Part shown: piece after piece, positions 1 through 12,885 of the stretch
Position numbering within the stretch: the first letter of the stretch is position 1
How the letters are laid out: the number at the start of each line of letters is the position of its first letter
Virus record (IMG/VR): IMGVR_UViG_2657245081_000004
Strand: one strand, 5' to 3'
Source: a virus
Taxonomy: Duplodnaviria; Heunggongvirae; Uroviricota; Caudoviricetes
Length of the DNA stretch: 12,885 nt
Notes under the pieces: model-generated
Seen by the model: the letters and a program-made list of their open reading frames with translations, nothing else
The model's database searches: none
Told to the model about the DNA's origin: nothing
Program-made: the position numbers and the translations under genes

Positions 1-1392
1 TCAAGAATAGCCGCAAAATGTTGTCATTACAACAAGGCGGCTATATGACGCTCGCGCAGNNNNNNNNNNTCCAGACTCATAGCGGGATAAAAGCTGACCG
101 TTCGGATCAACCGCCAGTGCATCCCTGTAATGCTCCCGAACCCTCTGAGCTTTTTCGCTGACACTCATCGCTGTGAATNNNNNNNNNNACATCCATTTTC
201 CGTATACCTGAAATACCATTTGCGCATCTGCATGGCCCATCTGGTTTGCTATAAATGCCGGGTTAGCACCAGCTGTCAGCGACCAGCAGGCATAAGTATG
301 TCTCGACTGATATGATTTTCGATGGCGGAGTCCGGCACGTTTTATCGCTGCGTCCCACATCTGCCTTATTGAGTCAACGGTAAAATGGTCACCATAATTT
401 TTTACTCTCGCTGACACTTCAGGTTGAAAAACAAAGGTGCATTTATGTTTTTCTGTTCTGCCATACTCTCTGAGGTGAACATCAATGATATGCTCTTTGC
501 TCAGTCTCGTTAATGTCATCTGACTCCGGAGAGCGTCGATTGCTGGCTTAATAAGATGAATGACCCGATTGGTTCCCGCCTGTGTTTTTGGTACCGTGAA
601 ACGGTCTTTTGCTAAATTTCTCCTGATCATCATTGTTCCATTTTTCAGATCTATGTCCTCCCATCCAAGTGCACACAGCTCACCAGGGCGAACGCCAGTA
701 TAAACAGAAACACACCATAAATTTTTGGCTTGCTGATTTCTGCACGCATCGATAAGACGGATGAATTCCTCCCGCGAAAGAGGATCCGGAATGGTTCTTG
801 ATTCCTTTAATGGCGAGATCCCCTTAAACGGGTTATCTGCCAGGTAACCGTTATCAACACCAAACTGGAACACGGCGTTAAGATTTGTCATGTAATTATT
901 TACAGTTACAGCCGATCTCCCTGGTTGTGTAACAATATAGTTACTTTTGGGGATCTGGTATCCAGTCAGTAGCTCTTTACGAACCTCCAGTAATTTTTCT
1001 TTATTAATCGATGAGGCAAGATTTTTTTCACCGATTATGCTCAGGATATTTTTGATGACGGCACGGTATGTGTTGAGTGATGTTTTTGCGACTTCAGTTT
1101 CTTTCAGTGCCAGAAATTTTTCAGCCAGTTCTTTTATGGTTAAATCTTGTCGGGTCTCACCAAATTTTTCCAGATTGCGTGAGGAGGGAAACTGTTTTGC
1201 ATAGTCGAAAACACCAGTTTTTATTGCGTAACAAACAGAGGCGCGTAGCTCACCTGCAACGCGCCTGTTTTTTGCTGTGTCAGGAACCCCCAGGTTTTCC
1301 CTGACTCTTACGCCTTTATAAACAAACCAGATACGTAATTTCCCTCCATGGTTTTCCACGCCTGTCGGATATTTCATTTCAATTTCTCTCAT
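1..1392 (-). CDS. int: Phage integrase, tyrosine recombinase family (463 codons; two 10-nt N runs inside the 3' end)
   Basis: Translation has integrase catalytic-domain motifs (RHTYACWSL...MGHADAQMVFQVYGKW with the putative nucleophile Tyr). Frame is kept across both N runs and the stop is at 1-3. Alternative start at 1377 (MKYPTG...) has a slightly better purine-rich upstream region. Confidence 0.85.
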   Translation of the reverse strand: MREIEMKYPTGVENHGGKLRIWFVYKGVRVRENLGVPDTAKNRRVAGELRASVCYAIKTGVFDYAKQFPSSRNLEKFGETRQDLTIKELAEKFLALKETEVAKTSLNTYRAVIKNILSIIGEKNLASSINKEKLLEVRKELLTGYQIPKSNYIVTQPGRSAVTVNNYMTNLNAVFQFGVDNGYLADNPFKGISPLKESRTIPDPLSREEFIRLIDACRNQQAKNLWCVSVYTGVRPGELCALGWEDIDLKNGTMMIRRNLAKDRFTVPKTQAGTNRVIHLIKPAIDALRSQMTLTRLSKEHIIDVHLREYGRTEKHKCTFVFQPEVSARVKNYGDHFTVDSIRQMWDAAIKRAGLRHRKSYQSRHTYACWSLTAGANPAFIANQMGHADAQMVFQVYGKWMXXXXFTAMSVSEKAQRVREHYRDALAVDPNGQLLSRYESGXXXXARASYSRLVVMTTFCGYS

Positions 1393-1411
1393 TAGTTAGT
1401 GTGGCTTTTAG

Positions 1412-1663
1412 TCAAGTAAGATGACGTCTTGGTCTTGCTGATGCCTGGCGCTCAATCCAGCGATCAATTTCTTCCAGGTTGTAAAAGCATGGACTGTTAT
1501 CCCATGGCATACCGTCATGAGCGACATGCTTATATTCCCTTCCTTCCATAAACGATTTTTCCCGGGCCTTTTTTAACGTACCTTTTTTTATTCCTTTCAG
1601 CGCAATTAACTGCTCTTCGGATACCCATTTGCCGGGAGAGACAATCATGATTACTTCGCTCAT
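1412..1663 (-). CDS. xis: Putative excisionase / small DNA-binding protein upstream of int
   Basis: 83-aa ORF immediately upstream of and co-oriented with int, the canonical xis position; basic N-terminal half. Assignment is positional, not by recognised homology. Confidence 0.55.
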   Translation of the reverse strand: MSEVIMIVSPGKWVSEEQLIALKGIKKGTLKKAREKSFMEGREYKHVAHDGMPWDNSPCFYNLEEIDRWIERQASARPRRHLT

Positions 1664-1735
1664 CGATTTCTTTATCTCTTACATCAGACGAGCGCCGGTT
1701 GCAGAATACCAGTCACAACCGGCGACAGTTGAACA

Positions 1736-4207
1736 TTAAGAATCAGCCTGACTCGGGATCAGTTTTTGCCAGATAACTGAAACGTATTTTGCCTGGTAAC
1801 GGGCGTCATCAAGTGCATTATGGCGCTCACCTTCGAATGGAATAGCCGTTCTGGCATCGAAGTCTATGGCTTTCCCCAGCTCAACGATTGTGCGTACATC
1901 GCGATCGTTGTAGTAACGCCACGGGCAGGGGATCCCCTGCCGTTCGTATGAACGGCGCAAAATCGTGTTGTCGAAGTTGGCTCCATTTCCCCAGACCTGA
2001 ACAAAAAATTCACCGGAGTTTTCGTCGATAAATTCCCACAATTGTAACAGTGCATCATCTAACGGGATTTCATCGGTCATAATGGCAGATTGCGCTTCGC
2101 GTGATTGCTTAAGCCACCATTTAATGGTGTCCCGATCAATGACTCCGCCAGCAGTTTCCAGATCGATAGTCTTACTAAATTCCGGTCCCATATCTCCGGT
2201 TTGCGGATCGAAAAATATTGCACCTATTGAGATGATCGGGGCATCAGGATTTTTTCCCATGGTTTCAAGGTCGATCATTAGATGGTCACACGTCCTGCTG
2301 GTGGATGTGATTTCTTGATGACCGTTCACCTTAATTGAGTGATCTGCCGTCTCGCCAGTTTCATTATCGCTATCGTGATGCTGATTGCCGCCAGTGTTCT
2401 CCTTGTGTGGATGTTCAGCGCCTTCCATTTCCTCCGGATCATCTTCCTGAACTTCAATCTGATACTCTTCATCGAATGTTTCCTGGTATGTTGCGTCGCC
2501 CATTACCGCGCCACAATCAGGGCAGTTGCCGCCGCCGGTCTGACCGCAGGCGGTGCAGACTTTTTCCACTTCCTGTTGCGCCACTGATTCAGGCTGTTTC
2601 GTTTCTGGCTCGTTTTGTAACGCATTTGGGCTGTTTTGTTCCGCTTTTTGGTAGTTCCGTTCCGATTCATGCTGGTTCTGGTTCACAGAATCGCGGGTCT
2701 GGATCCCCTTAACCCATTTCGGATCATTCGGGTCACTAATCCCTTCAACAAATTCACCACGTGATGCAGCAAGCAACTTATCGGCGTCAGGCTGGATGAT
2801 ATTGGCTGCCTGCATAATTTTGTTTACTTCGTCAGCGGTAACTTTTATCGGCTCTGGTTGTTCTGAATCTTCAGCGGTATCTACATTTTGCGGTAAGCCC
2901 GTGTATGTGCCATTTTTTCGGGCAAAATATTCTTCTTTTGTGATTTCAGTGGCGCCAGCAGCCAGTGCCTTATCCAGACCAGAAAGTTTGTTTGCGCGAC
3001 CGTATTTTTCTCCGTCCTTATCTGCGAAGAGGAAATAGAACGGCCCCTCACGCTCTACAGATGGTTCAGCTTCCGGCGCGGTTTCATTTTTTGGGATATC
3101 AGATACCTCAGTTTCCACTGCATCAGTTTGTGTTTCTGATGACTGGAGAACATCAACAGTGCCCAGGTCTGTTTCTTCATTCTCAAACACGCCCTTTGTC
3201 GTCAGGTATTCGCAGATATATTTGTTCAGTGCTACGGGATCTTTGTGAATGTCGATCGGACGCTCACGGACAAGGCCAAAAATAGTTTGGCGGTCGTAGC
3301 GAAGGGCATCAGGCTGTTTGCGCATTGATGCCGAGATACGCTTCCAGTCTTCGCGGTCGTTGTCGATAACTTCATTTTTTGCCCAGCGATGGATGCTGCC
3401 GTCAATGTTTCCGGCATCCACATCACCAGGCCAGAGAGCGTAGGCCAGTTCGTCATCCAGTGTTTTCCATGTCTGCTTGTATTCGCGATGAATGGCAGCA
3501 ATGACCGGGCTGATTTTTCCTGTTGAATTTTCAGTGTACTGTTGATTGGCTCTGGCGCGGGCGAGATCAACAACAGACGTGTATTTTCCGGTTTCCTTGC
3601 GTTCACCTTCGCGACGTTTTTTCCAGATGCGCATCTCTGCCTGAATTTCGGGCCATTTAGCACCAGGAATACATTTATGCTTAACCCACCCAATGGCGTG
3701 CAACTTAAGCTCCGGATACATGGCGTTAACTTCTGGCATTTTCATCAACGCTTCAACGATATGTCCGTCGAATGTTGCCATGTCTTCCTGCAACAATTCC
3801 TGTGCGCTAATAACCATATCAACGGTGATGTTTTCACATGTGTCGAACTTAACCATGACAGCGTTCTGTACTTCAGGGGCCAGCTTGTCAAAAGTGACGT
3901 TCATCGGATCGGATTCAGTCTCAACCGGGACAAAAGAAGCAGACTCCTCATCCCAGCGGTTTTCCTGCATATATTCAGCATCCCATGAATCGAGGGCAGG
4001 GCGGGGTATGCCAGGTTTATCCTCGCAGACAATAAATTTATAAGCGCAGTCCTGAGCAGCCGGATAATGTTCCAGGAATTGCCAGTGAAATTTTGCTCGA
4101 GCACGGCGTTCGTCGCCAGCTTCAATGGCTGTGGCTACAGCCACAGCGCCTTCTTCCCTTGTTGCCAGTTCGTCAGGAATAGCGGCGCAAATAAAGACTT
4201 TACTCAT
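1736..4207 (-). CDS. ydfE: Large prophage protein with C-terminal DEDDh (DnaQ-like) 3'-5' exonuclease domain and internal CxxC...CxxC zinc ribbon (YdfE-like)
   Basis: C-terminus carries motifs IDLETMG, GNGANFDNTIL and HNALDDARYQ typical of DEDDh exonucleases; CTACGQTGGGNCPDCG zinc ribbon mid-protein; N-terminus MSKVFICAAIPDELA recalled as YdfE. Start chosen at ATG 4207 (AGGT 9 nt upstream) rather than track start 4243. Confidence 0.75.
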   Translation of the reverse strand: MSKVFICAAIPDELATREEGAVAVATAIEAGDERRARAKFHWQFLEHYPAAQDCAYKFIVCEDKPGIPRPALDSWDAEYMQENRWDEESASFVPVETESDPMNVTFDKLAPEVQNAVMVKFDTCENITVDMVISAQELLQEDMATFDGHIVEALMKMPEVNAMYPELKLHAIGWVKHKCIPGAKWPEIQAEMRIWKKRREGERKETGKYTSVVDLARARANQQYTENSTGKISPVIAAIHREYKQTWKTLDDELAYALWPGDVDAGNIDGSIHRWAKNEVIDNDREDWKRISASMRKQPDALRYDRQTIFGLVRERPIDIHKDPVALNKYICEYLTTKGVFENEETDLGTVDVLQSSETQTDAVETEVSDIPKNETAPEAEPSVEREGPFYFLFADKDGEKYGRANKLSGLDKALAAGATEITKEEYFARKNGTYTGLPQNVDTAEDSEQPEPIKVTADEVNKIMQAANIIQPDADKLLAASRGEFVEGISDPNDPKWVKGIQTRDSVNQNQHESERNYQKAEQNSPNALQNEPETKQPESVAQQEVEKVCTACGQTGGGNCPDCGAVMGDATYQETFDEEYQIEVQEDDPEEMEGAEHPHKENTGGNQHHDSDNETGETADHSIKVNGHQEITSTSRTCDHLMIDLETMGKNPDAPIISIGAIFFDPQTGDMGPEFSKTIDLETAGGVIDRDTIKWWLKQSREAQSAIMTDEIPLDDALLQLWEFIDENSGEFFVQVWGNGANFDNTILRRSYERQGIPCPWRYYNDRDVRTIVELGKAIDFDARTAIPFEGERHNALDDARYQAKYVSVIWQKLIPSQADS

Positions 4208-4299
4208 TTGTTTTAACCTCATGACAGATTTAAGGATGAACAAATCCCTGCCATTGCTGGCATATAAGAATGAAACCGGATATTTATTACGGAACTGTT

Positions 4300-4491
4300 T
4301 TAAAGACCTGCCGGGATTTCGATATTATCCTGGTGAATAACTTTATCGACCGGGTAACAGTTACCGGGAATTTTCTGTTCGGTTGCTGCAGTCATACACT
4401 CCTGCATTGTCCTGTGAACACTGACTGCAATATCAACTGGCTCTCCGGAAACAAGAAAAACTGTCAGAACAAGCACAAATGCTGAATTCAT
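4300..4491 (-). CDS. ydfD: YdfD, small lysis-inducing protein with N-terminal hydrophobic segment (63 aa)
   Basis: MNSAFVLVLTVFLVSGEP... matches remembered Qin YdfD; AAGGA about 9 nt upstream of ATG 4491; start overlaps dicB stop (ATGA). The track's longer N-terminus is an upstream extension. Confidence 0.8.
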   Translation of the reverse strand: MNSAFVLVLTVFLVSGEPVDIAVSVHRTMQECMTAATEQKIPGNCYPVDKVIHQDNIEIPAGL

Positions 4492-4676
4492 TGTGCACAT
4501 CCTTTTGGCATCAGACGTAAACGAGCCAGCATTGAAACAATGCATATTTTATTTAATAGCTCCCGTTCTTGTTTTCTCTTGTTAATGGCATCTTCAGTAA
4601 ATACTGGGTTACTGATAGTGACACCAATTTCAAAACAACCTTCAGACGTATTAACGTTTGGTAATAACGTTTTCAT
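4488..4676 (-). CDS. dicB: DicB cell-division inhibitor (62 aa)
   Basis: MKTLLPNVNTSEGCFEIGVTISNPVFTEDAINKRKQERELLNKICIVSMLARLRLMPKGCAQ matches remembered DicB; GAGGA upstream of ATG 4676; lies immediately downstream of DicF as in Qin. Confidence 0.9.
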   Translation of the reverse strand: MKTLLPNVNTSEGCFEIGVTISNPVFTEDAINKRKQERELLNKICIVSMLARLRLMPKGCAQ

Positions 4677-4845
4677 TATCGCGTCCTCAACAATGAATTT
4701 TGTGATGCAGTGCCTGGTGCCTCCAGGTGACGTTAACCAGTTAACAATTAACGCCGGATACAGAGAATCCACCCATAACACTGTTTTTGGTTTTAACTGT
4801 TCCGCGTGCGCTCAGCCGCATTCACCACATCACAAAATTCACTTT

Positions 4846-4903
4846 AAAAAGGGCGGCAGAGCAGTCACGGAGTAAAACTGATACCGCCAAACGTCACCAG
4901 AAA
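4846..4903 (-). ncRNA. dicF: DicF small RNA (ftsZ-targeting) with its intrinsic terminator
   Basis: Minus-strand sequence UUUCUGGUGACGUUUGGCGGUAUCAGUUUUACUCCGUGACUGCUCUGCCGCCCUUUUU matches remembered DicF; ends in a GGCGG/CCGCC stem plus U5. Confidence 0.85.
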
Positions 4904-5243
4904 ATTGATAACAGAGGGCGTTGCAGCGGGGTTGTCACTTAAGCGTATGGTCAACCTGACAACCCGGTGTCCTCAACGGGGAAGAAATAACCCCGCCATA
5001 CTTACCGCCGCACCATTTCGCGGGTTGCCACAACCGGAAGCGCACGGTCGACGAAAATTTAACGACAGGCTATCTATGAACCAGCTACCTCGCCGTGCGC
5101 TTTCGCGTTATGGTCTGACTTTTCAGGGAAATATCCTTTCAGTAAACTGTCAGTGCCGGATGCTCACCCGTGTCCGGCGCACGCACTCCACCTCACCCGT
5201 GGAGAACTCCTTAATTACCAACCTTAGCTTCGTTGGTTAGCTA

Positions 5244-5462
5244 TTAACGCGGGTATGTAATCATTCTGGCAATGCTTAATGCCGCTGCTTTTTCCAGATT
5301 GGTGATATCCTGCTCCAGAGCGGACAGATTTTCAGCCTGCTTAGCCCTGGCTTCATTGGCCCATTTCAGATCCTGCGCTGCATTAATTTTCTGGCGCATC
5401 CACTCATAAAGTTCATCATCGGTATAGTCTGGCGCGATGATGACGGGTTCTCGTTTCTGCAT
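5244..5462 (-). CDS. ydfC: YdfC-like protein (72 aa)
   Basis: 72-aa ORF in the expected position between ydfB and dicF; GAGG 9 nt upstream of the start. Name by synteny and length. Confidence 0.7.
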   Translation of the reverse strand: MQKREPVIIAPDYTDDELYEWMRQKINAAQDLKWANEARAKQAENLSALEQDITNLEKAAALSIARMITYPR

Positions 5463-5491
5463 ACTGATTCCTCGCGGTGCTGTTTCGCTTA

Positions 5492-5620
5492 TCAGCCGTT
5501 AGATTTTGCCGAACTGGAAAGCGCCTGTTTAAATTCGTTGAAGCTGTGAGCTTCTTCGCCTTCGGCAAGGCCTTCGAAGTATTCTTCGTAAGCCTTTTCC
5601 ATGATTGTGTCAAAATCCAT
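5492..5620 (-). CDS. ydfB: YdfB-like small acidic protein (42 aa), not in the ORF track (below length cutoff)
   Basis: Hand translation MDFDTIMEKAYEEYFEGLAEGEEAHSFNEFKQALSSSAKSNG; AGGTGA 6 nt upstream of ATG 5620; start sits 1 nt after the ydfA stop; length matches the 42-aa YdfB. Confidence 0.65.
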   Translation of the reverse strand: MDFDTIMEKAYEEYFEGLAEGEEAHSFNEFKQALSSSAKSNG

Positions 5621-5621
5621 A

Positions 5622-5777
5622 TCACTCACCTGAGTTTCTTTCCAGCCAGCGACGGGCACCATTTTCGGTTTTAAACGTTTTGCTTTTGGTATACGTCATT
5701 GCGGTGAAGGTGCCGTCCTGGTTTGGAAACACGCCGTACACCAGAGATTCGTTGTTGCCAAGATCGATAGTATCCAT
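5622..5777 (-). CDS. ydfA: YdfA-like protein (51 aa)
   Basis: Internal ATG at 5777 gives MDTIDLGNNESLVYGVFPNQDGTFTAMTYTKSKTFKTENGARRWLERNSGE, with GAGG 6 nt upstream; the track ORF 5622..5858 is probably an upstream extension. Name by synteny and length. Confidence 0.65.
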   Translation of the reverse strand: MDTIDLGNNESLVYGVFPNQDGTFTAMTYTKSKTFKTENGARRWLERNSGE

Positions 5778-5956
5778 GCTGACCTCATTTCCCCTTAACG
5801 CCGGGGTAGCGGAACAAAAACCTGCTGCATAGTTATTAAAGTTGAACCCTGCCGTCATGTTCTTACGCCTCGGGCTGGCTACTTAACCCCTGACCACTGC
5901 CTGGTAACTCGAAGTATTGCCCTGCATTCTGTAGGATGGGGTGAGGGAATGAATGA

Positions 5957-5985
5957 AGTTTAGAAAGACGAACTTTCCAGGTCAA
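5957..5985 (-). promoter_or_regulatory. Candidate leftward early promoter (pL-like) for the ydfA-dicB operon
   Basis: On the minus strand TTGACC (-35), 17-nt spacer, TAAACT (-10); lies next to the OL-like palindrome. Confidence 0.4.
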
Positions 5986-5986
5986 T

Positions 5987-6003
5987 GTTTTTTTATCAAA
6001 ACA
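5987..6003. promoter_or_regulatory. Operator-like palindrome TGTTTT-N5-AAAACA (putative OL site for the CI-like repressor)
   Basis: Inverted repeat seen directly; the same half-sites recur at 6708-6725 next to the repressor start. Confidence 0.45.
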
Positions 6004-6069
6004 TTTTAAGCAGGCAGCTGTTAAGCCATCACCACGATGGCATACAGTTAATCAAATAGATGAGGTTGG

Positions 6070-6708
6070 TTAAATATCTTGTTGAATTTTAAAGCATACG
6101 CCCAATATGCAAGATAGATCATCCAGCATAATTGAAGGGTAGCGAGGATTCGTGGGGACTAAAAGAATATCCGGCCCTTCTATCTCCAGTTTACGAATGA
6201 CAGGTGTTGTGGTCCCTTTGGGTAAGGCAAGGACAATATTTCCTGGTTGTACGGTTCGATCGGGATCAACAAAAACTGTTGAACCATTTGGGATGGAAAC
6301 TCCCCCACCAGATGTTGACATACTGTCACTCTCTAGAACAACTGCAAAGGTATTGACCGGGATTTCTCCGACAAGCTGCACACAAGAGGTTATTGAGGAA
6401 TTTTTCATATAATCACTCCAGCTTGCTGCCTGCTGAAGTGATAGTAGCGGAACCGTTTTTATCGGCGGTAAAGATAGATCAAGCGAATCACCTGTATTTA
6501 ACTCTCCTCCATTAAGAAGCCAATTTTCGTTTACTTTCAATATTTTTGCCAGTGAACTTATGTAACGCGAGGACGGCGCTCCTCCACCGTTCATCCATTG
6601 ACTTACGGAGCCTTTTGATGCGCCAGTGCCATTGACAAGGTCTTTGCCTTTCAGGTTTAGCGCATGCATACGTTGGGTTATGCGTTCAGATATAGTTTGC
6701 TTGCTCAT
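6070..6708 (-). CDS. Prophage repressor, lambda CI / LexA-like (N-terminal HTH, C-terminal S24 peptidase domain)
   Basis: N-terminus ...RMHALNLKGKDLVNGTGASKGSVSQWMNGGG is HTH-like; C-terminal half has S24-type Ser (DSMS) and Lys (VIRKLE) context; divergent from the cro-like gene. Confidence 0.85.
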   Translation of the reverse strand: MSKQTISERITQRMHALNLKGKDLVNGTGASKGSVSQWMNGGGAPSSRYISSLAKILKVNENWLLNGGELNTGDSLDLSLPPIKTVPLLSLQQAASWSDYMKNSSITSCVQLVGEIPVNTFAVVLESDSMSTSGGGVSIPNGSTVFVDPDRTVQPGNIVLALPKGTTTPVIRKLEIEGPDILLVPTNPRYPSIMLDDLSCILGVCFKIQQDI

Positions 6709-6725
6709 GTTTTGATTTTAAAACA
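6708..6725. promoter_or_regulatory. Operator-like palindrome TGTTTT-N6-AAAACA overlapping the repressor start codon (putative OR site); degenerate copies follow to about 6780
   Basis: Inverted repeat seen directly in the cI-cro intergenic region; further GTTTTG-containing partial repeats at 6731-6746 and 6763-6780. Confidence 0.45.
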
Positions 6726-6799
6726 CAGATGGTTTTGTTTCTTGACTTTCTTTGGTTTTGATTATTAAACTTTTGACGTTCAGTTTTATGGAGCGACTC

Positions 6800-7030
6800 A
6801 TGAAAAAATCAGAAGTATTAGGCTATTTTGGCGGAGTTGTTAAAACAGCCGCAGCTCTAGGAACGTCAAAAACCACAGTCAGCATGTGGGGGGAAGAGGT
6901 TCCGTGGAAATGGGCGTTGCTAATTCAGGCAGTCACTGCCGGGGCGCTCAAATATGAGTTACACATACCGACGGTTGTCATTCCCGGTTCTGATCATAAT
7001 CCGCCTTCTAACCAAGGGGGGGATTCATGA
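6800..7030 (+). CDS. Cro-like regulator (YdaS/DicC family)
   Basis: MKKSEVLGYFGGVVKTAAALGTSKTTVSMWG... resembles DicC/YdaS N-termini from memory; GGAG 5 nt upstream of ATG 6800; stop overlaps the next gene start (ATGA). Confidence 0.75.
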   Translation: MKKSEVLGYFGGVVKTAAALGTSKTTVSMWGEEVPWKWALLIQAVTAGALKYELHIPTVVIPGSDHNPPSNQGGDS

Positions 7031-7452
7031 AAATCAAGCATGAACACATCCGCATGGCGATGAATGCCTGGGCGCATCCGGACGGCGAAAAAGTACCGGC
7101 TGCGAAAATTACCAAAGCGTATTTCGAGCTGGGAATGACGTTCCCGGAACTGTATGACGACAGCCATCCGGAAGCCCTGGCTCGCAATACCCAGAAAATT
7201 TTCCGCTGGGTAGAGAAAGACACCCCTGATGCAGTTGAAAAAATTCAGGCGTTGTTACCAGCGATCGAAAAGGCAATGCCACCTTTGCTGGTGGCCAGAA
7301 TGCGCAGCCACAGTTCAGCTTATTTTCGGGAGCTGGTGGAGACGCGGGAGCGACTGGTGAGAGACGCTGATGATTTTGTCGCAGTGGCAATCGCCGGTTT
7401 CAATCAGATGAACCGTGGTGGCCCGGCAGGAAATGCTGTGGCAGTACATTGA
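7027..7452 (+). CDS. CII-like regulator, YdaT family
   Basis: 141-aa protein starting MKIKHEHI..., recalled as YdaT-like; coupled to the cro-like gene at the CII position. Confidence 0.65.
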   Translation: MKIKHEHIRMAMNAWAHPDGEKVPAAKITKAYFELGMTFPELYDDSHPEALARNTQKIFRWVEKDTPDAVEKIQALLPAIEKAMPPLLVARMRSHSSAYFRELVETRERLVRDADDFVAVAIAGFNQMNRGGPAGNAVAVH

Positions 7453-7523
7453 CTGACAATAGCCATATCGAATCGCTTCCGGCAACTCGTGAGTAAAAAG
7501 ATTCGGTATCAGAAGAGGTGAGT

Positions 7524-8594
7524 ATGGCTAACGCCTGGCTCAGATTATGGCATGACATGCCAAATGACCCTAAGTGGCGAACAATTGCCAGGGTGTCAGG
7601 GCAGCCAATTGCAACAGTGATGGCAGTGTATATCCACCTCCTGGTGAGCGCGTCACGAAATGTCACGCGAGGTCACATTGATGTCACGACAGAAGATTTG
7701 GCAAGTGCGCTCGACGTGACAGAAGAGGTAATTGATTCAATTTTGCAGACGATGCAGGGGCGGGTACTTGATGGTGATTTAATCACTGGATGGGAAAAAC
7801 GCCAGGTGCTGAAAGAGGACAACGGCAATATTTCGCAAACCGCAAAATCTCCGGCAGAGCGCAAGAGGGCGCAGCGAGAGAGGGAAAGAAAGCGGGAACA
7901 AAATGGCGATTGTCACGGCGCGTCACGAAATGTCACGCACATGTCACGACGAGTCACGACAGATAAAGATACAGATAAAGATACAGATCAAGAAGATCAA
8001 AACACTATGGTCCATGGCGTAAAAAACGCCACGAACCAGGCAGGGGATGTTCAGACCGTCAATCCTGGTCAGCCAGCAGGCACGACACCGGAAGCCGATT
8101 CAGCGTATGCGCTGAAAGCCGATTCGGGCGCTGTGCAGCAGGTGATGACCCCAAGGCCGGAGCAATCACACCAACTGCAGCAGCCTGAAGCCGATTCCGC
8201 CATTCAGCGGGAAGCCGATCGGGTAGTCCCGGAAAACACCGGGCTGTCTGTGGGACGAGTGGATTATCCGGATGTGTTCGAACAGGTCTGGCGGGAGTAC
8301 CCGTTGCGTGCCGGAGCAAACCCGAAGAAATCCGCTTTCAGTGCCTGGAAGGCCAGATTACGCGAGGGGGTGCCACCAGAGGCCATGCTGGATGGCGTGA
8401 GGCGTTACGCAAGATACTTGGCGGCTACCGGGAAAACGGGAACGGAATTTGTTCAGCGAGCGACGACGTTTTTTGGACCGGACCGGAATTTTGAGAACCC
8501 CTGGTTGCTCCCGGTAAGCGGCACGAACAACCAGCGTTGTGTGAATCATATTTCTGAACCGGATACCGAAATTCCACCGGGCTTCAGGGGGTAA
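7524..8594 (+). CDS. Phage replication initiation protein (O-like N-terminal region; C-terminal domain resembling DnaT)
   Basis: GAGG 5 nt upstream of ATG 7524; iteron arrays lie inside the gene as in lambda O; C-terminal region (VDYPDVFEQVWREYPL...FVQRATTFFGPDRNF) recalled as DnaT-like. Confidence 0.65.
   Translation: MANAWLRLWHDMPNDPKWRTIARVSGQPIATVMAVYIHLLVSASRNVTRGHIDVTTEDLASALDVTEEVIDSILQTMQGRVLDGDLITGWEKRQVLKEDNGNISQTAKSPAERKRAQRERERKREQNGDCHGASRNVTHMSRRVTTDKDTDKDTDQEDQNTMVHGVKNATNQAGDVQTVNPGQPAGTTPEADSAYALKADSGAVQQVMTPRPEQSHQLQQPEADSAIQREADRVVPENTGLSVGRVDYPDVFEQVWREYPLRAGANPKKSAFSAWKARLREGVPPEAMLDGVRRYARYLAATGKTGTEFVQRATTFFGPDRNFENPWLLPVSGTNNQRCVNHISEPDTEIPPGFRG
7648..7688. repeat. 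Iteron cluster 1: four GTCACG/GTCAC repeats at about 10-bp spacing
   Basis: GTCACG at 7652, 7662, 7683 and GTCAC at 7672; contains the 21-mer GCGCGTCACGAAATGTCACGC that recurs exactly at 7918-7938. Confidence 0.7.
7912..8003. repeat. Iteron cluster 2 (five GTCACG repeats at 10-11 bp spacing) followed by an AT-rich tandem repeat; putative origin of replication
   Basis: GTCACG at 7912, 7922, 7932, 7943, 7953; then AGATAAAGATACAGATAAAGATACAGATCAAGAAGATCAA. Iterons plus an AT-rich tract inside the initiator gene is the lambda ori layout. Confidence 0.65.
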
Positions 8595-8634
8595 GTGTTG
8601 ATTTCTGGTCATGAGGTAATTTTCAGGAGGGCTT

Positions 8635-9057
8635 GTGGCAAAAGTTTTTACACAAGAAGAGCGAGAAAAAATTAAAGGGCAGGTTGTTGAACTCGTACGC
8701 CAGAGTGGGCGTGAGACGTTACGGCAACTGGAAGTCAAGACAGGTGCGACAAGATATCTGATGAGCGTTCTCGCAAGAGAGCTGGTTGCCAGCGGCGATG
8801 TATACAACTCCGGCTACGGGTTATTCCCCTCTGAACAGGCGCGTAAGGACTGGCAAAACGCCCGCAAAAAACTCTCGAGGGCAAAGGTGAAGAAACCTGC
8901 TGTGGTTGATCCGGACCTTATCTGGTCATCACCTGACGGAGAAATACGTCGCTACGACAGTCGCCTAAACATAATCTGTCGCGAGTGCCGGAAGAGTGAA
9001 GCTATGCAGCGTGTACTGGCTTTCTATCAGGGTAATTTTCAGGAGGCGGTACTGTGA
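8635..9057 (+). CDS. Hypothetical protein (140 aa), GTG start
   Basis: AGGAGG 4 nt upstream of GTG 8635; unrecognised; flanked by a 16-bp direct repeat. Confidence 0.55.
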   Translation: MAKVFTQEEREKIKGQVVELVRQSGRETLRQLEVKTGATRYLMSVLARELVASGDVYNSGYGLFPSEQARKDWQNARKKLSRAKVKKPAVVDPDLIWSSPDGEIRRYDSRLNIICRECRKSEAMQRVLAFYQGNFQEAVL

Positions 9058-9114
9058 GTGAAATTAGCTATCAGGCTTCAATTACCGCTGGCATTCGCAT
9101 CAAAGGAGAGGAGC

Positions 9115-9471
9115 ATGGAAATAAAACCAGAGGATGAGTTAAGCAATATCGTTTTATTTCCGGTAAAAGAGGATGACCCTCGTAATCAGGTTAATTTTCT
9201 TTATGAGCCATCGGAAAGACCATATTGTCATCACGCCTCTGTCCGGGTTGACGAAAAAGAGCGTCAGGTCCGCTGTAAAATCTGCGGTGCAGTTGTGGAG
9301 CCATTTGACTGGATGCTCTCTGTGGCGAAAAGAGAAACCAGACTGGCAGATGATGTAAGGCTCTTGCGTCAGGAGGAGCGGGAAAGGCGAAAAAATATAG
9401 AAAAGCTAATTCAGATTGAGCGTAACGCGAAAGCGCGGATACGCAGGGCGACAAAATCCAGAACTGAATAA
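9115..9471 (+). CDS. Hypothetical protein (118 aa) with possible zinc-ribbon motif (CHH...CKICG) and basic C-terminal tail
   Basis: GGAGAGGAG upstream of ATG 9115; alternative GTG start at 9058 would add 19 aa. Confidence 0.55.
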   Translation: MEIKPEDELSNIVLFPVKEDDPRNQVNFLYEPSERPYCHHASVRVDEKERQVRCKICGAVVEPFDWMLSVAKRETRLADDVRLLRQEERERRKNIEKLIQIERNAKARIRRATKSRTE

Positions 9472-9564
9472 TTAAATTTAGCTCTGTTAAAAATTTAATC
9501 CTTAACCGGAGGGATTTCTGCACCCTCAGAACATCAGGAGGCCGCCCGAAAGGGCGGTAGTTAA

Positions 9565-9747
9565 ATGCGAAAGTTTAAAATAATTATTGAAACGGGAATA
9601 GCCGGTGGAGATTTCGAGGATGAATTCGAAGTGGATGATGATGCGACGCCTGATGAAATACATGACGAAGCAAAAGATATTTTCTTTAACTACTGCAATT
9701 ACTCATATCACGAAATAAAAGACGAAGAGGAAGAACAAAATGGCTGA
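9565..9747 (+). CDS. Small highly acidic protein (60 aa; about 20 Asp/Glu, 5 basic)
   Basis: Composition counted by hand; the Shine-Dalgarno AGGAG at 9536-9540 is separated from the ATG by a GAAA-tetraloop hairpin (9541-9558). Confidence 0.5.
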   Translation: MRKFKIIIETGIAGGDFEDEFEVDDDATPDEIHDEAKDIFFNYCNYSYHEIKDEEEEQNG

Positions 9748-9916
9748 TTTTGGTTCAACTAAATACAACGTCAGTTTTGAAGAATGGCATGAACTGTTAA
9801 TGGACTATGCAGAGTTACGTGGTGGCAGTGCTGCTGATGCTGAAGCATGGCGTGATGATTATGAAGCAGGAAAAACTCCGGTCGAAGCATATTGTGATGA
9901 GTGGGGCGATGAATGA
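9740..9916 (+). CDS. Small acidic protein (58 aa), translationally coupled to the preceding acidic ORF
   Basis: Hand translation MADFGSTKYNVSFEEWHELLMDYAELRGGSAADAEAWRDDYEAGKTPVEAYCDEWGDE; GAGGAAG 8 nt upstream; start overlaps the upstream stop by 8 nt. Not in the ORF track (below cutoff). Confidence 0.5.
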   Translation: MADFGSTKYNVSFEEWHELLMDYAELRGGSAADAEAWRDDYEAGKTPVEAYCDEWGDE

Positions 9917-9974
9917 GCGAGGTTAATTATCAGGAAGGGCATGAAACGGCGGGGCAAGCAAAAACAGTGGCATG

Positions 9975-10229
9975 GCGATATCGCTACGTGAAAAAAAAGG
10001 CGTTACGGACTTTCAGGGGAAGTAGTGGTCTGGTGACTGGAAATATGTACCGAAAAAAGAGGATTGTAACGACAGGCCGAACTATGAAATTCAGGCCTTA
10101 TTCACTGCCCCGCCAGTCCCGGTTACATCAGAAGAACTGGTTAAAGCTGTGCACTTTTATGAACAACTAAAACGCGAAAATCCACCAGCATCCGGAAACC
10201 TGATTACAGATTCCCAGATAAGGCAATGA
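9975..10229 (+). pseudogene. Interrupted ORF: 17 codons from ATG 9975, in-frame TAG at 10023-10025, then 67 sense codons with no start codon
   Basis: The frame reads MAISLREKKGVTDFQGK, TAG, then WSGDWKYVPKKEDCNDRPNYEIQALFTAPPVPVTSEELVKAVHFYEQLKRENPPASGNLITDSQIRQ. The track ORF 9913..10170 is in another frame and is basic and low-complexity. Confidence 0.35.
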
Positions 10230-10399
10230 GCTACCTGGCGCAGAACGGGCTGATAAGTATGGGGAATGTTTTACGATGAATATTTAGACTAAAGAGTTTG
10301 TAACGCTATGTAAGTGATTTTTTCTGGTTTAGATATTTATATGTCCGGCCAAATTGAGGTGTGTTTAAATGTAATTGCACATTGATTGTAGGAGGAATA

Positions 10400-10579
10400 A
10401 TGAAAAACGCATTGCAGTTTTTGTTTGTTGCGTTCTGGTTGTTCGTATCATGTATGCCCATCATCTTCACAGCAAGGTATATGGAAAAAGTTGATGTTTT
10501 GATATTAATATTTGGATATATAAATGCCCTTTTTTTAGGGGTGTTCATGGCGGTCATGTGCATTGAATACTGGCGGTAA
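10400..10579 (+). CDS. Small hydrophobic protein (59 aa) with two predicted transmembrane helices, in an AT-rich island
   Basis: MKNALQFLFVAFWLFVSCMPIIFTARYMEKVDVLILIFGYINALFLGVFMAVMCIEYWR; GGAGG 4 nt upstream of ATG 10400; surrounding DNA (about 10260-10620) is visibly AT-rich. Confidence 0.55.
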   Translation: MKNALQFLFVAFWLFVSCMPIIFTARYMEKVDVLILIFGYINALFLGVFMAVMCIEYWR

Positions 10580-10634
10580 ATACAGCGAACGCCATTGGTT
10601 TAGTTGGATATTTACTGTGCCGGACAAAAACGGT

Positions 10635-10662
10635 TTGCGGGGAAATCTTAGTTAAGTAGAAT
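10635..10662 (+). promoter_or_regulatory. Candidate hok mRNA promoter (TTGCGG-N16-TAGAAT)
   Basis: Hexamers seen in sequence about 170 nt upstream of hok, the distance expected for the long structured hok leader. Confidence 0.3.
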
Positions 10663-10734
10663 GACTGCGGGTGCTTGAGGCTATCTGTCTCAGGCATGAA
10701 CACCAAAAGGCAGATAGAGAAAAGCCCCAGTTAA

Positions 10735-10800
10735 CATTACGCGTCCTGCAAGACGCTTAACATTAATCTGAGGCCATATCTATGCGACACATAGAGATTA
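10735..10800 (-). ncRNA. Putative Sok-like antisense RNA region (approximate bounds)
   Basis: Minus-strand promoter-like TTGACC (complement of 10821-10826), 16-nt spacer, GCTAAT, reading across the mok-like start; position matches hok/sok architecture. Ends not determinable. Confidence 0.35.
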
Positions 10801-10841
10801 GCCTCTTACGGACCGAAAGGTCAAGGAGAAGCAGGCTATGA
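10782..10841 (+). CDS. Short leader ORF (19 aa) ending in ATGA overlap with the hok start; mok-like coupling frame
   Basis: ATG 10782 with GAGG 8 nt upstream; stop TGA overlaps the hok ATG. Confidence 0.35.
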   Translation: MRHIEISLLRTERSRRSRL

Positions 10842-10993
10842 AGCAGCAAAAGGCGATGTTAATCGCCCTGATCGTCATCTGTTTAACCGTCATAGTGACG
10901 GCACTGGTAACGAGGAAAGACCTCTGCGAGGTACGAATCCGAACCGGCCAGACGGAGGTCGCTGTCTTCACAGCTTACGAACCTGAGGAGTAA
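10838..10993 (+). CDS. hokD: Hok-family type I toxin (51 aa), HokD/RelF-like
   Basis: Hand translation MKQQKAMLIALIVICLTVIVTALVTRKDLCEVRIRTGQTEVAVFTAYEPEE matches remembered HokD; not in the ORF track (below cutoff). Confidence 0.85.
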   Translation: MKQQKAMLIALIVICLTVIVTALVTRKDLCEVRIRTGQTEVAVFTAYEPEE

Positions 10994-11062
10994 GAGACCT
11001 GGCGGGGGAGAAATCCCTCGCCACCTCTGATGTGTCAGGCATCCTCAACGCACCCGCACGTA

Positions 11063-11088
11063 ACCCGCTTCGGCGGGTTTTGTTTTTT
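11063..11088 (+). terminator. Rho-independent terminator downstream of hok
   Basis: ACCCGC-TTCG-GCGGGT hairpin followed by TTTTGTTTTTT. A 9-bp GAAA-tetraloop hairpin lies upstream at 11002-11023. Confidence 0.7.
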
Positions 11089-11160
11089 CCTGGCATTCTG
11101 GTTTACAATTCGCACGCCAGCCTGAACAACTGGCACCTGCTGCGCCAGCAGAGACAACCG

Positions 11161-11439
11161 ATGGCGCACGATACCAAATTACACAATTCTAATGATTCTG
11201 CCGTCTTTGCCAGTAGGTGCGGACGGCGTTTTCACGCATTCAAATCAGACTGGTTCCAGCATCCTCCATGCACTGAAGAGCAGGCGGAATGGATAATTCA
11301 GTGTTACCGCAGGCGCGGATACGAGGTTAAGAAAGCTCTTAGCCTCGACTACCGTCACTGGATAATCTCAGTCAGACTCCCTTACTCCGAACGCCCACCG
11401 CGTTCATCCCGCACATACCAGCAACGGATCTGGAGGTAA
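11161..11439 (+). CDS. Hypothetical small protein (92 aa) in the position of Qin rem
   Basis: Start taken at ATG 11161 because the track's upstream extension runs through the hok terminator; weak RBS. Rem assignment is by synteny only. Confidence 0.5.
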   Translation: MAHDTKLHNSNDSAVFASRCGRRFHAFKSDWFQHPPCTEEQAEWIIQCYRRRGYEVKKALSLDYRHWIISVRLPYSERPPRSSRTYQQRIWR

Positions 11440-11440
11440 C

Positions 11441-12490
11441 GTGCGGGTATTACTTCGACCTGTTCTGGTACCGGAACTCGGGGTGGTGATCGTTAAGCCG
11501 GGCCGTGAATCCATGCCGGTATTCCACAATACCCGGGTACTGGTGGAGCCGGAACCGAAAAGCATGCGTAATCTGCCGTCCGGGGTCGTTCCTGCCGTTC
11601 GCCAGCCGCTGGTGGAAGACAAAACATTGCTGCCGTTTTTCAGTAACGCACGGGTGATTCGTGCTGCTGGTGGTGCTGGTGCATTGTCTGACTGGCTGTT
11701 GCGCCATATTAAATCCTGCCAGTGGCCACACGGCGATTATCACCACAGTGAAACCGTCATTCACCGTTATGGTACCGGCGCAATGGTGTTGTGCTGGCAC
11801 TGCGACAACCAGCTGCGTGACCAGACATCCGAATCACTCGAGCAACTTGCTCATCAAAACCTGTCAGCATGGATGATTGACGTCATCGGTCACGCAATAA
11901 GCGGTACGCAGGAGCGTGAATTATCTCTGGCTGAATTATCCTGGTGGGCGGTCCGAAATCAGGTGGCGGATGCGCTACCTGAAGCGGTATTACGTCGCTC
12001 GCTGGGATTACCAGCGGAAAAAATCCGCTCAATGTACCGCGAAAGCGACATCGTACCGGGAGAGCAGACCGCCACCAGCATATTGAAACAGCGCACAAAA
12101 AATCTTGCACTGTTGCCTCACGCCCACCAGGAACAACACCCACTACAGGAAAGGACGGTGGTAAGCATCACCGTTGATCCTGAGTCTCCGGAATCTTTCA
12201 TGAAGCTACCTAAACGTCGCCGCTGGGTTAAGGAGAAATACACTCGCTGGGTGAAGACACAGCCGTGTGCTTGCTGCGGTATGCCAGCCGACGATCCGCA
12301 TCATCTGATTGGTCACGGGCAGGGCGGAATGGGAACCAAAGCACATGATCTTTTTGTGTTGCCTTTATGCAGAAAGCATCACGACGAACTGCATACGGAT
12401 ACCGTGGCATTTGAAGAGAAGTATGGCTCCCAACTGGAGCTGATTTTTCGATTTATCGATCACGCGCTGGCAATTGGTGTGCTGGCCTAA
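11441..12490 (+). CDS. ydfU: YdfU-like protein (DUF968), 349 aa, with HNH-like Cys/His cluster near the C-terminus
   Basis: GTG start with GGAGG upstream; C-terminal [21 protein letters not shown]...CRKHHDELH motif; position between rem-like gene and Q matches Qin. Confidence 0.7.
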
Positions 12491-12507
12491 TTTTGTGGAG
12501 TAAGTTG

Positions 12508-12885
12508 ATGCGTGATATTCAGATGGTTCTTGAGCGTTGGGGAGCGTGGGCGGCTAATAATCATGAAGATGTGACCTGGTCGTCCATTGCTGCCGGTTTT
12601 AAGGGGTTAATTTCTTCAAAAGTCAAATCTCGCCCGCAATGCTGTGACGATGACGCGATGATCATTTGTGGATGTATGGCTCGCCTGAAAAAAAACAACA
12701 GCGATTTGCATGATTTATTGGTGGACTATTATGTCGGCGGCATGACTTTTATGGCGCTTGCACGTAAGCATGGGCGATCTGATTGTTGGGTTGGCAGGAT
12801 GCTCCAGAAAGCTGAGGGCGTAGTGGAGGGCATGCTGATGGTGTTGGATCTCCGATTGGAGATGGATGCTGATTGTTCGAAATAA
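12508..12885 (+). CDS. Late-gene antitermination protein Q (Q933W/Q21-like)
   Basis: [35 protein letters not shown]... recalled as Q of 933W-type phages; GGAG 7 nt upstream of ATG 12508; stop is the last codon of the window. Confidence 0.8.

Follow-up and report, generated by a model that had tools for sequence, protein, structure and literature searches.

Two perfect palindromes flank the repressor gene of an E. coli lambdoid prophage and are very probably two of the five operators of a lambda/P22-style immunity switch. As judged by comparison of related loci, the operators would be partly symmetric sites of 18 bp with the core (T/A)GTT(T/C)-N8-AAAC(A/T), three of them most likely lying between the divergent cI and cro genes (OR) and two at the leftward promoter pL (OL). 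An earlier note on this DNA had envisaged one operator on each side of cI; both of its sites are real, but the picture it gave was incomplete. That the palindromes are repressor operators, as it also supposed, is very probable from their location in the immunity module, their conservation and the reappearance of the motif around distantly homologous repressors.

Palindromes on either side of the repressor gene

The window, which is the whole stretch of 12,885 nucleotides analysed here, corresponds to the early region of a lambdoid prophage of E. coli, of the Qin/Rac-like kind; phage 204576 and vB_EcoS-640R1 match it at 98-99.8% identity. The genes around the palindromes are arranged as follows.

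Left of the immunity module: ydfA/DUF1391, ydfC, the DicF RNA (4851-4902) and dicB
6070-6708, minus strand: gene for a CI-type repressor of 212 aa, with an N-terminal HTH_3 and a C-terminal Peptidase_S24 domain
6800-7030, plus strand: cro-type gene inside the immunity module, encoding a P22_Cro/DicC/YdaS-like protein of 76 aa (Pfam PF14549 at 9e-16)
7027-7452, plus strand: ydaT-like gene at the cII position, encoding a YdaT-like protein; outside the immunity module

The boundaries of the module were revealed by comparison with the heteroimmune phage Tritos, which is 96.6% identical to the window up to position 5943 and 99.5% identical from position 7022, with nothing alignable between. The left break in homology at 5943 is also seen in about 3400 E. 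coli genomes, and the leader which precedes it (5860-5943) is common to thousands of Qin/Rac-like (dicA/racR-type) prophages. The immunity module therefore extends from 5944 to 7021. It is found at an identity of at least 95% in 1042 of the 5426 complete E. coli genomes, UTI89 and O157:H7 among them. Both palindromes, pL, the rightward promoter pR, cI and cro all reside inside it, and this shared membership ties the sites to CI and Cro in preference to a host factor or YdaT, the ydaT gene being outside the module.

Reading of the sequence and enumeration of its palindromes place site L, TGTTTT-TTTATC-AAAACA, at 5986-6003 and site R, TGTTTT-GATTTT-AAAACA, at 6708-6725. Each is 18 bp long, with arms of 6 bp around a spacer of 6 bp; the arms of site L can be extended to 8 bp (AATGTTTT/AAAACATT). 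The earlier note had correctly recorded TGTTTT-N6-AAAACA at 6708-6725 and had recognized that both palindromes share half-sites, the TGTTTT and AAAACA arms being identical in the two. It had, however, given the first palindrome as 5987-6003 with a spacer of 5 bp, through a miscount of one base in the run of T, and had remarked on the difference in spacer length as unusual. That anomaly disappears, since both spacers are of 6 bp and TGTTTT-N5-AAAACA is absent from the 12.9-kb window even when one mismatch is allowed. The positions assigned relative to the neighbouring genes were sound: site R overlaps the start codon of cI by exactly one base, T6708 complementing the A of the ATG, and site L directly adjoins the -35 hexamer (TTGACC, 5985-5980) of the candidate pL, a leftward promoter of the form TTGACC-17-TAAACT running from 5985 to 5957.

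The pair is not a product of base composition. Exact TGTTTT-N6-AAAACA occurs twice against an expectation of 0.00, a result matched in none of 200 dinucleotide shuffles of the window, and amongst all perfect palindromes of the window with 6-bp arms and spacers of 0-12 bp, sites L and R are the only two to share half-sites. When just the two AT-rich intergenic stretches were shuffled, palindromes with the same half-site arose in both in 0 of 200,000 trials.

Candidate operator map and its conservation

The two palindromes appear to belong to a larger set of elements distributed over pL, pR and the start of cI. Candidate pL and pR were found by a promoter scan.

5957..5974, minus strand: OL1 candidate, AGTTCGTCTTTCTAAACT, beginning 5 nt past the pL -35 and ending in the pL -10 TAAACT
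5957..5985, minus strand: candidate pL, with TTGACC (5985-5980), a 17-nt spacer and TAAACT (5962-5957)
5986..6003: OL2 candidate, site L, TGTTTTTTTATCAAAACA (minus strand TGTTTTGATAAAAAAACA), adjoining the pL -35
6708..6725: OR3 candidate, site R, TGTTTTGATTTTAAAACA, its first base complementing the A of the cI ATG
6715..6720, minus strand: possible -10 (TAAAAT) of a cI maintenance promoter, at -12 to -7 from the A of the cI ATG and inside the OR3 spacer
6731..6748, plus strand: OR2-like element, GGTTTTGTTTCTTGACTT, with a good left half-site and a 3' part formed by the pR -35 (TTGACT, 6742-6747)
6742..6771, plus strand: candidate pR, TTGACT-18-TAAACT, driving cro; kept in relatives
6754..6771, plus strand: OR1-like element, GGTTTTGATTATTAAACT, spanning the pR spacer and -10 (TAAACT, 6766-6771)

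The OR2-like element is at a distance of 23 bp from each of its neighbours, OR3 and OR1. The OR1-like element is identical to OR3 at 14 of 18 positions, including an exact 9-mer (GTTTTGATT), and together with site R it falls within a 25-nt direct repeat whose copies are 46 bp apart; in one E. coli relative (L002) the OR1 position reads TGTTTT. The region thus holds several related, partly two-fold-symmetric sites which share half-sites, namely the two perfect 18-bp palindromes, OR1 and OL1, with OR2 being of half-site quality. Owing to its poor right half, it is uncertain whether the OR2-like element is an operator or merely a conserved pR -35. OL1 is the weakest assignment amongst the elements and stays a candidate: it fits the core only in its broadened form and its centre is polymorphic within E. 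coli. Its position is that of the strong sites TGTTTTGATATATAAACT, TGTTTTGTTATCTAAACT and TGTTCACAATAATAAACT of three distant lineages (L090, L091 and L167, respectively), in which, as in the E. coli relatives, the hexamers of pL are also kept. This candidate promoter would drive the leftward operon ydfA-ydfC-dicF-dicB.

As a set the five elements cover the key promoter hexamers, OR1 lying on the pR -10, OR2 on the pR -35 and OL1 on the pL -10. Sites L and R themselves cover neither the pR -10 nor the pL -10, site L adjoining the pL -35 and site R being located at the start of cI. The perfect palindromes alone would therefore not repress pR. Their freedom from the -35 and -10 hexamers of pR and pL is probably also the reason for their perfect symmetry.

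The sites are selectively conserved. Amongst the E. coli relatives with an 84% identical repressor (L002-L005 and L088), third codon positions of cI are 58-64% identical, and the segments in and around the sites compare as follows.

Site L (5986-6003): 17-18 of 18 positions conserved
Non-coding part of site R (6709-6725): 16-17 of 17 conserved
Block 6731-6771: 40-41 of 41 conserved (OR2-like element 18 of 18, OR1-like element 17-18 of 18)
Linker 6726-6730 (5 bp): 20-40% identical
6004-6009: 33-67% identical
pL spacer (5963-5979): 59-71% identical
6772-6779: 50-62% identical

Within the conserved block 6731-6771 two elements of 18 bp can be distinguished, both in register with site R at steps of 23 bp. 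Substitutions within the palindromes in these relatives are confined to the sixth position of the half nearer cI, where site R has C for T and site L has A for T, and the core can therefore be written as TGTTT-N8-AAACA. An alignment of 85 loci, made up of the window, about 80 loci that are 98-100% identical and the few 84% relatives, has its polymorphisms in linkers and in the spacers of the promoters, the sites being almost free of them.

Amongst sequenced phages there are no relatives of the repressor between 95% and 31% identity, and the nearest phage repressors outside the three records carrying the same module are at most 31% identical. A homologue search with the N-terminal domain alone returned just 4 near-identical fragments. 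Scanning species-representative genomes with the single repressor protein yielded nothing, whilst an alignment-based scan yielded one locus, a prophage of Symbiopectobacterium purcellii (L090). With two IMG/VR contigs (L091 and L167), this makes up the set of distant lineages. Their repressors are 44-47% identical overall to that of the window and retain the same recognition helix, ASKG(S/A)VSQW(M/I)NG.

The operator motif recurs in these lineages. In the 3-kb locus of the S. purcellii prophage, TGTTT-N8-AAACA with at most one mismatch is found 4 times where 0.32 would be expected (0 of 200 shuffles), and every one of these sites flanks the cI homologue; there are four such sites in L091 and two in L167, at positions corresponding to those in L090. 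All three lineages have the same layout, with three 18-bp elements between cI and cro and a pair of sites at pL. Of the OR elements, the first shares exactly one base with the cI ATG, the second supplies the pR -35 as TTGAT(C), and the third, which matches the core with at most one mismatch, ends in TAAACT, the pR -10. At pL, one OL site is located at 4-6 bp upstream from the -35 (TTGACA) and the other begins 5 nt past this hexamer and ends in the TAAACT -10. The columns which are invariant across lineages are the GTT/AAAC cores of the half-sites and the promoter hexamers, whereas the A/T-rich centres vary. The spacing of OL1 and OL2 also varies between lineages, from 29 to 35 bp, and any cooperativity there therefore cannot rest on one fixed helical phase. 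Thus, amongst the 84% and the 44-47% relatives alike, the operator motif is conserved together with the DNA-binding domain of the repressor.

A motif search for further copies, as proposed in the earlier note, had a mixed outcome. Relaxed cores are not enriched across the window: TGTTTT-N6-AAAACA with up to 2 mismatches gives 3 matches, with 1.24 expected, and TGTTT-N8-AAACA at the same tolerance gives 9, with 9.7 expected. The extra relaxed matches at 4209-4226 and 10495-10512 were rejected as chance-like. The broadened core WGTTY-N8-AAACW, on the other hand, matches the 12.9-kb window exactly 3 times, at sites L and R and at AGTTCGTCTTTCTAAACT (5957-5974), and matches each of the three distant loci exactly four times. 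This pattern was partly derived from the very loci in which it was then counted. More weight is accordingly placed on the count of TGTTT-N8-AAACA in L090, as that core was derived from E. coli sequences alone.

Candidate binding proteins

The repressor is a recognizable member of the CI family. Its best Pfam match is PF00717 (4e-13), followed by PF01381 at 4e-4, an HTH match which falls below the Pfam cut-off (20.8 against 23 bits). Its matches in the PDB are lambda CI (3bdn, 7.5e-10) and the N-terminal domains of the 434 repressor and P22 C2. The start of cI at 6708 is needed if helix 1 is to be encoded, and all lineages conserve it.

Sites L and R might be chiefly targets of Cro, the lytic repressor, serving to shut off cI at OR3 and to damp pL, with CI acting mainly at OR1, OR2 and OL1. 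This is a possibility, judged less likely than not. Lambda Cro prefers OR3, and in lambda the OR3 position and the position upstream of the pL -35 are low-affinity sites for CI. The cro gene belongs to the same immunity module and, like the sites, is conserved in the distant lineages, its product being 48% identical to Cro of L090. By eye, the recognition-helix motifs of the two proteins are alike (SKTTVSMW in Cro, SKGSVSQW in CI), although no alignment was produced when the N-terminal domain of CI was compared with Cro by BLASTP. The perfect symmetry of the two sites, for its part, may merely reflect freedom from -10 and -35 constraints. As lambdoid CI and Cro share one operator set, such a preference of Cro for these sites would refine the operator interpretation and not replace it.

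It is considerably harder to regard the palindromes as elements of promoter architecture, that is as A/T tracts resembling UP elements, and this is judged very improbable. Site L does span about -36 to -53 of pL, and on the transcribed strand it presents AAAAAAACA next to the -35, which resembles the consensus of a proximal UP subsite. Site R, however, has identical half-sites although its location, -53 to -70 relative to pR, is too distant for such a role. The motif is also found over the -10 regions, in OL1 and OR1. Furthermore, it is the G and C of TGTTT/AAACA that are invariant across lineages, whilst the A/T-rich centres are variable.

Marginally less credible still is the binding of some other factor, whether host IHF (WATCAA), FNR (TTGAT) or CRP, or the prophage's own YdaT, the CII analogue (TTGATT-N6-AATCAA). 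Both palindromes contain TTGAT/ATCAA, and a YdaT-box-like sequence is present in the window at 7020-7037. YdaT of Rac binds 6-N6-6 boxes, inverted repeats of the form TTGATT/ATGATT-N6-AATCAA, as well as sites in the racR-ydaS intergenic region (PMC11879457). In the E. coli relatives, however, site R has TCGAT and site L has TAGAT, so that the motif is destroyed and the rest of the site is kept, and TTGAT is missing from OR3 of the distant lineages. Binding by YdaT is further opposed by the location of ydaT outside the module and by its presence in Tritos, whose intergenic region is unrelated; binding by CRP is opposed by a half-site spacing which is 2 bp shorter. An identity of the palindromes as YdaT boxes was rejected, as each has only one TTGAT(T) half, and that half is mutated in relatives in which the site is otherwise kept. 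Finally, chance AT-rich palindromes, RNA hairpins or terminators are effectively refuted as explanations despite the AT-richness of the intergenic regions and the location of site L downstream of the cI stop codon, in view of the local shuffles, of the conservation and recurrence of the sites across lineages, and of the weakness of the RNA hairpins (-3.3 to -5.7 kcal/mol), which lack a U-tract.

Proposed wiring of the switch and known systems

The presence, non-randomness, location, selective conservation and recurrence of the sites are observations, whereas which protein binds which site, in what order of affinity and with what effect on the promoters is inferred. The CI-type repressor of 212 aa would bind the sites as dimers, as very probably would the divergently encoded Cro. 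Occupancy of OR1 and OR2 by CI would turn off cro at pR, whilst occupancy of OL2, with or without OL1, would turn off the ydfA-dicF-dicB operon, the pL -35 and the A-tract upstream of it being occluded. Occupancy of OR3, either by CI at high level or by Cro, would turn off cI. Autoregulation of cI through the site at its start, which the earlier note had suggested, is plausible by analogy, the site having the OR3 position seen in the P22-type phage ES18.

How cI itself is expressed may be approached from the sequence upstream of its start. There is no Shine-Dalgarno sequence upstream of cI in the window, and TAAAAT is found at -12 to -7 from the ATG. AATAAT stands at the equivalent place in L090 and L091, whereas L167 is without such a hexamer and has an AGGTG Shine-Dalgarno instead. 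A leaderless cI promoter under the control of OR3 is plausible as a working hypothesis, and would not be general across the lineages. The centre of OR2 would then lie near -31.5 of this putative promoter, as against the activating position of -42 in lambda, and lambda-type positive autoregulation is thus unsupported by the geometry.

A further departure from the classical systems may concern induction. When aligned to lambda CI, the S24 domain of the repressor retains the DSM and (R/K)KL motifs and with them the catalytic Ser and Lys. The scissile Ala-Gly (or Cys-Gly) bond, by contrast, is lacking: the repressor reads QAAS where lambda CI has QAG, and residues 60-118 contain neither AG nor CG. 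The distant relatives have QAEK, QAVT and QAAI at this position, and again Ala-Gly is lacking in all. With the S24 domain kept and Ala-Gly absent in four lineages, induction might bypass classical RecA-stimulated cleavage. The absence of Ala-Gly is the one feature, peripheral to the operators, that might surprise a specialist. A Rem-like (antirepressor-type) function is known for Qin. It can be imagined that the wiring differs more broadly from that of lambda and P22, with the symmetric OR3 and OL2 possibly the strongest sites, a cI -10 embedded in OR3 giving tight negative autoregulation, and induction by a route other than RecA cleavage, for example through an antirepressor, but this combination is considered rather unlikely.

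Close parallels in operator layout are found in P22 immC as annotated in ES18 (AY736146), where three partly symmetric 18-bp operators lie between the divergent repressor gene and cro. In ES18 the OR region abuts the start codon of c2, much as OR3 of the window overlaps the cI ATG, and the pL -35 is TTGACC in both. The repressors share the HTH and S24 architecture and are 27.5% identical over 96% of their length, and Cro of the window belongs to the Pfam family P22_Cro. The half-sites are nevertheless unrelated, being of the ATTTAAG type in ES18/P22 and TGTTT in the window. In ES18 the pR -35 is at the 5' end of OR2, whilst in the window it is at the 3' end. Only two OL sites are evident in the window, unlike in P22-type phages, and the window repressor has no Ala-Gly at the expected position of autocleavage.

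With lambda the window has in common the divergent cI and cro genes, several related operators placed over both pR and pL, a site of the OR3 type adjacent to cI, the possibility of a leaderless cI transcript, and a homologous S24 C-terminal domain (3bdn, E = 7.5e-10). Lambda differs in having sites of 17 bp and three OL sites, as against 18 bp and two in the window. Its best sites are OR1 and OL1, whereas the perfectly symmetric sites of the window are OR3 and OL2, and OR2 of the window is, as noted, differently placed with respect to the putative leaderless cI promoter. The Stx phage 933W has three OR sites and no OL3, and its repressor does not bind cooperatively at OR1-OR2 (PMC5977221). The window resembles it in the three OR sites, the two-site OL and the E. 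coli host range, albeit with unrelated repressor and operator sequences.

The Qin (dicA-dicC-dicBp) and Rac (racR-ydaS-ydaT) loci of K-12 share the flanking functions: a leftward ydfA-ydfC-dicF-dicB operon under the equivalent of pL (dicBp), a Cro of the DicC/YdaS type, and a ydaT gene occupying the cII position, with a YdaT box located at the start codon. The operator motif is different, and the segment 5944-7021 is without a counterpart in those loci. The repressors also differ, that of the window being a full-length HTH and S24 protein whilst DicA, of 135 aa, has no cleavage domain (PMC10448788).

A search of the available literature for the site sequences found no paper which gives them, and the names attached to the repressor proteins are generic only. 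This immunity type is very common, and represents an uncharacterised specificity in a class of systems that is thoroughly known. Once the spacer anomaly is removed, the finding would surprise no specialist, and the accepted picture of how a lambdoid switch functions is unchanged. What is gained is a defined operator motif and a site map, which may be put to use in predicting which prophages are homoimmune, in designing reporters and decoys, and in reading the derepression of dicBF-type operons in pathogenic strains.

A YdaT-box-like sequence and a possible reverse promoter

The sequence GGGATTCATGAAAATCAA, at 7020-7037, covers the ATG start codon (7027) of the ydaT-like gene, and its own start coincides with the right-hand edge of the immunity module. 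It is a close match to the YdaT box of Rac, ATGATTCATGAAAATCAA, which switches on repressor transcription from a reverse promoter (PMC11879457). A promoter scan of the window identified a promoter-like sequence, TTAACA-18-AATACT, on the minus strand at 6843-6814, lying within cro, directed at cI and some 190 bp from the YdaT-box-like sequence. The geometry of the two elements is that of the YdaT-activated PracR4/pRE-type promoter of Rac (PMC11879457).

Possible operator variants and operator-like sequences

In three of the 85 aligned loci, all from IMG/VR, the T-run of the palindrome abutting the pL -35 element (5986-6003) is one T shorter, giving a real TGTTTT-N5-AAAACA. The shorter run may reflect natural variation in the operator, or else an error in sequencing the homopolymer. 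The repressor gene itself is frameshifted or truncated in several E. coli genomes, namely L088 (ES5), L089 (SA53-3) and the cluster members P0020-P0022. At these loci the annotated product is a 112-residue C-terminal fragment, the HTH-encoding part being a pseudogene, and the operator sequences beside the broken genes are still intact.

Two RNA genes in the window score above the Rfam gathering score:

RNA genes in the window
4851-4902, minus strand: DicF small RNA, inside the pL operon (76.7 bits)
10669-10840, plus strand: sok antitoxin RNA (106.7 bits)

Outside the immunity region, two sequences resemble the operators. One (TGTTTTGATATTAATATT, 10495-10512) precedes the sok RNA by about 160 bp, and the other (TGTTTTAACCTCATGACA, 4209-4226) lies close to where the exonuclease VIII gene begins. 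Neither goes beyond what chance would produce.

Sequences beyond cI and downstream of pL

The segment shortly past the cI stop codon (6010-6055) is 87-89% conserved in the E. coli relatives whose repressors are 84% identical to that of the window. It contains a GCCATC...GATGGC hairpin with arms at 6022-6030 and 6036-6044, of which the stem is retained and the loop (6031-6035) is polymorphic. The predicted RNA fold of the region is unexceptional (-12.6 kcal/mol, z = -1.5), and no U-tract is present at the hairpin. Downstream of pL, the leader at 5860-5943 is common to approximately 3400 E. coli genomes carrying other immunity types, at 92-97% identity, and pieces of it, GTAGCCAGCCCGAGGC...GAACATGA, are found again even in the distant relatives L090 and L091. 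This leader may make up the 5' part of a longer YdfA/YdaF frame (a 78-residue ORF with its ATG at 5858), or it may be a conserved RNA element.

The CI linker and autocleavage

On alignment with lambda CI, the position of the scissile bond Ala111-Gly112 is occupied in the CI encoded at 6070-6708 by QAAS (residues about 88-96, LLSLQQAASWS), and in its distant relatives by QAEK, QAVT and QAAI. Inspection of the whole CI linker revealed neither Ala-Gly nor Cys-Gly. The Ser and Lys motifs of the S24 family are retained in CI. Judged from its sequence, classical RecA-type cleavage may not be applicable to this repressor.

Follow-up and report, generated by a model that had tools for sequence, protein, structure and literature searches.

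Introduction

The locus described here raises the question of whether the gene for a phage replication initiator also carries, within its own codons, the origin at which the initiator acts, and, if this is the case, why the repeats that mark such an origin are present in the gene in two separate clusters. The gene is located in a 12,885-nucleotide stretch of viral DNA (IMGVR_UViG_2657245081_000004), the whole of which was analysed and is referred to below as the window, and in an earlier reading of this DNA (the original prediction) the two clusters were described as iteron arrays in a lambda-type arrangement. Based on sequence comparisons, we consider it reasonably likely that the region is a two-part replication origin of a lambdoid prophage lying inside its own initiator gene, in which the cluster in the linker-coding region (array 2) would belong to the site of opening, and the cluster closer to the start codon (array 1) most likely aids firing.

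The prophage region and its initiator gene

The gene content of the window indicates that the source region is a Rac/Qin-like lambdoid prophage of E. coli. The window contains an integrase (1-1392, minus strand), a RecE-like exonuclease, the DicF RNA (4851-4902), a CI-like repressor (6070-6708, minus strand), Cro (6752-7030) and a YdaT/CII-like gene (7027-7452), and these are followed by the initiator gene (7524-8594, plus strand), a DUF977/Ren-like gene as the next gene after it (8635-9057) and, beyond this, the sok RNA and a DUF968 gene. The start of the initiator gene was corrected to the ATG at 7524, and the translation of this open reading frame (7524-8594) is a protein of 356 aa that is named 'phage replisome organizer' by NCBI and matches phrog_3729 ('replication initiation protein') from end to end, with an E value of 1e-255. 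The region 7400-8700 is 97-99% identical to the isolated phages Tritos, Evi and 204576 and to several vB_Eco phages, in which this gene is annotated variously as 'replisome organiser', 'DNA replication protein O' or 'primosomal protein I'. Further, the gene is present, over at least 80% of its length, in 1647 of the 5426 complete genomes of E. coli.

The protein consists of an N-terminal helix-turn-helix-like domain (N-domain; residues ~1-100), a basic helix (110-126) and a disordered acidic linker (128-246), and its C-terminal part is made up of a helical domain and then a DnaT-like tail. No Pfam match for it was found at the default threshold. With relaxed E-values, there is a sub-threshold match to Phage_rep_org_N (PF09681; E 0.0099, 16.3 bits vs a cut-off of 23.3), the alignment of which spans 119 of the 121 profile positions, and the match to TIGR01714 is likewise weak (E 0.016). 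Searches of the PDB sequences returned matches to the DnaT-like tail and no relative of the N-domain. In the whole Tritos genome (46 kb) no P, DnaC or DnaB gene is annotated, and no gene for a helicase loader or a helicase was found in the window.

Array 2 and the sequences adjoining it

The hexamer GTCACG occurs 13 times in the window in comparison to 5.0 expected, a number that was reached in none of 200 shuffles, and nine of these 13 copies lie within 7652-7958. The peak density is 5 copies per 60 bp, and in 500 first-order Markov simulations it was never greater than 3. The two predicted clusters of GTCACG at a spacing of 10-11 bp are borne out by these results (7652-7688 and 7912-7958). 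The complete genome of the near-identical phage Tritos (46 kb) contains no clusters of the core other than these two, and hence no second origin at a distance, of the kind represented by SPP1 oriR; a distant oriR-like array was considered as a candidate and rejected, as none is found in this genome.

Array 2, which was identified by motif search and from homologues, is located on the plus strand in the region coding for the linker (7912-7958), and it consists of five direct GTCACG cores starting at 7912, 7922, 7932, 7943 and 7953, i.e., with spacings of 10, 10, 11 and 10 bp. As was also predicted, an AT-rich tandem repeat, viz. 2.9 copies of ACAGATAAAGAT (7959-7993), is present directly past this array. 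By its composition and this repeat, the segment 7959-8007 is an AT-rich and purine-rich tract and a putative DNA-unwinding element; the GC content drops to 0.37-0.38 over 7940-8019, with a strong skew of A over T, and two GATC sites are present in the tract (7986 and 7995). Adjoining the tract there is an imperfect 13-bp palindrome with a loop of five A residues (TGGTCCATGGCGT AAAAA ACGCCACGAACCA; 8008-8038), a feature that was absent from the original description. Inspection of 7900-8040 by eye revealed no convincing DnaA box or IHF site.

Similar features are seen in the related phages. In 46 homologous loci, array 2 is found in the same place with 3-6 copies of a core that is lineage-specific, and the 50 nt past it have a mean GC content of 0.37 vs 0.56 for the gene, with a purine fraction on the coding strand of 0.70. 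The AT tract carries between 2.9 and 4.9 copies of the 12-mer, depending on the E. coli prophage. A short GC-rich palindrome is present 27-60 nt past the last iteron in many of the homologues, and its stem is of at least 6 bp in 27 of the 46; the enrichment over the background of each locus is modest, as in a median of 0.2 of the background windows the stem equals or exceeds that observed, and the loci are related.

Iteron origins that lie inside an initiator gene are well known, and array 2 by itself would be a further, uncharacterised member of this kind. In the mechanism that we propose, the first part of the origin (array 2, 7912-7958; the AT tract, 7959-8007; and the palindrome, 8008-8038) would function as a classical iteron origin, where monomers of the N-domain would bind the cores head-to-tail on one face of the DNA, oligomerise and distort the DNA, and the AT tract would be opened by the initiator oligomer.

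Array 1 and the evidence for selection on DNA

Array 1 (7648-7690, plus strand), for which the evidence comes from motif search, the freezing of codons and covariation, contains four direct cores at a spacing of 10-11 bp, of which those at 7652, 7662 and 7683 are GTCACG and that at 7672 is GTCACA. It is located 125-165 nt past the start codon, in codons 42-55 for the DNA-binding domain. An inverted core (CGTGAC on the plus strand; 7715-7720, minus strand) is found 32 bp past the last direct copy, where it codes for DVT in the turn of the helix-turn-helix. Many homologues that share the GTCACG core have it at this position too (gene nt 188), and in a Ralstonia phage copies of CGTTGC are found in the equivalent region.

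The original prediction had also noted an exact 21-mer shared by the two clusters and a peptide encoded by both. The 21-mer, GCGCGTCACGAAATGTCACGC, indeed has two copies, at 7648 and at 7918, which are in frame with a distance of 270 bp (90 codons) between them, and both encode ASRNVT. From these observations it could be suggested that the repeats have no function as DNA and that they reflect either a recent duplication or a need for the repeated peptide in the protein. We consider this explanation extremely improbable, and the evidence bearing upon it is of several kinds. If the repeats were required for the peptide, then their period should be a multiple of 3; the period is in fact 10-11 bp and the GTCACG cores fall in all three reading frames. 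In addition, the codons that make up array 1 are frozen at their silent sites. This was examined in 22 genes with the GTCACG core, the N-domains of which show a median nucleotide identity of 68%. Over codons 42-54, the commonest codons were GCG (91%), TCA (95%), GTC (100%), ACG (100%), GGT (100%), CAC (100%), GTC (100%) and ACG (95%), and V64, in the inverted core, is encoded by GTG in 100% of the 22 genes. In contrast, for the spacer codon R48, which is free to vary, the top codon accounts for 41%, and for conserved 4- and 6-fold degenerate residues elsewhere the commonest codon accounts for 27-57%. The mean top-codon fraction is thus 0.90 for array 1 vs 0.41 elsewhere (Mann-Whitney p 1.3e-4). 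The synonymous freeze is confined to the cores, and frozen synonymous codons across array 1 indicate that selection is acting on the DNA. Based on the 10-11 bp period, the use of three frames and the frozen silent sites, these repeats do not result from a requirement for a peptide, and a repeat at the peptide level was rejected on these grounds.

The possibility of a recent duplication, which the shared 21-mer had suggested, is also not upheld. Both arrays are present in phages whose N-domains are just 37-70% identical, and in groups of loci that differ in their core the peptides differ while the periodicity of the DNA stays the same. The 21-mer corresponds to a two-core unit, GCGTCACGnAATGTCACG, coding for SRNVT, which is present in both arrays of a Pseudomonas phage and in array 2 of an Aeromonas phage, where array 1 carries it with substitutions. 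Both the arrays and the SRNVT-type unit are therefore ancient and they should not be interpreted as products of a recent duplication. Polymorphism within E. coli is informative in the same regard. Among 72 usable prophage copies from a scan of viral contigs, all with 100% identity over the N-domain, the cores hardly vary, whereas the 21-mer is broken in about 16 of the 72 by changes in the spacers (GCGCG to GCGAG, and AAAT to ATAT) that leave the cores intact. One protein variant (P0020; 302 aa) is without most of array 2 and the AT tract, and it is probably from a defective prophage.

The structure of the protein at array 1 was also considered. An AlphaFold2 model based on a 20-sequence alignment was poor (pLDDT 49), and of it the secondary structure of the N-domain alone was used, residues 11-80 of which have values of ~65-82 outside a dip at array 1. 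In this model, array 1 corresponds to the end of a helix (residues 29-49) and a low-confidence segment (46-52); past it there is a helix-turn-helix (56-63 and 67-78) and then a short hairpin. Natural variants with a 7-residue insertion at array 1 (21 bp, carrying two cores; ...SRNVTTCHGVSLRGH...) are found in E. albertii and some E. coli, and these insertions indicate that the protein segment at array 1 tolerates the use of its coding sequence as a DNA site.

Concerted changes of the core in the two arrays

A comparison with homologous prophages had been proposed as a check on the prediction, and the repeats were found to be present in phages of Aeromonas, Pseudomonas and many other hosts. The homologues were identified by a tblastn search with residues 1-162, and a scan of one genome per species then added 80 loci. 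Relatives with about 70% amino acid identity are found in the Aeromonas phage pAEv1818 and in D3-like phages of Pseudomonas (phi1), and more distant ones in a spring-water podovirus, Ralstonia phages and cyanophages. In pAEv1818 and phi1 both arrays are kept with GTCACG cores together with the AT tract, and in the comparison with these phages the copy number of array 2 varies (3, 4 and 5). In the more distant relatives a different core is present, and it is present in both arrays, viz. GCAACG in the Ralstonia phage Firinga and CGAACGC in the spring-water phage.

The covariation of the two arrays was assessed for 47 loci in which array 2 has at least 3 copies at a spacing of 9-12 bp. Five core classes are represented among these loci (GTCACG, 23 loci; GAACGC, 14; GTGACG, 4; GTAACG, 3; and GCAACG, 3), and the core of every class was counted in the array-1 zone (gene nt 90-260) of each locus. 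The mean count of a class's own core in this zone is 3.48 for GTCACG, 1.33 for GTAACG, 4.25 for GTGACG, 4.67 for GCAACG and 1.79 for GAACGC, whereas the mean for the cores of other classes does not exceed 0.75; the matrix is thus diagonal, and the matching of each class in array 1 with the same class in array 2 is the best of the 120 permutations, a statistic that is inflated by the shared ancestry of the loci. Based on this diagonal matrix, both arrays have switched their sequence together several times. An alignment of the N-domains gave no clear determinant among the residues that track core class, beyond shared ancestry. The comparison of sequences, in terms of conservation, covariation and frozen codons, is therefore in agreement with the prediction of two candidate iteron arrays in the initiator gene.

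Association of the arrays with the N-terminal domain

The next question is which protein the two arrays serve. The same N-domain and both arrays occur with at least three different C-terminal domains, and the genes downstream of them also differ: Aeromonas has a DnaC-like gene, Pseudomonas one for a large 'P' protein and Ralstonia one for DnaB, and none of these is found here. The reverse combination is seen in the Shigella phage 75/02 Stx, which has the same C-domain (82% nucleotide identity) and tail with an unrelated N-domain; in this phage no GTCACG was found in 3.5 kb. It is shown by these comparisons of sequence that the arrays belong with the N-terminal domain and not with the C-terminal domain or the neighbouring genes, and this linkage points to the encoded initiator as the protein that would bind them.

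If the repeats were instead bound by some other host or phage factor, with a role in transcription control, partition or packaging, then their location in an initiator gene would be a matter of chance. The binding by the initiator is deduced from linkage, and one locus (L156) pairs the GTCACG core with a divergent N-domain, as could be expected if another factor was involved. However, the arrays travel with the N-domain across hosts, C-domains and neighbouring genes, and they vanish upon the swap of this domain in 75/02 Stx. Further, the core classes do not track the taxonomy of the hosts, which include Gamma-, Beta- and Alphaproteobacteria and others, and the combination of repeats, AT tract and palindrome is the layout of an origin. 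In view of these observations, the involvement of another factor is quite improbable.

The C-terminal end of the initiator indicates how the later steps could proceed. The coding region 8523-8591 (plus strand) specifies a tail (...QRCVNHISEPDTEIPPGFRG) similar to that at the C-terminus of E. coli DnaT, and closely so over the last 24 residues; the NCBIfam DnaT model matches it with an E value of 0.0015, and the DnaT chains 6aep, 2ru8 and 9zbt from the PDB can be aligned with it. Host replication proteins might be engaged through this tail. The presence of a DnaT-like tail in a phage with no loader or helicase of its own suggests that the tail may plug into the restart/loading machinery of the host, and the role of the C-terminal tail in DnaT itself is left unsettled in PMC13377028. 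In the proposed mechanism, the C-terminal domain and the tail would bring in the helicase machinery of the host, because this type of phage encodes no loader or helicase. Lambda O and SPP1 G38P serve as the models for the postulated head-to-tail binding of the N-domain, melting of the AT tract and recruitment of the helicase.

Spacing between the arrays and the role of array 1

Measured between the last core of array 1 and the first of array 2, the gap separating the two arrays is 189-340 bp among the loci, and of its 21 distinct values 19 deviate by no more than 2 bp from a multiple of 10. The phasing of the gaps gives a Rayleigh R of 0.63 at a period of 10.0-10.1, and a simulated p of 8e-4 (8 of 10,000 random sets) that is inflated by shared ancestry, gaps within a class that are one repeat unit apart being not independent. 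Coding limits insertions and deletions merely to multiples of 3 and hence it does not explain this phasing. As the best period is 10.0-10.1 and not the 10.5 bp of relaxed B-DNA, a location of the two arrays on the same face of the DNA would require that the DNA in the complex be overwound or wrapped. These sequence data are suggestive of the two arrays forming one interrupted lattice, as is expected in a single wrapped or looped complex.

For the role of array 1, either participation in a cooperative complex or control can be envisaged. In our preferred reading, array 1 (7652-7688) and the inverted copy (7715-7720) would constitute the second part of the origin, i.e., a second set of the same sites, about 230-250 bp upstream of array 2 at a distance near a multiple of 10 bp, and the initiator bound at array 1 would become part of the array-2 complex, through looping or wrapping, and would help the origin to fire. 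The more specific proposal that array 1 is required in cis for firing, by looping or wrapping with the main array, is put forward tentatively and may well not hold. In seven of the 47 loci (L140, L143, L147, L155, L156, L159 and L163) array 2 is present and fewer than 2 exact cores are found in the array-1 zone, and array 1 is thus dispensable in some lineages.

The main alternative is that array 2 is the origin, while array 1 is a negative control element, serving as an operator or roadblock, in titration or handcuffing, or as a barrier. An element of this kind could limit the expression of its own gene, it could act like incA of P1 or incC of F, or it could confer unidirectionality or a switch to rolling-circle replication, as has been proposed for SPP1 oriR. 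The location of array 1 is consistent with such a role, as it lies inside the initiator's own transcription unit at the short distance from the start codon given above, and it is without an adjacent AT-rich tract of its own. Its loss in the seven lineages that have kept array 2 is also what would be expected for an accessory regulator. P1 and F provide precedents for a second array that is not an origin. A precedent is also available in SPP1 (PMC6316719). However, the conserved inter-array register of ~10 bp is more naturally explained by one shared complex, a limitation of copy number is of little obvious need to a lytic phage, and a scan for promoters and terminators gave counts at the level of shuffled sequences, with no promoter-like site above the shuffle expectation near array 1. 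We therefore regard the control of replication or expression as an unlikely role for array 1, and aid to firing is retained as the preferred reading.

Comparison with known origins

The resemblance to the lambda origin, which formed a part of the original prediction, holds in some respects and fails in others. To the right of the iterons, ori-lambda has an AT-rich tract that shows strand asymmetry, followed by a palindrome. The same order of iterons, AT-rich tract and palindrome inside the initiator gene is seen here and family-wide, and the putative origin here, like that of lambda, lies mid-gene, in the part coding for the linker that joins the N-terminal DNA-binding and the C-terminal recruitment domains. 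Iterons and an AT-rich element are known to be present inside the initiator gene in the case of lambda O, gene 18 of P22 and L, and gene 38 of SPP1 (PMC8022706, PMC5737612, PMC6316719), and in origins of the lambda type the N-domain and the iterons form one exchangeable specificity module (PMC8022706). The six 11-bp direct repeats of phage L are near in format to those described here. However, the initiator is not of the lambda O family: it shows no match to Pfam Phage_rep_O, even at E values of up to 10, and its PHROG matches are to initiator families other than lambda O. The lambda iterons (four or so) are dyads of ~19 bp, whereas the repeats here are direct and 10-11 bp apart, with a 6-bp core and no internal dyad. 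Further, lambda has the partner gene P where a DUF977/Ren-like gene is next here, and there is no counterpart in lambda of the second array in the codons for the DNA-binding domain.

In other characteristics the locus resembles SPP1. The initiator shares its protein name with G38P and is weakly similar to it, in a sub-threshold match to Phage_rep_org_N and in a DnaD-like C-terminal region, and SPP1 oriL, in gene 38, likewise consists of repeats ('AB boxes') that are followed by an AT-rich unwinding element (PMC5737612, PMC6316719). The positions within the two genes are also similar: the repeats of gene 38 are at about nt 362-410 and its AT repeats at 418-449, and the corresponding positions from the start codon here are 389-435 and 436-484. 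G38P additionally binds a second array elsewhere in the SPP1 genome (PMC5737612, PMC6316719). However, a BLASTP comparison of the initiator with G38P gives an E value of just 0.39, and the Pfam score is below the cut-off (16.3 vs 23.3 bits). The SPP1 oriR is ~13 kb away, intergenic and has an AT tract of its own, and SPP1 encodes its own loader and helicase (G39P and G40P), neither of which is present here. No second array with the same sequence was found within the N-terminal part of gene 38. Based on the sequence matches, which are below threshold, membership of the initiator in the SPP1 replisome-organizer family is plausible.

Iteron replicons with two arrays are represented by P4 (ori and crr), P1 (incC and incA) and F (incB and incC), the arrays of the latter two being on either side of the rep gene, and by SaPI origins. 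In such replicons one initiator serves two arrays of direct repeats, of which one is at the site of opening, and the other is either needed in cis (P4 crr) or is a control locus (P1 and F). The second array in P4, P1, F and SaPI is non-coding and is located hundreds to thousands of bp away, whereas the second array described here overlaps the codons for the DNA-binding domain and is 189-340 bp off in a conserved 10-bp register. It is the presence of an array in these codons, its covariation with array 2 over at least five core classes, and the conserved 10-bp register that are unusual in this family. In the searchable literature, in which most of the subscription journals are not covered, no description was found of the origin of this family, of GTCACG iterons or of the two-array design, and nothing on the family was found there under oriJ of Rac or under the replisome-organizer origins of Proteobacteria.

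Implications

If array 1 is indeed required in cis for firing, then the specificity of the protein and both sets of its sites would be locked in a unit of ~450 bp that would hardly be split by recombination, and this would explain how the recognition sequence could have switched at least five times with function retained. Knowledge of the origin and its cores provides a handle for mapping the induction of these prophages, for building origin-decoy ('Per'-type) resistance and for predicting the compatibility of replication among lambdoid phages. The dual-coded array would be a clean natural case of a coding sequence under constraint from a DNA site for binding of the protein it encodes, and the family offers several independent switches of specificity for study. 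Further, as a single-gene module with a DnaT-like tail, it offers a way into the recruitment of host DnaB/DnaC without a phage loader. In the unrelated N-domain family to which 75/02 Stx belongs, a hint of the same two-site design was also seen, and following this hint, such a design may be a general rule for phage origins that lie within genes.

Variation in the two iteron arrays among homologous initiators

If the arrays are compared across the initiator variants, then array 1 (GTCACG-type cores at 7648-7690, within N-domain codons) is found to carry a 7-residue (21-bp) insertion, TCHGVS[LR], in the protein variants P0003, P0022, P0090 and P0118 and in the homologous locus L087 from E. albertii. 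This insertion brings two extra cores to array 1, and in P0003 array 2 (five GTCACG cores at 7912-7958, in linker codons) is expanded as well. In the variant P0020 (302 aa), a deletion has taken out most of array 2 together with the AT tract (7959-8007), and this variant is probably an origin-defective prophage copy. No matching cores were found in the array-1 zone of the homologous loci L156 (from a Ferrovibrio MAG), L155, L159, L163, L140, L143 and L147; array 2 is still clearly recognisable in them, as is the AT tract, and the protein stretch at their array-1 zone is unchanged in length. In L156 the core is GTCACG, and its N-domain shares only ~41% identity with that of E. coli.

AT tract, hairpins and module junction

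The AT tract contains a 12-bp unit, ACAGATAAAGAT, which codes for TDKD (window 7959-7993), and its copy number ranges from 2.9 to 4.9 among E. coli prophages that are otherwise near-identical (the window versus loci L012, L019, L050 and L051). In many homologues, a perfect hairpin of 6-11 bp (e.g. GAAGAACCTATCGGTTCTTC) is present just past this tract, 27-45 nt beyond the last iteron (L103, L121, L123, L136, L143, L158, L161 and L003). The loops of these hairpins are alike (CTAACG, CTGACG, CTATCG); the loop motif recurs, while the stem sequence varies from locus to locus. The module consisting of the N-domain and origin meets the shared C-terminal module exactly where the AT tract and palindrome (8008-8038) end. 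This junction, seen by comparison with P0046, P0087, P0102 and the Shigella phage 75/02 Stx initiator gene (L168), lies at window ~8000-8030 (...QNTMVHGVK...), where the conserved peptide is NT[LM]VHGEK. Due to this location of the junction, the origin itself may be where recombination breaks and rejoins the modules when they are exchanged.

The N-domain of the 75/02 Stx initiator is unrelated to that of the window initiator. Within the codons for this N-domain, GGGGCTTC occurs twice, 11 bp apart, and an inverted copy, GAAGCCCC, followed 12 bp later by GAGCCCC, is found directly before a purine-rich tract, which comes with the same palindrome as in the window. The repeat sites are at L168 1080-1098 and 1332-1339, with 3 matches versus 0.21 expected, and this gene may represent the same two-site design within a different initiator family.

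Linker repeat and C-terminal tail of the initiator

Four copies of AGCCGAT are present in window 8093-8220 (at 8093, 8117, 8189 and 8213), all in a constant reading frame, encoding (P)EADS, KADS or EADR within the disordered linker. As their spacing (24, 72 and 24 bp) is a multiple of 3, the repeat looks less like a DNA site than like a peptide-level feature, perhaps a short linear motif. Phage 75/02 Stx also has this repeat, and deletions in this linker region distinguish the E. coli initiator variants (324- to 374-aa forms).

The C-terminal tail of the initiator (residues 334-356, window 8523-8591) is nearly identical in its last 20-24 residues (QRCVNHISEPDTEIPPGFRG) to that of E. coli DnaT. 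As no helicase loader or helicase gene is encoded in the window or in the whole genome of the isolated phage Tritos, the initiator looks like a single-gene replication module with a tail borrowed from a host protein. In the Aeromonas homologue the C-terminal sequence is ...KPPGFN. The tail in phage 75/02 Stx is identical to that of the window initiator, but this phage also has a DnaC-like gene.

Prophage cargo RNAs

Rfam matches in the window include the sok antitoxin RNA of the hok/sok module (10669-10840, plus strand) and the DicF small RNA (4851-4902, minus strand), both of which are typical cargo of Qin/Rac-like prophages. A HokD toxin is annotated in Tritos, the right arm of which is arranged differently.

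What the first reader, a model, noticed from the sequence alone, without database searches (positions are those of the whole stretch)
7524..9057. Replication module lacks a recognisable helicase loader
The initiator is followed by unrecognised small genes rather than a lambda P-like or DnaC-like loader (YdaV in Rac). Together with the DnaT-like C-terminal region of the initiator, this suggests replication may use the host PriA/DnaT-dependent primosome, or that the 140-aa protein at 8635-9057 is an unrecognised loader or adaptor.
Basis: inference. Interest (0 to 1): 0.45.

Follow-up and report, generated by a model that had tools for sequence, protein, structure and literature searches.

The report
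Loader-less phage replication module, DnaT-like tail
This E. coli prophage has an origin-binding replication initiator but no helicase loader of its own, and the initiator ends in the same short peptide as the host protein DnaT, a peptide that across phages goes with DnaC-type loaders, so the phage most likely borrows the host's DnaC-DnaB machinery.

Summary
No ORF in the window resembles DnaC, lambda P or DnaB. The initiator (7524-8594) is followed directly by a DUF977 protein and a small zinc-ribbon protein.

This "O-only" layout is already on record: 34 of 314 lambdoid phages have it, and the source calls its replication "not yet understood" (PMC12315714).

The DnaT likeness is real but covers only the last ~17-24 residues (…VNHISEPDTEIPPGFRG). 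The domain before the tail is not a DnaT domain.

The 140-aa protein is a Ren-family winged-helix protein, not a loader. It also sits downstream of DnaC-like loaders in sister phages.

New here: the tail is a portable C-terminal peptide found on at least five unrelated initiator C-domains.
- It was present in 76/76 initiators upstream of YdaV-type DnaC genes.
- It was present in 0/72 upstream of lambda P.
- It was present in 0/49 upstream of a DnaC+DnaB-type pair.
- Two predictions made from a different tail (LDCxEW→P-like) both held.
- Viable loader-less phages (LLS, mEp460) carry it.
- Host DnaT, which carries it, sits immediately upstream of dnaC.

Best reading: the initiator binds GTCACG iterons inside its own gene and recruits host DnaC·DnaB through the tail. 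The phage's own DnaC was lost by deletion. The tail's physical target is inferred, not shown.

The parts
7524..8594 (+). Replication initiator ('phage replisome organizer'), 356 aa. It has an N-terminal origin-binding domain, a low-complexity linker that contains the origin, a helical 'type A' C-domain, and a DnaT-like tail.
   Evidence: phrog_3729 replication initiation protein, E=1.8e-256. Weak TIGR01714 phage_rep_org_N match over aa 7-127. PGAP name.
7652..7720 (+). Iteron cluster A: four GTCAC(G/A) repeats in 10-11 bp phase (7652-7688), plus one inverted copy (7715-7720).
   Evidence: The window holds 13 GTCACG against 4.98 expected (0 of 200 shuffles reach 13), and 9 of them lie in 7652-7958.
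7912..7993 (+). Iteron cluster B: five GTCACG repeats in 10-11 bp phase (7912-7958), followed by an A/T-rich tandem repeat (ACAGATAAAGAT) x2.9 (7959-7993). This is the putative origin and unwinding region, inside the linker-coding part of the gene.
   Evidence: The same iterons sit at the same positions in genes that share the N-domain but not the C-half (L008, L011, L461). They are absent from genes that share the C-half but not the N-domain (L004, L014).
8253..8513 (+). 'Type A' C-terminal domain (aa 244-330; motif YPxRAGxNPK…GTEFVxQAxTFFGPD). It is a small helical bundle and is not a DnaT domain.
8532..8594 (+). DnaT-like C-terminal tail (QRCVNHISEPDTEIPPGFRG plus stop). The core PDTEIPPGFRG is at 8559-8591. 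It is predicted to be unstructured, and the coding segment is a conserved mosaic joint.
   Evidence: Searches give the identity to the DnaT and YdaU termini. The 60-nt coding segment is about 95% identical to that of an otherwise unrelated lambda-O-CTD-type initiator gene. pLDDT is 51-71 in this stretch.
8635..9057 (+). DUF977 / Ren-family winged-helix protein, 140 aa. It is accessory and not a loader.
   Evidence: PF06163 E=4.2e-28; phrog_142 E=2.3e-47. BLASTP to lambda Ren E=4e-7. wHTH fold. No PADLOC hit.
9115..9471 (+). 118-aa zinc-ribbon plus coiled-coil protein of unknown function. It is an optional neighbour.
   Evidence: phrog_1621 (unknown function), E=3e-56. Zn_Ribbon_TF match below cut-off. 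Present in only about 20 of 76 near-identical loader-less loci.

Best explanation
This is a lambda-O-type replication module that has lost its own DnaC-type loader.

Proposed sequence of events:
1. The initiator's N-terminal domain binds nine phased GTCACG iterons that lie inside its own gene, next to an A/T-rich repeat. The anatomy and the co-variation are shown; binding itself is inferred.
2. The initiator's C-terminus carries a short unstructured peptide, …PDxxIPxGFRG-COOH, identical in kind to the C-terminus of host DnaT and of Rac YdaU (shown).
3. Across enterobacterial phages this peptide is a portable partner-specifying tail that travels with YdaV-type DnaC loaders (shown statistically).
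4. In this prophage the phage DnaC and DUF1627 genes are absent, exactly at the initiator stop codon (shown).
5. The tail therefore most likely recruits the host DnaC·DnaB complex to the opened origin (inferred; host DnaC is 50% identical to YdaV). The initiator would do at the origin what DnaT does at restart forks.

The DUF977 and zinc-ribbon genes are accessory.
For: Origin:
- The iterons are enriched and phased.
- They co-vary with the N-domain, not with the C-half.

Tail and partner, sampled by partner:
- 76/76 initiators upstream of YdaV-type DnaC carry PDxxIPPGF[RKS]G.
- 0/72 initiators upstream of lambda P carry it; all end in LDLTNTDWIYGV[DE]L, one variant with FD for the leading LD.
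- 0/6 upstream of the O157 short P-like gene carry it; they end in ALDCPDWCDD.
- 0/49 type-A initiators upstream of a Stx1-type DnaC+DnaB pair carry it; they end in …KLTF/…NLTF or …NFNW.
- Two predictions made beforehand held: the Serratia and Yersinia initiators with LDCxEW tails are followed by PF06992 P-like genes.

Tail census:
- 117 ORFs in 38 clusters carry the tail on at least 5 unrelated C-domains.
- Their downstream partner is DnaC-like or nothing recognisable, never P-like or DnaB-like.

Loader-less and viable:
- Phage LLS's only replication protein ends in …VDTKIPEGFRG.
- mEp460 (complete genome, no loader annotated) and 2H10 end in …IPAGFRG.

The same initiator with and without a loader:
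- 3 of 80 near-identical loci have DnaC-like plus DUF1627 inserted right after the initiator stop codon.
- 76 of 80 go straight to DUF977.
- More distant full-length relatives (47% identity) keep the DnaC-like gene.
- A Salmonella relative lost it independently.

Host parallel:
- In 20 Enterobacterales species the tail-bearing DnaT gene is followed by dnaC within 0-4 nt.
- YdaV is 50% identical to E. coli DnaC.
- Real tail-bearing proteins were found only in Enterobacterales.
- A Ralstonia phage with the type A domain plus an IstB-like loader lacks the tail.
Against: - No experiment or structure shows what the tail binds.
- The published DnaT partners seen structurally are PriA and PriB. The 2026 cryo-EM paper speculates that the DnaT N-terminal domain, not the tail, recruits DnaB/DnaC.
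- Removing DnaT residues 154-179 mainly lowered ssDNA affinity and cooperativity in vitro.
- A PriA/DnaT-dependent route would also need DnaC, so the association with DnaC-type loaders does not by itself prove a direct tail-DnaC contact.
- The sampled loci are highly redundant (many near-identical E. coli prophages), so the independent lineages number in the tens, not hundreds.
- This particular prophage has not been shown to replicate. Its closest complete copy has frameshifted int and cro genes.
Confidence: 0.5

Rival explanations
1. One reading: the tail makes the initiator engage the host restart primosome. It would dock on PriA where DnaT docks, or bind or nucleate host DnaT on the opened origin. 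DnaB would then be loaded by the PriA/PriB/DnaT route and host DnaC.
For: - The tail is DnaT's own C-terminus.
- DnaT's C-terminal domain docks on PriA and forms filaments on ssDNA.
- Some phage initiators carry a true DnaT C-domain (PF17948) plus the tail and have no loader (cluster L163).
- This route also needs a DnaC-type loader, so it fits the 76/76 association.
Against: - The tail is exchanged as a unit with the adjacent loader gene. It is replaced by other tails when the neighbour is lambda P or a phage helicase. That is the signature of a direct contact with the neighbouring gene's product, as for lambda O and P.
- A peptide that copied DnaT's PriA-binding element would compete with DnaT rather than cooperate with it (inference).
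- The tail sits on domains unrelated to DnaT's C-domain.
Confidence: 0.2
2. The module is a decaying remnant. Deletion of the phage DnaC-like gene left the prophage unable to replicate on its own. Its wide occurrence would reflect vertical inheritance of a defective prophage.
For: - Sister loci with the same initiator still have DnaC-like plus DUF1627, and the breakpoint is exactly at the initiator stop codon.
- The closest complete copy has frameshifted int and cro genes and a pseudogene downstream.
Against: - Loader-less, tail-bearing modules occur in plaque-forming phages (LLS, mEp460, 2H10).
- Loss happened repeatedly in separate lineages, and the initiator and tail stayed intact.
- The loader-less junction is more common than the loader-bearing one (1551 against 639 genomes).
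- In this window the repressor, cro, cII-like and initiator genes are intact.
Confidence: 0.12
3. The tail has no partner-recruiting role. It would be a general ssDNA-binding or oligomerisation aid, or a stability signal.
For: DnaT 84-153, which lacks residues 154-179, binds ssDNA about 2-3 times more weakly and less cooperatively than DnaT 84-179.
Against: - A generic ssDNA or stability element would not be expected to track the loader type so strictly (76/76 against 0/72, 0/49 and 0/6).
- It would not be expected to sit always at the very C-terminus of unrelated domains.
Confidence: 0.1
4. The DUF977 protein (or the 118-aa zinc-ribbon protein) is a new kind of helicase loader or adaptor that replaces DnaC.
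For: It occupies the position right after the initiator. No function has been tested. No solved structure of a relative was found by sequence search of the PDB.
Against: - It belongs to the Ren family and has a wHTH fold.
- It co-occurs with DnaC-like loaders.
- It is absent from other loader-less modules.
- The zinc-ribbon gene is present in only about a quarter of near-identical loci.
Confidence: 0.05

Closest known systems
Lambda O/P replication module (ori-lambda inside gene O)
   Same: - An initiator with an N-terminal DNA-binding domain.
- Iterons plus an A/T-rich stretch inside the linker-coding part of its own gene.
- A C-terminal part that specifies the helicase-delivery partner.
- A Ren-family gene downstream.
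   Different: - There is no P gene.
- The C-domain is not lambda O's.
- The C-terminal tail is …IPPGFRG instead of lambda O's …LDLTNTDWIYGVDL.
'O-only' lambdoid replication modules (phage LLS; 34 of 314 lambdoid phages, Genome Res 2025, PMC12315714)
   Same: A single initiator gene with no helicase or loader. LLS O ends in the same tail (…VDTKIPEGFRG).
   Different: LLS O has an HTH_36 N-domain and a Phg_2220_C C-domain. Both the N- and C-domains here are different. The paper states that the replication mechanism is not understood and does not mention the tail in the passages read.
Rac prophage ydaU-ydaV-ydaW (initiator, DnaC-like, wHTH protein)
   Same: The flanking gene order is the same (Cro/YdaS-like, YdaT-like, initiator). 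YdaU ends in …VSLPDSAIPPGFRG.
   Different: Rac keeps the DnaC-like YdaV. YdaU is a DUF1376-type protein unrelated to this initiator apart from the tail.
E. coli DnaT (primosomal protein i) and the dnaT-dnaC operon
   Same: The last ~13-17 residues are near-identical (SEPDxxIPPGFRG). In sister phages the tail-bearing gene is followed within a few nucleotides by a DnaC-type gene, as dnaT is by dnaC.
   Different: - No DnaT N-terminal domain.
- No acidic PriB-binding linker was identified.
- No PF17948 three-helix ssDNA-binding domain.
- This protein has an origin-binding domain and iterons.
O157-type prophage initiators annotated 'DnaT-like ssDNA-binding domain-containing protein' (e.g. P0140, P0151); DopC of Brézellec et al. 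2017 (PMC5509034)
   Same: P0140 and P0151 share the same N-domain (85% identity) and the same GTCACG iterons. The literature already links O-like proteins with a DnaT C-terminal motif.
   Different: Those proteins carry a true PF17948 domain, lack the IPPGFRG tail (they end in …ALDCPDWCDD), and are followed by a short lambda-P-like loader.

Membership tests
Lambda-O-type / 'replisome organizer' iteron-binding initiator | N-terminal winged-helix origin-binding domain | tested here: inconclusive
   Strong PHROG matches (phrog_3729, E=1.8e-256; phrog_1408). The curated models are only weak: TIGR01714 E=0.016 at 15 bits against a 49.8-bit cut-off, and there is no Pfam hit. No structure of the N-domain was predicted.
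Lambda-O-type / 'replisome organizer' iteron-binding initiator | Iterons and an A/T-rich stretch inside the initiator gene, with specificity following the N-domain | tested here: met
   Nine phased GTCAC(G/A) repeats in two clusters plus an (ACAGATAAAGAT)n repeat. They co-vary with the N-domain across mosaics. Binding itself was not tested.
Lambda-O-type / 'replisome organizer' iteron-binding initiator | An adjacent phage gene for a helicase loader or helicase (P, DnaC-like, DnaB-like) | tested here: not met
   No such gene anywhere in the window. It is present in sister loci L044, L084 and L095.
'O-only' lambdoid replication module (PMC12315714) | An initiator homolog is the only replication gene; no helicase or loader | tested here: met
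   for this window. The class is described.
DnaT (primosomal protein) | C-terminal three-helix ssDNA-binding domain (Pfam PF17948) | tested here: not met
DnaT (primosomal protein) | Extreme C-terminal peptide …SEPDxxIPPGFRG | tested here: met
DnaT (primosomal protein) | N-terminal oligomerisation / PriB-binding domain and acidic linker | tested here: not met
   NCBIfam DnaT aligns only model positions 156-179. The alignment with E. coli DnaT shows no N-terminal similarity.
DnaC / IstB-type AAA+ loader, lambda P, DnaB helicase | A family profile match (PF01695/PF00308, PF06992, DnaB) in any ORF of the window | tested here: not met
   phmmer with YdaV, DnaC, lambda-P-like and DnaB-like references finds only DUF977 and the zinc-ribbon protein downstream.
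DUF977 / Ren family (the 140-aa protein) | PF06163 profile match and the conserved C-terminal ECRxSxAMxRVLAxY motif shared with lambda Ren | tested here: met
   PF06163 at 98.5 bits against a 22.1-bit cut-off. phrog_142. BLASTP to lambda Ren 73-92: 60% identity, E=4e-7. Exclusion (Ren) activity was not tested.

The most novel reading that the evidence does not exclude
The …PDxxIPxGFRG-COOH peptide is the missing DnaC·DnaB-recruiting element of DnaT. The host dnaT-dnaC operon would then be a domesticated phage 'initiator-loader' pair. Phages with the tail, including the unexplained O-only lambdoid phages, would load the host helicase by presenting this peptide at their origins, bypassing DnaA, PriA and PriB. 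More generally, lambdoid initiators would carry interchangeable C-terminal 'address tags': IPxGFRG for DnaC-type loaders, LDxxxxW for P-type loaders, and …LTF or …NFNW for the phage helicase-loader pair.
Probability: 0.35. Interest if true: 0.8.

Novelty: new member of a known kind. Interest (0 to 1): 0.6.

Why it matters
Two open questions become directly testable with one short peptide.

1. How do the roughly 11% of lambdoid phages that encode only an O-type initiator load a helicase? The 2025 Genome Research paper says this is "not yet understood".
2. How does the PriA-PriB-DnaT preprimosome recruit DnaB/DnaC? The 2026 Nature Communications paper says this "remains unknown".

If the tail is the DnaC-side docking peptide, three things follow:
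- It explains why phage DnaC genes can be lost repeatedly in enteric hosts.
- It gives a rule for reading the partner of a phage initiator from its last dozen residues.
- It supports a phage origin of the dnaTC operon.

If the tail binds something else, the strict tail-to-loader co-inheritance still needs an explanation.

Tried and rejected
- **First homolog search.** The search with the 121-aa C-terminal fragment returned mostly partial or frameshifted ORFs and was of little use.
- **First locus scan.** The scan with the type A profile returned only near-identical E. coli loci. It was useful for the indel analysis but not for diversity.
- **Literature.** Searches for the motif (PPGFRG etc.), for 'initiator-solo', for DUF977 and for phage 606R7 found nothing relevant. 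The 2019 DnaT C-domain crystal paper is not held. Weigel & Seitz 2006, which I recall classifies phage replication modules, did not come up in the library searches, so I do not rely on it.
- **Apparent exception.** A tail-bearing initiator with a 'P-like' hit downstream (L481) turned out to carry only a 73-aa remnant.
- **Non-enteric genome hits.** Hits to the tail pattern outside Enterobacterales were short spurious ORFs, except one likely mis-binned LLS-like O gene in a 'Geobacteraceae' MAG (L533).
- **Complex prediction.** Predicting the tail with DnaC, DnaB or PriA could not be run with the tools available.
Full report
**What the window is.** The window is the early region of an E. coli lambdoid prophage. 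It is 99.6% identical over 4.2 kb to a prophage next to tRNA-Ser/mtfA in strain FDAARGOS_536, which has lambda-like head and tail genes. The gene order is:
- integrase and excisionase
- an 835-aa exonuclease
- ydfD/dicB/DicF/ydfC/ydfB/ydfA-like genes
- an S24 repressor (6070-6708, minus strand)
- Cro (6752-7030)
- a YdaT/cII-like gene (7027-7452)
- the initiator (7524-8594)
- DUF977 (8635-9057)
- a 118-aa zinc-ribbon protein (9115-9471)
- small genes, then hok/sok, DUF968 and Q

None of the scanned ORFs (all plausible ones, including every rightward-strand ORF downstream of the initiator) matches DnaC/IstB AAA+, lambda P or DnaB in Pfam, PHROGs or NCBIfam. The arrangement is common. The contiguous initiator-to-DUF977 junction is in 1551 of 5426 complete E. 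coli genomes. An initiator-to-DnaC-like junction is in 639.

The general phenomenon is already published. Phage LLS has only an O homolog. [quoted passage not shown]

**Anatomy of the initiator.**
- Nine of the window's 13 GTCACG hexamers lie within 7652-7958, against 4.98 expected for the whole window (0 of 200 shuffles reach 13).
- They form two clusters in 10-11 bp phase. The second cluster abuts an A/T-rich tandem repeat, inside the low-complexity linker-coding part of the gene. This is the ori-lambda layout.
- The iterons follow the N-domain. They recur at the same positions in genes that share the N-domain but have another C-half (O157-type and Serratia). They are absent from genes that share the C-half but have another N-domain.
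- The C-half contains a helical 'type A' domain (aa 244-330). This is a large family, with 4061 cluster representatives.
- The last ~17-24 residues (VNHISEPDTEIPPGFRG) match the extreme C-terminus of DnaT. So 'DnaT-like C-terminal region' is true of the tail only.

**The downstream proteins are not loaders.**
- The 140-aa protein is DUF977 and 'Ren-like'.
- It shares lambda Ren's C-terminal motif.
- It has a confident winged-helix N-domain.
- It follows DnaC-like loaders in phage 75/02 Stx and many prophages, in the order DnaC > DUF1627 > DUF977.
- It is absent from other loader-less modules.
- The zinc-ribbon gene is optional.

**The tail is a portable, partner-linked peptide.** A pattern scan of IMG/VR for D-x-x-I-P-x-G-F-R-G-stop gave 117 ORFs in 38 clusters. 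Nearly all are initiator-sized. They carry the tail on at least five unrelated C-domains: type A, lambda-O-CTD type, YdaU/DUF1376 type, Phg_2220_C/LLS type and true DnaT-domain type. Downstream lies either a YdaV-type DnaC or nothing recognisable, never a P-like or DnaB-like gene.

Sampling by partner, which is independent of the tail pattern, gave these counts:

| Downstream partner | Initiators with the IPxGFRG tail | Ending found instead |
|---|---|---|
| YdaV-type DnaC | 76/76 | – |
| Lambda P | 0/72 | LDLTNTDWIYGV[DE]L (one variant FD…) |
| O157 short P-like | 0/6 | ALDCPDWCDD |
| Stx1-type DnaC + DnaB pair (type A initiators) | 0/49 | …KLTF/…NLTF or …NFNW |

Further points:
- I predicted that type A initiators ending in LDCxEW (Serratia, Yersinia) would be followed by a P-like gene. 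Both were.
- At the DNA level, the 60-nt tail-coding segment (8532-8594) is about 95% identical between this gene and an otherwise unrelated lambda-O-CTD-type initiator gene. Similarity starts and stops abruptly, which makes it a mosaic joint.
- Rac YdaU ends in the same tail and is followed by YdaV.
- In a species-dereplicated genome scan, real tail-bearing proteins were found only in Enterobacterales apart from one likely mis-binned contig (L533). They comprised 20 DnaT orthologs, each followed by dnaC within 0-4 nt; 13 prophage initiators followed by DnaC-like genes; and 11 loader-less initiators.
- Only 13 of 142 diverse type A representatives carry the tail. A Ralstonia phage with the type A domain and an IstB-like loader lacks it.

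**Loss of the phage loader.**
- Among 80 loci with a near-identical C-domain, 3 have DnaC-like plus DUF1627 inserted immediately after the initiator stop codon, and 76 run straight into DUF977.
- Distant full-length relatives (47% identity) keep the DnaC-like gene.
- A Salmonella relative (63% identity) and an E. coli lineage with another N-domain lost it independently.
- YdaV is 50% identical to host DnaC.
- Loader-less, tail-bearing modules exist in phages that are viable or were isolated as phages: LLS, mEp460 and 2H10.

**Most likely mechanism.**
- *Shown:* an iteron-type origin inside the gene; a DnaT-type tail; no loader; strict co-inheritance of the tail with DnaC-type loaders; repeated loader loss with the tail retained.
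- *Inferred:* the N-domain binds the iterons; the tail docks a DnaC-type loader (or the DnaB·DnaC complex); here the loader is host DnaC. The initiator would act at its origin as DnaT acts at restart forks.
- I put about 0.5 on this overall. I put about 0.7 on 'uses host DnaC·DnaB', and less on the direct tail-DnaC contact.
That route also needs DnaC and fits what is structurally known of DnaT.
- The defective-remnant reading (0.12) is weakened by the viable relatives.
- A non-specific role for the tail (0.1) is suggested only by in-vitro ssDNA data.
- A DUF977 loader (0.05) is unlikely.

**Comparison with what is known, and novelty.** The module is a member of the published but unexplained O-only class of lambdoid replication modules. 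It is related by mosaicism to Rac ydaU-ydaV-ydaW and to O157-type 'DnaT-like domain' initiators. A DnaT C-terminal motif in O-like proteins was noted before (PMC5509034), and NCBI already names relatives 'DnaT-like ssDNA-binding domain-containing protein'.

I could not find in the searchable literature either of two points: the recognition of the extreme tail as a separable peptide, or its one-to-one link with loader type. [quoted passage not shown]

**Verdict.** As an object it is ordinary (a common prophage module). It carries a comparative signal that makes two open questions testable. Interest 0.6.

Noticed in passing
window 4851-4902 (-): DicF antisense sRNA (Rfam RF00039, 76.7 bits). It lies between the ydfC-like ORF and dicB (4488-4781, minus strand), as in the Qin prophage dicBF operon.
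   Followed up: no
window 10669-10993 (+): A hok/sok type I toxin-antitoxin locus: sok RNA (RF01794, 106.7 bits) at 10669-10840, and a Hok-family toxin ORF at 10838-10993.
   Followed up: no
window 60-69 and 179-188: Two runs of 10 N (masked bases) inside the 3' part of the integrase gene. They make the integrase ORF appear fused and extended (463 aa).
   Followed up: no
window 8532-8594; L160 8970-9033: The 60-nt segment coding the tail is about 95% identical between otherwise unrelated initiator genes. This sharp mosaic joint could serve as a recombination site for swapping initiators and loaders.
   Followed up: partly
L219 (lambda O), L008/L011 (O157), L461/L462 (Serratia, Yersinia): Initiators partnered with P-type loaders share a different C-terminal tail (LDLTNTDWIYGVDL, ALDCPDWCDD, LDCxEW). 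This suggests a P-docking peptide at the end of lambda O.
   Followed up: partly
L004, L005, L102, L120, L559, window 8635-9057: A small winged-helix gene recurs immediately after the replication genes in many lambdoids: Ren, DUF977, DUF1627, PerC-like, or a TrmB-like 109-aa protein. Their role is unknown.
   Followed up: no
window 1736-4243 (-): An 835-aa left-arm protein with an Rv2179c-like 3'-5' exonuclease C-domain and a partial match to the middle of RecE/exonuclease VIII. It does not meet the equivalog cut-off for RecE.
   Followed up: no
L483, L484, L505, L543 (Hydrogenedentota MAG JAKPDK01): Several short ORFs end in …VIARSAxRHDVAIPLGFRG in one MAG. They are probably a repeated element that matches the tail pattern by chance.
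   Followed up: no
L533 (contig DAINBV010000046.1, labelled Geobacteraceae MAG): Carries an LLS-like O gene with the enterobacterial tail. It is probably a mis-binned enterobacterial phage contig.
   Followed up: no

Follow-up and report, generated by a model that had tools for sequence, protein, structure and literature searches.

The window, by which we mean the whole 12,885-nucleotide stretch of DNA analysed here (IMG/VR record IMGVR_UViG_2657245081_000004), is a Rac-like lambdoid Escherichia coli prophage, and the region that holds the repeat under study is 99.5-100% identical to E. coli strains such as SK1144 and CFT073. The layout begins with an integrase, an excisionase, an exonuclease VIII-like gene and the DicF RNA, passes through a cI-like repressor, cro and a YdaT/cII-like gene to an O-like initiator (7518-8594), and continues after lygF (8635-9057) with several small genes, hok/sok, DUF968, RusA and Q. 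The features on which the analysis turns are as follows.

7518-8594, plus strand: O-like replication initiation gene of 358 amino acids in the left-hand module (PHROG phrog_3729 'replication initiation protein', E = 1.8e-256).
8595-8634, plus strand: intercistronic leader of 40 nt from the O-like gene to lygF, holding copy 1 of the repeat (defined from the sequence; gene calls in Tritos, Evi and 640R1 and those of PGAP concur).
8615-8630, plus strand: copy 1, the predicted translation-initiation leader of lygF, with a U-rich tract UAAUUUUC and a perfect Shine-Dalgarno (SD) sequence AGGAGG at 8625-8630, 4 nt from the GTG at 8635.
8635-9057, plus strand: lygF, 140 amino acids, GTG start (Pfam DUF977, E = 4.2e-28; PHROG phrog_142 'Ren-like exclusion protein', E = 2.3e-47).
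9031-9046, plus strand: copy 2, inside lygF codons 133-138 (Gly-Asn-Phe-Gln-Glu and the first base of Ala), with AGGAGG at 9041-9046 as the predicted SD for the cistron 7 nt on.
9054-9057, plus strand: GTGA overlap, in which the GTG of the next cistron (9054-9056) lies over the lygF stop codon TGA (9055-9057), a translational-coupling register.
9054-9137, plus strand: 27-codon open reading frame, an in-frame ead/Ea22-like remnant with the N-terminus VSEISYQAS fused to the C-terminus TAGIRIKGEEHGNKTRG.
9115-9471, plus strand: zinc-ribbon-like gene of 118 amino acids with its own SD AAGGAGAGGAG at 9103-9113 (phrog_1621, E = 1.8e-56; weak Pfam Zn_Ribbon_TF match).
9922-9937, plus strand: third, partial copy of the repeat, GTTAATTATCAGGAAG, matching at 13 of 16 positions; it lies in a pseudogene that starts at 9913 and codes there for MSEVNYQE, the conserved ead/Ea22-like N-terminus.

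lygF lies directly downstream of the replication genes, and the stretch from 8300 to 9400 that contains it has matches in 4,204 of 5,426 complete E. coli genomes (approximately 78%). Beside the family matches listed above, LygF gave a weak match to a PHROG annotated 'DNA binding protein' (E = 1.9e-5). NCBIfam held no name for LygF or its partner genes, and literature searches for 'LygF' turned up nothing but unrelated papers on lysozyme and announcements of Salmonella genomes. Neither a promoter-like site nor a plus-strand terminator was predicted between 8300 and 9500, and lygF thus differs from a moron, which is recognised by a promoter and a terminator of its own. Among 214 loci we found no tight tandem pair of lygF genes; one viral contig (L116) carries two same-strand paralogues, at 5446-5841 and 9117-9512, which are 92 and 77% identical to the query, the second of them downstream of a DnaC-like loader gene. 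A scan of genome contigs yielded only 12 lygF loci. Four short contigs (L209, L210, L212 and L213) from MAGs that bear the labels Collinsella, Bacillota and Veillonella have lygF genes 90-95% identical to the E. coli gene, most likely as a result of binning contamination by enterobacterial prophage DNA.

A search of the window for the 16-mer GGTAATTTTCAGGAGG gave two exact matches, both on the plus strand and both where the preliminary description of this DNA had placed them, at 8615-8630 and 9031-9046. Copy 1 is followed by GCTT and the GTG at 8635, and copy 2 by CGGTACT and the GTG at 9054, with a further GTG at 9058. It had also been claimed that each copy contains an SD with a GTG close behind it, and this is correct, with AGGAGG standing 4 nt before the GTG at 8635 and 7 nt before that at 9054. 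The accompanying statement that the repeat flanks the 140-amino-acid gene was mistaken, since copy 2 is internal to lygF (codons 133-138) and the stop codon follows at 9055-9057.

We found that, when the window was shuffled 1000 times by mononucleotides, only 13 shuffles (approximately 1.3%) produced an exact direct repeat of at least 16 nt, and that three or more matches at up to 3 mismatches arose in none of 200 dinucleotide shuffles; a 16-nt repeat by chance is unlikely. Plain shuffles were used in place of a Markov-chain estimate of repeat frequency (33%), which we discarded because it was distorted by two runs of 10 N in the window. These runs of masked bases lie at 60-69 and 179-188, in the region of the integrase reading frame. 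The canonical SD AGGAGG makes up 6 of the 16 bases, so convergence on the SD can explain only those 6. Homology between the copies was not detected past the 16 nt, as the 45-nt flanks aligned no better than shuffles (local alignment p = 0.73 on the left and 0.53 on the right). The identity at 16 of 16 positions could stem from common descent, from selection for a favoured leader or from coincidence.

The exact 16-mer occurred 141 times in viral contigs, approximately 88 times as a lygF leader, approximately 50 times as the 3' end of lygF and 3 times in unrelated contexts. With up to 2 mismatches allowed, we counted 160 leader-type, 152 3'-end-type and 8 other occurrences in 1.79 Mb of related loci, meaning that 312 of 320 were attached to lygF as its leader or its 3' codons. 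A core junction, TTTCAGGAGG followed by 6 nt, GTGAG and an ead-like start, also joins a DUF4406-like gene to ead-like genes, which makes the motif an intercistronic junction that recurs within this gene array. Our data indicate that the 16-mer repeat is a real but ordinary feature. The match at 9922-9937 was rejected as a member of the repeat family, as it codes for the ead-like N-terminus and approximately 0.1 such matches are expected by chance; it probably stands outside the family. The reading frame to which it belongs (9913-10229) has the conserved ead/Ea22 N-terminus and diverges afterwards, and PGAP annotates its SK1144 equivalent as frameshifted with an internal stop.

At copy 1, the spacing of AGGAGG to the start codon falls within the approximately 4-9 nt of an SD region, and the GTG at 8635 opens the DUF977/lygF reading frame, although a 4-nt spacing is short relative to an optimal SD. 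The leader, in the form GTAATTT(T)CAGGAGGRCTT, precedes lygF in at least four unrelated upstream contexts. It stands behind the O-like gene, behind a 222-amino-acid protein, behind ydaW in a degenerate form, and behind a DnaC-like loader, the TAA stop codon of which falls within the leader motif. It is kept before lygF alleles with a protein identity of only about 50-77%, and across alleles the leader is better conserved than the LygF protein. A riboswitch, a terminator or another RNA structure at the copies was considered and rejected: folding was not significant at either copy (z-scores of -0.7 to +0.6), neither copy matched an Rfam family, and no promoter or terminator was predicted.

Copy 2 encodes LygF residues 133-137 (GNFQE), and the SD that it contains therefore lies inside the upstream coding sequence, ahead of a start codon that overlaps the lygF stop. 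This register, the 16-mer followed by seven variable nucleotides and GTGA(G), was invariant in 61 unique junctions and constant before all the partners found in relatives, which are DUF4406/nucleoside 2-deoxyribosyltransferase-like, DNA methyltransferase, ead/Ea22-like and 88-amino-acid genes. The annotated starts in 689R5 and PhiR42_1 use the overlapping GTG. Over 40 distinct junctions, mean entropy was 0.22 bits in the 16-mer and 0.06 bits in GTGAG, compared to 1.04 bits in the 7-nt spacer and 1.39 bits in the next gene. Among unique loci, a reading frame of at least 80 amino acids starting at the lygF stop was present behind 48 of 68 tails that are 16-mer-like (i.e., SD-bearing) versus none of 30 SD-less tails. 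Tritos, for example, has an SD-less lygF tail without a same-strand gene downstream. The SD-less family (e.g., tails in FYQGDVRYLLK followed by the stop codon) equals the coupled family in length and is approximately 59% identical to it by a position-by-position count. These sequences suggest that the SD may have decayed in SD-less tails after the coupled gene was lost. The SD-less family (GGGGATGTTCGGTATTTATTGAAGTGACGAGATTAAAG; e.g., L001, 4130-4160) retains GTGA....ATTAA, which resembles an ead-like start.

In this window the cistron coupled to copy 2 consists of the first approximately 9 and the last approximately 16 codons of an ead/Ea22-like gene. Its N-terminus resembles the ead-like starts VSKINYQA and VSKIDYQE, and its C-terminus matches the end of ArgO145 gp18 (LAGIRIKGEEHGNKTRG followed by the stop codon). 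Since only this 27-codon remnant is left, the role of the copy 2 SD may be vestigial here. PGAP and RefSeq start the following 118-amino-acid gene at the ATG at 9115, while GenBank records such as 640R1 call a 137-amino-acid reading frame from the GTG at 9058. The ATG at 9115 is likely the true start, and we suggest that annotations begin the gene after lygF there and treat 9054-9137 as an ead/Ea22 remnant.

In BLAST comparisons with the window, matches of phages and E. coli genomes begin or end at approximately 8532, 8626, 8636, 9032-9060 and 9086. The proposal that the 16-mer marks a module boundary is thus well founded, as both copies sit at real mosaic junctions (similarity breaks at approximately 8626/8636 and 9032-9060) and the modules on either side of this short conserved sequence assort independently. 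A separate and often-used breakpoint is formed by the last 21 codons of the O-like gene (8532-8594), and many E. coli matches start at query position 233, which is window position 8532. These codons are common to otherwise different replication proteins, including ones that stand before ydaV-ydaW and not lygF, and their product gave a weak match to the C-terminus of the primosomal protein DnaT (E = 0.0016).

Bodies of lygF that are up to 99.2-99.7% identical lie downstream of unrelated upstream genes or different leaders, and each of the two leader types (O-type and ydaW-type) was seen with either tail family, giving all four combinations. The 7-nt spacer at copy 2 is almost perfectly linked to the downstream family, and each 18-nt haplotype upstream of copy 2 pairs with up to three unrelated downstream families. 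Where the downstream modules are at least 98% identical and the lygF alleles differ, identity runs 20-40 nt into lygF in 88 of 116 pairs, a pairwise endpoint count that is, like the others given here, phylogenetically non-independent and may reflect few events. Two pairs of loci (L122/L059 and L056/L073) show clean breaks exactly at the copy-2 16-mer, with lygF bodies 99-100% identical. On the 5' side, leader-linked differences reach coding-sequence positions 1 and 12, and endpoints are mostly 20-60 nt inside lygF. Overall, most exchange endpoints fall 12-60 nt inside the lygF termini and not in the 16-mers. In the simplest reading, lygF is a conserved anchor of approximately 420 bp, the swapped parts are its neighbours, and each 16-mer moves with the adjacent outer module.

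The preliminary description went on to suggest that lygF may have been inserted or exchanged as a cassette by recombination between the two copies, and proposed a search for relatives that have a single copy and lack the gene. We found no such relative in viral contigs, in metagenome contigs or in the 5,426 complete E. coli genomes. Two junctions are expected if the copies recombine, a deletion hybrid, in which the 16-mer lies between the O-side and the downstream-side flanks, and a tandem hybrid, in which it lies between the 3' flank and the start of lygF; both were absent from 2.9 million viral contigs, from the metagenome set and from the 5,426 E. coli genomes. The E. coli search used 76-nt junction queries at E ≤ 1e-19; these replaced synthetic hybrid queries of 405 and 427 nt, which did not discriminate, since a normal locus aligns to such a query in two joined pieces. 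As a positive control, the genuine copy-1 junction was recovered 2,882 times in 2,429 E. coli genomes. Across unique loci, 15 carry both exact copies, 27 only the 5' copy and 30 only the 3' copy, so that the copies are separate in 57 of 72; the two assort independently. Taken together, the missing empty site, the position of copy 2 inside the gene and the separate inheritance of the copies set lygF apart from a repeat-flanked insertion, and the suggested cassette does not stand.

Our data suggest that the two 16-mers are probably one translation-initiation leader used twice, with lygF as the anchor between two mosaic regions. The leader would belong to the rightward early operon of this Rac-like lambdoid prophage and would consist of an A/U-rich tract and a perfect SD, with a GTG start behind it. 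Copy 1 would recruit ribosomes to lygF, and copy 2, within the last codons of lygF, would recruit or retain them, at a constant distance of 7 nt, for the GTGA-joined gene, which in this window is the ead/Ea22 remnant leading into the zinc-ribbon gene. lygF itself would separate the two mosaic regions, with replication genes to its left and an array of accessory genes to its right. With lygF as an anchor of this kind, each leader comes to lie at the outer edge of the shared homology and so marks a module boundary. The neighbours would reassort mostly via homologous exchange in the terminal 12-60 nt of lygF, and not from 16-mer to 16-mer. This reading draws on the observed anatomy and conservation of the leaders, the mosaic assortment, the absence of inter-copy products and the correlation between SD and coupled gene; that the leaders drive translation is predicted from their sequence. 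We infer that the copies are identical at all 16 positions because a preferred leader was selected or was inherited by common descent, and not by coincidence.

Each of the other readings that we weighed accounts for part of these observations. Were the 16-mers recombination sites that bracket a lygF cassette, with crossover between the copies or between equivalent ribosome-binding-site junctions inserting, deleting or swapping the gene, then the coincidence of both copies with mosaic boundaries and the two locus pairs that diverge exactly at copy 2 would follow. Short conserved boundary sequences have been put forward as crossover sites of lambdoid phages (work cited in PMC3029335), Rad52-like recombinases, including RecT of Rac, act on short or diverged homologies (PMC3945230), and the window encodes an exonuclease VIII-like protein. 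This reading is nonetheless very unlikely. The absence of hybrid sites, against 2,882 normal junctions, largely refutes it; moreover, the 16-mer almost never occurs without lygF, a crossover between the copies would leave coding sequence truncated or duplicated because copy 2 is intragenic, and neither the independent assortment of the copies nor the endpoints inside lygF are what a cassette predicts. The absence of the tandem hybrid junction from the viral, metagenome and E. coli sets also weighs against the copies being paralogous relics, left by an ancient head-to-tail duplication of lygF or by capture of its leader, of which only 16 selected nucleotides survive. Such a history fits with the low frequency of 16-nt repeats in shuffles, with the age of both motifs, which are conserved in diverged lygF alleles, and with the type C context, where the 3' end of the upstream gene overlaps the lygF leader as lygF overlaps the next leader. 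We consider it unlikely, as homology stops at the 16 nt, the start codon lies 4 nt behind one copy and 7 nt behind the other, and the sole double lygF locus has its paralogues 3.3 kb apart.

A/U-rich tracts upstream of SDs are common, and two strong ribosome-binding sites could have evolved independently and have become identical over 16 nt in this one mosaic combination through convergence and coincidence. The consensus SD supplies 6 of the 16 bases, the exact copies assort independently, and the shorter core TTTCAGGAGG is found in a few unrelated contexts too. The other 10 bases (GGTAATTTTC), however, agree as well and stand at the same distances from the SD in both copies, a 16-nt repeat anywhere in the window has a chance of approximately 1.3%, and the extended motif recurs at a third type of junction, from DUF4406-like to ead-like genes, which together make coincidence decidedly unlikely. 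The extended leader, AAUUUUCAGGAGG, might instead be a specific mRNA or DNA operator through which a phage or host factor, possibly LygF, co-regulates lygF and the next cistron. If so, selection on a shared operator would explain why the motif is conserved above the LygF protein and why it recurs at the DUF4406-like/ead-like junction, and the weak match of LygF to a DNA-binding protein family would fit. We regard an operator as highly improbable, because the leader has neither dyad symmetry nor RNA structure and its conservation is accounted for by the SD, by coding constraint and by overlap with upstream stop codons.

The preferred reading, one leader used twice around an anchor gene, has precedents in several known systems. 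Coupled cistrons with an ATGA or GTGA overlap and an SD in the upstream 3' codons are found in the lambda nin region and in many phage operons. Copy 2 is like them in its AGGAGG in the last lygF codons, its 7-nt spacer and its GTGA, with the register kept across downstream genes, and unlike typical cases in that the coupled cistron of this window is a 27-codon remnant. The lambda gene ren lies immediately downstream of the replication genes. LygF shares with it the match to PHROG 142 and the place after O/P-type genes, whereas an exclusion role of LygF is putative and DUF977 is a family of domains of unknown function. Direct-repeat-flanked cassettes and morons likewise have a direct repeat at both ends of one small gene; lygF differs from these in having no empty site, a repeat made of ribosome-binding and coding sequence, an intragenic copy 2 and copies that occur independently, and it is without the promoter or terminator of a moron.

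Short conserved boundary (linker) sequences have been proposed at the module junctions of lambdoid phages (Susskind and Botstein 1978; Clark et al. 2001 on HK620; both as cited in PMC3029335). The 16-mer resembles these sequences in its position at gene boundaries, its conservation between unrelated modules and the free reassortment of the modules that flank it. It departs from them in that its conservation is explained by ribosome-binding and coding function, that endpoints lie mostly inside lygF, and that two copies stand in one genome without sign of mutual recombination. Temperate phages exchange DNA with defective prophages by relaxed homologous recombination, in which Rad52-like recombinases, Rac-type RecE/RecT included, take part (De Paepe et al. 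2014, PMC3945230). By analogy, swapping of neighbours probably proceeds through relaxed recombination within lygF genes that are 90-99% identical. Compared to that system, the window has the exonuclease VIII-like gene, and no RecT was identified. The gene in question encodes a protein of 835 amino acids (1736-4243, minus strand) that matches exodeoxyribonuclease VIII (RecE) with E = 1.5e-83, far under the equivalog cutoff, and there is no obvious RecT-sized reading frame adjoining it.

The locus offers a quantified case of lambdoid prophage mosaicism organised around one small conserved gene, and the 16-mer and lygF reveal no new mechanism. Judged from the sequences, the conserved ribosome-binding site and GTGA register may let any incoming gene be expressed by coupling. 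Our data also indicate that a test for the empty site is needed before direct repeats at the ends of genes in phage operons are taken for insertion scars.

Elsewhere in the window, two small RNAs scored over the Rfam gathering threshold, the DicF antisense RNA (4851-4902, minus strand, 76.7 bits) and the sok antitoxin RNA (10669-10840, plus strand, 106.7 bits), which adjoins hokD. The O-like gene contains repeats of its own, an exact 21-nt direct repeat GCGCGTCACGAAATGTCACGC at 7648-7668 and 7918-7938 (spacing 270) and an imperfect 36-nt repeat with 75% identity at 8088-8123 and 8184-8219 (spacing 96), which could be iteron or origin repeats or could reflect repeats in the protein.

Follow-up and report, generated by a model that had tools for sequence, protein, structure and literature searches.

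Two probably independent genes downstream of the replication gene of a lambdoid prophage: a long-form homologue of lambda Ren and a predicted zinc-ribbon/coiled-coil protein

INTRODUCTION

Ren of bacteriophage lambda is a non-essential protein (PMC10695390). On Rex+ lysogens the growth of ren mutants is poor, and suppressors of the defect lie in O and P; in two-hybrid assays Ren interacts with both RexA and RexB, and its gene travels with initiator/helicase-loader replication modules (bioRxiv 10.1101/2021.04.19.439022 supplement; PMC3224144). The DUF977 family has been termed winged helix (PMC2686095), and Salmonella genome reports apply the name LygF to a gene in the Sdr I region, with no function given. 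The Ea22 proteins are described as modular: their C-terminal domains may be swapped or split, their central part is a coiled coil, and a pro-lysogenic action has been reported for them (PMC8614690).

Here we compare with these systems two adjacent genes, gene 1 and gene 2, carried on a stretch of phage DNA of 12,885 nucleotides (the window, by which we mean the whole stretch that was analysed). A prophage of E. coli CFT073 matches this stretch at 100% identity. The prophage is lambdoid, of the Rac/Qin type, and the two genes belong to its rightward (P_R) operon, where they come after the replication gene and before antiterminator Q. We consider it likely that gene 1, a long-form Ren homologue, and gene 2, a zinc-ribbon/coiled-coil protein of PHROG 1621, are unrelated, independently mobile delayed-early genes. 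The families and fold classes of the two, their conservation, their places in the genome and their mutual independence are solid, and what we say of their biochemical activities and phenotypes is in every case what we infer.

RESULTS

Organization of the Locus and the Start of Gene 2

The arrangement of the region, on which the following sections draw, is given below by window position.

7518 to 8594, plus strand: replication-initiator gene, 358 aa, directly upstream of gene 1 (phrog_3729 'replication initiation protein', E 1.8e-256)
8615 to 8630, plus strand: 16-nt direct repeat GGTAATTTTCAGGAGG, copy 1, exact, carrying the SD of gene 1 (sequence search, shuffles)
8635 to 9057, plus strand: gene 1, 140 aa, GTG start, TGA stop, the DUF977 / LygF / long-form Ren homologue (PF06163, phrog_142, hhalign)
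9031 to 9046, plus strand: copy 2 of the same repeat, within the 3' end of gene 1 at codons G-N-F-Q-E-A (sequence search, shuffles)
9087 to 9114, plus strand: left boundary of the mobile module that carries gene 2, including the SD AAGGAG at 9103-9108 (megablast boundary)
9115 to 9471, plus strand: gene 2, 118 aa, ATG start, TAA stop, the PHROG 1621 zinc-ribbon/coiled-coil protein (phrog_1621)

The first-pass annotation of this DNA had placed two genes with strong ribosome-binding sites at 8635-9471, and both the coordinates and the SDs are confirmed, with AGGAGG (8625-8630) lying 4 nt ahead of the GTG of gene 1 and AAGGAG 6 nt ahead of the ATG of gene 2. The plausibility that it had attached to the protein sequences is likewise borne out by purifying selection and by homologues that number in the hundreds to thousands. 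For gene 1, dN/dS is 0.2-0.3, and 9 of the 11 nucleotide differences that separate gene 2 from the copy in ArgO145 fall at third codon positions. Judged by these sequence comparisons, gene 1 and gene 2 are true conserved genes under purifying selection, and chance open reading frames are excluded.

Gene 1 starts 40 nt past the initiator gene, whose product has a weakly DnaT-like C-terminal tail and which is followed by no P, DnaC or DnaB gene. A scan of the plus strand across 7400-10400 found neither a sigma-70-like promoter nor an intrinsic terminator, and no Rfam RNA family was found in 8400-9700. The 16-nt repeat has two matches in the window versus none in 200 shuffles, and both copies are kept at equivalent places in related loci.

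When taken mechanically, the open reading frame of gene 2 extends back to a GTG at 9058, which would give a protein of 137 aa. We rejected this longer form and placed the start at ATG 9115 because the N terminus of the family is conserved from that point, because RefSeq calls the same start in CFT073, because DNA homology to Stx phages begins only at about window position 9087, and because the SD spacing fits. In the megablast search the homology to Stx2a phages and to ArgO145 opens at query 492-493, equivalent to window 9086-9087, and ArgO145 has the same leader ahead of gene 2.

Homology of Gene 1 to Lambda Ren

Both genes had earlier been said to match nothing that could be named. This does not hold for gene 1, which belongs to DUF977, LygF and PHROG 142, nor strictly for gene 2, which falls in PHROG 1621. 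Gene 1 scores 98.5 bits against the Pfam DUF977 model (PF06163; E 4.2e-28, gathering cutoff 22.1 bits), with residues 1-136 aligned to model positions 1-134 of 134, and matches phrog_142, 'Ren-like exclusion protein', at E 2.3e-47. It is identical to the RefSeq entry WP_001151225, 'DUF977 family protein', and shares 86-96% identity with proteins annotated as LygF in E. coli phages, among them vB_EcoS-640R1 and Rac-SA53, with relatives in phage records going by the name of 'LygF' or 'Ren-like'.

Comparison of a DUF977 set with a lambda Ren set by hhalign gave a probability of 97.1% (E 6.3e-11, 91 columns), in an alignment that spans both the N-terminal domain and a C-terminal motif. In BLASTP, gene 1 is 60% identical to lambda Ren over Ren residues 73-92 (E 4e-7), and the motif is conserved in both the DUF977 and the Ren subfamilies.

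8968 to 9027, plus strand: Ren C-terminal motif N-I-I-C-x-E-C-R-x-S-E-x-M-x-R-V-L-A-F-Y, gene 1 residues 112-131 (BLASTP)

The Pfam DUF977 model gives no match when run on lambda Ren itself, so that the link to Ren relies on the profile-profile comparison together with PHROG clustering. On this evidence gene 1 is a demonstrable homologue of lambda Ren, in a long form. Homology to well-characterized Nin-region or replication proteins had been held to speak against the earlier reading of this locus; the match of gene 1 to Ren counts in part against that reading, Ren being a named protein but not a well-characterized one. A PDB sequence search with gene 1 returned chance-level matches only, there is no NCBIfam family for gene 1 or gene 2, and we found no functional study in the literature of LygF, DUF977, WP_001151225, WP_000403785 (the RefSeq entry identical to gene 2, 'hypothetical protein') or the PHROGs.

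Family and Predicted Fold of Gene 2

Gene 2 matches phrog_1621 at E 1.8e-56, with residues 1-117 aligned to model positions 1-120 of 134, and belongs to a wider family of 1,579 representative clusters (50% identity) at E<=1e-3. All 64 of a set of diverse relatives match PHROG 1621 and PHROG 8538, and 63 of them match PHROG 4865. We found no Pfam or NCBIfam model, solved relative or literature for this family. A PDB search with the gene 2 profile gave chance-level matches only, Foldseek against the BFVD viral structures reached a best E of 0.17 with generic zinc ribbons, and tblastn of the distant superfamily members P0419 and P0403 against cultured phages led again only to enterobacterial 'hypothetical proteins'. 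The 'RusA family' names attached to one Serratia cluster come from true RusA sequences, unrelated to gene 2, that were lumped in by clustering. The sensitive homology and structure searches that the first-pass annotation had suggested linked gene 1 to Ren and to a winged helix-turn-helix (wHTH) fold, and were structurally uninformative for gene 2.

The core common to the gene 2 clusters is C-x-H...C-x2-C-G...DPFD plus ERNAKARIR, and an N-terminal motif, E-L-S-N-V-V-x-F-P, is highly conserved. Two regions of the protein are mapped below.

9220 to 9300, plus strand: zinc ribbon C38-x-H40...C54-x2-C57, gene 2 residues 36-62 (ligand conservation, AlphaFold2)
9301 to 9465, plus strand: long heptad-repeat helix, gene 2 residues 63-117, with basic patch E102-R-N-A-K-A-R-I-R110 (AlphaFold2)

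C38, C54 and C57 do not vary among the 64 relatives, and 61 of these have H40, with cysteine in its place in the other three; within the Enterobacterales family of gene 2 all four residues are invariant. The cluster had been described as CHH...CxxC, and the residues C38-H39-H40...C54-x2-C57 are present as stated, but conservation extends to C38, H40, C54 and C57 and not to H39, which varies among the 64 relatives. In the AlphaFold2 model strands form at 43-46 and 51-54 (beta-hairpins at 43-54), and on this model gene 2 has a generic zinc-ribbon fold with a predicted metal site.

The remainder of the AlphaFold2 monomer model is a single 55-residue helix, 63-117, with pLDDT of 78-92. Residues 63-118 have a pI of 11.1, include 17 K/R and follow a heptad pattern, in keeping with the basic, coiled-coil-like C terminus that had been noticed before. 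The a/d positions (77, 81, 84, 88, 91, 95, 98, 102, 105, 109, 112 and 116) are mostly hydrophobic over the 64 sequences, with conserved polar exceptions such as E102, and the conserved positions that are exposed on the helix are R103, N104, K106, R108 and R110. The protein would thus run from an acidic disordered N terminus with a short conserved motif, through a CHCC zinc ribbon, to a helix of ~55 residues with a continuous heptad repeat, the last most likely forming a coiled-coil dimer or oligomer that shows an Arg/Lys/Asn patch. From this layout we infer coiled-coil oligomerization, zinc binding and nucleic-acid binding, and gene 2 may be a small oligomeric adaptor for nucleic acid or for an acidic host or phage protein.

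Candidate Roles of Gene 2

Some relatives join gene 2 to another phage protein. In P0362, P0002 and P0004 a complete Ead_Ea22 domain is followed by a complete gene 2, and such fusions are rare compared with stand-alone copies; some of them could be assembly or frameshift artefacts. We found no description in the literature of the gene 2 zinc-ribbon module as an Ea22 domain. In the window itself, the resemblance of orf85 (9913-10170) to an Ead/Ea22 remnant is limited to its first 16 residues (E 0.012). Gene 2 is this module standing alone, whereas at times the module is joined to the C terminus of Ead/Ea22-like proteins, and it may therefore act with them in the little-understood pathway that modulates phage development.

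An extension of this idea is that the gene 2 superfamily constitutes undescribed phage oligomeric nucleic-acid-binding regulators of a 'reverse bZIP' kind (ribbon, zipper, C-terminal basic patch), maybe working with Ead/Ea22. We regard this as a speculative reading and on balance an unlikely one. The order of parts is the reverse of that in bZIP proteins, where the basic region, N-x2-A-A-x2-[CS]-R, lies N-terminal to the zipper; gene 2 has E-R-N-A-K-A-R-I-R-R at the C-terminal end of its heptad region, and neither gene 2 nor any of its 64 relatives has a Pfam bZIP match. If the reading were true, gene 2 might bias the lysis-lysogeny decision or control replication, as a partner or detachable domain of Ead/Ea22.

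It is somewhat more doubtful that gene 2 serves in host takeover or anti-defence, its helix face and N-terminal motif binding a host protein and inhibiting it. Such a role would be in keeping with an early gene that is small and non-structural, moves between early regions with its own SD, is very widespread among phages, and keeps both a surface patch and the motif E-L-S-N-V-V-x-F-P strongly conserved; however, no known anti-defence or defence model was matched, no target conserved over so broad a family is evident, and the basic coiled-coil patch suits nucleic acid equally well or better.

An improbable third possibility is a transcription factor acting on RNA polymerase or antitermination, in which the ribbon would dock on RNA polymerase in the manner of TFIIB and the coil would enter the enzyme or bind nut/qut. 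The arginine-rich helix is compatible with this, as is the fact that in Serratia, Yersinia, Klebsiella and Erwinia prophages the homologue precedes Q by one small ORF (with NinG/RusA/NinH on its other side in the first three), but the nin region collects accessory genes in general and the E. coli copies occupy other early regions, distant from Q. The Zn_Ribbon_TF model (TFIIB zinc-binding, PF08271) gives a weak match at 21.6 bits, below its gathering cutoff of 29, and only 7 of the 64 relatives have any match to it, the best a weak one (E 1.3e-5); the likeness to DksA/TraR, Ogr/Delta and TFIIB structures goes no further than a generic ribbon.

Predicted Fold and Proposed Role of Gene 1

The N-terminal region of gene 1 is modelled with confidence.

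8653 to 8880, plus strand: winged helix-turn-helix domain, gene 1 residues 7-82 (AlphaFold2, Foldseek)

AlphaFold2 gives pLDDT of ~87-95 across residues 11-80 and low confidence in the C-terminal half, and places helices at 7-24, 29-36 and 40-53 and wing strands near 57-64. On this model gene 1 has the three-helix bundle and beta-hairpin wing of a wHTH fold. The top Foldseek matches in the PDB are all wHTH regulators (GntR, MarR, IclR, AspA), and almost all of the top 50 are wHTH, with probabilities of 0.9-1.0, yet E-values of 9e-3 or weaker.

Given these structures, gene 1 could be read as a plain winged-helix protein that regulates the early genes around it and takes no Ren-like part in replication or exclusion. 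The fold is confident, the closest structures are the MarR, GntR and IclR repressors, and NCBI labels truncated Ren proteins 'MarR family transcriptional regulator'. We nevertheless think this a poor prospect, as gene 1 has the Ren-specific C-terminal motif, its surroundings contain no promoter-like site that it might control, and the genetics of lambda Ren implicate O and P and not transcription (bioRxiv 10.1101/2021.04.19.439022 supplement). Genes of this family, moreover, always directly follow the replication genes, irrespective of module type and regardless of the genes downstream, a placement that recurs for the DUF977 gene in Rac-SA53, phage 75/02 Stx and a Salmonella prophage.

As a Ren homologue, gene 1 would by analogy with lambda be an accessory that the replication module can do without, and one which likely helps phage replication in cells with Rex-type exclusion functions and probably works by binding DNA and/or the initiator. 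No rexA or rexB is annotated beside the repressor in the matching CFT073 prophage, and a Ren-like role would therefore be directed at other prophages or concern replication alone.

Gene 1 and Gene 2 Are Distributed Independently

The two genes had also been taken for a gene pair and a possible accessory system, or for regulators. The winged helix of gene 1 and the basic helix of gene 2 leave some plausibility to the idea that they may be regulators; the pair is another matter. Gene 1 and gene 2 are adjacent and co-oriented with no terminator in between, rare chimeric ORFs (P0040 and P0041) contain pieces of both, and among 5,426 complete E. coli genomes the adjacent pair recurs in 1,096. Over the same genomes, however, gene 1 is found in 3,924 and gene 2 in 1,678, such that the adjacent pair is missing from ~72% of the genomes with gene 1 and ~35% of those with gene 2. 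The ea22 region, remote from the replication module, is where gene 2 is found in ArgO145 and in Stx phages of the 933W type. Of 78 close copies, 26 have DUF4406 and Ead/Ea22 genes intervening between gene 2 and DUF977, and in other genera no DUF977 was detected within 3 kb of the Q-adjacent gene 2 in any of 15 loci. PADLOC gave no match for gene 1 and only a spurious one for gene 2 (E 0.033). P0040 consists of gene 2 residues 1-86 followed by DUF977 from about residue 24, an order that reverses the genomic one, and it therefore seems a rearrangement artefact. A two-component accessory system, be it toxin-antitoxin, defence/anti-defence, or regulator plus effector, is thus largely refuted by distribution already, and we hold it to be very improbable; the apparent 'pair' results incidentally from the mosaic shuffling of the hypervariable replication-to-Q region.

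DISCUSSION

Both families are already catalogued, and in this respect the finding is ordinary. The window itself has little significance, with both proteins identical to RefSeq entries and present in thousands of E. coli genomes. Its interest lies in the families. DUF977/'LygF', present in ~72% of complete E. coli genomes, is readable as a long-form Ren, which ties a common DUF to a classical unsolved lambda gene concerned with replication and Rex exclusion, and as 'long Ren' it could give a tractable entry to the 45-year-old question of Ren function. The gene 2 family is large and sharply conserved, in its four metal ligands and its ERNAKARIR-like patch, and has no Pfam model; its Ead/Ea22 fusions are a concrete experimental lead. 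The case of the two genes also cautions against taking prophage adjacency for a system.

Among described families, gene 2 is closest to PHROG 1621 (related to 8538 and 4865; function unknown), of which it is a full-length member showing no difference. With the Ead/Ea22-like proteins (PF13935) of lambdoid and Stx phages the relation is one of neighbourhood: homologues of gene 2 often lie directly downstream of them, overlapping, whereas gene 2 itself has no Ead_Ea22 domain and in this window no Ead/Ea22 gene lies ahead of it. The bZIP proteins and the small coiled-coil/zinc-finger regulators of the DksA/TraR type resemble gene 2 by analogy only.

Gene 1 is a full-length member of DUF977/'LygF', known from Rac-type prophages and the Salmonella Enteritidis Sdr I region, with no substantive difference. 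From lambda Ren (NP_040633) it differs in length (140 aa versus 96 aa): behind the wing it carries an extra basic insert of ~20-30 residues, its N-terminal helix is longer, and a second cysteine gives it C115-x2-C118. The settings differ as well, since lambda ren overlaps P terminally and gene 1 is set off from the replication gene by 40 nt (8595-8634) with its own SD, the replication module has a single 358-aa initiator where lambda has O plus P, and the prophage, in the CFT073 annotation, is without the rexAB of the lambda setting. Despite these differences, gene 1 and lambda Ren share an N-terminal winged-helix region by profile-profile comparison, the C-terminal motif N-x-I-x-x-E-C-R-x-S-x-x-M-x-R-V-L-A-x-Y and membership of PHROG 142, and each stands first after the replication genes in its P_R operon.

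Gene content of the window

The ORF map and family scans show that the window comes from an E. coli lambdoid prophage of the Rac/Qin type and spans its early region, organized as follows.

Features of the window, from the ORF map and family scans or with the supporting match in parentheses
1-1392, minus strand: integrase
Listed with the integrase: excisionase-like gene
Exonuclease-domain protein of 835 aa
4851-4902, minus strand: DicF antisense RNA (Rfam, 76.7 bits, above the gathering score)
6070-6708, minus strand: cI-type repressor
6752-7030: P22-Cro-like gene
7027-7452: CII/YdaT-like gene
7518-8594: single replication-initiator gene, 358 aa (phrog_3729, E 2e-256)
Directly after the initiator: gene 1 and gene 2
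Between gene 2 and Q: small genes and a DUF968 gene
10669-10840, plus strand: sok antitoxin RNA region of a hok/sok locus (Rfam, 106.7 bits, above the gathering score)
10838-10993: Hok-type toxin ORF adjoining the sok region
12493-12885: late-gene antiterminator Q, the last ORF of the window (PF06530, E 1e-50)

The 926 bases around gene 1 and gene 2 are 100% identical to the E. coli CFT073 prophage beside potC and to many other strains. Past ∼9.9 kb the alignment to CFT073 is lost with an offset shift of ∼291 nt, and the prophage of the window is therefore related, not identical, to that of CFT073. In the integrase region (1-320, minus strand) the translations contain runs of X, and hence the window has short stretches of masked or ambiguous bases.

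Both ORFs lie where the first-pass annotation had placed them. Gene 1 (140 aa) spans 8635-9057 and starts with GTG, preceded at a distance of 4 nt by AGGAGG; gene 2 (118 aa) spans 9115-9471 and starts with ATG, preceded at 6 nt by AAGGAG. A longer gene 2 from GTG 9058, the mechanical limit of the ORF, was ruled out because the conserved N terminus of the family, the RefSeq call and the DNA homology to Stx phages, which begins only at ∼9087, all place the start at 9115. Purifying selection on both genes is clear, with a dN/dS of 0.2-0.3 for gene 1 against relatives at 65-69% identity, and with 9 of the 11 differences between gene 2 and its copy in Stx phage ArgO145 falling in third positions.

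The genes had been described as matching nothing nameable, which does not hold: gene 1 can be named (DUF977, PHROG 142) and is kin to a gene of the replication/nin boundary, and gene 2 is catalogued. Both are identical to RefSeq proteins (WP_001151225, "DUF977 family protein," and WP_000403785, "hypothetical protein"). What remains of value is the link between DUF977 and Ren, together with the large, sharply conserved phage family of gene 2, which is without a Pfam model and has an architecture open to testing.

Family and architecture of gene 2

Gene 2 belongs to PHROG 1621 (E 2e-56), with weaker matches to PHROGs 8538 and 4865; the three are labeled "unknown function." No Pfam or NCBIfam family is reached at threshold: with 21.6 bits, the TFIIB zinc-ribbon model falls short of its cutoff of 29. 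Close homologues, at 45-97% identity, occur in Enterobacterales only, each annotated "hypothetical"; when 1.84 billion cluster representatives were searched with a profile, 1,579 clusters matched at E≤1e-3, 238 of them at E≤1e-10. All members tested hit the same three PHROGs and zero Pfam families. Common to the clusters are the core C-x-H-x13-C-x2-C-G-x3-[DE]-P-F-D and, after it, a helix that terminates in L-[KE]-R-x-E-R-N-A-K-A-R-[IL]-R. The 90%-identity cluster of a Serratia relative, P0370, mixes in true RusA proteins ("RusA family crossover junction endodeoxyribonuclease") of unrelated sequence, a clustering artefact able to spread a wrong name.

The cluster reported as CHH...CxxC corresponds to C38-H39-H40...C54-x2-C57. 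Every one of 64 diverse relatives has C38, C54 and C57, and nearly every one has H40; H39 varies. The description of gene 2 as a zinc-ribbon protein of unknown function with a basic coiled coil is borne out. In an AlphaFold2 model (mean pLDDT 72) an acidic, disordered N terminus precedes short ribbon hairpins and a single unbroken helix from 63 to 117; the C-terminal 56 residues have a pI of 11.1. Column statistics place heptad a/d positions continuously along this helix (77, 81, 84, 88, 91, 95, 98, 102, 105, 109, 112 and 116), with the conserved Arg-103, Asn-104, Lys-106, Arg-108 and Arg-110 facing outward. Such a pattern is characteristic of coiled-coil oligomers, and the oligomer would display a basic patch; oligomerization, zinc binding and the ligand of gene 2 are all inferred.

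Gene 1 and gene 2 in a mosaic region

The two genes had been proposed to form a pair, possibly an accessory system, but their distributions are independent and their placement separable. Of 5,426 complete E. coli genomes, 3,924 contain gene 1, 1,678 contain gene 2 and 1,096 have the two side by side. Sufficient flank was available for 78 close copies of gene 2, of which 45 directly follow DUF977, 26 are separated from it by a DUF4406 gene and an Ead/Ea22-like gene, and 7 have no DUF977 within the surrounding 3 kb. ArgO145 carries gene 2 apart from its replication module, in the ea22 region, where it overlaps the end of an Ead/Ea22 gene and keeps its own 28-nt leader and Shine-Dalgarno sequence (SD); in 933W a paralogue (27% identity) follows another Ead/Ea22 gene. 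Prophages of Serratia, Yersinia, Klebsiella and Erwinia hold a homologue in a fixed slot, downstream of NinG, RusA or NinH and one small ORF upstream of Q, and in unrelated phages the more remote members are found among small early genes. A defense system found no support from PADLOC. On the genome counts, the variable neighbors, the other slots and the PADLOC result, the adjacency is a mosaic by-product, one of several arrangements in the hypervariable DNA that separates the replication genes from Q. Two chimeric E. coli ORFs of 201 aa (P0040 and P0041) join gene 2 residues 1-86 to DUF977 from residue ∼24 onward, the reverse of the genomic order, and are probably products of rearrangement or assembly, not a meaningful fusion.

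Gene 1 is flanked by an exact 16-nt direct repeat, GGTAATTTTCAGGAGG, at 8615-8630, where it contains the gene 1 SD, and at 9031-9046, within the last codons of gene 1 (two matches in the window versus none in 200 shuffles). Both copies are kept in the same places in most related loci, and where the order is DUF977, DUF4406, Ead/Ea22, gene 2 the repeat lies at the DUF977 3′ end. It may mark mosaic junctions or be linker sequence.

Ead/Ea22 and the traveling neighbors of gene 2

Some proteins, such as P0362 (256 aa, junction ...AELEAR|EIKPEDEL...), P0002 and P0004, consist of a complete Ead_Ea22 domain (PF13935) fused in frame to a complete gene 2. Ea22 proteins are described as pro-lysogenic and modular, having a coiled coil at the center and C-terminal domains that can be exchanged or split (PMC8614690). 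Gene 2 can thus be viewed as a module in its stand-alone form, one that at times serves as an Ead/Ea22 C-terminal domain. These fusions are rare compared with thousands of stand-alone copies, and Ead/Ea22, the sole functional association found for gene 2, is a weak one.

Two small genes lie 3′ of gene 2 (9565-9916; 4682-5033 in the compared locus L002), a 60-aa DUF7167 gene and a 58-aa phrog_519 match. Because they accompany gene 2 in 63 of 104 close loci, and also in the ArgO145 ea22 region, the natural mobile unit seems to be gene 2 with these genes, not gene 1 with gene 2. Ahead of the DUF7167 gene are an SD (AGGAGG, 9536-9541), a stable hairpin (GCCGCCC-GAAA-GGGCGGU, 9541-9558), AGUUAA and the ATG at 9565. 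The fold in 9536-9567 has −16.7 kcal/mol (z −3.4). Without the hairpin, 23 nt would separate the SD from its start codon, so the site is a possible structure-bridged ribosome-binding site. The following 85-aa ORF (9913-10170) begins MSEVNYQ..., resembling the Ead/Ea22 N terminus MSEIDYQALRE, and diverges beyond 16 residues (E 0.012); its CFT073 counterpart is annotated as a frameshifted pseudogene, and it may be an Ead/Ea22 remnant.

Relationship of gene 1 to lambda Ren

Gene 1 covers the whole Pfam DUF977 model (98.5 bits, cutoff 22.1) and matches PHROG 142, "Ren-like exclusion protein" (E 2e-47). Phage records name it "LygF," which in Salmonella genome reports labels a gene of the Sdr I region without a stated function. 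Direct BLASTP against lambda Ren aligns only a C-terminal motif (60% identity, E 4e-7), N-I-I-C-R-E-C-R-K-S-E-A-M-Q-R-V-L-A-F-Y in gene 1 and N-L-V-F-K-E-C-R-Q-S-A-A-M-K-R-V-L-A-V-Y in Ren. Profile-profile comparison of the DUF977 and Ren alignments extends over 91 columns, including the N-terminal domain (97.1% probability, E 6e-11), and between the two conserved parts gene 1 has ∼20-30 residues more than Ren. On these alignments we regard the link as solid, and as remote because the DUF977 model itself does not detect lambda Ren.

AlphaFold2 predicts a winged helix at residues 11-80 (pLDDT ∼87-95) and a C-terminal half of low certainty. The best Foldseek matches in the PDB (probability 0.97-1.0, but with weak E-values) belong without exception to winged-helix regulators or centromere binders (GntR, MarR, IclR and AspA), which fits how DUF977 had earlier been assigned by HHpred/COMPASS (PMC2686095), and truncated Ren proteins carry the NCBI name "MarR family."

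In every locus examined the DUF977 gene lies downstream of the replication genes irrespective of their type, be it YdaU/YdaV, a DnaC-like loader with DUF1627 or, in the window, a single initiator; lambda has ren in the same place, after O and P. The 358-aa initiator of the window carries an acidic linker of TDKD repeats, its C-terminal tail is weakly DnaT-like, and no lambda-P, DnaC or DnaB-type gene lies between it and gene 1. Ren is dispensable (PMC10695390). The supplement of Thomason et al. (bioRxiv 10.1101/2021.04.19.439022) describes poor growth of ren mutants on Rex+ lysogens, for which suppressors lie in O and P, the occurrence of ren alongside initiator/helicase-loader modules, and two-hybrid interactions of Ren with RexA and RexB, the RexB interaction being reported also in PMC3224144. 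Compared with lambda, gene 1 has a 40-nt gap upstream in place of a terminal overlap, rex genes are not among the annotated genes of the matching CFT073 prophage, and the replication module is of a different kind, all of which points against a simple equivalence with Ren. Given the homology, the placement and the Ren literature, gene 1 would by inference be a Ren-type accessory protein of the replication module.

Follow-up and report, generated by a model that had tools for sequence, protein, structure and literature searches.

ORF60 and ORF58, two small and strongly acidic reading frames in the early region of an Escherichia coli prophage, are real genes under purifying selection, and sequence comparison places them as typical members of two catalogued families without assigned function. 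The two families are mutually unrelated, and by the same comparison ORF60 and ORF58 are independent accessory genes that have been joined into a single cassette. Both proteins may plausibly act as inhibitors or in anti-defence.

The window, by which we mean the whole 12,885-nucleotide stretch of DNA that was analyzed, corresponds to the early region of a Rac-like lambdoid E. coli prophage. When an 851-bp query spanning both ORFs was compared with 5426 complete E. coli genomes, 2699 matched, many at 100% identity. Strain WB61 carries the region between ompW and the trp operon, as part of a Rac-type prophage that has decayed. The cassette and its surroundings are arranged as follows:

5′ of 7518, plus strand: cro/cII-like genes
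7518–8594, plus strand: replication initiator gene (phrog_3729)
8635–9057, plus strand: DUF977/Ren-like gene
9115–9471, plus strand: gene for a 118-residue zinc-ribbon protein
9536–9541, plus strand: Shine–Dalgarno sequence AGGAGG, read from the sequence, 23 nt 5′ of the ORF60 ATG
9541–9558, plus strand: predicted GC-rich hairpin with a GAAA tetraloop, found in the minimum free energy and centroid folds
9565–9916, plus strand: ORF60 and ORF58 together
9565–9747, plus strand: ORF60, with an ATG start, 60 residues, DUF7167/PHROG 1997
9740–9916, plus strand: ORF58, 58 residues with a Trp/Tyr-rich core, PHROG 519, without a Pfam family
9913–10229, plus strand: phrog_660 pseudogene
10669–10993, plus strand: sok/hokD
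11441–12490, plus strand: DUF968 gene
12493 onward, plus strand: Q-like antiterminator gene

An earlier note on this DNA had placed the two acidic genes just downstream of the replication module, and this holds, with the replication initiator, Ren-like and zinc-ribbon genes all upstream. No terminator was predicted on the plus strand from 8500 to 11,062. The zinc-ribbon protein belongs to phrog_1621, has a CxxC...CxxC arrangement and gives a weak match to the TFIIB zinc ribbon. Its gene accompanies the cassette at most loci, that in pL of the Stx phage ArgO145 among them; in some Rac-like prophages it is replaced, directly upstream of the cassette, by a gene for a class I SAM-dependent methyltransferase, as in E. 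coli 1303 (L104, 745–1173).

Position 9536, given in the earlier note as the start of the pair, is not a codon: it is where the AGGAGG ribosome-binding site begins. The reading frames do overlap, as the note had said; the overlap is 8 nt (ATGGCTGA), and ORF58 in turn overlaps the following ORF by ATGA. Both proteins had been described as about one third Asp/Glu with few basic residues. This is accurate for ORF60, in which 20 of the 60 residues are D/E (33.3%) and 5 are K/R, for a net charge of −15 and a pI of 4.05. ORF58, with 16 D/E among its 58 residues (27.6%), falls slightly below one third; its basic content is as small as described (4 K/R; net charge −12). Of the window's 49 Met-initiated ORFs with 50 residues or more, the two nevertheless rank first and second in D/E fraction, the next having a fraction of 0.21.

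Comparison with an E. coli allele of 93% identity gave 10 synonymous against 3 non-synonymous differences for ORF60 and 8 against 2 for ORF58, corresponding to a pN/pS of ~0.06 for each gene. It is this ratio, together with the homologues in distant phages described below, which in Ackermannviridae and in phages of Pseudomonas, Klebsiella and Enterococcus have 37–60% identity, that identifies both ORFs as real genes.

ORF60 is annotated in RefSeq as a ‘DUF7167 family protein’, and the Pfam scan agrees: the PF23768 (DUF7167) model, for which the cutoff is 24.4 bits, matched with 55.1 bits, with ORF60 residues 2–53 aligned to model positions 1–60, and phrog_1997 matched with an E-value of 9e-31. 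A DUF7167 profile search returned 176 proteins. The 120 of these that were listed were all short, mostly 55–60 residues, and no multi-domain fusion was found among them. DUF7167 is a standalone phage or prophage protein of about 55–60 residues, and ORF60, which shares the family pattern MRxFxVxIET...FEVxDDAT...CNY, is a typical member without differences. Relatives with 37–70% identity were found in temperate and virulent Klebsiella phages, Enterococcus Herelleviridae, a Pseudomonas phage and large Escherichia phages. We found no characterized function for any DUF7167 member, and a literature search for DUF7167 and the RefSeq accessions returned no paper naming either. An AlphaFold2 model built from a 30-sequence alignment (mean pLDDT 86.6) consists of a β-hairpin (strands at residues 2–8 and 17–23), a helix (29–43) and a short C-terminal element, and the chain ends in a poly-Glu tail.

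ORF58 is a ‘hypothetical protein’ in RefSeq. It matched phrog_519 with an E-value of 4.5e-23 and is a member of that family, which 42 of 42 ORF58 relatives also matched. Pfam and NCBIfam scans gave no family for ORF58, and no Pfam family was shared by the 42 members tested. The family is recognized by the motif W..L...A...G.s.aD..AW..DY..GktP.eA..eW. Relatives with 47–61% identity occur in about 200 phage records, mostly Ackermannviridae, exemplified by Cba120 orf183. An exhaustive profile search retrieved only 82 matches among 1.8 billion cluster representatives; nearly all were standalone proteins of 50–65 residues, and the few longer ones carry unrelated N-terminal extensions. ORF58 covers only positions 76–137 of the 143-position PHROG 519 profile. 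The N-terminal half of that profile is not ORF60, which has no phrog_519 match, and no ORF60-like half is hidden in the longer phrog_519 homologues, since the N-termini of four of them (P0201, P0239, P0253 and P0230) are unrelated to it. The AlphaFold2 model of ORF58, from 42 sequences (pLDDT 86.9), is a three-helix bundle with helices at residues 13–27, 34–42 and 47–55. W16 and W37 are near-invariant and positions 41 and 55 are conserved aromatics; these four residues probably form the core.

PHROG 519 has been predicted by PaCRISPR to be an anti-CRISPR in Kuttervirus genomes, a machine-learning score and as such a prediction alone (PMC9409062). Our literature search on phrog_519 function found nothing beyond this prediction. 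The arrangement of an anti-CRISPR operon is not seen in the window: there is no aca-like gene with a helix-turn-helix (HTH) 3′ of ORF58, where the phrog_660 pseudogene is found instead.

The strong acidity is a family trait in both cases. For 30 DUF7167 homologues, the median D/E content is 30% and the median net charge −13; for 42 members of the ORF58 family, the corresponding values are 25% and −10. In ORF60, the acidic positions conserved in more than 70% of members include E9, D19, E22, D24–26, D30, E31, E35, D38 and E50. The model places D30, E31, E35 and D38 on the solvent face of the helix, with I32, A36, I39 and F40 on the opposite face, and in the ORF58 model comparable acidic stripes run along all three helices. 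These conserved positions fit with a conserved acidic interaction surface on the modeled folds.

Our preferred reading, which we hold tentatively and would rate at somewhat less than an even chance, is that ORF60 and ORF58 are stoichiometric binders of a basic nucleic-acid-binding surface, with a role in host takeover or counter-defence; both the binding mode and the target are what we infer. Two unrelated and independently mobile accessory genes have been joined in E. coli lambdoid prophages as a translationally coupled cassette with its own strong Shine–Dalgarno sequence and a conserved hairpin. The cassette would be transcribed within the early rightward operon, 3′ of the replication genes, so that its products would be made early. 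Each protein is predicted as one compact domain, with conserved acidic residues along its exposed surface, and, acting alone, would occupy the basic surface of a protein of the host or of a competitor. That this target is specifically a restriction system or another defence system is unlikely.

Phages are known to encode small, acidic, single-domain inhibitors of this general kind: T7 gp5.9, which acts on RecBCD; T7 Gp2, which acts on RNA polymerase; and φ29 p56, which acts on UDG. Like ORF60 and ORF58, these functional analogues are negatively charged proteins of 50–65 residues. The T7 gp5.9 gene adjoins T7’s own exonuclease gene, and the adjacency of DUF7167 genes to exonuclease genes in Klebsiella and Enterococcus phages matches this. 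Being small and acidic is by itself no proof of an anti-defence role. If either protein does inhibit a defence or DNA-repair protein, a function would be gained for a Pfam DUF or for a 261-member PHROG, and the known compact anti-defence folds would be added to. Both families abound in E. coli prophages and are also present in virulent phages of the therapeutic type (Kuttervirus, Enterococcus Herelleviridae), with homologues in virulent Enterococcus, Klebsiella and Salmonella phages. The wider proposition, that DUF7167 and phrog_519 are two hitherto unrecognized families of phage inhibitors, with compact acidic domains, directed against a host defence or DNA-metabolism protein and, separately, that the cassette leader is a case of structure-bridged initiation in a temperate phage, seems to us rather doubtful.

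An alternative is that DUF7167, and perhaps ORF58 too, does not inhibit host proteins but serves the DNA replication or recombination enzymes of the phage, as a small modulator or as one of their subunits. In unrelated lytic phages, the DUF7167 gene overlaps either an exonuclease gene (Klebsiella phage VLCpiS11a and Enterococcus phage PBEF129) or a gene for an SNF2 helicase (the metagenomic phages L009 and L100). In P22-like prophages it is found 3′ of Dam, Erf and SSB genes, and other DUF7167 neighbors include RecT, GamL and Pol III theta genes. The position of ORF60, 3′ of replication genes, follows the same trend. However, the adjoining enzyme varies between phages, some DUF7167 genes sit amid early genes without known function, and no fused architectures were found among the matches listed. 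Moreover, in L101 and L102 (3001–3168) a lone DUF7167 homologue lies on the opposite strand within a tail module, the classic arrangement of a moron; the surrounding genes there are Dit-like, sheath-like and tail terminator genes. This variety of contexts argues for an autonomous accessory function. Because a DNA-metabolism neighborhood recurs, the modulator explanation is still live, and we judge it to be unlikely.

The earlier note had suggested, from composition, that the two proteins might be DNA mimics that block restriction or other host defences, with Ocr and ArdA as the established examples. In this form, one or both would block type I restriction–modification or similar DNA-targeting defences. 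The conserved negative charge, which is found across both families as would be expected of the DNA-mimic class, favors such an explanation, and so do the early or accessory positions of the genes, in some phages with orphan methyltransferases nearby. The resemblance to Ocr and ArdA goes as far as being small, strongly acidic, encoded by phages or mobile elements, and early, although the expression timing of ORF60 and ORF58 is deduced from their position. Ocr (T7 gp0.3) and ArdA form elongated dimers that mimic a length of B-DNA. In Ocr, an all-helical dimer, the carboxylates follow the path of the phosphate backbone in bent B-DNA; ArdA is a protein of about 165 residues with an elongated three-domain fold, and ORF60 and ORF58 are each one third of that length.

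The homology search that the earlier note had proposed, and the predicted folds, gave no positive support to membership in these families. Homology searches linked neither protein to Ocr, ArdA or any PDB entry, whether by sequence or by profile, with nothing at E < 0.1 in the PDB searches, and structure prediction gave compact folds, a hairpin plus helix and a three-helix bundle, that do not resemble the elongated dimers of Ocr and ArdA. The PADLOC HMM scan, taken to E-values up to 0.1, had no match for ORF60 or ORF58, so that, with PDB, profile and PADLOC searches all negative, neither protein can be assigned to the Ocr or ArdA family. In Pfam, the only match beyond DUF7167 was a sub-threshold one to AnkX_ins. 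Taken together, the Pfam, NCBIfam, PHROGs and PADLOC scans yielded just DUF7167 and unannotated PHROGs, and a BFVD search returned uncharacterized phage proteins only. The homology tests also turned up no unrelated characterized function for either protein, which would have spoken against the suggestion. On balance, DNA mimicry of the Ocr/ArdA type is quite unlikely.

The preferred reading has each protein acting alone, and the distribution of the two genes bears on this point. The earlier note had called the pair coupled. This is correct for the arrangement, since ORF60 was followed by ORF58 with the same 8-nt overlap in 82 of 82 E. coli-type loci. Of the 5426 complete E. coli genomes, Megablast with the DNA of each gene separately matched 1871 for ORF60 and 1904 for ORF58, about a third in each case. 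If the two formed an obligate unit, as a heterodimer or a toxin–antitoxin-like pair, this would account for the retained overlap and for these near-equal counts. Outside the E. coli cassette, however, the two families separate. When six-frame translations were searched with profiles, the divergent DUF7167 genes had no ORF58-family gene within 3–4 kb (0 of 9), and the divergent ORF58-family genes had no DUF7167 nearby (0 of 6), so the partners are not kept together in divergent lineages as those of a two-gene toxin–antitoxin system or heterodimer would be. In Enterobacter prophages, an ORF58 with 79% identity has an Ead/Ea22 gene upstream instead of ORF60, at either the pL or the nin position. 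Both proteins are also acidic, unlike typical toxin–antitoxin pairs. Because each family lacks the other outside the E. coli cassette, the functional coupling implied by the note is weakened, and an obligate unit is very improbable. The independent occurrence in divergent loci instead points to two accessory genes joined in one cassette, and the result makes the case for studying ORF60 and ORF58 one at a time, not as a pair.

The cassette as a whole is found at different positions. In ArgO145, an identical cassette, beginning exactly at TCAGGAGG, lies in the ‘ea’ region of pL, where its neighbors are Ead/Ea22 genes, an HNH endonuclease gene, a toxin–antitoxin pair and an orphan methyltransferase gene, whereas in the window it occupies a nin-like region. 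ORF58-family genes repeatedly adjoin Ead/Ea22-like genes, at pL and nin positions alike; the Ead/Ea22 gene is upstream in the Enterobacter prophages (L093–L096, 3999–4177) and downstream in ArgO145 (L005, 4826–5809).

Finally, the possibility that ORF60 and ORF58 are chance or decaying frames without function, to which the pseudogene next in the string and the partial decay of the prophage in many strains might lend some color, is negligible and effectively refuted by the conservation data, namely the low pN/pS and the presence of both families in phages of Gram-positive and Gram-negative hosts, and is further opposed by the confident fold predictions.

In the leader of the cassette, the predicted hairpin lies between the Shine–Dalgarno sequence and the ORF60 start and leaves 6 nt before the ATG. 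It has the form CCGCCC-GAAA-GGGCGG with a closing G·U, giving 7 pairs in 18 nt. The stem is fully paired in 8 of 8 distinct variants, which include one compensatory change of G–C to A–U (L103, strain S51) and two wobble changes, both C to U, although this is a small sample without significance, 64 of 500 shuffles being equally good. An intrinsic terminator can be discarded as an explanation, as the hairpin lacks a T-run and was not called in the terminator scan. In the initiation regions of T4 genes 38 and 25, a hairpin draws a distant Shine–Dalgarno sequence close to the AUG. The cassette leader is alike in that its 23-nt gap between AGGAGG and ATG is filled by a predicted hairpin, and it may, by this analogy, be a structure-bridged translation initiation site, or else repressive. 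AGGAGG is retained in nearly all E. coli-type loci, with a single AGGAAG variant; in three loci (L015, L031 and L048), it has been lost through a 14-nt deletion. The 3′ arm of the hairpin contains a Shine–Dalgarno-like GGCGGU, 6 nt from the ATG, and for this reason the hairpin could repress translation instead. Given GGCGGU in the 3′ arm and the loss of AGGAGG in three loci, the effect of the hairpin could have either sign.

The third gene in the string is flagged in RefSeq (9913..10229) as ‘frameshifted; internal stop’. An 85-residue ORF at 9913–10170 is the remnant of a phrog_660 family gene, intact forms of which, with 171 and 119 residues, are found at other loci. The intact 171-residue form matched phrog_660 with an E-value of 4e-75 and had no Pfam match, HTH families included. 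The pseudogene has a run of 8 A, against about 6 expected for the intact 119-residue form from its protein sequence. This A8 run creates an A AAA AAG heptamer resembling a slippery site of the dnaX type. We considered a programmed −1 frameshift at this heptamer and rejected it, as the −1 frame reaches a TAG 8 codons on, in agreement with the RefSeq annotation. Because the corrected frame hits this TAG, the gene appears to be decayed rather than frameshift-programmed.

Several other features of the window were observed. The antisense sRNA DicF was identified on the minus strand at 4851–4902 (Rfam, 76.7 bits against a gathering score of 48), between a large exonuclease-like gene and the repressor. 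The integrase gene (1–1392, minus strand) is broken in its 3′ part by two runs of 10 N, at 60–69 and 179–188, both of which have the appearance of masking rather than of true sequence. The locus at 10669–10993 is a hok/sok type I toxin–antitoxin system, in which the sok RNA (Rfam, 106.7 bits) overlaps the start of hokD (10838–10993; Pfam HOK_GEF), and a terminator-like hairpin with a T-run is found 3′ of it, at 11062–11079.

What the first reader, a model, noticed from the sequence alone, without database searches (positions are those of the whole stretch)
9536..9567. Shine-Dalgarno separated from the start codon by a GAAA-tetraloop hairpin
AGGAG at 9536-9540 lies 24 nt from the ATG at 9565, too far for direct use. 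The intervening 18 nt form a stem (GCCGCCC / GGGCGGT) with a GAAA loop. If the hairpin folds, the Shine-Dalgarno is brought to about 6 nt from the ATG, as in phage T4 gene 38; if it melts, initiation is lost. This could make translation of the acidic protein depend on RNA structure.
Basis: partly seen in the sequence, partly recalled or inferred. Interest (0 to 1): 0.45.

Follow-up and report, generated by a model that had tools for sequence, protein, structure and literature searches.

The report
Hairpin-split ribosome site in prophage cassette
A strong ribosome-binding sequence is separated from its start codon by a very stable RNA hairpin, and this unit belongs to a roughly 100-base junction that lambda-like prophages in about half of complete E. 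coli genomes reuse in front of several unrelated small genes; it probably works like the split ribosome sites of phage T4 genes 38 and 25, but this has not been tested.

Summary
AGGAG lies at 9536-9540. A stem GCCGCCC/GGGCGGT with a GAAA loop lies at 9541-9558 (-15.5 kcal/mol). AGUUAA follows, then the ATG at 9565 of a 60-aa DUF7167 gene. The linear spacing of 24 nt becomes 6 nt if the hairpin is looped out.

The window is a Rac/Qin-like lambdoid prophage. The motif is the 3' end of a conserved intergenic cassette (9464-9564), found at 4400 places in 2622 of 5426 complete E. coli genomes. The cassette joins at least 7 kinds of upstream gene to 5 kinds of downstream gene in nearly free combination.

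In the four downstream families that lack a Shine-Dalgarno (SD) sequence of their own, the start codon lies 5-8 nt after the hairpin. A short form keeps only SD, hairpin and spacer. More distant DUF7167 genes (Klebsiella pneumoniae records and unidentified samples) have no hairpin and an ordinary SD 5-8 nt before the start.

I therefore read it as a constitutive split ribosome-binding site of the T4 gene 38/25 type, carried on a portable gene junction (confidence about 0.55).

- The stems show no significant covariation.
- About 10% of copies have weakened stems.
- One downstream family has its own SD after the hairpin.
- The hairpin is too stable to suggest a melting switch.

It is a new member of a known kind and of moderate interest.

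The parts
9058..9471 (+). Upstream gene (137 aa, weak zinc-ribbon match). Its last two codons and its stop codon lie inside the conserved cassette.
   Evidence: ORF list. The Pfam Zn_Ribbon_TF match is below the curated cut-off. Several unrelated upstream genes end in the same CTGAATAA.
9464..9481 (+). 5' end of the cassette, CTGAATAATTAAATTTAG. It has stop codons in all three frames (TGA 9465, TAA 9469, TAA 9473) and a weak A/U-rich inverted repeat, CUGAAU/AUUUAG.
   Evidence: Sequence. The same string follows at least 5 unrelated upstream coding sequences.
9499..9502 (+). UCCU, predicted to pair with AGGA 9536-9539 of the Shine-Dalgarno sequence. This 4-bp helix encloses hairpin 1 and could partly mask the Shine-Dalgarno sequence. 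It is absent from the short form.
   Evidence: Minimum-energy folds and the RNAalifold consensus. Both sides are invariant, so there is no covariation test.
9509..9527 (+). Hairpin 1: GAGGG, a 9-nt loop AUUUCUGCA, then CCCUC. One arm resembles a Shine-Dalgarno sequence and the other resembles its complement on 16S rRNA.
   Evidence: Folds. 98.4% of cells are paired across 64 unique sequences, but variation is by G-U wobble or mismatch only. It is absent from the short form.
9536..9541 (+). Shine-Dalgarno sequence AGGAGG. Predicted duplex with the 16S rRNA 3' end is -9.7 kcal/mol.
   Evidence: G39, G40 and A41 are invariant, and A38 and G42 are at least 90% conserved, in alignment A1.
9541..9558 (+). 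Hairpin 2: GCCGCCC, loop GAAA, GGGCGGU. Seven pairs, the outermost G-U.
   Evidence: -15.5 kcal/mol with z = -3.49. Pair probabilities are about 1. The free energy is -8 kcal/mol or better in 110 of 122 copies sampled without reference to this hairpin. The scan for terminators did not call it one.
9559..9564 (+). A/U-rich spacer AGUUAA between the hairpin foot and the start codon. It contains no Shine-Dalgarno-like match, and its last three bases are an in-frame TAA.
9565..9747 (+). DUF7167 gene: 60 aa, very acidic, function unknown.
   Evidence: Pfam PF23768, 55.1 bits, profile positions 1-60 on residues 2-53. RefSeq names it 'DUF7167 family protein'.

Best explanation
Bases 9536-9567 form a split (noncontiguous) translation initiation region. 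The 30S subunit pairs with AGGAGG (9536-9541). The very stable GAAA-loop hairpin (9541-9558) stays folded outside the mRNA track. The AUG at 9565, 6 nt past the hairpin foot, then sits at a normal effective distance from the Shine-Dalgarno (SD) helix. This is a fixed architecture, not a switch.

The unit is the 3' end of a roughly 100-nt portable intercistronic cassette of Escherichia/Shigella lambdoid prophages. In order, the cassette holds stop codons in all three frames, an A/U-rich stretch, hairpin 1, the SD, hairpin 2 and the spacer. Recombination within it joins many different upstream genes to several different downstream genes, and it supplies their translation signals.

Shown here: the sequence anatomy, the predicted stability, the recurrence and assortment of the cassette, the constant position of start codons, and the lack of any other SD. 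Inferred: that ribosomes use the upstream SD across the folded hairpin.
For: 1. Anatomy and stability are established.

2. The cassette is widespread. It occurs at 4400 places in 2622 of 5426 complete E. coli genomes. One exact-match scan of species-representative genomes for the SD plus hairpin 2 found it only in Shigella flexneri, plus one 3-kb contig labelled as a Collinsella metagenome-assembled genome that I take to be contamination.

3. Start codons keep a constant position. Among 190 copies they lie 6 nt after the hairpin for DUF7167, 5 nt for DUF4014, 7-8 nt for the MTELT proteins that RefSeq calls Ea22-like (one variant uses GTG) and 8 nt for the MQ[DE]IK proteins. None of these spacers has an SD-like match.

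4. A short form exists. In phage ArgO145 and about 35 viral contigs, a different upstream gene ends TAA-TGTC and is followed directly by AGGAGG, hairpin 2, spacer and ATG. Hairpin 1 and the A/U-rich part are missing, and four different downstream genes follow. The smallest unit that travels is therefore exactly SD, hairpin and spacer.

5. Six DUF7167 genes outside the cassette were read in six loci (five distinct upstream sequences), from Klebsiella pneumoniae records and unidentified samples. All have an ordinary SD (GGAG, GAGGGGG, GGAGG, GAGAGGG or GAAGGG) 5-8 nt before the start and no hairpin. Removing the hairpin from the cassette gives the same 5-6 nt spacing.

6. The neighbouring gene at 9058 has the initiation region TCAGGAGGCGGTA. 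The cassette reads TCAGGAGGC[CGCCCGAAAGGG]CGGTA, as if the hairpin were an insertion into an ordinary initiation region.

7. There is precedent. T4 gene 38 goes from 22 to 5 nt and gene 25 from 27 to 11 nt, with mutational and probing support (PMC3014915; PMC7297116).

8. Upstream and downstream gene families assort almost freely across the cassette.
Against: - The stems show no significant covariation. 96.6% of cells are paired, but this equals the shuffle mean (250 of 500 shuffles reach it), and only one double change is seen. Support for the structure is thermodynamic only.
- About 10% of copies (12 of 122) have weakened hairpins of -4 to -8 kcal/mol, for example GCCACCC/GGGCGGT with an A-C mismatch.
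- The family with a phage antiterminator Q domain has its own GGAG between the hairpin and the ATG. The cassette's SD and hairpin are therefore not always the operative site.
- A few copies are followed by no nearby start codon.
- The 3' arm holds a weak SD-like AGGGCGG (-7.8 kcal/mol duplex) that the hairpin hides.
- In long contexts the SD is often predicted to be partly paired. Partners include UCCU 9499-9502 and, in the 252-nt fold, a stretch inside the coding region.
- There is no expression, toeprint or probing data.
Confidence: 0.55

Rival explanations
1. The hairpin is mainly an intercistronic RNA-stability or processing element. It would act as a barrier to 3' exonucleases for the upstream message, or the two hairpins would cap fragments made by cleavage in the A/U-rich stretch. 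Its place inside the initiation region would be tolerated or mildly inhibitory, not helpful.
For: The hairpin is G+C-rich and stable and lies between genes, 11 nt (short form) or 70 nt (long form) after the upstream stop codon. The long form has an A/U-rich single-stranded stretch flanked by hairpins. The window as a whole is rich in strong hairpins. The Q-domain family has its own Shine-Dalgarno (SD) sequence after the hairpin.
Against: The hairpin's distance to the downstream start codon is fixed at 5-8 nt, while its distance to the upstream stop codon varies from 11 to 70 nt. A strong SD always abuts its 5' foot, and most downstream genes have no other SD. This role is not exclusive of the split-site reading.
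Confidence: 0.2
2. The conserved sequence matters only at the DNA level. It would be a shared stretch of homology (a module linker) at which lambdoid prophages exchange accessory genes. The hairpin and its position relative to the SD would have no function of their own.
For: Upstream and downstream families assort almost freely across the cassette. Conservation within it (mean column identity 95%) is about the same as that of homologous flanking genes (92-96%). There is no covariation.
Against: Homology runs right up to the start codon and includes a consensus SD, so it must at least supply translation signals. Wobble-preserving C-to-U changes outnumber pair-breaking changes in the stem, a mild excess only. 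No hairpin-less copy appeared among 122 copies sampled by hairpin 1 alone. This reading explains the spread of the cassette, not how the downstream genes are translated.
Confidence: 0.15
3. The hairpin is a transcription signal. It would be an intrinsic terminator or pause at a tR2-like position in the rightward operon, or a boxB-like binding site for an N-type antiterminator or another RNA-binding protein.
For: It lies after the replication genes and before the nin-like region, where lambda has tR2 (gene order; the lambda comparison is from my own knowledge). A GAAA loop on a G-C stem resembles lambda boxB, GCCCUGAAAAAGGGC (own knowledge).
Against: No run of U follows the stem in any variant, and the scan called no terminator here. 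The loop is 4 nt, not 5, and varies (GGCA, UAAA, AAAA, GUCA). The boxA-like GCUCU upstream is not conserved; GCACU, GUGUU and GUUCU also occur. The cassette also occurs in leftward operons of Stx phages. There is no Rfam match at E-values up to 1.
Confidence: 0.05

Closest known systems
Split (noncontiguous) translation initiation regions of phage T4 genes 38 and 25
   Same: A good Shine-Dalgarno sequence lies too far from the start codon in the linear sequence (22 and 27 nt in T4, 24 nt here). A stable stem-loop fills the gap, so the effective spacing becomes 5 and 11 nt in T4 and 6 nt here (PMC3014915; PMC7297116). The arrangement is conserved among close relatives and absent from distant homologues, as reported for gene 25 in the T-even phages (compared here).
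   Different: The T4 cases belong to one gene each and have been tested by mutation, reporter fusions and DMS probing. This one is untested. It sits on a portable cassette that serves at least four unrelated gene families in temperate lambdoid prophages. The sequences are not similar.
Start-associated sequences of Cluster K mycobacteriophages, and the linker sequences proposed for modular phage evolution
   Same: Both are short conserved sequences that recur immediately upstream of the start codons of different genes, or at the boundaries of exchangeable modules. They are thought to serve translation or recombination. This comparison rests on my own knowledge and was not checked in the literature here.
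   Different: The sequences, hosts and copy numbers differ. This cassette occurs once or twice per prophage, not many times per genome. [quoted passage not shown]
Lambda nut-site boxB hairpin
   Same: A short G-C stem capped by a GAAA-type loop on an early phage transcript.
   Different: This loop is a tetraloop and it varies. There is no conserved boxA, and the hairpin is not near a promoter. I did not look for an N-type antiterminator gene in the window. See the membership rows.

Membership tests
Split translation initiation region (T4 gene 38/25 type) | A Shine-Dalgarno (SD) sequence complementary to the 16S rRNA 3' end lies beyond the usable linear distance from the start codon | tested here: met
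   AGGAGG has a -9.7 kcal/mol duplex with the 16S 3' end, and 24 nt lie between AGGAG and the ATG. Other genes in the operon have 3-10 nt.
Split translation initiation region (T4 gene 38/25 type) | The intervening bases form a stable stem-loop whose two feet bring the SD and the start codon to about 5-11 nt | tested here: met
   The 18-nt hairpin folds at -15.5 kcal/mol with pair probability about 1, leaving an effective spacing of 6 nt. This is prediction only.
Split translation initiation region (T4 gene 38/25 type) | No alternative SD at ordinary spacing | tested here: met
   The spacers of the DUF7167, DUF4014, MTELT and MQ[DE]IK families have no SD-like match. The only other candidate is a weak AGGGCGG buried in the stem. 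The exception is the Q-domain family, which has its own GGAG.
Split translation initiation region (T4 gene 38/25 type) | The arrangement is conserved among relatives, with base-pair covariation | tested here: inconclusive
   The arrangement is conserved in most of about 190 copies. Covariation does not exceed the shuffles: 250 of 500 reach the observed value and only one double change is seen.
Split translation initiation region (T4 gene 38/25 type) | Stem-disrupting mutations lower translation, compensatory mutations restore it, and probing shows the stem in vivo or in vitro | not testable with these tools
   This needs reporter fusions, toeprinting, and DMS or SHAPE probing.
Intrinsic (Rho-independent) terminator | A G+C-rich hairpin followed directly by a run of U | tested here: not met
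   The tail is UAGUUAAAUG here and is equally U-poor in all variants. The terminator scan did not call it.
Lambda-type nut site (boxA plus boxB) | A conserved boxA upstream, and a boxB hairpin with a 5-nt GNRA-like loop | tested here: not met
   The GCUCU at 9481-9485 is replaced by GCACU, GUGUU or GUUCU in other copies. The loop is 4 nt and varies: GGCA, UAAA, AAAA, GUCA.
Any curated RNA family (Rfam 15) | A match to a covariance model | tested here: not met
   No match over 9464-9570 at E-values up to 1. The only matches above their curated thresholds in the window are DicF and sok; five weaker matches all lie elsewhere.

The most novel reading that the evidence does not exclude
The roughly 100-nt cassette would be a self-contained universal gene adaptor for lambdoid prophages. 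Its stop codons in all three frames would end whatever gene is recombined in upstream. Its two hairpins would shield the Shine-Dalgarno sequence from the surrounding sequence. The hairpin-split ribosome site would start whatever gene is recombined in downstream. The same sequence would then serve both as the recombination linker long postulated by the modular theory of phage evolution and as a context-independent expression signal. The upstream UCCU, which can pair with the Shine-Dalgarno sequence, might tune output in the long form relative to the short form.
Probability: 0.25. Interest if true: 0.6.

Novelty: new member of a known kind. Interest (0 to 1): 0.42.

Why it matters
If the split site works as proposed, it would extend a mechanism known from two T4 genes to temperate lambdoid prophages. 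It would do so in a form that is reused in front of several unrelated genes and is present in about half of complete E. coli genomes, including Stx-converting phages.

It gives a concrete, testable example of a sequence at which accessory genes are shuffled while keeping their expression signals.

It also has a practical consequence. Gene finders that expect a Shine-Dalgarno sequence at ordinary spacing mis-call these starts. DUF7167 is deposited as 84-93 aa proteins, at least three of them read through the cassette.

If it does not work this way, the site is simply a conserved hairpin at a gene junction.

Tried and rejected
- **Covariation.** I aligned 64 unique cassette sequences and counted pairs for both hairpins. 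The result does not differ from shuffles. RNAalifold gives a covariation term of about zero.
- **Known RNA families.** Rfam has no match on the cassette. A full-text search for the hairpin and hairpin 1 sequences found no paper.
- **Terminator.** No run of U follows the stem, and the scan called none.
- **nut site.** The boxA-like GCUCU is not conserved, and the loop varies.
- **DicF pairing.** DicF (4851-4902, minus strand) shares GCCGCCC and GGCGGUA with the hairpin arms. Both lie in stable intramolecular stems and only about 5 bp could form between the molecules, so I treat this as coincidence between G+C-rich stems.
- **GcvB site.** AACAUCA upstream of the Shine-Dalgarno sequence is complementary to part of the GcvB seed (the seed sequence is from memory). 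It is not conserved; AAUCAUCA, AACAGCA and AAUAUCA also occur.
- **Long-range 12-bp helix 9554-9565 with 9685-9696.** It is not in the minimum-energy fold, and spacer variants are not compensated.
- **Chance match.** An exact match in metagenome contig L183 lies in coding sequence of an unrelated phage.
- **E. coli K-12.** The Rac prophage of MG1655 lacks the cassette, so K-12 datasets for that prophage cannot help. Qin and DLP12 were not checked.
- **Wasted or uninformative scans.** One viral-contig scan failed because I miscounted the gap length. A relatives search with the DUF7167 protein returned only identical copies.

Full report
**1. The observation**

The sequence is as described.
- AGGAG lies at 9536-9540, and G9541 extends it to AGGAGG.
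- The stem is GCCGCCC (9541-9547) paired with GGGCGGT (9552-9558), with loop GAAA (9548-9551).
- The spacer AGTTAA lies at 9559-9564.
- The ATG at 9565 opens a 60-codon ORF that ends at 9747.

Twenty-four bases separate AGGAG from the ATG, and six remain if the 18-nt hairpin is set aside.

The hairpin folds at -15.5 kcal/mol, with z = -3.49 and none of 200 shuffles as stable. It is present in every minimum-energy fold of larger contexts.

The start codon is right. The Pfam DUF7167 profile aligns from its first position to residue 2, and an in-frame TAA precedes the ATG.

The spacer has no match to the Shine-Dalgarno (SD) consensus. Neighbouring + strand genes have their best SD match 3-10 nt from the start, against 22 nt for this gene by the same measure, which counts to the end of the matched stretch.

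Under loose rules such a pattern arises about 0.5 times per random window. Its significance therefore has to come from elsewhere.

**2. Where it is**

The window is 99.9% identical over the 1.1 kb compared (9058-10170) to Escherichia phage vB_EcoS-640R1. It is a Rac/Qin-like lambdoid prophage. The leftward genes are int, xis, recE, dicB, DicF and cI. The rightward genes are dicC, cII, O, a DUF977 gene, a 137-aa gene, the site under study, DUF7167, two small genes, hok/sok, ydfU, rusA and Q. The site therefore lies inside the rightward early operon, after the replication genes.

**3. What it belongs to**

BLAST hits that cover only 9492-9559, in phages with other genes on both sides, gave the first hint (hits H18 and H19).

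The whole intergenic region 9472-9570 occurs at 4400 places in 2622 of 5426 complete E. coli genomes, with up to 7 places per genome. One exact-match scan of species-representative genomes found the SD plus hairpin 2 only in Shigella flexneri, plus one 3-kb contig labelled as a Collinsella metagenome-assembled genome, which I take to be contamination.

Three scans of viral contigs gave about 200 copies. They define a cassette, 9464-9564 in this window:
- CTGAATAATTAAATTTAG, which has stop codons in all three frames and includes the last codons of the upstream gene;
- an A/U-rich stretch;
- TCCTTAACC;
- hairpin 1 (GAGGG, nine bases, CCCTC);
- a variable linker;
- AGGAGG;
- hairpin 2;
- an A/U-rich spacer that runs up to the start codon.

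At least seven kinds of upstream gene are joined through it to five kinds of downstream gene. The downstream kinds are DUF7167, DUF4014, the MTELT proteins that RefSeq calls Ea22-like, the MQ[DE]IK proteins, and proteins with a phage antiterminator Q domain. They occur in nearly all combinations. The cassette also occurs in the leftward operon of Stx phages.

**4. Evidence that the SD and hairpin serve translation of the downstream gene**

(a) The start codon lies at a fixed short distance from the 3' foot of the hairpin: 6 nt for DUF7167, 5 nt for DUF4014, 7-8 nt for MTELT (one variant uses GTG) and 8 nt for MQ[DE]IK. None of these spacers has an SD-like match. The distance to the upstream stop codon, in contrast, is 70 nt in the long form and 11 nt in the short form.

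(b) In phage ArgO145 and about 35 contigs, a different upstream gene ends TAA-TGTC and is followed at once by AGGAGG, hairpin 2, spacer and ATG. Hairpin 1 and the A/U-rich part are missing, and four different genes follow.

(c) Six DUF7167 genes that lie outside the cassette were read in six loci (five distinct upstream sequences), from Klebsiella pneumoniae records and unidentified samples. All have an ordinary SD 5-8 nt before the start and no hairpin. The family normally relies on an SD at the spacing the cassette would give if the hairpin were looped out.

(d) The gene at 9058 has TCAGGAGGCGGTA before its start. The cassette reads the same with CGCCCGAAAGGG inserted after TCAGGAGGC. This suggests the hairpin arose by insertion into an ordinary initiation region.

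(e) Hairpin 2 is predicted to form with probability about 1 in 28 of 31 contexts. Its free energy is -8 kcal/mol or better in 110 of 122 copies sampled through hairpin 1 alone.

(f) The mechanism has experimental precedent in T4 genes 38 and 25.

**5. Evidence that limits the claim**

- Covariation is absent. 96.6% of cells are paired, which equals the shuffle mean, and a single double change is seen (G-C to A-U in GCCACCC/GGGTGGT). Both single-step intermediates also exist.
- Twelve of 122 copies have weakened stems.
- The loop is not fixed; GGCA, UAAA, AAAA and GUCA also occur. The GAAA tetraloop as such is therefore not required.
- The Q-domain family has its own GGAG after the hairpin. A few copies have no start codon nearby.
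- In the long form, UCCU (9499-9502) is predicted to pair with AGGA of the SD. Longer folds pair the SD with coding sequence. These pairings are weak and untested.

**6. Rival readings**

- An intrinsic terminator is excluded by the lack of a run of U in any variant.
- A nut-like site is unlikely: there is no conserved boxA, and the loop is 4 nt and variable.
- A role as an RNA-stability or processing element, and a role as mere recombination homology, remain possible. Neither excludes the split-site reading. Neither explains how most downstream genes would be translated without another SD.

**7. Comparison and novelty**

The site works like the split initiation regions of T4 genes 38 and 25, and it meets the sequence-level criteria of that class. 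The experimental criteria cannot be tested here.

It differs in being part of a portable junction used by several gene families in temperate phages. I found no description of it by sequence or by topic in the library searched.

I rate it a new member of a known kind. Confidence in the split-site reading is about 0.55. Interest is moderate.

Noticed in passing
window 4851-4902 (-) and 4644-4853 (-): The small RNA DicF is present (Rfam 76.7 bits against a threshold of 48). An STnc100-like match below its threshold lies next to it, within the dicB operon of this prophage. DicF shares GCCGCCC and GGCGGUA with the arms of hairpin 2, which I judge to be coincidence.
   Followed up: partly
window 10669-10840 (+) and 11002-11083 (+): There is a sok antitoxin RNA of a hok/sok system (106.7 bits against a threshold of 59). 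An isrK-like match below its threshold (27.1 against 50) coincides with a strong 10-bp hairpin at 11000-11023.
   Followed up: no
window 8615-8630 and 9031-9046: An exact 16-nt direct repeat, GGTAATTTTCAGGAGG, forms the Shine-Dalgarno regions of two successive genes (starts at 8635 and 9058). The second continues CGGTA, as the cassette does once the hairpin core is removed.
   Followed up: partly
window 9464-9481: The 5' end of the cassette has stop codons in all three frames within 11 nt (TGA 9465, TAA 9469, TAA 9473). It also has a weak A/U-rich inverted repeat, CTGAAT/ATTTAG, which is a perfect CTGAAT/ATTCAG in some copies. Several unrelated upstream genes share the final codons GAA TAA.
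   Followed up: partly
window 9499-9527: The nearly invariant TCCTTAACC and hairpin 1 contain two motifs resembling the 3' end of 16S rRNA (UCCUUA, CCCUC) and one Shine-Dalgarno-like motif (GGAGGG). UCCU is predicted to pair with the real Shine-Dalgarno sequence. This might tune translation in the long form.
   Followed up: partly
proteins P0002, P0003, P0004, P0006, P0009 (homologues of window 9565-9747): Public gene calls extend DUF7167 to 84-93 aa; four of the five read (P0002, P0003, P0006, P0009) run through the cassette (…SLTGGISAPSEHQEAARKGGSEM…). This happens in variants whose spacer is AGTGAA and so lacks the in-frame stop. They are probably start-site mis-calls caused by the unusual ribosome site. 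In P0003 (139 member sequences) the normal ATG codon reads as arginine.
   Followed up: partly
window 9554-9565 and 9685-9696: There is a 12-bp complementarity (one G-U pair) between the hairpin's 3' arm plus spacer and the codons for FNYC inside the gene. It is not in the predicted minimum-energy fold, and spacer variants are not compensated.
   Followed up: yes
L097 and L104 (viral contigs), about 60 nt after the cassette: In these copies the cassette is followed by a 228-aa gene (MTPINIF…CCAPCSGE…) that I did not identify. A cysteine motif reminded me of QueH-type epoxyqueuosine reductases, but no search was run. It shows that cargo other than the usual small genes can sit behind the junction.
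   Followed up: no

Follow-up and report, generated by a model that had tools for sequence, protein, structure and literature searches.

Comparison with homologous loci points to the segment at 9913–10279 as a non-functional relic (pseudogene) of a small early-region prophage gene of family phrog_660, and not a site of programmed recoding; we put the probability of this reading at about 93%. Coordinates refer to the window, i.e., the whole 12,885-nt stretch of DNA that was analyzed (IMG/VR record IMGVR_UViG_2657245081_000004). The ancestral 171-amino acid (aa) frame is broken three times: by the expansion of a run of six adenines to eight (A6-to-A8), by an in-frame TAG, and by deletions with a net loss of 151 nt. 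A sequence-only reading of this DNA had left the choice between pseudogene and recoding open. The pseudogene alternative is the right one because open homologues have a sense codon at 10023–10025, while both recoding alternatives are unsupported, given the open homologues, the lesions and the lack of conservation of the slippery heptamer. Pseudogene status is already known from RefSeq, where PGAP annotates identical DNA, exactly 9913–10229, as a pseudogene ("hypothetical protein; frameshifted; internal stop"; e.g., NZ_CP015834.1 1431022–1431338). What is added here beyond the PGAP annotation is the position of each lesion and a likely order of events.

Location of the broken gene in a lambdoid prophage

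The window belongs to a lambdoid (Qin/Rac-like) E. coli prophage, of which it is the early-right region, and identical DNA occurs across many complete genomes. In the PGAP annotation of NZ_CP015834.1, from which the gene order was taken, the upstream neighbors include exonuclease, dicB, and ydfC/ydfB, then repressor-like regulators, a YdaT-family protein, a DUF977 protein, and a 118-aa hypothetical protein; the 3′ neighbors of the broken gene are hokD, a DUF968 protein, RusA, and an antiterminator. The phrog_660 relic is placed between the DUF7167/phrog_519 genes and the hok/sok locus, and its ATG at 9913 overlaps the stop codon of the upstream gene (ATGA, 9913–9916). The surrounding features are as follows:

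4851–4902, minus strand: DicF sRNA (Rfam, 76.7 bits)
9565–9747: DUF7167 protein (PGAP)
9740–9916: 58-aa hypothetical protein, directly before the broken gene (PGAP)
10306–10563, minus strand: ORF antisense to the next entry
10400–10579, plus strand: 59-aa ORF, unannotated by PGAP
10669–10840, plus strand: hok/sok element RF01794 (Rfam, 106.7 bits), adjoining hokD at about 10838–10993

The presence of DicF and hok/sok is consistent with a Qin-like prophage. A scan of 9400–10900 for promoters and terminators yielded nothing notable: a single weak promoter-like site on the minus strand, and nothing resembling a terminator. The ORF at 10400–10579, just upstream of hok/sok, encodes a strongly hydrophobic peptide (MKNALQFLFVAFWLFVSCMPIIFTARYMEKVDVLILIFGYINALFLGVFMAVMCIEYWR), has a consensus AGGAGG 4 nt 5′ of its ATG, and overlaps the antisense ORF. 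Its peptide had zero Pfam or PHROG matches, and among phage records it was found in three near-identical records only, which annotate the antisense 85-aa ORF instead; PhiR42_1 lists it as a hypothetical protein, and the other two list it as "hornerin". Related alleles keep the 59-aa peptide with a V-to-A change.

Reading frames and lesions

Translation bore out the frame-3 ORF of 17 codons described earlier (ATG 9973, MAISLREKKGVTDFQGK, ending at TAG 10023–10025), as well as the 67 open frame-3 codons that follow it (10026–10226, closed by TGA 10227–10229), within which the earliest ATG, GTG, or TTG is a GTG at codon 42. The frame-1 ORF runs from ATG 9913 to TAA 10168–10170 (85 aa). Within it, AAAAAAG at 10053–10059 does lie in the A_AAA_AAG register claimed for it, with frame-1 codons AAA (10054–10056) and AAG (10057–10059), such that a −1 slip enters frame 3. 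What the sequence-only reading missed was a run of eight adenines, G_AAA_AAA_AAG, which provides a second in-register AAAAAAG at 9993–9999. The change of frame, which had been put at 10053–10059, was misplaced, the real site being this A8 run at 9991–9998. The extent reported for the interrupted gene, 9913–10229, is accurate but incomplete, as the ancestral gene runs on in frame 2 to TGA 10277–10279. Likewise, the 67-codon stretch that had been taken for ordinary protein is indeed open, but its last 13 codons (ASGNLITDSQIRQ) no longer follow the ancestral reading frame because the deletions shift it.

The intact 171-aa homologue P0001 was compared with the window by tblastn, and DNA alignments were used to place the lesions. 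The tblastn comparison divided the homologue into three pieces, collinear with the window but each in a different frame; the TAG falls within the middle one:

9913–9996, plus strand: aa 1–28, frame 1, 89% identity; native N-terminus
9993–10187, plus strand: aa 27–91, frame 3, 86% identity; holds the TAG
absent from the window: aa 92–144, deleted
10196–10276, plus strand: aa 145–171 (KPDYRFPDKAMSYLAQNGLISMGNVLR), frame 2, 56% identity
10277–10279, plus strand: ancestral stop TGA, frame 2; PGAP pseudogene features in alleles with a run of seven adenines (A7) end here

Read as relics and lesions, the locus is arranged in this order:

9913–9990, plus strand: relic of codons 1–26, frame 1
9991–9998, plus strand: A8 homopolymer, where the reading passes from frame 1 to frame 3; the true frameshift lesion
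9999–10187, plus strand: relic of codons 29–91, frame 3, carrying the conserved core motif
10188–10195, plus strand: deletion scar; aa 92–144 removed and the frame changed again
10196–10279, plus strand: relic of the C-terminus, frame 2
10227–10229, plus strand: TGA, frame 3, ending the 67-codon stretch and also the stop of the 104-aa alleles L013 and L023

The A8 of the window corresponds to A6 in all nine sampled open alleles (GTG AAA AAA GGC, Val-Lys-Lys-Gly), a difference of +2, and among broken alleles the run is found as A6, A7, A8, or A6 with the adjacent G deleted. Downstream, a 90-nt in-frame deletion lies at 10187/10188. Around 10195/10196 another 61 nt net are missing, made up of 4 nt and a 57-nt deletion between CGG microhomologies; the "149-nt class" alleles L003, L005, and L016, which are intermediate, served as the comparison. 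The distance from CCACCA to the ancestral stop is accordingly graded among alleles, at 243 nt (open 171-aa alleles), 149 or 148 nt, and 92 nt (window). The TAG at 10023–10025 aligns with ATG, CTG, CCG, or CAG in the open homologues (171, 129, 119, and 104 aa) and with TGG in a Shigella dysenteriae allele, and the residue in the corresponding protein column varies among M, R, P, Q, A, W, S, and L. Since the S. dysenteriae allele combines TGG with the flanking sequence of the window, the TAG likely arose from TGG by a single G-to-A transition.

These comparisons suggest a lineage that was inactivated first and drifted afterwards, in which the length of the A-run would have changed through replication slippage and the 57-nt deletion between CGG microhomologies would have taken out two further stops. 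Ribosomes starting at ATG 9913 would mostly yield the 85-aa peptide, composed of 28 native residues followed by 57 in the wrong frame. Some unprogrammed −1 slippage probably takes place at the two in-register A_AAA_AAG motifs; slips at the first would stop at the TAG and slips at the second would produce a chimera without the core, and neither product is likely to be selected.

The phrog_660 family and its open alleles

The intact 171-aa homologue matches phrog_660 (PHROG, function unknown) over residues 2–171 with an E-value of 1.7e-73, and 1,616 homologues of it were present in the protein collection. The Pfam search with this protein gave no family, and the PHROGs search gave only families of unknown function. 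The frame-1 85-aa ORF of the window aligns with phrog_660 over residues 2–31 only (E-value 0.006), and no full-length profile match was obtained from the window locus, whose homology is recovered only by reading three frames. By this comparison, the locus descends from a phrog_660 member and encodes none. Compared with the members WP_029400500.1 (171 aa) and WP_001529162.1 (104 aa), it is syntenic, collinear, and 86–89% identical over the retained N-terminal pieces; unlike them, it is broken by a frameshift, a stop, and deletions, and standard decoding can yield no member-like protein.

Uninterrupted ORFs at the syntenic position, all after the same DUF7167 and 58-aa genes, are present in other genomes. 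The alignment of homologous loci that had been proposed on the basis of the letters was thus carried out, and it gave the outcome named at the time as marking a simple pseudogene, namely uninterrupted ORFs with a sense codon at 10023–10025. The open alleles fall into four lengths:

171 aa: L006, L019, L022, L026
129 aa: L027
119 aa: L024, L025
104 aa: L013, L023 (NZ_CP086618.1, NZ_CP115330.1; WP_001529162.1)

In the protein alignment, the family has a conserved core motif, W.GDWKYVP.KEDCNDRP.YEIQALF, and a conserved native N-terminus, MSE(I/V)NYQEGHETAGQAKPVAWRYRYV. An AlphaFold model of the 171-aa member has a mean pLDDT of 54, with only residues 20–62 reaching about 75–78. The 104-aa allele (L013, L023) resembles the open 171-aa alleles in its 5′ half, while its 3′ half matches the window pseudogene exactly, down to the 151-nt deletion and the stop; it looks like a recombinant. 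The segment at 10131–10188 encodes VTSE(E/G)LVKAV(H/R)FYEQ(L/V)KRENPP, which is common to proteins with quite different N-termini (homologues P0051, P0082, and P0093 and matches H89 and H104–H106), including ead/Ea22-like (PF13935) and DUF551 proteins. Such sharing indicates modular (mosaic) exchange within the family, as judged from the alignments.

Allele diversity, frequency, and selection

Of 5,426 complete E. coli genomes, 2,127 contained a match to the 317 bases of 9913–10229 (2,157 records in all), with about 620 records at least 99% identical to the window allele and many at 100%. Allele classes were assigned by inspecting 26 loci at the homologous position, and the class frequencies are approximate, as they come from evenly spaced samples of ranked match lists and the representatives that were read. 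On this basis, the window type (A8 + TAG) makes up about 30% of matching records, A6 + TAG and the open alleles with Thr-Lys in place of the heptamer each make up about 25%, and a few per cent are A7 or otherwise broken; TAG-type alleles are estimated at roughly 60% of the loci that carry the gene. The TAG was present in 14 of 14 sampled loci with AAAAAAG at the second heptamer site (10053–10059), the S. dysenteriae loci excepted. The TAG-bearing alleles carry at least five different lesion combinations, some with the 57-nt deletion:

TAG + A8: window, L001, L002, L011
TAG + A7: L004, L012, L015
TAG + A6 with a second TAG and a 4-nt deletion: L003, L005, L014, L016, L020
TAG + A6 with the adjacent G deleted: L017
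TAG + A6 with the adjacent G deleted and a further 1-nt deletion: L018

The variety of these sets argues that the secondary lesions are independent. To look for an intact progenitor, a synthetic repaired allele (A6 + TGG + AAAAAAG) was compared with the 5,426 complete genomes; it had no match of at least 99% identity, and no unbroken form of the allele turned up. The adjacent DUF7167 gene likewise carries a pseudogene annotation (internal stop) in the A6 + TAG lineage (L005, NZ_CP027355.1; L016, E. coli IAI39, NC_011750.1), at locus positions 1153–1335 in L005 and 56–238 in L016, which suggests regional decay of this prophage segment.

Polymorphism was compared over the 88 codons common to all alleles, for which the neutral expectation of nonsynonymous to synonymous changes (N:S) is 3.7:1. 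The ratio was 11:2 among the nine haplotypes of the TAG clade (binomial P = 1.0 versus neutral) and 25:22 among the eight haplotypes of open alleles (P = 9e-5); with as few as 13 and 47 changes, the Fisher test between the two groups was borderline (P = 0.056 two-sided, 0.038 one-sided). The direction is as expected for a pseudogene, with small counts. Three substitutions in the TAG clade, Gly40Val, Glu58Gln, and Gly74Glu, fell on nearly invariant family positions. The same broken allele was found at 99.7% identity in the phage records vB_EcoS-640R1 and vB_EcoS-813R8, recovered from E. coli, where the frame-1 85-aa ORF is annotated as a hypothetical protein; given its occurrence in these two records, the phrog_660-type gene appears dispensable.

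Overall, the locus has uninterrupted syntenic homologues, lesions that are disabling by comparison with them, and signs of relaxed selection with independent secondary lesions, the last in small numbers. In these respects it is like the prophage pseudogenes that PGAP labels "frameshifted; internal stop", which have intact relatives, several lesions, and relaxed selection, and nothing material sets it apart from them.

The slippery heptamers

The window contains five copies of AAAAAAG, where 3.98 ± 1.96 are expected; at least five were present in 68 of 200 shuffles, so the heptamer is at chance level and not enriched. In the ancestral frame, the site at 10053–10059 reads CCG AAA AAA GAG (Pro-Lys-Lys-Glu). 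The open alleles have ACAAAAG at this position in nine of nine sampled cases, read as CCG (TCG in L025) ACA AAA GAG with Thr-Lys. Among the best 120 homologous proteins, 98 contain the motif, with TK in 97 and KK in one; this lone KK protein, P0030, was called in the frameshifted S. dysenteriae allele with an internal ATG as its start. AAAAAAG at this second heptamer site was seen in broken copies only, and the A6 and A7 alleles that also carry it do not have it in the frame-1 register. The frame-1 register in the window is due to the +2 insertion upstream and is a by-product of it, not a conserved design.

Programmed −1 sites are expected to have a stimulator, in the form of a stem-loop or pseudoknot 5–9 nt downstream and/or an upstream Shine-Dalgarno-like sequence, and neither form was detected here. 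RNA folding compared with shuffled sequences gave no significant structure at 10060–10130 (z = −0.68), 10000–10070 (z = +0.15), or 10040–10140 (z = −0.74), and the 20 nt 5′ of either heptamer, as read from the sequence, contain no GGAGG-like or Shine-Dalgarno-like motif. The E. coli dnaX site is the natural comparison, as the window has the same A_AAA_AAG heptamer, in the 0-frame register and in E. coli. It differs from dnaX, with its upstream Shine-Dalgarno-like element and downstream stem-loop, in lacking the former and any significant downstream hairpin; furthermore, its heptamer and two-frame layout are not conserved in homologues, and the trans-frame product would be without the core.

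Recoding and other explanations

Programmed −1 frameshifting at 10053–10059 would join 48 codons of frame 1 to 56 codons of frame 3, bypass the TAG, and give a functional 104-aa protein. The heptamer is in the correct 0-frame register and leads into an open −1 frame, and no heptamer known in E. coli is more slip-prone than A_AAA_AAG (Atkins et al. 2016, PMC5009743), which makes some background slippage at the window heptamers plausible. The same source describes the heptamer as only moderately counter-selected, and as unselected in many weakly expressed E. coli genes (PMC5009743). The predicted junction peptide is ...GNMYRKKEDCNDRPNYEIQ... (i.e., ...NMYRKK followed by EDCNDRP...), in which aa 29–48 are the out-of-frame residues KALRTFRGSSGLVTGNMYRK. 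These would displace GVTDFQ..W.GDWKYVP, the nearly invariant core and part of the only region modelled with moderate confidence, such that the sequence on the two sides of the shift is not conserved and selected. This loss, together with the neutral pattern of the frame-3 segment in the TAG clade, the missing stimulators, the off-register heptamers of the A6 and A7 alleles, and the single-frame, heptamer-free layout of the nine sampled open alleles, makes programmed frameshifting very unlikely, and the comparison with homologues largely refutes it. The other recoding route, amber readthrough or suppression of TAG 10023–10025, would join the 17-codon ORF from ATG 9973 to the 67 codons as an 85-aa protein. 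Both segments share a frame, and taken together they look like the family core; an equivalent internal-ATG call exists in S. dysenteriae (P0030), where the codon is TGG. The union of the two segments by readthrough, which had been raised as a possibility, was nonetheless unsupported. The 17-codon ORF is not the native N-terminus, and its ATG has no Shine-Dalgarno sequence and skips the native 26 residues that begin MSE(I/V). Moreover, the stop is not a conserved feature between intact flanks, as its position is a variable sense codon in open homologues and it is confined to alleles with further disabling lesions. A tRNA search of the window found no tRNA gene and hence no suppressor. To our knowledge, natural E. 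coli isolates are normally without amber suppressors. Readthrough is accordingly rated as extremely improbable, below frameshifting.

It was also considered whether the A-run is phase-variable or "leaky", with slippage on A8 restoring the frame in some cells or messages, as in a "pseudo-pseudogene". Run length does differ (A6, A7, A8) among near-identical alleles, and slippage on long A runs is documented (PMC5009743). The most favorable case is the S. dysenteriae allele (L007–L010; CP026836, CP026824, CP026845, CP026846; gene at 1442–1959), which has A8, TGG, and a full-length 3′ part, i.e., an otherwise open 171-aa-type frame; a single slip on A8 there restores a near-native protein, and it is thus the only allele seen with conceivable slippage-dependent expression. 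Its current gene call, from an internal frame-3 ATG, is the 152-aa "bacteriophage protein" P0030, present on 54 contigs. In the window, by contrast, a slip at the first heptamer (9993–9999) regains the native frame only to meet the TAG eight codons on, and with aa 92–144 also gone through the 151-nt deletions, correction at the A-run is futile. A6 is kept in all nine sampled open alleles, length varies only in TAG-inactivated alleles and S. dysenteriae, and efficient RNA polymerase slippage is described for runs of nine, against eight here. The arrangement recalls compensatory or "savior-indel" frameshifting, as in the G-run mutants of herpesvirus thymidine kinase (PMC5009743), in having a homopolymer indel with a slip-prone sequence nearby, but the window product carries no sign of selection. 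A leaky A-run is therefore held to be improbable to about the same degree as programmed frameshifting. Equally doubtful is the related idea that slippage at A_AAA_AAG is used and not just tolerated, by which the 104-aa chimera of the window would have some activity and an A8 slip in S. dysenteriae would give a near-native protein of 172 aa; if true, the S. dysenteriae allele would be a "pseudo-pseudogene". Finally, homopolymer runs are error-prone in some technologies, and the frameshift could be a sequencing or assembly error in one record. This explanation, the least probable of all, was rejected on the basis of hundreds of identical independent assemblies, with about 620 independent complete-genome records matching the 317 bases at 99% or more; in addition, the TAG and the deletions are not homopolymer errors.

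Two observations sit less easily with a pseudogene. The broken allele is very common, which can be read as retention, although hitch-hiking with a successful prophage explains its persistence. It is also a striking coincidence that two A_AAA_AAG motifs lie in register less than 60 nt or so apart, and some trans-frame product is probably made.

Implications

Automatic annotation has produced artefacts at this locus, among them the 85-aa ORF listed as a "hypothetical protein" in phage record ON470612.1 and the 152-aa protein that gene callers begin at an internal ATG in S. dysenteriae. The biological weight of the pseudogene is small, as it represents another decaying accessory gene in a widespread E. 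coli prophage. It does carry a caution, in that an in-register slippery heptamer near an in-frame stop can arise purely from a homopolymer indel in a pseudogene, and comparison of homologous loci settles such cases quickly.

Follow-up and report, generated by a model that had tools for sequence, protein, structure and literature searches.

A probable gene for a 59-residue, putatively two-helix membrane protein in an AT-rich cassette upstream of hok/sok in a Qin-type lambdoid prophage

The window, a stretch of 12,885 nucleotides, can be assigned to a Qin/dicB-type lambdoid prophage on the basis of DicF, which lies at 4851–4902 on the minus strand, and of its annotated neighbours. Between positions 10250 and 10622 it contains an AT-rich cassette (GC 0.357; no strand assigned) that related lambdoid prophages gain and lose as a whole. 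Measured in 200-nt windows, the GC content of the whole sequence is lowest here, at 0.345 for 10301–10500, with values of 0.365 at 10201–10400 and 0.380 at 10401–10600, as compared with 0.465 in the left flank (10001–10200) and 0.465–0.575 in the right flank (10701–11100); other troughs of 0.36–0.39 are present elsewhere in the window. The sharp drop in composition that a first-pass annotation had reported for 10260–10620 was thus borne out, and its limits agree with the breakpoints of mosaicism among E. coli genomes, which fall at 10205–10288 on the left and at 10594–10650 on the right side.

The sole sense ORF of this island, ORF59, extends on the plus strand from an ATG at 10400 to a TAA at 10579 and encodes a very hydrophobic protein of 59 amino acids, MKNALQFLFVAFWLFVSCMPIIFTARYMEKVDVLILIFGYINALFLGVFMAVMCIEYWR. 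A Shine–Dalgarno (SD) sequence, AGGAGG (10390–10395, plus strand), precedes the start codon by 4 nt. A common allele at this site is AGGGGG, and CAGGGA is found in a second, diverged lineage of the ORF, which is described below and is referred to as lineage B, lineage A being that of the window. A T7 tract inside the ORF (10530–10536, plus strand) is the hot spot of minority frameshift alleles, in which eight T residues result in a product of 55 amino acids and six in one of 45. The upstream neighbour (9913–10278) is a frameshifted pseudogene in the window and an intact gene of 171 codons, ending at approximately 10280, at other loci. Because the upstream gene ends at this position where it is intact, the island can be described as an intergenic leader followed by ORF59. 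This non-coding leader (10279–10399, plus strand) has a homologous, gapped counterpart in lineage B with about 50% identity. In lineage B, one pair of its small palindrome, TTTAG-A-CTAAA (10284–10294), is compensated, which in a hairpin of 5 bp is too little for a structural claim.

The cassette is followed by a separate hok/sok module, all features of which are on the plus strand. Its start is marked by the putative hok promoter (10635–10662), composed of TTGCGG at 10635, a 16-nt spacer and TAGAAT at 10657, with a PWM score of 8.7, and the breakpoints of the module itself lie at 10622–10666. The hok mRNA leader with the sok antisense region (10669–10840; Rfam RF01794, 106.7 bits) contains a mok-like uORF of 19 codons at 10782–10841 and leads into hok, a HokD-type toxin gene of 51 codons (10838–10993; PF01848, E = 1.2e-23, 82.9 bits; phrog_251; named 'hokD' by PGAP), behind which the hok terminator is located at 11062–11088. 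The end of ORF59 is about 90 nt away from the start of the hok mRNA, and the placement of the small gene directly upstream of hok/sok by the first-pass annotation consequently holds. Beyond hok, a Rem-like ORF, DUF968/YdfU, RusA and then Q are encoded.

An ATG-initiated ORF of at least 59 codons arose in 15% of 5000 dinucleotide-preserving shuffles of the 373-nt island. When an SD core was additionally required, this proportion was 0.48%; with two TM-like windows instead, it was 0.44%, and with both features 0.04%. An accidental origin of an ORF that combines the SD with two TM-like segments is therefore unlikely, even if approximately 35 such windows across the whole sequence are taken into account. 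Together, the shuffling rate and the AGGAGG sequence corroborate the earlier claim that the island holds one well-initiated gene, and we regard ORF59 as a real protein-coding gene with high confidence. An ORF of 85 codons on the minus strand (10306–10563) is annotated in three phage records, in one of them as 'hornerin' and otherwise as hypothetical. It was set aside as probably not a gene, since it has no SD and the corresponding frame of lineage B contains two stop codons; moreover, stop-gain alleles of this antisense ORF occur in lineage A.

Consensus and PWM scans detected no promoter above background for ORF59. The best sigma-70 candidate upstream of the ORF consists of TTGAGG at 10354, an 18-nt spacer and CACATT at 10378, and scores 7.4, a value that 17% of random 146-nt windows also attain. 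A terminator scan identified none between ORF59 and hok, the hok terminator being the first intrinsic terminator downstream of the ORF. As neither a promoter nor a terminator of its own stands out, ORF59 would be co-transcribed with the early-right (nin) operon, with transcription reading on into hok; because the orientation of ORF59 matches that of the whole operon, this is the simplest assumption. Promoter-like sites are also present on the minus strand, at differing positions in the two lineages, and the one located inside the ORF of lineage B has a score of 10.2, which places it in the top 2% of windows. No antisense RNA or antitoxin partner was found for ORF59, and searches against Rfam at gathering and permissive thresholds revealed no RNA family in 10250–10622. 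The RNAalifold consensus of the leaders of both lineages reaches −8.2 kcal/mol over 178 columns, a weak structure without stable pairing of the SD.

These data also bear on the idea that the island acts as DNA or RNA, be it as an extended control region of hok/sok (a promoter or insulator) or as an sRNA, and that the ORF is incidental. The distance of only 55 nt to the hok promoter, the lack of a terminator in between and the high conservation of the leader at 10288–10372 within lineage A would be consistent with such a role. However, hok/sok modules work without the island in plasmids, O157 and BL21, the island has neither an Rfam match nor significant conserved structure, and lineage B retains the ORF though the hok regulatory region is deleted. 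We consider a function at the level of DNA or RNA highly improbable.

The independence of the two modules is apparent from their distribution. The minimal core of the cassette that is common to the carriers comprises approximately 10288–10593. With positions 10000–11100 of the window as query, breakpoints in other genomes were located at query positions 206, 233 and 251 as well as 623, 627 and 650, and the haplotypes h25 and h38 also show cassette breakpoints. With the same query, hok/sok modules that start at 10622–10666 and lack the island were identified in O157 prophages, BL21 and plasmids. The slot directly upstream of hok is thus variable, as had been assumed when it was first called an accessory slot: in BL21 it is empty, and in O157:H7 prophages it is occupied by an ORF of 34 codons (WP_001278450.1). 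This ORF shares the slot, the orientation, a strong SD and the hydrophobic character with ORF59, but is unrelated in sequence, has a single TM segment and only half the length, and is annotated by PGAP, whereas ORF59 is not.

Lineage-A island DNA with at least 95% identity is present in 1,585 of 5,426 complete E. coli genomes (~29%), and no more diverged island DNA was detected among E. coli genomes, plasmids and phage records. Among 185,579 species representatives (GTDB), the only carriers are Shigella and E. coli. Besides near-identical copies, a phmmer (HMMER) search against 1.84 billion representative proteins retrieved a protein of likewise 59 amino acids (P0037; E = 3.7e-9), and a word-indexed search of 5.8 billion proteins, using the single sequence and a profile of two lineages, found these two lineages only. 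ORF59 is an orphan family that consists of two lineages and is restricted to E. coli and Shigella. PGAP and RefSeq leave it without annotation nearly everywhere, that is, in about 1,585 genomes with lineage A and 1,045 with lineage B, and some GenBank submitters label it 'hypothetical' or 'putative membrane protein'.

The protein had not been recognised in the first-pass annotation, and profile searches of Pfam, NCBIfam, PHROGs, PADLOC, PDB and BFVD likewise yielded no characterised family. No Pfam family matched at E ≤ 1, including HOK_GEF (PF01848) and GhoT/OrtT (PF10753), and the NCBIfam and PADLOC profile scans gave no match. The best PHROGs hits had E-values of 0.93 and 0.12 and belong to families of unknown function, with no defence or exclusion model among them. 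A 72-aa form of ORF59 extended to a GTG codon and the antisense ORF returned nothing usable from Pfam, PHROGs, NCBIfam and PADLOC. A PDB sequence profile search and Foldseek against PDB gave no useful match for ORF59, and Foldseek against BFVD retrieved generic helical hairpins only, with E > 1. A literature search with the peptide string found no papers, and a preprint surveying Hok proteins contains no discussion of neighbouring genes.

Lineage B occurs at a single chromosomal place in 1,045 of the 5,426 complete E. coli genomes (~19%). In CFT073 this place is the ttcA (Rac) site, where a prophage has decayed to a remnant; the order there is partial integrase, DUF1627 fragment, ORF, permease pseudogene, uspF. 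Sixty nucleotides past the stop codon of the lineage-B ORF begins the 3′ 60% of a hok gene, which is about 72% identical to the hok of the window, has lost its 5′ part and contains an internal stop codon. In both lineages the ORF is accordingly found just upstream of hok and in matching orientation, which was the outcome of the neighbourhood comparison that the first-pass annotation had proposed. The hok remnant beside the lineage-B ORF implies that the linkage of ORF and hok is older than the split of the lineages, and its decayed state next to a surviving ORF implies that the ORF outlived hok.

The two proteins are identical in 24 of 59 positions (41%) and similar in 42 of 59 (71%) in a pairwise BLASTP alignment without gaps (E = 4e-19); both have 59 amino acids, with identical first and last residues and coinciding start and stop. 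At the DNA level, the ORFs are 60% identical and free of indels, as opposed to flanks with 48–50% identity and 23 gap columns, which makes the ORF the best-conserved part of the cassette between the lineages. The differences are distributed over codon positions 1, 2 and 3 as 25, 16 and 31, with pS = 0.706 and pN = 0.333 (Fisher p = 8e-5), corresponding to a dN/dS of about 0.2 at saturated dS, and all five other reading frames are interrupted by stop codons in at least one lineage. In 20,000 runs of a neutral simulation with 72 substitutions of the observed spectrum, the ORF remained open in 4% of cases. The open simulated products had a BLOSUM62 sum of 66 ± 18; the observed value of 155 was reached in none of the 20,000 runs, and just 3.9% of the open products retained two TM segments. 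These sequence comparisons show that purifying selection acted on the protein while the lineages diverged, both of which kept their place beside hok. As only two lineages are known, all of them from E. coli and Shigella, this selection signal amounts to one deep comparison.

Variation within the lineages has a different character. Lineage A comprises 13 ORF haplotypes with one synonymous and nine non-synonymous variants, which are evenly spread over the codon positions, and the 31 metagenome contigs of lineage B contain four non-synonymous variants and no synonymous one. This ratio of 1:9 in lineage A and the absent PGAP call had at one stage suggested a spurious ORF, a reading that was dropped once the HMMER search gave lineage B. 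The combined ratio of one synonymous to 13 non-synonymous variants is compatible with neutrality (P = 0.20), while neighbouring genes have pN/pS values of 0.20–0.46 (Fisher test against the neighbours, p = 0.009 for lineage A and 0.0013 for both lineages). Present-day variation of ORF59 hence fits neutrality and does not fit ordinary purifying selection. In lineage A, the ORF contains 5.6 variants per 100 nt versus 9.4 and 8.1 in the non-coding flanks. Of 105 loci recovered by means of a non-coding anchor, 104 have an intact ORF, as have all 31 lineage-B metagenome contigs; a divergent copy (L086) has three frameshifts and has lost the SD, with its hok being intact. The lineage-A polymorphisms I37M and Y40H lead to the residue present in lineage B. 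The conflict is further eased by the variants being few and young and mostly conservative, with no copy below 95% identity. We read this as a real gene whose current constraint is weak or not measurable at the diversity available.

Alternatively, ORF59 might be no longer functional, or might never have been, in which case the island would be no more than AT-rich spacer DNA or a remnant in decay, carried along by hok/sok and the nin region. The missing PGAP call, the 13 non-synonymous variants to one synonymous and their even distribution over codon positions, the frameshift alleles, the degraded L086 copy and the inconspicuous promoter and terminator signals would all agree with this explanation. 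It is nevertheless quite unlikely, because a between-lineage pN well below pS, the absence of indels and the simulation result are incompatible with neutral drift. Furthermore, ORFs of this kind are rare in the shuffled sequences, and ORF59 is better conserved than the rest of the cassette and poorer in variants than its flanks.

The ORF59 protein has a GRAVY of 1.31, and its Kyte–Doolittle profile (19 residues) has maxima of 2.26 at residues 7–25 and 2.39 at residues 33–52. AlphaFold2 predicts helices at 2–25 and 31–58 with a mean pLDDT of 72. The protein can be divided into a hydrophobic segment (5–24), a loop (25–32), a TM helix (33–55) and the tail EYWR. Both the hydrophobicity peaks and the predicted hairpin support the earlier designation as a two-helix membrane protein, for which a topology prediction had been suggested, and we consider a membrane hairpin the likely topology. 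The positive-inside rule would place the basic residues at both ends, K2 (in lineage B R2-K3) and R59, in the cytoplasm, and the poorly conserved loop 25–32, which carries no net charge in lineage A and is acidic in lineage B, in the periplasm. The protein would accordingly be inserted with its N-terminus and the C-terminal EYWR in the cytoplasm and the loop on the opposite face.

Invariant between the lineages are M1, L5, L8, W13, S17, C18, P20, I21, I22 and T24 in the first half of the protein, and L36, F38, G39, N42, A43, L44, E56, W58 and R59 in the second; G47 is kept in the main allele of both lineages and replaced in one rare lineage-B variant. Polar and special residues are thus invariant and hydrophobic positions interchange, a pattern typical of a membrane protein under selection. 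Helix 2 contains the conserved motif F38-G39-x-x-N42-A43-L44-x-x-G47, a small-xxx-small zipper with an Asn residue. Small-xxx-small faces and membrane-embedded Asn residues promote helix association. The conserved intramembrane residues W13, S17, C18, P20 and T24, together with the helix-2 motif, would mediate self-association or the binding of a membrane partner.

Residues 14–18 conform to the PROSITE PS51257-type lipoprotein rule, with Cys18, in both lineages, a signal that was missed by the first-pass annotation. In lineage A the possible lipobox reads L-F-V-S-C18; the strict pattern [LVI][ASTVI][GAS]C fits lineage B (V-I-S-C), but not lineage A (F-V/A-S-C). Since these residues agree with the PROSITE-type rule, and lineage B even with the strict one, lipid modification of Cys18 is possible. 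ORF59 could then be a small lipoprotein with a signal peptide (1–17) cleaved by LspA and a mature part of 42 residues that is lipid-anchored at Cys18 and carries the TM helix 33–55. Its site of action would be the periplasmic face, where it might for instance block phage entry in the style of Cor/Llp; this version is a structural variant of the explanation that we favour below. Lys or Arg among the first residues of both lineages, the invariance of S17 and C18 and a position −2 that varies among allowed residues only (V/A/I) are in line with this proposal. On the other hand, the Phe at −3 in lineage A, which is rare in E. coli lipoboxes, and the hydrophobic run past Cys18 (MPIIF/VPIIL), as found in ordinary TM helices, would speak against lipid modification. 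In addition, AlphaFold2 models one continuous helix from residue 2 to 25, no lipoprotein-family HMM matches, and a mature lipoprotein with an extra TM helix would be unusual. We regard processing as a lipoprotein as doubtful.

Like Hok/Gef (PF01848) and other type I membrane toxins, the ORF59 protein is small, hydrophobic, carried by prophages and predicted to reside in the inner membrane, and at 59 amino acids and the GRAVY given above it has the properties of a small hydrophobic membrane peptide. It adjoins hok in both lineages. However, its sequence is unrelated to Hok/Gef, it has two hydrophobic segments instead of one, and the antisense RNA, mok-like coupling and fold-back leader of type I toxins were not found; in particular, the weak leader consensus does not mask the SD. 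GhoT/OrtT (PF10753) are membrane-damaging E. coli toxins of 57 amino acids with two TM segments, and resemble ORF59 in size and in the two-helix hairpin. They differ from it in genomic context, no HMM match was obtained at E ≤ 1 and no GhoS-type antitoxin gene is adjacent. Membership in the Hok/Gef or GhoT families was rejected on account of the missing Pfam matches.

ORF59 might still encode a second small membrane toxin, type I-like or GhoT-like, which would oligomerise via G39, N42, A43 and G47, depolarise the inner membrane and form a double-toxin locus with hok. Its small size and hydrophobicity, the conserved Asn and small-xxx-small motif in helix 2 and the old physical linkage to hok would suit such a function, as would the high-scoring antisense promoter-like site of lineage B. 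The conserved helix would be equally compatible with a pore-forming toxin. Arguing against a toxin, no toxin family in Pfam (HOK_GEF, GhoT/OrtT) or PADLOC is matched, the AGGAGG is unmasked and no conserved 5′UTR structure is present, the position of the antisense promoter-like site differs between the lineages and the island contains no Rfam RNA. Moreover, in ~19% of genomes lineage B has stayed intact inside a dead prophage remnant where no partner adjoins it. We consider the toxin hypothesis unlikely.

Class II holins and pinholins, such as S21 of phage 21, are also small, phage-encoded and equipped with two TM helices. In contrast to these, ORF59 is located outside the lysis cassette, upstream of hok-rem-DUF968-rusA-Q; a separate class II holin is annotated downstream of Q in the same prophage type, this holin and the lysozyme lying ~3 kb beyond Q. 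There is one Met start, with no further Met before residue 19, and no dual-start motif, and the tail is limited to the four residues EYWR. A holin identity was rejected for its position, the lack of a dual start and of a charged tail, and the absence of holin matches in Pfam and PHROGs. Further parallels exist to exclusion proteins (T4 Imm and the lipoproteins Cor and Llp) and to lambdoid morons (HK97 gp15, lambda bor/lom), which are likewise small envelope proteins, and ORF59 may, like the lipoproteins among them, have a lipobox. As with morons, the AT-rich cassette of ORF59 has a fixed slot in otherwise related prophages, some of which lack it: its GC content of 0.357 contrasts with 0.46–0.57 in the flanks, and the slot is empty or holds something else in BL21 and O157 prophages. 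Unlike morons, it has no distinct promoter of its own, the best candidate scoring 7.4, and no terminator before 11062, and no homology to exclusion proteins or morons was detected in PHROGs or PADLOC.

The first-pass annotation had seen in the gene a candidate for superinfection exclusion, abortive infection or a second membrane toxin. Of this interpretation, the initiated two-helix gene, the lack of a known family and the variable slot stood, and a match to a defence or toxin HMM, a partner and an SD-masking structure were not found. In the explanation that we favour, a Qin/DicF-type lambdoid prophage carries in its nin region a ~370 bp AT-rich cassette whose payload would be ORF59, with hok/sok following immediately as a module of its own. 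The product would form a two-helix hairpin in the inner membrane; should the conserved S17-C18 be processed by Lgt and LspA, it would instead be anchored by a lipid and span the membrane once. Its role would be accessory and non-lethal, that of a membrane modulator or of a factor of the exclusion type, and not that of an autonomous toxin. Taken as a whole, this account of a genuine gene, a membrane protein and an accessory modulator or exclusion-type factor is the best explanation, to which we give a slightly better than even chance. The non-toxic, accessory role on its own is favoured because the translation signals are unguarded, a partner gene or RNA is absent and lineage B has survived by itself in a dead prophage; we propose it tentatively and rate it somewhat short of even. 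A bolder version would see in ORF59 and hok an old two-gene membrane module, with ORF59, possibly lipid-anchored, as a modulator of Hok, an immunity factor or a co-toxin, or would see in ORF59 a prophage exclusion factor of a new class, domesticated by itself in B2 strains once hok had decayed. This is speculative, and we assign it a low probability.

The novelty of the finding is modest, in that ORF59 adds an undescribed example to an already broad class, the small membrane proteins of prophages; added interest comes from its old linkage to hok and its missing annotation. Small prophage membrane proteins have repeatedly been found to control phage entry, lysis timing, transporters and membrane integrity. 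The gene is carried by pathogens including O104:H4 and CFT073, yet is absent from reference annotation and family databases, and is a clean, testable addition to this class. Should it be without a phenotype, ORF59 would be a young orphan gene that combines a deep selection signal with neutral-looking present variation. Its lasting place beside hok and its survival past the decay of hok lead to a testable hypothesis on the companions of prophage type I toxins.

The prophage carried by the window is assigned to the Qin/dicB type because the window encodes a DicF sRNA (4851-4902, minus strand; RF00039, 76.7 bits) and has dicB and genes of the ydfD type close to it. Two runs of ten N, at 60-69 and 179-188, represent masked or unknown bases. 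Immediately upstream of the AT-rich island that holds ORF59, the gene of the 59-aa two-helix membrane protein, lies a frameshifted gene (9913-10278; labeled 'frameshifted; internal stop' by PGAP), which other retrieved loci, such as L115, carry as an intact ORF of 171 aa. Within the sample, this gene has a pN/pS of 0.94, and gaps occur in 83 of its 141 copies.

Opposite ORF59 runs an antisense ORF of 85 aa (10306-10563, minus strand), which phage GenBank records call 'hornerin' or hypothetical protein while passing over the sense ORF. This antisense ORF has no SD, and its frame is interrupted by stops in lineage B, the 41% identical copy of ORF59. The label in these records is probably a mis-annotation.

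On the other side of the island, hok is preceded by a mok-like uORF of 19 codons (10782-10841), the end of which overlaps the hok start as ATGA; in haplotypes with a 1-nt deletion at position 10821, read-through creates an in-frame Mok-Hok ORF of 70 aa. In the island haplotype that is commonest in IMG/VR, an IS element sits precisely at the start codon of hok (window ~10838; 4640-6000 in L003, a locus of this kind) and is followed by flxA-ydfV-relBE-hokD in the same order as in K-12 Qin. Among the 105 loci retrieved through the non-coding anchor, intact hok is missing beside ORF59 in 31. Downstream, the plus strand at 11002-11083 matches the Salmonella prophage sRNA IsrK below threshold (27.1 bits, against a gathering score of 50; E = 0.0013), in an interval overlapping both the 3' UTR of hok and the terminator (11062-11079).

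The lineage-B gene, in the stretches 5001-5320 of locus L207 and 7152-7491 of L208 (from CFT073), resides within a decayed prophage remnant at the Rac site, where a 5'-deleted, stop-containing hok remnant follows 60 nt downstream. The cdtABC toxin genes are found approximately 1.5-3.5 kb upstream of the gene in L207. Antisense within the lineage-B ORF of the same locus (~5097-5125, minus strand) is a promoter-like site composed of TTGGCA, a 17-nt spacer and CATTAT with an extended TG, whose score of 10.2 ranks as strong, in the top 2% of windows; at the equivalent position in lineage A, represented by the window, this site is not conserved.

A different occupant of the position directly upstream of hok/sok was observed in a prophage of E. 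coli O157:H7 ATCC 35150 (locus L237), where an unrelated small ORF (2363-2467) fills the slot. Preceded by a strong SD (AAGGAGGG), it encodes a 34-aa product, MSDDISLAMEGALAVIAVVGVYCLVVFLMDRLGN, with one TM, which is annotated solely as hypothetical and has no match in PHROG. The slot upstream of hok/sok may repeatedly carry small membrane ORFs as its cargo.

What the first reader, a model, noticed from the sequence alone, without database searches (positions are those of the whole stretch)
10635..11088. Complete hok/sok-type type I toxin-antitoxin locus in the accessory region
A HokD-like 51-aa toxin, a short coupled leader ORF, a minus-strand promoter positioned to make antisense RNA across the leader start, and a 3' terminator preceded by a GAAA hairpin are all present. 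The leader ORF is only 19 codons and ends at the hok start rather than overlapping most of hok, which differs from the plasmid R1 mok arrangement as I recall it.
Basis: partly seen in the sequence, partly recalled or inferred. Interest (0 to 1): 0.45.

Follow-up and report, generated by a model that had tools for sequence, protein, structure and literature searches.

The report
Intact hokD hok/sok toxin-antitoxin locus
This is an ordinary, complete copy of the well-known hok/sok "host-killing" toxin and antisense-RNA antitoxin module (the hokD type). It sits in a lambda-like prophage of E. coli, and its unusually short leader reading frame is a common natural allele, not a new arrangement.

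Summary
Window 10635-11088 holds a complete hok/sok-type type I toxin-antitoxin locus.

- **Toxin:** the 51-aa ORF (10838-10993) is 100% identical to E. coli K-12 HokD/RelF and matches Pfam HOK_GEF.
- **Leader:** it matches Rfam RF01794 at 106.7 bits.
- **mRNA fold:** the predicted ~420-nt mRNA closes through a 5'-3' (tac/fbi) helix. That fold is supported by covariation across 31 hok mRNAs.
- **Switch:** removing the 3' end in silico flips the fold to tac/ucb plus mok-SD/dcb.
- **Antisense RNA:** a ~70-nt Sok-like RNA with its own promoter lies over the mok start.

This is not unique. The mok-to-hok distance across relatives is 56, 57 or 58 nt. About 14% of prophage copies carry this allele, and the junction is exact in up to 783 E. 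coli records. Published R1 mutagenesis shows that only the first 19 mok codons matter.

The same 521 nt occur at 100% identity in other E. coli genomes, where RefSeq annotates hokD. K-12 carries a version cut by relBE. Expression, toxicity control and biological role are inferred, not shown.

Verdict: already known, low interest.

The parts
10635..10662 (+). hok promoter: -35 TTGCGG (10635-10640), 16-nt spacer, -10 TAGAAT (10657-10662). It is weak by consensus.
   Evidence: Read from the sequence. In 81 of 82 distinct related loci a -10-like hexamer lies exactly 6 nt upstream of the conserved GGG that starts the mRNA, although the upstream sequence diverges. The generic scan did not report it: it matches 8 of 12 and the threshold is 9.
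10669..11088 (+). Full-length hok mRNA, about 420 nt, from the inferred transcription start G10669 to the terminator T-run.
   Evidence: Position 1 of Rfam model RF01794 aligns to 10669. The MFE fold is -175.2 kcal/mol with z -7.7. On 31 homologous mRNAs 86.4% of cells are paired against 40-47% in slid controls.
10669..10680 (+). tac element (GGGUGCUUGAGG). It pairs with fbi in the full-length mRNA and with ucb in the 3'-truncated mRNA.
   Evidence: MFE folds. Pair column 4-427 shows UA in 19 sequences and CG in 11.
10722..10730 (+). ucb / anti-SD (AAGCCCCAG). It sequesters the mok SD in the full-length form and pairs with tac in the truncated form.
   Evidence: Helix 4 shows AU in 19 and GC in 12 sequences at columns 77-119.
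10716..10788 (-). Predicted Sok antisense RNA (~70 nt): a single-stranded 5' tail, then a long hairpin, then a U-run. It is complementary to the mok SD and start codon.
   Evidence: The fold gives -29.8 kcal/mol and z -4.4, with a 13-nt free 5' tail, a hairpin and UUUUCUCU. The ends are inferred from the promoter position and the U-run and have not been mapped.
10795..10824 (-). sok promoter: -35 TTGACC (10824-10819), 18-nt spacer, -10 TAATCT (10800-10795). An alternative reading is GCTAAT with a 16-nt spacer.
   Evidence: Its position corresponds to TTGCGC-17-TATCCT of the IncFII plasmid hok/sok copy and to TTGCCT-17-TAACCT of most hokD-type loci. The generic scan did not report it.
10770..10773 (+). 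mok Shine-Dalgarno sequence (GAGG).
   Evidence: Nearly invariant across the 31 aligned mRNAs. It is paired with ucb in the full-length fold and with dcb (GCCUC, 10801-10805) in the truncated fold.
10782..10841 (+). mok leader ORF: 19 codons (MRHIEISLLRTERSRRSRL) plus TGA. The stop overlaps the hok ATG as ATGA.
   Evidence: The R1-like frame contains no start codon here.
10824..10828 (+). hok Shine-Dalgarno sequence (AGGAG), 9 nt upstream of the ATG.
   Evidence: Sequence. Conserved as AAGGAG in the alignment.
10838..10993 (+). hok (hokD) toxin gene, 51 aa.
   Evidence: 100% identical to K-12 HokD. Pfam PF01848 at 82.9 bits. RefSeq annotates 'type I toxin-antitoxin system toxin HokD' on identical DNA.
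10975..10981 (+). UUACGAA motif containing Tyr47 codon UAC (A10977). This is the predicted TadA A-to-I editing site, which would recode Tyr to Cys.
   Evidence: TACGAA is invariant in all 31 aligned hok mRNAs. PMC12214031 reports 6% editing of K-12 hokD mRNA. Not tested here.
11000..11023 (+). 10-bp hairpin with a GAAA loop. It is the predicted protective 3' stem-loop of the processed (truncated) hok mRNA.
   Evidence: Helix 17 is 86.5% paired, with 4 pairs changed on both sides. The role is inferred from R1 (PMC9841398).
11043..11055 (+). fbi element (CCUCAACGCACCC), which pairs with tac.
   Evidence: helix 1, 90.5% paired.
11062..11088 (+). Intrinsic terminator of the hok mRNA.
   Evidence: 7-bp stem with 5 G-C pairs, a UUCG loop and a T-run.

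Best explanation
[quoted passage not shown] It lies between the replication genes and the Q antiterminator gene. The mechanism below is inferred from the R1 paradigm, with in-silico support here.

1. A weak promoter makes a ~420-nt hok mRNA.
2. The mRNA is locked shut by pairing of its 5' end (tac) with its 3' end (fbi). The mok Shine-Dalgarno sequence is held by an upstream anti-SD (ucb).
3. Slow 3' trimming back to the GAAA hairpin removes fbi. The 5' end then re-pairs with ucb, and the mok translation start becomes accessible.
4. A stronger promoter on the opposite strand makes a short, unstable ~70-nt Sok RNA. Sok pairs with the mok start region, blocks mok translation and triggers cleavage of the duplex.
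5. If Sok is lost, ribosomes translate the 19-codon mok and stop at the UGA that overlaps the hok AUG. They open the hok start site or reinitiate there.
6. The resulting 51-aa HokD membrane toxin depolarises the cell.

Sok could be lost through transcription shut-off, loss of the element or phage attack.
For: **Shown by sequence or computation**
- Toxin identity and family.
- Leader RNA family match at 106.7 bits, E 6e-24.
- Full-length MFE closed by tac/fbi, z -7.7.
- The same structure holds on 31 homologues: 86.4% paired against 40-47% slid, and 39 pairs with compensatory changes against 8-22 slid.
- The 3'-truncated RNA refolds in silico to tac/ucb plus mok-SD/dcb.
- The Sok candidate has a free 5' tail, a terminator hairpin and a U-run, z -4.4.
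- Promoter hexamers sit at conserved positions on both strands.
- There is a terminator.
- A 19-codon mok is coupled to hok by ATGA.
- The locus is widespread and its sequence is stable. The 521-nt region is at least 80% covered in 3814 of 5426 complete E. coli genomes, and the exact 76-nt mok-hok junction occurs in up to 783 records.

**From the literature**
- In R1, only mok translation up to the hok start is required, and stop codons after the hok start are tolerated (PMC9841398).
Against:
- Both promoters fall below the generic scanner's threshold.
- Intact chromosomal hokA, hokB and hokC loci were reported not to give post-segregational killing or rifampicin activation (Pedersen and Gerdes 1999, as summarised in bioRxiv 10.1101/2025.08.07.668861). 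An intact sequence therefore does not guarantee activity.
- The short mok is a minority allele. Relative to the 57-nt in-frame majority it could be a tolerated frameshift that lowers Hok output.
Confidence: 0.85

Rival explanations
1. The locus is structurally intact but biologically silent. It would be a neutral passenger of the prophage that never releases toxin. Possible causes are that the hok mRNA is not activated, or that the 19-codon mok ending at the hok start couples poorly.
For: [quoted passage not shown] The short-mok form is the minority: 11 of 80 loci and 3 of 45. Decayed copies exist in the same species, namely the K-12 relBE truncation and L008, which lacks tac.
Against: All regulatory elements are present and fit the covarying family structure. 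The allele is kept without disruption in hundreds of genomes. The same 56-nt arrangement arose independently in hokC-type loci of E. ruysiae and E. whittamii, each with an intact hok. An ATGA overlap is a standard arrangement for translational coupling (general knowledge).
Confidence: 0.13
2. Hok is translated directly from its own strong SD (AGGAG) without help from mok. The 19-codon ORF would be a vestige, and Sok would act only by triggering mRNA decay.
For: The hok SD is a good match at a good distance. The Mok peptide sequence and frame are not conserved among relatives.
Against: A GAGG followed by an ATG lies 56-58 nt upstream of the hok ATG in 41 of the 45 surveyed loci. That conservation is hard to explain without use. 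In every predicted fold the hok start region is paired with the 3' part of the coding region (helix 8, 90% paired). In R1, mok start-codon mutations abolish Hok (PMC9841398).
Confidence: 0.02

Closest known systems
hokD (relF) locus of E. coli K-12 cryptic prophage Qin
   Same: The 51-aa toxin is identical. The 3' UTR is nearly identical, including the GAAA hairpin, fbi and terminator. The prophage family is the same (DicF, dicB, ydfA-C, DUF968 and Q nearby).
   Different: In K-12 the homology stops about 17 nt upstream of the hok ATG, at the relBE junction. K-12 therefore lacks the hok promoter, tac, ucb, mok and sok. PMC6379469 describes this as relBE integration into an ancestral ~70-codon ORF. 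The window carries the uninterrupted regulatory region.
hok/sok (parB) of plasmid R1
   Same: The parts list and order match: weak hok promoter, tac, ucb, mok SD and start targeted by Sok, sok promoter inside the mok 5' region, hok SD, Hok/Gef toxin, 3' hairpin, fbi and terminator. There are 19 mok codons upstream of the hok start, as in R1 (PMC9841398).
   Different: R1 mok is 70 codons and reads on through hok in another frame, with a 58-nt start-to-start distance calculated from PMC9841398. Here the distance is 56 nt and mok stops at the hok ATG. The toxins are divergent in sequence. R1 is on a plasmid and this locus is in a prophage.
Majority hokD-type prophage loci and hokC/mokC (gef)
   Same: The leader architecture is the same, and for the hokD type the toxin is identical.
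   Different: In those loci the mok ATG is 57 nt upstream and in frame with hok. This gives a 69-70-codon ORF that is an N-terminally extended Hok (66 of 80 prophage loci; 31 of 45). The window has a separate 19-aa leader peptide.
hokW-sokW of Stx2 prophage Sp5 (E. coli O157:H7 Sakai)
   Same: It is a prophage-borne hok/sok with a 51-aa toxin and a ~71-nt region of Sok complementarity. Experiments show it to be a type I TA system dependent on RNase III and Hfq (PMC8621323).
   Different: It is a different locus at a different prophage position: the right arm, at ECs_1245, annotated as a 70-aa MokC-like ORF. No HokD-like sequence lies between the replication and Q genes of Sp5.

Membership tests
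[quoted passage not shown] | Small hydrophobic toxin of the Hok/Gef family | tested here: met
   Pfam PF01848 at 82.9 bits against a cut-off of 22. 100% identical to K-12 HokD.
[quoted passage not shown] | Conserved structured 5' leader of the hok mRNA (Rfam RF01794) | tested here: met
   106.7 bits against a gathering score of 59, full model 1-157, window 10669-10840.
[quoted passage not shown] | Long-range 5'-3' pairing (tac/fbi) that closes the full-length mRNA | tested here: met
   Present in the MFE fold. Helix 1 is 90.5% paired across 31 homologues, with a UA-to-CG compensatory change in 11 of them.
[quoted passage not shown] | Refolding of the 3'-processed mRNA to tac/ucb, exposing the mok start site | tested here: met
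   The MFE of 10669-11027 shows tac paired with AAGCCCC and the mok SD paired with dcb. This is in silico only. Processing itself was not testable.
[quoted passage not shown] | Leader ORF (mok) that starts about 19 codons upstream of hok and whose translation reaches the hok start | tested here: met
   ATG 10782, 19 codons, with the stop overlapping the hok ATG. Coupling itself cannot be tested with these tools.
[quoted passage not shown] | Cis-encoded antisense Sok RNA with its own promoter, complementary to the mok translation start region | tested here: inconclusive
   Promoter-like hexamers sit at the homologous position and the RNA has a Sok-like shape. The generic scan did not report the promoter, and no transcript data were available.
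[quoted passage not shown] | Toxicity of Hok and its suppression by Sok through RNase III cleavage of the duplex | not testable with these tools
   HokD toxicity is reported in bioRxiv 10.1101/2025.08.07.668861. Sok-dependence has been shown only for R1 and hokW (PMC9841398, PMC8621323).
R1-type mok arrangement (70-codon mok overlapping hok out of frame) | mok reads through the hok start in the +1 frame and ends near the hok stop | tested here: not met
   That frame has a stop at 10798 and no start codon after it. The mok-hok distance is 56 nt, against 58 nt in R1 (PMC9841398).
K-12-type truncated hokD (relBEF) | relE immediately upstream, with the leader missing | tested here: not met
   The window keeps the full leader. 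K-12 homology begins about 17 nt before the ATG.

The most novel reading that the evidence does not exclude
The 19-codon mok ending in ATGA may be a functionally distinct coupling mode. It would work by strict termination-reinitiation and produce a free 19-aa leader peptide. The majority allele instead makes an N-terminally extended Hok. Under this reading, the roughly 14-20% of E. coli hokD-type loci with this allele would express Hok at a different level or with different kinetics. That would be a natural tuning of toxin output that has apparently not been described for the hokD type.
Probability: 0.25. Interest if true: 0.3.

Novelty: already known. Interest (0 to 1): 0.1.

Why it matters
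It matters little beyond correct annotation. RefSeq labels only the hokD coding sequence on identical DNA. The mok leader, the Sok RNA and the mRNA boundaries given here could be added.

The locus is a clean example of the uninterrupted form of the hokD system, which is truncated in the K-12 reference strain.

The survey also shows that the mok frame is free to vary (56, 57 or 58 nt) while its first 19 codons are fixed in length. This agrees with the R1 mutagenesis conclusion that only translation up to the hok start is needed.

Tried and rejected
1. **hokW-sokW.** I first assumed the experimentally studied hokW-sokW of Sakai prophage Sp5 was the same locus in the same place. The stretch between the Sp5 DNA methylase and antirepressor genes showed no homology. 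tblastn with HokD found nothing in Sp5 coordinates 1250000-1275000. hokW lies in the right arm with a 70-aa MokC-like ORF. It is a cousin, not the same locus.
2. **Generic promoter scan.** It found no promoter on either strand in 10500-11200. I did not treat this as absence, because comparative positioning across 82 distinct loci supports both promoters.
3. **R1 stand-in.** I used an IncFII plasmid copy (L139) that encodes a Hok identical to the sequence I recalled for R1. Its mok-hok distance is 57 nt, not the 58 nt that follows from the R1 numbering in PMC9841398. It is therefore not the published R1 allele, and I used it only as a plasmid representative.
4. **Naming searches.** Literature searches for sokD, mokD, hokX and sokX returned nothing specific to this locus type.
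5. **Frame survey.** My first survey ignored frame 0 and made many loci look as if they had no mok. I corrected this.
6. **Register of the tac/fbi helix.** The distal half is offset by one base between the window type (bulged C) and the Photorhabdus type. The fixed-register count therefore understates pairing for columns 7-12.

Full report
**What is in the sequence**

The plus strand between 10635 and 11088 carries, in order:
- a -35/-10 pair, TTGCGG-16-TAGAAT (10635-10662);
- a G-rich start, GGGUGCUUGAGG, at 10669;
- a structured leader;
- a GAGG Shine-Dalgarno sequence (10770-10773) and an ATG at 10782 opening a 19-codon ORF;
- an AGGAG (10824-10828) and the 51-codon hok ORF (10838-10993);
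- a 10-bp hairpin with a GAAA loop (11000-11023);
- the sequence CCUCAACGCACCC (11043-11055);
- an intrinsic terminator (11062-11088).

The TGA of the 19-codon ORF (10839-10841) overlaps the hok ATG (10838-10840) as ATGA. The frame that plasmid R1 uses for its long mok has a stop at 10798 and no start codon after it.

**Is it more than chance?**

- The toxin is 100% identical to HokD/RelF of E. coli K-12. It matches Pfam HOK_GEF at 82.9 bits.
- Rfam family RF01794 is named sok but models the sense-strand leader of the hok mRNA. It matches 10669-10840 end to end at 106.7 bits, E 6e-24.
- The 420-nt RNA from 10669 to 11088 folds with z = -7.7. Its minimum-energy structure is closed by pairing of the first 12 bases with 11043-11055.
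- I aligned this RNA with 30 other hok mRNAs. They came from Escherichia, Kluyvera, Pseudocitrobacter, Citrobacter, Pantoea and Photorhabdus, plus an IncFII plasmid. I then projected the window's fold onto the alignment.
- 86.4% of cells form pairs, against 40-47% when partners are slid by 1-3 columns. 39 pairs change on both sides, against 8-22 in the slid controls.
- In the 5'-3' helix, one pair is U-A in 19 sequences and C-G in 11.
- The structure was derived from one member of the alignment, which inflates the paired percentage. The compensatory counts are less affected by this.

**The switch and the antisense RNA**

Folding the RNA cut after the GAAA hairpin (10669-11027) changes the minimum-energy structure. 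The 5' end now pairs with AAGCCCC (10722-10728). The mok SD moves from that anti-SD to GCCUC (10801-10805). This is the tac/ucb and SD/dcb rearrangement described for R1 in PMC9841398.

On the minus strand, TTGACC-18-TAATCT (10824-10795) occupies the position of TTGCGC-17-TATCCT in the plasmid copy, and of TTGCCT-17-TAACCT in most hokD-type loci. An RNA starting a few bases downstream and ending at the U-run (about 10788 to 10716) has three features:
- a 13-nt free 5' tail;
- one long hairpin;
- a UUUUCUCU tail, with z -4.4.

It covers the mok SD and start codon. The generic promoter scan reported neither promoter. The comparative signal is strong for the hok promoter: a -10-like hexamer lies exactly 6 nt before the conserved GGG in 81 of 82 distinct loci. 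Transcript ends are inferred, not mapped.

**Where it sits**

The window is the left arm of a lambdoid prophage. Its features, in order, are:
- integrase and excisionase;
- an 835-aa protein with a C-terminal exonuclease domain;
- DicB;
- DicF RNA (4851-4902, minus strand, 76.7 bits);
- an S24-family repressor;
- replication genes and a DUF977 protein;
- the hok/sok locus;
- a DUF968 protein and the Q antiterminator.

The 521 bases around hok are 100% identical to several E. coli chromosomes. At least 80% of the region is covered in 3814 of 5426 complete E. coli genomes. RefSeq annotates 'type I toxin-antitoxin system toxin HokD' there, but no mok or sok.

In K-12 Qin the similarity begins only about 17 nt before the hok ATG, next to relE. 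This agrees with the published view that relBE inserted into an ancestral hokD locus (PMC6379469). The window therefore holds the uninterrupted form.

**The short mok in context**

I measured the distance from the conserved SD-ATG of mok to the hok ATG.

| Set | 57 nt (in frame with hok) | 56 nt (window type) | 58 nt (R1-like frame) | No leader or recognisable mok |
|---|---|---|---|---|
| 80 IMG/VR prophage loci with identical HokD | 66 | 11 | 0 | 3 |
| 45 loci: the window, 43 from species-representative genomes, one plasmid | 31 | 3 | 8 | 4 |

Notes on the table:
- At 57 nt, mok is in frame with hok and forms one 70-codon ORF, as annotated for mokC.
- In the second set the counts total 46, because one frame-1 locus (L028) is also among the four that the tally assigns to the no-mok class.
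- The three 56-nt loci in the second set are the window and hokC-type loci of E. ruysiae and E. whittamii, which have an unrelated leader peptide.

The exact 76-nt mok-hok junction of the window occurs at 99% identity or better in up to 783 E. coli records. So 19 codons upstream of hok is the constant feature, and the frame after that point is free.

This fits the R1 data. Mutations in the mok start codon and stop codons upstream of the hok start abolish toxicity. Stops after the hok start do not (PMC9841398). The short mok is therefore a common allele that is probably functional. An ATGA overlap suits termination-reinitiation; that point is general knowledge and was not tested here.

**How it most likely works, and what is not shown**

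The best-supported mechanism is the canonical one:
1. The full-length mRNA is stable but closed.
2. Slow 3' trimming activates it.
3. Sok blocks mok translation and destroys the mRNA.
4. Hok is made through mok-coupled translation once Sok decays.

Steps supported here by sequence and in-silico folding are the parts, their order, the two alternative folds, and the covariation. Steps inferred from R1 and hokW are transcription, processing, RNase III cleavage, coupling and killing.

The biological role in a prophage is open. The candidates in the literature are retention of the element, exclusion of other phages, and help with lysis or release as reported for hokW (PMC8621323). Reports that intact chromosomal hok loci did not show post-segregational killing (summarised in bioRxiv 10.1101/2025.08.07.668861) keep a 'silent passenger' reading alive at about 13%.

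**Verdict**

The finding is real and correctly interpreted. It is a known system in a known place, present in most E. coli genomes. The one unusual detail is a frequent natural variant that published mutagenesis already explains. Novelty: already known. Interest: low.

Noticed in passing
window 4851-4902 (minus strand): A full-length DicF small RNA (Rfam RF00039, 76.7 bits, E 7e-16) lies next to a DicB gene (4491-4781, Pfam DicB). This marks the prophage as Qin/dic-type. Unlike K-12 Qin, this element has an apparently intact 463-aa integrase (4-1392, minus strand) and an excisionase (1415-1663).
   Followed up: partly
window 10975-10981 (A10977): The hok Tyr47 codon UAC sits in UUACGAA, which mimics the tRNA-Arg(ACG) anticodon loop. 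TACGAA is invariant in all 31 aligned hok mRNAs. K-12 hokD mRNA is reported to be A-to-I edited at 6% (PMC12214031). Editing would recode Tyr47 to Cys.
   Followed up: partly
window 10230-10580: An AT-rich stretch (35-38% GC, against 53-58% downstream) lies just upstream of the hok promoter. It holds an unannotated hydrophobic 59-72-aa ORF (10361/10400-10579, plus strand) with no Pfam match. It could be a small membrane-protein moron or non-coding filler.
   Followed up: no
L139 (IncFII plasmid NZ_CP128973.1), locus 333-727: This plasmid hok/sok copy encodes a Hok identical to the R1 sequence I recalled. Its mok ATG is 57 nt upstream and in frame with hok, giving a 71-codon ORF. The published R1 numbering implies 58 nt. 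The mok frame therefore varies even among plasmid copies with the same toxin.
   Followed up: partly
L008 (E. coli ECMA0423, CP178302.1), upstream of hok: This hokD-type copy lacks the tac sequence GGGTGCTTGAGG at the mRNA start, although hok and the 3' UTR are intact. It is probably a decayed or deregulated copy.
   Followed up: no
L020 (Acinetobacter idrijaensis, 275-bp contig), L025 (Xanthomonas pisi, 431-bp contig), L058 (Candidatus Scatousia MAG): Very short contigs in non-enterobacterial assemblies encode HokD at 96-100% identity. L025 also carries an E. coli-type leader. These look like E. coli contamination of the assemblies and not like horizontal transfer.
   Followed up: no
window 11161-11439 (plus strand): A 92-aa ORF immediately downstream of the hok terminator has no Pfam match. 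RefSeq annotates it only as a hypothetical protein. It precedes the DUF968 gene.
   Followed up: no
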